A DNA stretch of 11,901 nt from an uncultured Acidobacteriota bacterium (lineage in GTDB: Bacteria; Acidobacteriota; Thermoanaerobaculia; Gp7-AA8): assembly GCA_963741955.1 (NCBI GenBank), contig CAVUKB010000014.1, forward strand, positions 1-11,901. Reading direction: 5' to 3'. A program made the translations under genes and the position numbers. This document shows, piece by piece, positions 1 through 11,901 of this stretch. Below the pieces are notes generated by a model. That model did not search any database, had not been told where the DNA came from, and saw only the letters and a program-made list of their open reading frames with translations. Each line of letters begins with the position of its first letter. Positions within the stretch are counted from its first letter, which is position 1.

Positions 1-5
1 TTTTC

Positions 6-443
6 ATGCTCGACGTGGCGCTCCCGACGGCGCACCTCCAGCCCGGACTCTTCACGGGATTTCGTCGTCATGCGCCCTCTCAGGTGCTGCACTGGGCGGT
101 CGACTCCCTTGCGAAAGCCGGGACACTCTCGATCATCGGCGTCTACTCGGAGAAACCCGAATCGTTTCCGATCGGAAAAGCGATGAACCGGAATCTCACT
201 CTTCAGATGGGCAATTGCAACCATCGGAAGTACATCCCGATGCTGCTGGATCTGGTGCAGAGTGGCGCGGTCCGGCCCCACCGCATCCTCACCCGGCACG
301 CTCCGATCGCATCGATCATCGACGCATACGAGCATTTCGACCAGAGCGAGGCGGGATGGCTCGAGGTCGCGATCGAACCAGCTGCGACGCGCCGGCCGGA
401 ACGCGGCGAAGCGGTTCGGGAGGAGCGGCCTGAAACCCGCTGA
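6..443 (+). CDS. C-terminal fragment of a Zn-dependent alcohol dehydrogenase (MDR superfamily, formaldehyde dehydrogenase-like); partial or possibly a truncated remnant
   Basis: From ~nt 72 the ORF reads APSQVLHWAVDSLAKAGTLSIIGVY...FPIGKAMNRNLTLQMGNCNHRKYIPMLLDLVQSG...AYEHFD...GWLEVAIEP, typical of the C-terminus of FDH-like MDR enzymes. The first ~22 residues do not look homologous, and no catalytic Zn domain is in the window. Confidence 0.75.
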   Translation: MLDVALPTAHLQPGLFTGFRRHAPSQVLHWAVDSLAKAGTLSIIGVYSEKPESFPIGKAMNRNLTLQMGNCNHRKYIPMLLDLVQSGAVRPHRILTRHAPIASIIDAYEHFDQSEAGWLEVAIEPAATRRPERGEAVREERPETR

Positions 444-557
444 AGCGCTTTTCAACAGAGATTGGGGAGGTCCAGAGACTACGCCGTCTCGAGATTCGAC
501 ACTCCTCCGAATCCTGGGGGAAGAACGCGCACTCGCGGGCTGGTGCGCGAATTCTCC

Positions 558-947
558 TCAGCAGGTCCCGTGAGCGAGGAGCGCCACGTGCTTCCCTTCA
601 CCCAGAAGATCGCTGAACGTCCGGCAGGCCTGAGGAGTCCGCTCGAGACGGACGTCCGCGATGCCGTGATTCCGCAACTCCTGGATGACACTCTCCGGGC
701 ACTCGATCGCCCCATAGACACCGACTCCGATCACCAGGGTGTCGATCCCGTGATCGTAAACGGCGGCGAGCATCGACGGATTCAGCGAATGCCCCTTCCT
801 CTCCTGCCACTCCGAGACCTCGTGCTCGATGACCCGGATGTCCTTCCCCGCCCCGGTCTTCCCCTCCGGAGTTCGGGCATGTGTCTGGCCGAAGATGTTG
901 AAGGTGCCCCAGTCGACCCATTCGACGCTCTCGGGAGTTCTTGCCAT
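558..947 (-). CDS. Mth938/AAMDC-like domain protein (129 aa)
   Basis: ATG at 947 with an AGGAGGAG RBS just upstream. Motifs WG.F, GKD, W...GH.L, IDTLVIGVG..GAI, TPQAC..F..L and C-terminal ALLAHGTC match Mth938-like proteins ending in H(S/G)TC. Confidence 0.8.
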   Translation of the reverse strand: MARTPESVEWVDWGTFNIFGQTHARTPEGKTGAGKDIRVIEHEVSEWQERKGHSLNPSMLAAVYDHGIDTLVIGVGVYGAIECPESVIQELRNHGIADVRLERTPQACRTFSDLLGEGKHVALLAHGTC

Positions 948-1059
948 TGAGTCTCCTCCTGTGCAAACCGAGCCGTGAGTGCTGAAACGGCTCCTGATTT
1001 GAAGATCGCTCCGAAACGAGGGGCGTGCAAGAGTCGTGCGGCGAATGCGGAAAGGCGCC

Positions 1060-1127
1060 TGTCGCGTCAAATTAAAATCTGACTTTAGGGGGGATCGTCG
1101 CGTCAGATTGGATCTGACCGAAGGGGG
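1060..1127 (+). repeat. Left terminal region of the IS, with two tandem copies of the end motif
   Basis: TGTCGCGTCAAATTAAAATCTGAC followed by ATCGTCGCGTCAGATTGGATCTGACCGAAGGGG; inverted counterpart at 2403-2464. Confidence 0.8.
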
Positions 1128-1143
1128 TCGTTGGTTTGGCTTC

Positions 1144-2376
1144 TTAGACGCTGGCATCGGTGGACCTCGGGGTGGTGGCGTCCTCCCCCTCGAGGGGGAG
1201 GATCGAGGAGGGGGTGCGACGGTTCAGAGAGCGTGCTCGCGTCGAGCTTTTTCCGTTGAGGTGGTGAACGCGGGCGAGCTTTCGTTCGATGATGTCGGAT
1301 AGTTCGAAGGGGTTGAGCGTCGCACGGAGCGCAGCGAGACGGGCGAGCTCGGGAGAACGCGGATTGTCGGCGAGGAGGCGATCGAGGGGCGTGCGGGGCG
1401 CATCGTAGACGCGCCGTGTACGAGAGCCGATTCGTTCCTTCCGGATGAGCTTCACCGAGGGCTGAAACAGGTTCATCATCAGCCGCCACTCCTTCGCATA
1501 GAGATCGTTCAACGCGTCCACGGCCGCACGGGTATCGATCCGCTCCCAGCCTACGAGCCGTCGGACGTGGGTCCAGTTCTTCTGCTCGATGTGCGCGTTG
1601 TCGTCTTTCTTGTACGGCCGTCCCCGGGTGAACTGAACCTTGTTGCGGAGGCAGTACCGATAGAGATGACCGTTGATGAACTCACTGCCGTTGTCAGAGT
1701 CGATTCCGAGAAGACGGAAGGGCAGTGCAACCCGGATCCATTCGATCGCCGCGACGATACCGGTCTGGGCTTTACTCAGAACCGCCCGGGTCTCGGTCCA
1801 TGTCGAGTGGATGTCGGTGAAGTTCAGTGAGTGGGCGAACTCGCCATCGGCACACGGCCCGGAGTGCGACACCAGATCGATCTCACACCAGCCGGGATCC
1901 TGGACATCCCACCGATCGGTGCGGATCGGGATGTGATGCTTGAGAAGCGTGCCGGGCTTGGTTCGACCGTAGAGCTTCCGCCGATCCGCCGTCCGCCGCT
2001 CTCGCAGGTAGCGGTCGATCGATCGTGGGCTGATCTCGAGCACGGCCTGCTCGACCTCTGAGGATAGATTCTTCACGTACGGCAGCCACAACCGGAGCAT
2101 CGATTTGAGCCTCACCGACCATGGATAATCGGCCGCTTCCCAGATGCCCTCGAGCACGTCGATCACCGCGGCCGAATACTTCTTCTTCCGTCCAGGTCGT
2201 CCCCGCCTCCGGCCGTTCTTCTCAGGCGGGTTGCGGAGCAATGAGATCGCATACTTGCGGTTCAGCCCCGCTGCCATGCAGAACGCGTCGAGGATCATCG
2301 CTTTCTCCTTCCGCCCTGCCTTCCGGTATCGTTCCGAGAGTCGCCGTGCCTGTTCGTGTCGATCTTTCGCCTTCAT
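1144..2376 (-). CDS. DDE-type transposase/integrase (rve core), 410 aa
   Basis: ATG at 2376 after a GGGGAGGG RBS. N-terminal RYRKAGRKEKAMILDAFC..AGLNRKYAISLL HTH region, then EIDLVSH (D), DSDNGSEFIN (D), TRGRPYKKDDNAHIEQKN (E), and YDAPRTPLDRL. The upstream extension to 2643 in the ORF track crosses the element end and is not credible. Confidence 0.9.
   Translation of the reverse strand: MKAKDRHEQARRLSERYRKAGRKEKAMILDAFCMAAGLNRKYAISLLRNPPEKNGRRRGRPGRKKKYSAAVIDVLEGIWEAADYPWSVRLKSMLRLWLPYVKNLSSEVEQAVLEISPRSIDRYLRERRTADRRKLYGRTKPGTLLKHHIPIRTDRWDVQDPGWCEIDLVSHSGPCADGEFAHSLNFTDIHSTWTETRAVLSKAQTGIVAAIEWIRVALPFRLLGIDSDNGSEFINGHLYRYCLRNKVQFTRGRPYKKDDNAHIEQKNWTHVRRLVGWERIDTRAAVDALNDLYAKEWRLMMNLFQPSVKLIRKERIGSRTRRVYDAPRTPLDRLLADNPRSPELARLAALRATLNPFELSDIIERKLARVHHLNGKSSTRARSLNRRTPSSILPLEGEDATTPRSTDASV
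1181..1215. repeat. REP-like palindromic element inside the 3' end of the transposase gene
   Basis: Perfect 22-bp palindrome TCCTCCCCCTCGAGGGGGAGGA at 1181-1202, followed by the G-rich tail TCGAGGAGGGGGT. Confidence 0.6.
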
Positions 2377-2402
2377 CGCACCCTCCCCCGCAGAGGATGC
2401 CC

Positions 2403-2464
2403 CGGTCAGATTCTTTTTGGCGCGACGATTCTCCCTTCGGTCAGATTTAGTTTGGCGCGATACG
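2403..2464 (-). repeat. Right terminal region of the IS, with two tandem copies of the end motif
   Basis: Reverse complement reads CGTATCGCGCCAAACTAAATCTGACCGAAGGGAGAATCGTCGCGCCAAAAAGAATCTGACCG and aligns with 1060-1120. Confidence 0.8.
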
Positions 2465-2492
2465 AGGCGCTCGCCTTTCCCGCCGCCGTCCG

Positions 2493-2498
2493 TATAAT
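2493..2498 (+). promoter_or_regulatory. Candidate sigma70 -10 element for the dehydrogenase/lipoate operon
   Basis: Perfect TATAAT in very GC-rich intergenic DNA, ~240 bp upstream of E1-alpha; the -35 match (CTCGCC/TCGCCT) is weak. Confidence 0.5.
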
Positions 2499-2738
2499 GT
2501 CGCGTCGAGCTCGTCCCGGAGGCGTTCGGGGCGGGCTGGATAGTTCGCAACCTCCGGTCCCGGGCGAGTCGAATGGATCGGAGCAGCGACGTCCCGGTCG
2601 TCTGACCGACGATCGTGCCGGTGATCCACCGGCGAGCACGCATCGTGAATCGTCAGCAGGAAGGCTCCCGGGCACCAACCGGATTCAGGTGGAGAGATCG
2701 GGAGGCGAACGCCCGTCCGGGCCGCCGGAGGAACCACA

Positions 2739-3782
2739 TTGACCGAACAGGCAGCGAACGCAGCAGAGATCGGCCTCCCGCGGGAGGCACTCCTCGAAAT
2801 GGATTACTACATGAGGATGACGCGCTCGCTCGAAGAGCGGATCGTCATCCTTTTCAGGCAATCGAAGGTGATCGGCGGCATCTACCGCTCACTCGGACAG
2901 GAAGGTGAAGCGGTCGCGGCGGCATACGCGCTCGATTTCGCCCGCGGCGACGTCGTCTCTCCTCTGATCCGGAACATGGGAGCGATGCTCGTGGCGGGCG
3001 CGAAACCGCTGGAGATCCTCCGTCAGTACATGGCGAAGGGAAACGCGCCTTCCCGCGGCCGCGATCTCAATATCCACTTCACCGATCTGGACCGCGGCTT
3101 CGTCGGCCCGATCTCGATGCTCGGCGACATGGTCTCGGTGATCTCCGGCGTGGTGCTCGCCCGTCGGATGCAGAAGCGCGACAGCGTGGGCATGGTGTTC
3201 ATCGGAGACGGCGCCTCTTCGACCGGAGCGTTCGCCGAAGGGATGAACTTCGCCGCGGTGAAGAAACTCCCTCTGGTCGTGGTGATCGAAGACAACGGAT
3301 ACGCCTACTCGACACCGACCTCACGACAGACCGCCGCGCGAACCCTCGCGGACAAGGCCATGGCGTACGGCTGTTTCGGCGAGACGGTGGATGGCAACGA
3401 CCCAATCGCCGTCCACCGCGCCGCCCGTGCCGCGGTGGATCGCGCCCGGCGTGGTGAAGGTGTGACCCTCCTCGAAGTGAAGACCTTCCGCATGCGCGGT
3501 CACGCGGAGCACGACAATCAGGCCTACGTCCCGAAAGAGCTGATCGAGGAATGGAAGAAGAAGGATCCGATCGACCGCTTCGAGCGCTTCCTCCTCGATT
3601 CCGGAACGGCGTCCGAGGACGATCTCGAGCAGATCCGCGTGAGAATCCGTGCGGAGCTCGATCACGCGGTGCAGGAAGCGGAGGCGTCGCCGATGCCCCT
3701 TCCGGAGGAAGCGCAGTACGGCGTGTGGCACGGCGATGGTTTCTGGGAGAACCCGCCTCTCTGCGAGGGAGGTGAGCGATGA
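2739..3782 (+). CDS. pdhA: 2-oxoacid (pyruvate/branched-chain) dehydrogenase E1 alpha subunit, ThDP-dependent
   Basis: TTG start with a GGAGG RBS; GQEG motif, ThDP-binding GDGA...GMNFAAV..LP...EDNGYA, VDGND, and FRMRGHAEHD. Substrate specificity (pdhA vs bkdA1) cannot be determined by eye. Confidence 0.9.
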   Translation: MTEQAANAAEIGLPREALLEMDYYMRMTRSLEERIVILFRQSKVIGGIYRSLGQEGEAVAAAYALDFARGDVVSPLIRNMGAMLVAGAKPLEILRQYMAKGNAPSRGRDLNIHFTDLDRGFVGPISMLGDMVSVISGVVLARRMQKRDSVGMVFIGDGASSTGAFAEGMNFAAVKKLPLVVVIEDNGYAYSTPTSRQTAARTLADKAMAYGCFGETVDGNDPIAVHRAARAAVDRARRGEGVTLLEVKTFRMRGHAEHDNQAYVPKELIEEWKKKDPIDRFERFLLDSGTASEDDLEQIRVRIRAELDHAVQEAEASPMPLPEEAQYGVWHGDGFWENPPLCEGGER

Positions 3783-4777
3783 CCGCCGAAGCTCCGAAAG
3801 CGGGTGGCGAGACTTCTTACGTCGAAGCGATCCGTCAGGCGATGTGGGAAGAGATGGAACGCGACGAGCGCGTCTTCCTCATCGGCGAGGACGTCGGAAT
3901 CTACGGAGGCGCCTTCAAGACCAGCGCCGGACTTCTCGACCGCTTCGGCGAGGAGAGAGTGATCGACACGCCGATCTCGGAGACCGCGATCGTCGGCGCG
4001 GCCGCAGGAGCCGCGATGGCCGGGATGCGGCCCATCGCCGAGATGCAGTTCATCGACTTCATCTCCGTCGCATTCGACCAGCTGACCAACTTCGCCTCGA
4101 AGCTGCGATACCGCAACGGCTACGGCTGTCCTCTCGTCGTGCGCGGCCCTTCGGGTGGCGGCGTCCACGGCGGACCGTTCCACTCCGGCAATCCGGAAGC
4201 TTTCTTCTTCAACACCCCGGGGCTGAAGATCGTCGCGCCGGGAACGGCGCGTGACGCCAAGGGACTGCTGAAAGCGGCGATCCGCGACGAGGATCCCGTG
4301 ATCTACCTCGAGCACAAATTCCTCTACCGCCGGATCAAAGAAGAGCTCCCGGCGGACGACTTCGTCGTGCCGATCGGAAAGGCCAACGTTCGTCGTGAAG
4401 GAAAGGACCTCACCATTCTCACCTGGGGAGCGATGAACTACGTGGCGGACGAGGCGGCGGACGAGCTCGCGAAAGATGGGGTTTCCGTGGAGATCGTCGA
4501 TCTCCGGTCGATCCGTCCGTTCGACGAGGAGACGATCCTCGCGTCGGTGGCGAAGACCAACCGCGCGATCATTCTCCACGAAGCGCCGCTCACGGGCGGA
4601 GCAGGGGGCGAGTTCGCAGCACGGATCGCGGAGAAGGCATTCGAATACCTCGACGCACCGATCCGCCGCGTCGCGTCGAACGACACGCCTCCTCCCTATT
4701 CACCGCCGCTCGAGGAGTTCTTCCTCCCGAACAGGGAGAAGCTCCTTGCGGTTGCGAAGGAGCTGTTGCGCTACTGA
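3779..4777 (+). CDS. pdhB: 2-oxoacid dehydrogenase E1 beta subunit
   Basis: ATGA overlap with E1-alpha; GEDVG..GG.FK, RVIDTPISE, RPIAEMQFIDF, GGPFHS, PGLKIVAP, DPVIYLEHK, VDLRSI.PFD, LDAPIRRV. Confidence 0.93.
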   Translation: MTAEAPKAGGETSYVEAIRQAMWEEMERDERVFLIGEDVGIYGGAFKTSAGLLDRFGEERVIDTPISETAIVGAAAGAAMAGMRPIAEMQFIDFISVAFDQLTNFASKLRYRNGYGCPLVVRGPSGGGVHGGPFHSGNPEAFFFNTPGLKIVAPGTARDAKGLLKAAIRDEDPVIYLEHKFLYRRIKEELPADDFVVPIGKANVRREGKDLTILTWGAMNYVADEAADELAKDGVSVEIVDLRSIRPFDEETILASVAKTNRAIILHEAPLTGGAGGEFAARIAEKAFEYLDAPIRRVASNDTPPPYSPPLEEFFLPNREKLLAVAKELLRY

Positions 4778-4797
4778 TGGGAACGCCGTGTGCAAAG

Positions 4798-4826
4798 TTG
4801 ACACGCGACCCCGGAAGCGGAAGGAT
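4798..4826 (+). promoter_or_regulatory. Possible internal promoter upstream of E2
   Basis: Perfect TTGACA at 4798-4803 in the 120-bp gap between E1-beta and E2; the -10 at 17-bp spacing (AAGGAT) is poor. Confidence 0.25.
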
Positions 4827-4897
4827 TGAATCTCGCGCTCGCGTGAAGGGCGTCTGCGCGTGAAGAGAAATCGAGCGAACGAAGGACGAAGCGAGAC

Positions 4898-6268
4898 ATG
4901 GCTACCGATGTCGTAATGCCACAGATGGGCGAGTCGATCGCCGAGGGAACGATCTCCCGCTGGATCAAGAAGCCGGGAGAGAAGGTGGAACGGGACGAAC
5001 CGATTCTCGAGATCTCGACCGACAAGGTCGACGCGGAGATTCCGGCGCCGGTCTCGGGGACGCTCACCGAGGTCCTGGCGAACGAAGGGGACACCGTCCC
5101 GGTCAACAGCGTGATCGCGAGAATCGCGGCGGAAGGAGAAGCCGCACCGCCCCCGCAGGCCGCACCGGCACCGAAGCCGGAGGCGACGCACCCCTCTGAA
5201 CCCGCCGAGCAGCCCCAGGCTGCGGCGCCGCAGCCGAAGCCGTCCGCTCCGGAACCGGCAGCTGCACCACAGCCGGCGCCGCAGGCCTCGCCGGCGCCGC
5301 AGGCCGAGGAGAACGTCACGTCCCTCGAGGAACGGCGCCGCACCAGGTCCTCTCCGCTGGTCCGGAAGATCGCACGCGAGAACGACATCGACATCTCGCA
5401 GATCGAAGGGAGCGGCGTCTCGGGAAGAGTGACGAAAGACGACATCCTCGAGTACATGGAGCGGCCGCGAGCAGCAGCGTCCGTACAGCCGGCTCCGCAA
5501 CCGCGACCCTCCTCTCCTCCCGCCGCGCCGCAGCGAGAGCCGGGGCAGCCATCCGCGTCTCCCGGGGGCGAGAACATCCGGATCGAGCCGATGTCCGTCA
5601 TGCGCAAGAAGATCGCCGATCACATGGTCTTCTCCAAACGGACCTCCGCACACGTCAGTACCGTGTTCGAGGTCGACTTCACCGCGATCGACCGACTGCG
5701 CAAACAGCACAAGGCTTCCTATGCGGAGCGAGGCGTCAGCCTGACCTACATGGCGTTCATCATCCAGGCGGTGATCACGGCATTGCGCGAGTTCCCCATC
5801 ATCAACTCGTCGATCGACGGCGACAACATCATCTATAAAGACGATCTGAACATCGGCATCGCCGTCGCGCTCGATTGGGGACTGATCGTTCCCGTCCTCA
5901 AGCGCGCCGACGAGAAGAACATCCTCGGGATCGCGCGCTCGATCAGCGAGCTCGCCGAACGCGCCCGCACCAAGAAGCTCAATCCGGAGGACGTACAGGG
6001 CGGGACATTCACGATTACCAATCCCGGCGTCTACGGCGGTCTCTTCGGACTTCCGATCATCAACCAGCCGCAGGTCGCGATTCTCGGAGTCGGAGGAGTG
6101 AAGAAGCGTCCGGTGGTGGTGGAGACGGAGGCCGGCGACGCGATCGTGGTCCGCTCCATGTGCTATCTCTCGCTCACCTTCGATCATCGAATCATCGACG
6201 GCGCGGTGGCGGACCAGTTCATGGCCAGAGTGCGGTCCATCATCGAGGCGGGGCAGTACAGTCTGTAA
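4898..6268 (+). CDS. Dihydrolipoamide acyltransferase (E2) with one lipoyl domain
   Basis: Lipoyl domain MPQMGESIAEGTI..W...EISTDKVDAE (lipoyl-Lys), Pro/Ala/Gln linker, E3-binding domain SSPLVRKIARE...GSGVSGRVTKDD, and catalytic GGTFTITNPG and DHRIIDG. Confidence 0.95.
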   Translation: MATDVVMPQMGESIAEGTISRWIKKPGEKVERDEPILEISTDKVDAEIPAPVSGTLTEVLANEGDTVPVNSVIARIAAEGEAAPPPQAAPAPKPEATHPSEPAEQPQAAAPQPKPSAPEPAAAPQPAPQASPAPQAEENVTSLEERRRTRSSPLVRKIARENDIDISQIEGSGVSGRVTKDDILEYMERPRAAASVQPAPQPRPSSPPAAPQREPGQPSASPGGENIRIEPMSVMRKKIADHMVFSKRTSAHVSTVFEVDFTAIDRLRKQHKASYAERGVSLTYMAFIIQAVITALREFPIINSSIDGDNIIYKDDLNIGIAVALDWGLIVPVLKRADEKNILGIARSISELAERARTKKLNPEDVQGGTFTITNPGVYGGLFGLPIINQPQVAILGVGGVKKRPVVVETEAGDAIVVRSMCYLSLTFDHRIIDGAVADQFMARVRSIIEAGQYSL

Positions 6269-6328
6269 CGGCCCCACTCGCGCGGAGACGGTACGACACT
6301 GAGCTCCATCCTTGTAATCATCTTCCTG

Positions 6329-6976
6329 GTGGTCCTCGCGATCGTCGTCCCGGCGCTCGCGTGGATGAGCCGCCGCGCTCTCGAGAGCGGAGCTCGGATC
6401 CCACGACTCCCACTCTACGCGGAGGTGGTCGTCCTCCAGCTTCTCCTCTTCGGGCTCGCGATGCTGGTGGCATGGAGCGGACGATTCTCGATCTTCAGCC
6501 GCCGGCTTCCGACTCTCGATGGGTGGGCCGCCGGCGCGATCCTCCTCCTGATTGCCACCGTTGCGATGTTGCTGAACCTCCGGTTCGGAACCGCCGATCA
6601 CGACGATCCTCTCTACCGCATCGCTCCCGAATCGATGATCGAGAAGCTCGCATGGATCGGAGTCTCGTGCGTCGCCGGAGTCAGCGAGGAGGTGATTTAC
6701 CGCGGAGCCGCGTACGTGGTGATCCAGCGCCTGGTCCACGGGATCTGGCCTCCCATCCTGATCGCATCCGTCCTCTTCGGGATGGCGCATCTGACTCAGG
6801 GCATCCGCCGCAGCGCACTGGTCGCCCTCTTCGGATTCGGCTTCCACCTCGTCGTCCTCTACTCCGGAAGCCTCTACCCCGCTTTCGTCGTTCATGCTTT
6901 GTATGACATCCTCGCAGGGCTGGCGCTCGCCCGCGACCGCCGCCGGAGGAACTGGACCGAACATGCGACTCTGTGA
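6329..6976 (+). CDS. CPBP (Abi/CAAX protease-like) intramembrane glutamic endopeptidase; true start may be further upstream (CTG at 6299)
   Basis: Multiple hydrophobic helices with EEVIYRG (EExxxR), FGMAH (FxxxH) and HALYD (HxxxB) motifs. Confidence 0.85.
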   Translation: MVLAIVVPALAWMSRRALESGARIPRLPLYAEVVVLQLLLFGLAMLVAWSGRFSIFSRRLPTLDGWAAGAILLLIATVAMLLNLRFGTADHDDPLYRIAPESMIEKLAWIGVSCVAGVSEEVIYRGAAYVVIQRLVHGIWPPILIASVLFGMAHLTQGIRRSALVALFGFGFHLVVLYSGSLYPAFVVHALYDILAGLALARDRRRRNWTEHATL

Positions 6977-8054
6977 GCTGCGCAATCTCGATCTCGTCAC
7001 GTATGAGAACGGCATGCAGATGCAGCAGGAGCTGGTCACGCTCCGTCAGGAAGAGCGCATCCCCGACCAGCTCCTCCTTCTCCAGCATCCCCCGGTCATC
7101 ACCCTGGGACGCAGCGGACACGAAGAGAACCTCCTCGCGTCTCCAGCCGCACTCGCTGCGGAAGGGGTGCGCTTCTACGAAACGACCCGCGGAGGCGACA
7201 TCACGTATCACGGGCCGGGACAGCTCGTCGGCTATCCGCTGATCTCGCTCGGCGAGGGACGCCGCGATGTCCGCCGCTACGTGACGAACCTCGAGGAAGT
7301 GATCATCCGCACCGTCGCCGCTTTCGGCATCGAAGCCGGTCGTTGGGAAGGCCACCGGGGCGTCTGGGTGGGGCGTGAGAAGATCGCCGCGATCGGAGTC
7401 CGCGTCGCGAAATGGGTCACTTCCCACGGCTTCGCGCTCAACGTCGATCCGAACCTCCACCACTTCGACCTGATCACTCCCTGCGGGATCCCGGATGCGG
7501 GAGTCACATCGATTGCCAGGCTTACCGGACGGTCGATCACGGTCGAGGAAGTCCGTGAGGCGCTCGTCCCGCACTTCGCGGATGTCTTCGAGCGGGAGAT
7601 CCGCCCCAACCCCCCCGATCTCGCCCTGGTGAAGGTCGTCGTGCACGACGGCAATCGCATTCTTCTCCTCCACCGGCGTCCCGATTCGGGAGATTTCTGG
7701 CAGCCGATCACCGGACGGATCGAAGCGGGAGAAGTCGCCGAAGCCGCGGCCCGCCGGGAGATCGTGGAGGAGACGGGAATGGGTGGAGAGCCGGAAAGCC
7801 TCGATCTCCGGCAGTCGTTCCTGATCGAGGCGAAGTACCTGAAGGACGCCTCGGATCTCCCGATCTTCGCGGACGAGATCGCGTTCGCCGCATGGATCGA
7901 TGCGTCGCGAGCGCTTCGTCTCGACGCTTCAGAGCACGACCGCTACGGCTGGTTCTCCACCGAAGAGGCGCTCGCGAAGATCCGCTGGAGCGACGATCGG
8001 GAAGCGATCGAGCGGCTCGTCGTTCGAGCGCTCTCGGCTTCGGCCGTGGGATGA
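6963..8054 (+). CDS. lipB: Lipoyl(octanoyl) transferase LipB fused to a C-terminal Nudix hydrolase domain
   Basis: ATG at 6963 overlaps the CPBP gene end. LipB motifs QHPPVITLG, RGGDITYHGPGQLVGYP, KIAAIG, HGFALNV, PCG. From ~7629 a Nudix domain with a full box GRIEAGEVAEAAARREIVEETGM (7713-7781). Confidence 0.93.
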   Translation: MRLCELRNLDLVTYENGMQMQQELVTLRQEERIPDQLLLLQHPPVITLGRSGHEENLLASPAALAAEGVRFYETTRGGDITYHGPGQLVGYPLISLGEGRRDVRRYVTNLEEVIIRTVAAFGIEAGRWEGHRGVWVGREKIAAIGVRVAKWVTSHGFALNVDPNLHHFDLITPCGIPDAGVTSIARLTGRSITVEEVREALVPHFADVFEREIRPNPPDLALVKVVVHDGNRILLLHRRPDSGDFWQPITGRIEAGEVAEAAARREIVEETGMGGEPESLDLRQSFLIEAKYLKDASDLPIFADEIAFAAWIDASRALRLDASEHDRYGWFSTEEALAKIRWSDDREAIERLVVRALSASAVG

Positions 8055-8099
8055 TGCGGCGACCGCGGGCGGTTGTGACCCGATGAGAGATCGAAAGGA

Positions 8100-9002
8100 A
8101 TGATCAACAAACGCGCAGGAGAACGGCCCGAGTGGCTGAAGATTCGCGTTCCCGGCGACCTCGATCGTCTGCCGGTGACGAGACTGATCAACGACCTCGC
8201 CCTCAACACCGTCTGCCAGGAAGCCCGCTGTCCGAACATTTTCGAATGCTGGGCCGCAGGGACCGCGACGTTCATGATCCTCGGCGAAGTCTGCACCCGC
8301 CGCTGCACGTTCTGCGCGGTGGCGAAGGGCGCACCACTCCCCGCCGACCCCGGCGAGCCGCGCCGGGTCGCGGAAGCGGTCGCGAAGATGAACGTGCGGC
8401 ATGCGGTGATCACCACGGTGAACCGTGATGATCTTCCCGATGGAGGAGCCGAGCACTTCGCGAAGACGATCGAGGAGGTTCAGGAGGGAAGCGAGGCAAC
8501 GGTCGAAGCTCTGATCTCGGATCTGGAAGGCGATCGTGACGCGCTTCGCACCATCCTGGCCGCTCGGCCGAAAGTGCTCGCGCACAACATCGAGACGATT
8601 CCGCGGCTCTACGCGCAGGTTCGGCCGACGGCGAAGTACCAACGCTCCCTCGACATCCTCCGCTGGGCTTCCGAAGAGCGGCACGAAGGTATGCTCACCA
8701 AGTGCAGCATCATGCTCGGGCTGGGAGAGACTCCTGAAGAAGTCCTCGAGGTGGCCGCGGATCTCCGGGATGCCGGGGTGGACATCTTCACCATGGGCCA
8801 GTATCTCGCGCCGACCGAACGGAACCACCCGGTGCGGCGGTACTACTCGCCCGAGGAGTTCCGGGATCTCGGCCAGGCGGCGAAACGACTCGGATTTCAG
8901 CACGTCGAGTCCGGACCTCTGGTCCGGAGTTCCTATATGGCGCATCGTGCCGTAGAATCTTCGGCCGGCCCCGCCGATGCGGAGAGCGGTACCCTCGGAT
9001 GA
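8100..9002 (+). CDS. lipA: Lipoyl synthase (radical SAM)
   Basis: RPEWLK, auxiliary-cluster CQEARCPNIFEC, radical-SAM CTRRCTFC, HNIET, IMLGLGET, GQYL.P, SGPLVRSSY.A. Confidence 0.97.
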   Translation: MINKRAGERPEWLKIRVPGDLDRLPVTRLINDLALNTVCQEARCPNIFECWAAGTATFMILGEVCTRRCTFCAVAKGAPLPADPGEPRRVAEAVAKMNVRHAVITTVNRDDLPDGGAEHFAKTIEEVQEGSEATVEALISDLEGDRDALRTILAARPKVLAHNIETIPRLYAQVRPTAKYQRSLDILRWASEERHEGMLTKCSIMLGLGETPEEVLEVAADLRDAGVDIFTMGQYLAPTERNHPVRRYYSPEEFRDLGQAAKRLGFQHVESGPLVRSSYMAHRAVESSAGPADAESGTLG

Positions 9003-9006
9003 CACG

Positions 9007-9285
9007 ATGCCTCGAGTGACGTTCGAAGATCAGGATCAGACTGCCGACTTCGAATCCGAACGAACACTTCTGAGCTGCGCCATCGACATGGGGATCCGGA
9101 TCAGCCACGTCTGCGGTGGAGACGGCGCCTGCGGCACGTGCCGCATCGCCGTGGTCGACGGATGGGACCAGCTCTCCCCTCCGACGCCCGATGAGACGTA
9201 CAAGGAGCTCGAGCCACCGTACCGGCTGAGCTGCCAGGCGAAGCTGAAAGGCGACGTCGTGGTGAAAGTCGCAAAAATCGAGTGA
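9007..9285 (+). CDS. [2Fe-2S] ferredoxin, adrenodoxin/ISC-Fdx type (92 aa)
   Basis: ATG 4 bp after the lipA stop; HVCGGDGACGTC (Cx5Cx2C) ... RLSCQ; N-terminal MPRVTF. Confidence 0.9.
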   Translation: MPRVTFEDQDQTADFESERTLLSCAIDMGIRISHVCGGDGACGTCRIAVVDGWDQLSPPTPDETYKELEPPYRLSCQAKLKGDVVVKVAKIE

Positions 9286-9294
9286 GAGGAAGTC

Positions 9295-9798
9295 ATGACG
9301 GAAACCGTATCGACGATGACCGAGACCGAACAGAGGCTGGGACTCGTTTTCCAATACACGGTCGAAGCCTACAAGGTGTTCGAGAAACTTGCTGAAGTGC
9401 TGCCGAATCCGATCACCGCGGGGATGTTCGAGAACTTCGCCGAGGATGAGCGCGGGCTTCGCGATCTGCTGGAGATCAAGTATTCGGCAGGACACGCGCG
9501 ACTGAAGATCACCCTCGGCGCGGATCTCCGCTACCTCGACATGGTGGAGGGCGATCTCTCCTATCGCGAGATGACCGAGATGATGATCGCCCGCGAGCGG
9601 GCCATGGAAAAGAAGCTGAACGAATGGGTGGCGAACGGCTCGGAGTCCGATCGTAACCTCTTCCACTATCTGGCCGCGACCAAGCGCGCGCATCTCGTAT
9701 TTCTCGACCGCGAGCTGACGCTGATCCAGTTCTACCCCCAGTGGTTCCGCCGCGAAGACGCCGAGTCGCTCATCGTGCACGGAACTTCCGAAGAATGA
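9295..9798 (+). CDS. Ferritin-like/rubrerythrin-family four-helix-bundle protein with degenerate diiron ligands
   Basis: GAGAGGA RBS. Two repeats of a helix pair: EAYKVFEKLAE / MFENFAEDERGLRDLL and ARERAM / LFHYLAATKRAHLVFL. Confidence 0.65.
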   Translation: MTETVSTMTETEQRLGLVFQYTVEAYKVFEKLAEVLPNPITAGMFENFAEDERGLRDLLEIKYSAGHARLKITLGADLRYLDMVEGDLSYREMTEMMIARERAMEKKLNEWVANGSESDRNLFHYLAATKRAHLVFLDRELTLIQFYPQWFRREDAESLIVHGTSEE

Positions 9799-10088
9799 GC
9801 CCCAACATCTCCATCACTCCGGAGGCCTCCGCCCGATTGCAGAGCGATCTGCAGGGGGGAGTCCTCCGGATCTCCTTCACCACCGGATGTGGAGGGAGCG
9901 GATACCGGATTGCGTCTTCCTCCGCTCCTCTGGATGAGGATGTGGTGGTGGAGGTGGGAGAGGTCGTGGTCGCCCTCGACCAGATGGCCGCGCGTAACCT
10001 GGATGGTGCGGAGATCGTGTACGACGAGGAAGAGTCGGGCTATTCGATTCTGCATCCGAACGCGGTCAGCGCGGTCTGGTGCGGGTGA
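9795..10088 (+). CDS. HesB/IscA (A-type Fe-S carrier)-like protein, atypical (97 aa)
   Basis: ATGA overlap with the previous gene; ISITPEA, LRISF..GCGGSGY, DEDVVVE...VVVALD....LDGAEIVY.....GYSILHPNA...CG. Confidence 0.8.
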   Translation: MSPNISITPEASARLQSDLQGGVLRISFTTGCGGSGYRIASSSAPLDEDVVVEVGEVVVALDQMAARNLDGAEIVYDEEESGYSILHPNAVSAVWCG

Positions 10089-10089
10089 G

Positions 10090-10114
10090 CCGGCGGGAGA
10101 GGAGCTCCGGCCGG
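10090..10114. terminator. GC-rich hairpin between convergent genes (possible terminator or stabiliser)
   Basis: CCGGC-G-GGAG / CTCC-G-GCCGG stem fills the 26-bp gap between the two stop codons; no U-tract on either strand. Confidence 0.3.
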
Positions 10115-10609
10115 TCAGACGAATCGCGGCTCCGATGTCCCCAGAATCCCTCCGCGATTGAGAAGCACCAGCTCGAGCTCGCGGATCTGTGAGCCGTTGC
10201 CCGACCGGAGAATCATCCTGCAATCGGTCAGAGGGAAAAAGGGGTCGCGCTGGAGGAGGTAATCCGAGACTCTGACTCCGGTTCCCACCCAGAGCGTGCC
10301 ACTGATCACTCCCCCGTTGAACGCGCACGAAACATCCTTCTCGCTCGCGTTCGCTACGACTTTCGCGCTCGGCTCCGGGACGTCGGGAATGATCAGGATC
10401 ACCGTCCGCCGTTGAAGAGCGAAGAAAGGAACGCGCTTATCGAGCCCCGGAAGGGCCACGTCTTTCAATTTGAAAAAATCGTGCTGGTGATTCACGTAGT
10501 CGGTGAGGCTTCGCCGCGCCGGCACCATGAACCAGCCGCGAACCCATCCTGCGGTGGTCAGAAGCTGTGCCCCGAGGTCACGCTGAGTCGGAGGCGTGTA
10601 CTGACTCAT
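10115..10609 (-). CDS. Hypothetical protein with two internally repeated beta-rich domains (164 aa)
   Basis: ATG at 10609 with a GGAG RBS. Repeat 1: GWVRGWFMVPARRSLTDYVNHQHDFFKLKDV...FFALQRRTVI. Repeat 2: GVISGTLWVGTGVRVSDYLLQRDPFFPLTDC...LVLLNRGGIL. Confidence 0.75.
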   Translation of the reverse strand: MSQYTPPTQRDLGAQLLTTAGWVRGWFMVPARRSLTDYVNHQHDFFKLKDVALPGLDKRVPFFALQRRTVILIIPDVPEPSAKVVANASEKDVSCAFNGGVISGTLWVGTGVRVSDYLLQRDPFFPLTDCRMILRSGNGSQIRELELVLLNRGGILGTSEPRFV

Positions 10610-10701
10610 GCTCCACTCCGTGATCGGAATCGCCGGCACCGGACGAGATGATTCGTGATGCGGCGACGGCGAGGCCGGATCTTCGATATCGGTACCGTGG
10701 C

Positions 10702-10707
10702 ATTCTA
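10702..10707 (-). promoter_or_regulatory. Candidate -10 element (TAGAAT) for the 10115-10609 gene
   Basis: TAGAAT on the minus strand in a locally AT-richer patch ~90 bp upstream of the start; no convincing -35. Confidence 0.3.
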
Positions 10708-10774
10708 CAGGTTATGCAGATACGAAACCGAACGCAGATTCCGGGACAGCCGCGCACGCCGACGGGAGCGCGGC

Positions 10775-10850
10775 CGTGCGGATCAGAGGATCCGCGCTCC
10801 CCAACGCCGGGGAATGCGCCGAGGGGAGCGCGGATCCTCTGATCCGCACG
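10775..10850. repeat. Perfect 28-bp inverted repeat (REP doublet) with a 20-bp spacer
   Basis: CGTGCGGATCAGAGGATCCGCGCTCCCC (10775-10802) is the exact reverse complement of GGGGAGCGCGGATCCTCTGATCCGCACG (10823-10850). Confidence 0.95.
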
Positions 10851-11901
10851 CCACACTCGCGTTCAGATCGGATCGAGACCATTCCTCCGGCAGAAGCGGA
10901 GCGGTTCGATCGAGACGATAGCGCCACCGACGCTTCGCGCCCACCCACAACTTCCCTCTTCATCGCGTACAACAAGATTCGCGCGGCGGATCGGAGGATC
11001 CGCACCCCATAGAACCCGCGCAGCGAAACGCGCCGAGGAGCACCCGCCGTGGGGAGCGAGCGCCGAGGGGACACCCGCCAAGGGGAGTACGCACCGTGGG
11101 GAGTACGCACCGAGGGGAGCGCGGATCCTCTGATCCGCACGCCACACTCGCGTTCAGATCGGATCGAGACCATCCCTGCGGCAGAAGCGGAGCGGTTCGA
11201 TCGAGACGATAGCGCCACCGACGCTTCGCGCCCAGCCACAACTTCCCTCTTCATCGCGTACAACACGATTCGCGCGGCGGATCGGAGGATCCGCACGCCA
11301 TAGAACGCGCGCAGCGAAACGCGCCGAGGAGCACCCGCGCCGAGGAGAGCGCGGACGGGAGTACCTGCCGTGGGGAGCGCGGATCCTCTGATCCGCACGC
11401 GATAATCGCGTTCAGATCGGATCGAGACCATCCCTGCGGCAGAAGCGGAGCGGTTCGGTCGAGACACCGGAAACCACCGACGCTTCGCGCCCAGCCACAA
11501 CCTTCCTCTTCATCGCACGAACACGATTCGCGCGGCGGATCGGAGGATCCGCACCCCATAGAACCCGCGCAGCGGCACGCGCCGAGGAGCACCCGCCGCG
11601 GGGAGCGAGCGCCGTGGGGAGTACGCGCCGTGGGGAGTACGCACCGTGGGGAGCGCGGATCCTCTGATCCGCACGCGATAATCGCGTTCAGATCGGATCG
11701 AGACCATCCCTCCGGCAGAAGCGGAGCGGTTCGATCGAGACGATAGCGCCACCGACGCTTCGCGCCCACCCACAACTTCCCTCTTCATCGCGTACAACAC
11801 GATTCGCGCGGCGGATCGGAGGATCCGCACCCCATAGAACGCGCGCAGCGAAACGCGCCGAGGAGCACCCGCGCCGAGGAGAGCGCGGACGGGAGTACCT
11901 G
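10823..11901. repeat. Tandem array of REP-like/BIME-like composite units (at least 4, truncated by the window end)
   Basis: The identical 28-mer starts at 10823, 11114, 11372 and 11648 (periods 291, 258, 276; unit 4 tracks unit 2 in length). The inverted variant GCGGATCGGAGGATCCGCAC starts at 10986, 11277, 11535 and 11811. About 225 bp per unit is conserved and the remainder is variable. Confidence 0.95.

Follow-up and report, generated by a model that had tools for sequence, protein, structure and literature searches.

Three small lipA-linked genes that probably keep a self-consuming lipoyl synthase running in uncultured soil Acidobacteria

Lipoyl synthase (LipA) destroys its own auxiliary [4Fe-4S] cluster as the sulfur source in each turnover. 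What resets the enzyme is an open question in the field, and its physiological reductant is unsettled in most bacteria. According to PMC13692748, LipA reset is known in vitro with NfuA and IscU in E. coli and with NFU1 in human, NfuA regenerating the auxiliary cluster, and the ferredoxin FDX1 serves the human lipoyl synthase LIAS. Both precedents invoked in a first-pass annotation of the locus described here, cluster regeneration by NfuA and the FDX1-LIAS pair, are thus in print. The same source describes an E. coli nfuA mutant with intact lipoylation, so other reset routes must exist. As to targeting, the A-type domain of NfuA directs this protein to client apo-proteins, a statement for which PMC8593673 cites a reference on LipA. 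In the ISCA1/ISCA2/IBA57 route, FDX2 gives the electrons for [4Fe-4S] assembly (PMC9313013), and lipoyl synthase is described among the clients that depend on it (PMC9313013; PMC8393393). Human FDX1-LIAS and apicoplast ferredoxin-LipA are pairs in which a [2Fe-2S] ferredoxin is the reductant (PMC13692748, PMC10462841, PMC8844926).

We analysed an 11,901-nt contig stretch (hereafter, the window; CAVUKB010000014.1, assembly GCA_963741955.1) of an uncultured member of the Acidobacteriota (Thermoanaerobaculia; Gp7-AA8), whose genome is 99.1% complete. Lipoylation is encoded at one locus only in this organism; lipA and the genes after it form its distal part, and the genes for E1 alpha, E1 beta and E2 precede it (Table 1). 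As read in the first-pass annotation, three small genes come after lipA, with successive gaps of 4, 9 and -4 bp, and encode a ferredoxin, a ferritin-fold protein (FerL) and a HesB/IscA-fold protein (HesB-like); the gaps lie at 9003-9006 and 9286-9294, and the start of the HesB-like gene overlaps the stop of ferL (ATGA, 9795-9798). Also in agreement with that reading, no isc/suf core gene occurred among the 13 window ORFs scanned. Searches of the literature outside subscription journals turned up no paper on a LipB-Nudix fusion, on a Thermoanaerobaculia lipoyl synthase or on a cassette of lipA with ferredoxin, ferritin-like and HesB genes.

Table 1. Genes of the lipoylation locus and their positions in the window.
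Product	Positions	Strand	Domain matches and remarks
2-oxoacid dehydrogenase E1 alpha	2739..3782	+	PF00676, 237 bits; context, outside the conserved core
2-oxoacid dehydrogenase E1 beta	3779..4777	+	PF02779 + PF02780; context
E2 acyltransferase, one lipoyl domain	4898..6268	+	PF00364, PF02817, PF00198
CPBP/Rce1-like membrane protease	6329..6976	+	PF02517, 58 bits; between E2 and LipB
LipB octanoyltransferase with C-terminal Nudix domain	6963..8054	+	PF21948, 176.9 bits; PF00293, 56.6 bits
Lipoyl synthase LipA, operon-type paralogue	8100..9002	+	TIGR00510, 338.5 bits (cut-off 310.25)
[2Fe-2S] ferredoxin, 92 aa	9007..9285	+	Fer2 PF00111, 47.6 bits (vs 21)
FerL, ferritin-fold protein, 167 aa	9295..9798	+	PF02915, 19.4 bits (vs 22.8, under threshold)
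HesB/IscA-fold protein, 97 aa	9795..10088	+	PF01521, 30.0 bits (vs 26.3)

The E2 encoded by the neighbouring gene is likely the lipoylation substrate. The top NCBIfam match of E1 alpha was the pyruvate dehydrogenase (PDH) E1 alpha model, under that model's cut-off, and E1 beta scored 356.5 bits against NF006667 (cut-off 321). The LipB-Nudix fusion, first gene of a conserved core of five, exceeded the cut-offs of two LipB families (NF010925, 210.1 vs 155 bits; TIGR00214, 169 vs 83.55 bits). A search of the genome for the LplA/LipB family retrieved this LipB alone, apart from the copies on C5, C14 and C15, which are strain variants of the same locus; besides the three small genes, the core consists of lipoylation-specific genes, with the only LipB of the genome among them.

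An Rfam scan of the window gave zero matches. A promoter and terminator scan of positions 2400-10800, too crude to carry weight, yielded no promoter-like site and three terminator-like sites (5.0 expected), none of which fell within the interval from lipA to the hesB stop. Sequencing runs listed as containing window positions 6900-10200 included no RNA run; the sole match was a soil metagenome DNA run, from which the assembly may itself derive.

The gene order LipB-Nudix, LipA, ferredoxin, FerL, HesB-like was found in 80 of 80 loci, each from a different species-level genome and all from Thermoanaerobaculia or unclassified Acidobacteriota MAGs, a count that overstates independence because the loci form one clade (one order of one class). 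All four distal genes are present in 76 of these loci, and the other four loci are broken at or near contig ends; the Nudix part of LipB was detected in 73. Of 24 sister genera, 23 share the five-gene order, as do both genomes of a second family. The surroundings vary. Among 57 evaluable loci, E2 precedes LipB in 34 and other genes take its place in 23, the gene for the CPBP/Rce1-like protease is a variable insert (11/80), and the DUF6812 gene of the window was absent from all 80 loci. On the downstream side, 37 of the 62 loci with enough sequence have a cluster of homologous ORFs in common, its single scanned member (locus L071, minus strand) being hemB/ALAD. The linkage of the three genes to lipA in relatives, on which the first-pass annotation had staked its proposal, therefore persists at every locus while the flanks change, and the sharing of one order by 80 of 80 related loci makes the arrangement more than chance.

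With start codons picked by script, a 4-bp overlap joins FerL and HesB-like in 60 of 78 loci and Nudix and LipA in 44 of 72, and the median gaps are 8.5 bp between LipA and ferredoxin and 12 bp between ferredoxin and FerL. Such tight or overlapping junctions would be compatible with a single transcript. Median identities to the window proteins reach 75% for LipA, 73% for the ferredoxin, 59% for HesB-like and 57% for FerL; judging from these values and from the invariant metal-ligand candidates described below, the cassette genes appear to be under purifying selection. One genome of the same family (G011) was considered as truly devoid of the cassette and dropped as uncertain, since it is split into 690 contigs and carries a ferredoxin fragment at a contig end.

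Beyond this clade, a sister family has E1, E2, LipB and LipA genes together without fdx, ferL and hesB, which indicates that operon-type LipA can work without these three genes. The nearest HesB-like relatives in other families (37–43% identity, with the same two-cysteine pattern) are encoded away from lipA, as is the nearest outside relative of the ferredoxin (genome G033). The association with lipA is thus young and restricted to a single order.

The LipA of the window has all three motifs CX4CX5C, CX3CX2C and RSSY (CQEARCPNIFEC, CTRRCTFC and VRSSYMA), which we take to be, respectively, the auxiliary-cluster motif, the radical-SAM cluster motif and the C-terminal motif. Their residues are invariant across 21 cassette LipAs. 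PMC13692730 mentions the RSSY motif in its title. The genome encodes a second, stand-alone LipA without cassette-type neighbours, and the operon-type and stand-alone enzymes fall in separate clades. A complex prediction for LipA and the HesB-like protein, run with two alignments, scored 0.01 against a mark of 0.32, a value that weighs neither for binding nor against it.

The ferredoxin has the cysteine pattern CX5CX2CX30C, and 23 orthologues all retain C36, C42, C45 and C76. Its initial description as adrenodoxin-type proved non-specific: NqrF (49 bits) and AcsV (43.6 bits) both outscored fdx_isc (TIGR02007, 41 bits), which was itself far below its cut-off of 132.1. Among PDB sequences, the N-terminal domain of RACo was the best match, with E. 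coli Fdx, terpredoxin and NqrF also retrieved, and an alignment gap indicates that the 92-aa protein lacks part of a segment found in E. coli Fdx. Like the human FDX1-LIAS and apicoplast ferredoxin-LipA pairs, the locus couples a small [2Fe-2S] ferredoxin with a lipoyl synthase, here by genetic linkage alone.

The AF2 model of FerL (pLDDT 88.3, pTM 0.83) aligned by VIA-align to the Dps-like PA4880 (8w1d) with a Z of 16.3 and an rmsd of 2.4 over 134 residues, and to bacterioferritins with Z of 15–16, the best Foldseek E-value being a mere 1.9e-3. Profile comparison with normal rubrerythrin-domain proteins (hhalign) gave a probability of 99.2%. From this model we assign FerL to the four-helix-bundle ferritin fold, as a predicted degenerate offshoot of the rubrerythrin family. 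It resembles rubrerythrin/erythrin-type proteins (PF02915) in being homologous, of equal length and provided with the same C-terminal W-containing tail as relatives of ~162 aa, but differs from them by its genomic setting and by the loss of two di-iron ligands. Four of the six ligands are retained (E24, E52, E101 and H133), whereas the helix-B His is gone, with position 55 varying, and K130 stands in place of the helix-D Glu; across the 24 orthologues this site is always Lys or Arg. In 17 normal relatives the full set of six ligands (E, ExxH, E, ExxH) is intact. Because the full di-iron centre is lost, FerL would be neither a ferroxidase nor a peroxidase, and we rejected it as a working ferritin or rubrerythrin. 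The 'ferritin-like' label given at first is therefore right for the fold and wrong for the di-iron site, and the role in handling released iron that went with it is weakened by the same two losses.

The divergence of FerL is also apparent in sequence searches. At E ≤ 0.01, PF02915 matched just 5 of the 24 orthologues, and a weak match to DUF2383 was seen in 11. A search of 1.84 billion representatives returned only 63 at E ≤ 0.001, the strong matches being one full-length protein plus fragments, and found no FerL outside the cassette. To judge from these searches, the FerL family, with its half-lost metal site, occurs in this cassette alone. Apparent fused forms (P0022, P0024, P0005, P0019 and P0029) turned out to be frameshifted or chimeric gene calls.

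The HesB-like protein matched PF01521 and, by profile, the IscA structures 1s98 and 1r94 (E-values of 4e-9 to 8e-9), and scored 38.3 bits against TIGR00049, under the cut-off of 58.8. It has just two cysteines, C32 and C96, present in all 25 orthologues together with an equally invariant H87. In an alignment with E. coli IscA, C32 corresponds to Cys35 and C96 to Cys101, whereas V94 replaces Cys99, which puts a Val at the leading position of the C-G-C motif; H87 stands where E. coli IscA has the Asn of its NPN motif. A-type carriers are described as having three predicted Cys ligands, for example C37, C101 and C103 in the IscA of T. elongatus (PMC8593673). The A-type carrier label thus agrees with the PF01521 match and with two of the three cysteines, and fails at the TIGR00049 cut-off and the third. 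Since one of the three carrier cysteines is missing, cluster binding by this protein is putative, and we regard it as a candidate cluster binder with a Cys2-His version of the fold of A-type carriers.

As a set, the cassette can be compared with three known arrangements. As for NfuA and LipA in E. coli, an A-type-fold module is tied to lipoyl synthase and its proposed job is cluster rebuilding, but the cassette has no Nfu domain and hesB is encoded inside the lipA operon, unlike E. coli nfuA, which is not known to lie in the lipA operon. The combination of an A-type carrier, a third helper and a [2Fe-2S] ferredoxin recalls mitochondrial ISCA1/ISCA2/IBA57 with FDX2, although here there is one A-type-fold protein instead of two, it has two cysteines instead of three, and the third protein, FerL, has a ferritin fold with no similarity found to IBA57/YgfZ. 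In nif clusters (hesB/iscA-nif with fdxH/fdxN), a client-linked A-type carrier likewise occurs with a [2Fe-2S] ferredoxin beside an enzyme of high cluster demand; there, however, the client is nitrogenase, no ferritin-fold partner is known and the carriers have three cysteines.

Gene context and homology lead us to favour, with moderate confidence, the view that fdx, ferL and hesB form a set for LipA maturation and regeneration. Every protein-protein contact and chemical step in the following scheme is accordingly conditional on these two kinds of evidence. LipB would make octanoyl-E2, which LipA would then sulfurate, giving up its auxiliary [4Fe-4S] cluster. The HesB-like protein, probably a dimer holding a cluster by C32, C96 and perhaps H87, would dock on LipA and re-insert a cluster, which is the job of NfuA in E. 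coli. The ferredoxin would supply single electrons to the radical-SAM cluster of LipA or, alternatively, drive the fusion of two [2Fe-2S] into a [4Fe-4S] cluster on the HesB-like protein. Most likely, FerL would work together with the HesB-like protein, by holding or donating iron through its remaining Glu3-His set or as an adaptor.

The main alternative is that the three small proteins constitute the general late-acting [4Fe-4S] set of this lineage, a counterpart of ISCA/IBA57/FDX2 or ErpA that serves many clients and for which LipA is at most one, its adjacency being historical or for co-regulation. The gene content of these genomes bears on both readings. In keeping with the regeneration set, the source genome yielded no Nfu domain, flavodoxin or canonical A-type carrier, with SUF on a different contig from the cassette. 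Two findings fit the regeneration set and the general one alike: Nfu was found in none of 28 genomes of the order, source genome included, and in the seven genomes of the order sampled for it (the source genome and six others) the cassette copy was the only A-type-fold match. Elsewhere in the class, families have Nfu (7/13) or PF01521-type carriers, the CGCGHSF ending being present at L046-L048, and this pattern, which favours the general set, looks like the replacement of a general carrier. Moreover, reductive [4Fe-4S] assembly is known to run on a ferredoxin plus an A-type carrier (PMC9313013). As the only A-type-fold carrier of the order, the HesB-like protein could serve many clients, which makes the dedication to LipA proposed in the first-pass annotation tentative. 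Nevertheless, we consider a general set less likely: the link to lipA was retained in all 80 loci despite changes on both flanks, the rest of the core deals with lipoylation specifically, and the three genes lie apart from the SUF genes. In addition, an A-type-like match was missing in all five genomes of the class searched, one of which (G028) also lacks Nfu, implying that such carriers are dispensable there.

A third option, unlikely in our opinion, keeps LipA as the client and changes the source of the cluster: FerL might capture the iron of the LipA remnant and pass it to the Cys2-His carrier, with the ferredoxin driving [4Fe-4S] re-formation on or beside LipA. If this on-site repair were true, the remnant would be recycled instead of a fresh cluster being drawn from SUF, and the cassette would be an NfuA-independent bacterial answer to the problem of making a suicide enzyme catalytic.

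It is very unlikely that the cassette guards against oxidative stress, with FerL as a ferredoxin-reduced, rubrerythrin-like scavenger of peroxide or O2 shielding the oxygen-labile LipA clusters in aerobic soil and the HesB-like protein repairing damage. The homology of FerL to rubrerythrin-domain proteins fits such a role, as does the placement of its nearest normal relatives, which are found beside rubrerythrin and hemerythrin (hemerythrin-PAS) stress genes and not beside lipA. However, those relatives have six invariant ligand positions and FerL four, and with a variable helix-B His and a basic residue at the helix-D Glu in 24 of 24 orthologues the canonical di-iron peroxidase site cannot form. 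That the three genes are mere passengers, left beside lipA by shared descent in a young clade, has the least probability of all, a very small one: all loci do fall within one order of one class, outside which relatives of each gene are unlinked to lipA, but gene order stayed constant with conserved 4-bp overlaps while FerL, not found elsewhere, diverged to 46–64% identity and the neighbours on both sides were exchanged.

The reading that we prefer, in which the three genes mature and regenerate LipA, extends a known principle and does not found a new one. The locus provides a small and defined candidate set (ferredoxin, carrier and partner) in a lineage where the usual players were not found. 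It also offers two leads, namely a putative Cys2-His variant of the A-type carriers and a ferritin-fold family apparently specific to this cassette with a half-lost metal site. In these uncultured soil Acidobacteria, the three small genes probably keep the self-consuming LipA running.

The three genes directly 3' of lipA, encoding a 92-aa ferredoxin (fdx), a 167-aa ferritin-fold protein that we call FerL and a 97-aa HesB-like protein, had been proposed in the first-pass annotation to support LipA by supplying electrons, handling released iron and rebuilding its cluster; we give about even chances to the cassette serving to mature and regenerate LipA. The spacing on which that proposal was built was recovered unchanged (lipA-fdx 4 bp, fdx-ferL 9 bp, ferL-hesB -4 bp), and a family scan of 13 ORFs in the window likewise agreed with it in detecting no isc/suf core genes. 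The window is the entire 11.9-kb contig C14 of a 5.4-Mb MAG that is 99.1% complete. The region has a 97.6% identical strain counterpart in the same assembly (G000:C5, about 881.5-889.8 kb, in the compared stretch 880670-891851) and a third copy (95% identity) on contig C15, where lipA, fdx and hesB are frameshifted; small contigs in this assembly thus seem to represent alternative haplotypes. Upstream of the E1-alpha gene, the window contig carries an IS insertion that is absent at that place in the C5 copy, and copies of the element with 97–100% identity occur on C1, C5, C7 and C12. Arrays related to the tandem array at the other end occur on C4, C5, C7 and C15; nothing in Rfam matched the array, and the ORFs that seem to run through it look like artefacts of the repeats. 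Of the 2-oxoacid dehydrogenase components, the E1 subunits look PDH-like, in contrast to E2, for which the top equivalog match was to SucB of the actinobacterial type (431 bits, cut-off 423), and the E3 (dihydrolipoamide dehydrogenase) gene does not lie beside them within the window.

Features of the window and of the loci compared with it (L-numbers, loci with their own coordinates)
Feature	Position	Strand	Remark
IS element	1057-2465		
Transposase ORF	1144-2643	-	rve-type (DDE), weak PF00665 match
E1-alpha	2739-3782	+	
E1-beta	3779-4777	+	
E2	4898-6268	+	
CPBP protease	6329-6976	+	
LipB-Nudix fusion	about 6963-8054	+	
LipA	8100-9002	+	
[2Fe-2S] ferredoxin	9007-9285	+	
FerL, ferritin-fold protein	9295-9798	+	
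HesB/IscA-fold protein	9795-10088	+	
DUF6812 protein	10115-10639	-	convergent, cluster end; 174 aa, two DUF6812 stretches (PF20660, 50.3 bits)
Tandem array	10819-11899		units about 258-291 bp, 3-4 copies, 84-86% match
Stand-alone lipA	G000:C1:296710-297558 (L032:7699-8613, minus strand)		
Two-Cys HesB-like	L042:1375-1791	+	second tier; from unpublished genome G030
Two-Cys HesB-like	L043:1483-2001	-	second tier
Two-Cys HesB-like	L044:1498-1809	-	second tier
Two-Cys HesB-like	L045:1480-1794	+	second tier
Fer4_13 ferredoxin	L145:6002-6268	-	
Fer4_13 ferredoxin	L146:5969-6235	-	

The LipB-Nudix fusion was the sole LplA/LipB-family match in the genome and, therefore, this is the lipoylation locus of the organism. 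The C-terminal Nudix hydrolase domain of the fusion has an intact Nudix box, was found in 73 of the 80 related loci and best matched dihydroneopterin-triphosphate diphosphatase among NCBIfam models, at a sub-threshold 69 bits (cut-off 103). Two lipA paralogues are present in most genomes of the order; in the source genome, the second one is a stand-alone gene adjoining a Ser/Thr kinase-TPR gene, and its product has all motifs and 47% identity with the cassette LipA. In a tree of 23 LipAs (every fifth of the 77 cassette copies, i.e., 16, plus 7 others), stand-alone and operon-type sequences formed separate clades (support 100/99), the latter including LipA from one genus of another family (G034 and G038). 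Since these two genomes have lipA in an E1a-E1b-E2-LipB-x-LipA arrangement without the three genes, fdx, ferL and hesB joined an older lipoylation operon within the order of the source genome. No more than about 40 bp past their operon lies a convergent gene for an 88-aa Fer4_13 single-cluster ferredoxin, which could be an independent ferredoxin-lipA association.

The HesB-like protein, publicly annotated as "iron-sulfur cluster biosynthesis family protein" or IscA, passed the PF01521 threshold (30.0 bits, cut-off 26.3) and missed that of TIGR00049 (38.3 bits, cut-off 58.8). Aligned to E. coli IscA, its C32 and C96 correspond to Cys35 and Cys101, with Val in place of Cys99, and the protein ends one residue past C96. 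All 25 orthologues share C32, C96, D62, W95 and H87, the last occupying the Asn position of the NPN motif. Passages of PMC8593673 describe three cysteines as used by A-type carriers; judging from these alignments, the HesB-like protein is a two-Cys variant of the A-type fold, possibly a Cys2-His one. In a phylum-wide sample, second-tier matches with the same two-Cys pattern (62–73 bits) occurred in five genomes of other families, where they do not adjoin lipA. The four proteins listed in the table share 37–43% identity with that of the window, together with a GCGG motif, a conserved His in an HP(D) motif and a last-residue Cys. An ORF that by eye resembles ThiD (HMP-P kinase) neighbours the gene in L042 and L044. 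Ordinary carriers, ending in CGCGHSF, were found in L046-L048.

The source genome encodes SufB, SufD and SufU on contig C6; no Nfu domain, no flavodoxin domain and no A-type-like match other than the cassette protein was found in it. In E. coli, LipA is reduced by flavodoxin, according to passages of a 2026 lipoyl synthase review (PMC13692748). Nfu was found in none of the 28 genomes of the order, among them the source genome, and in 7 of 13 from the other families of its class. In the phylum-wide sample, seven genomes of the order had the cassette copy as their only A-type-like gene. A separate search of five genomes of the class detected no A-type-like protein in any of them. The status of the HesB-like protein as sole carrier and a distribution complementary to those of Nfu and ordinary carriers would fit equally well if the cassette were the general late-acting Fe-S system of the order, merely encoded at lipA, the main rival reading, to which we give perhaps one chance in four.

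The ferredoxin has four cysteines (C36, C42, C45 and C76; CX5CX2CX30C) invariant in the orthologue alignment and scored 47.6 bits against Fer2. The label "adrenodoxin-type" that it had received is too specific, since it fell below every specific family cut-off, with fdx_isc (41 bits, cut-off 132) scoring lower than the NqrF domain (49 bits) and AcsV (43.6 bits), and the solved structure that its profile matched best was the RACo N-terminal domain (3zyy), ahead of E. coli Fdx, terpredoxin and NqrF. The closest relative outside the order (G033) is encoded 3' of an aminotransferase gene, unlinked to lipA.

FerL, whose ESM Atlas clusters are annotated "hypothetical protein", was predicted to fold as a ferritin-like four-helix bundle (pLDDT 88.3, pTM 0.83). 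VIA-align gave Z scores of 16.3 to Dps-like PA4880 and 15–16 to bacterioferritins; the best Foldseek match was MJ0754, at an E-value of only 1.9e-3. A profile of 24 orthologues retrieved 63 representatives (E<=0.001) from 1.84 billion proteins: a single close representative of full length, some fragments and, after these, normal proteins with a rubrerythrin domain and ~162 aa (E 1e-11 to 1e-4). Profile-profile comparison related FerL to the latter with 99.2% probability, and the nearest of them are encoded among rubrerythrin and hemerythrin genes. All six ligand positions are invariant in these normal relatives; FerL retains E24, E52, E101 and H133. Position 55, that of the helix-B His, varies, and Lys or Arg stands at 130 instead of the helix-D Glu in 24/24 orthologues. 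Since it keeps four of the six positions, FerL is predicted to be a ferritin fold without the capacity for a canonical di-iron centre, and this ligand loss makes a role as stress guard improbable.

Of the other genera of the family, 23 of 24 had FerL, as did 2 of 2 genomes of a second family of the order; it was found in none of 14 genomes of other families searched (a third family of this order plus nine from the rest of the class). The order LipB(Nudix)-LipA-Fdx-FerL-HesB was seen at every close-relative locus that was long enough. When 185,579 species genomes were scanned, 112 loci encoding a FerL relative emerged; the 80 kept all belong to uncultured MAGs of Thermoanaerobaculia or unclassified Acidobacteriota and are not independent events because they come from one clade. 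The linkage to lipA held throughout, with the same gene order in 80/80 loci. LipA, Fdx, FerL and HesB were all present in 76, the other four being interrupted by a contig end or, close to such an end, by a repeat or insert. In one locus (L075:1-760), where the contig begins, an ORF of ~120 aa directly upstream of FerL, at the expected ferredoxin place, is flanked by short repeats (PETGNRK in one frame) and looks like a small insertion. With script-chosen start codons, 4-bp overlaps were found between FerL and HesB in 60 of 78 loci and between Nudix and LipA in 44 of 72, and median gaps were 8.5 bp (LipA-Fdx) and 12 bp (Fdx-FerL). Among 57 loci evaluable on the upstream side, LipB is preceded by E2 in 34 and by other genes in 23 (sequence was insufficient in 12 more). 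On the downstream side, 37 of the 62 loci having >1.5 kb share a group of homologous ORFs, whose sole Pfam-scanned member (L071, minus strand) is hemB/ALAD. The DUF6812 gene occurs in none of the 80 loci and is specific to the source genome's version. The five core genes behave as one evolutionary unit, and that their order is conserved amid changing flanks leaves pure hitch-hiking of the three genes as the least probable explanation. Unpublished genomes (G022, G030, G086 or G183) enter the close-relative FerL count, the phylum-wide carrier sample and the lipA-copy and Nfu tallies, and one row of alignment A1 (L011, from G022); no conclusion rests on them alone.

If it does mature and regenerate LipA, the cassette would work through the HesB-like carrier re-inserting the auxiliary cluster of LipA. 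The ferredoxin would either pass electrons to the radical-SAM cluster of LipA or provide those needed for fusing clusters on the carrier, and FerL would be a partner of this carrier, as may be suggested by their translationally coupled genes and the retained Glu3-His site. By analogy, the NfuA-LipA, FDX1-LIAS and ISCA/IBA57/FDX2 precedents make each of these steps plausible. Literature searches brought up no description of a lipA-fdx-ferL-hesB cassette, a LipB fused to Nudix or a Thermoanaerobaculia lipoyl synthase, and the ferredoxin, operon, NfuA, IscA and flavodoxin passages of the 2026 review mention no bacterial cassette (PMC13692748). Fe-S support genes linked to their client are an already known principle; what is unusual in this cassette is two of its parts, a ferritin-fold family with a half-dismantled metal site and an A-type fold of a possible Cys2-His kind.
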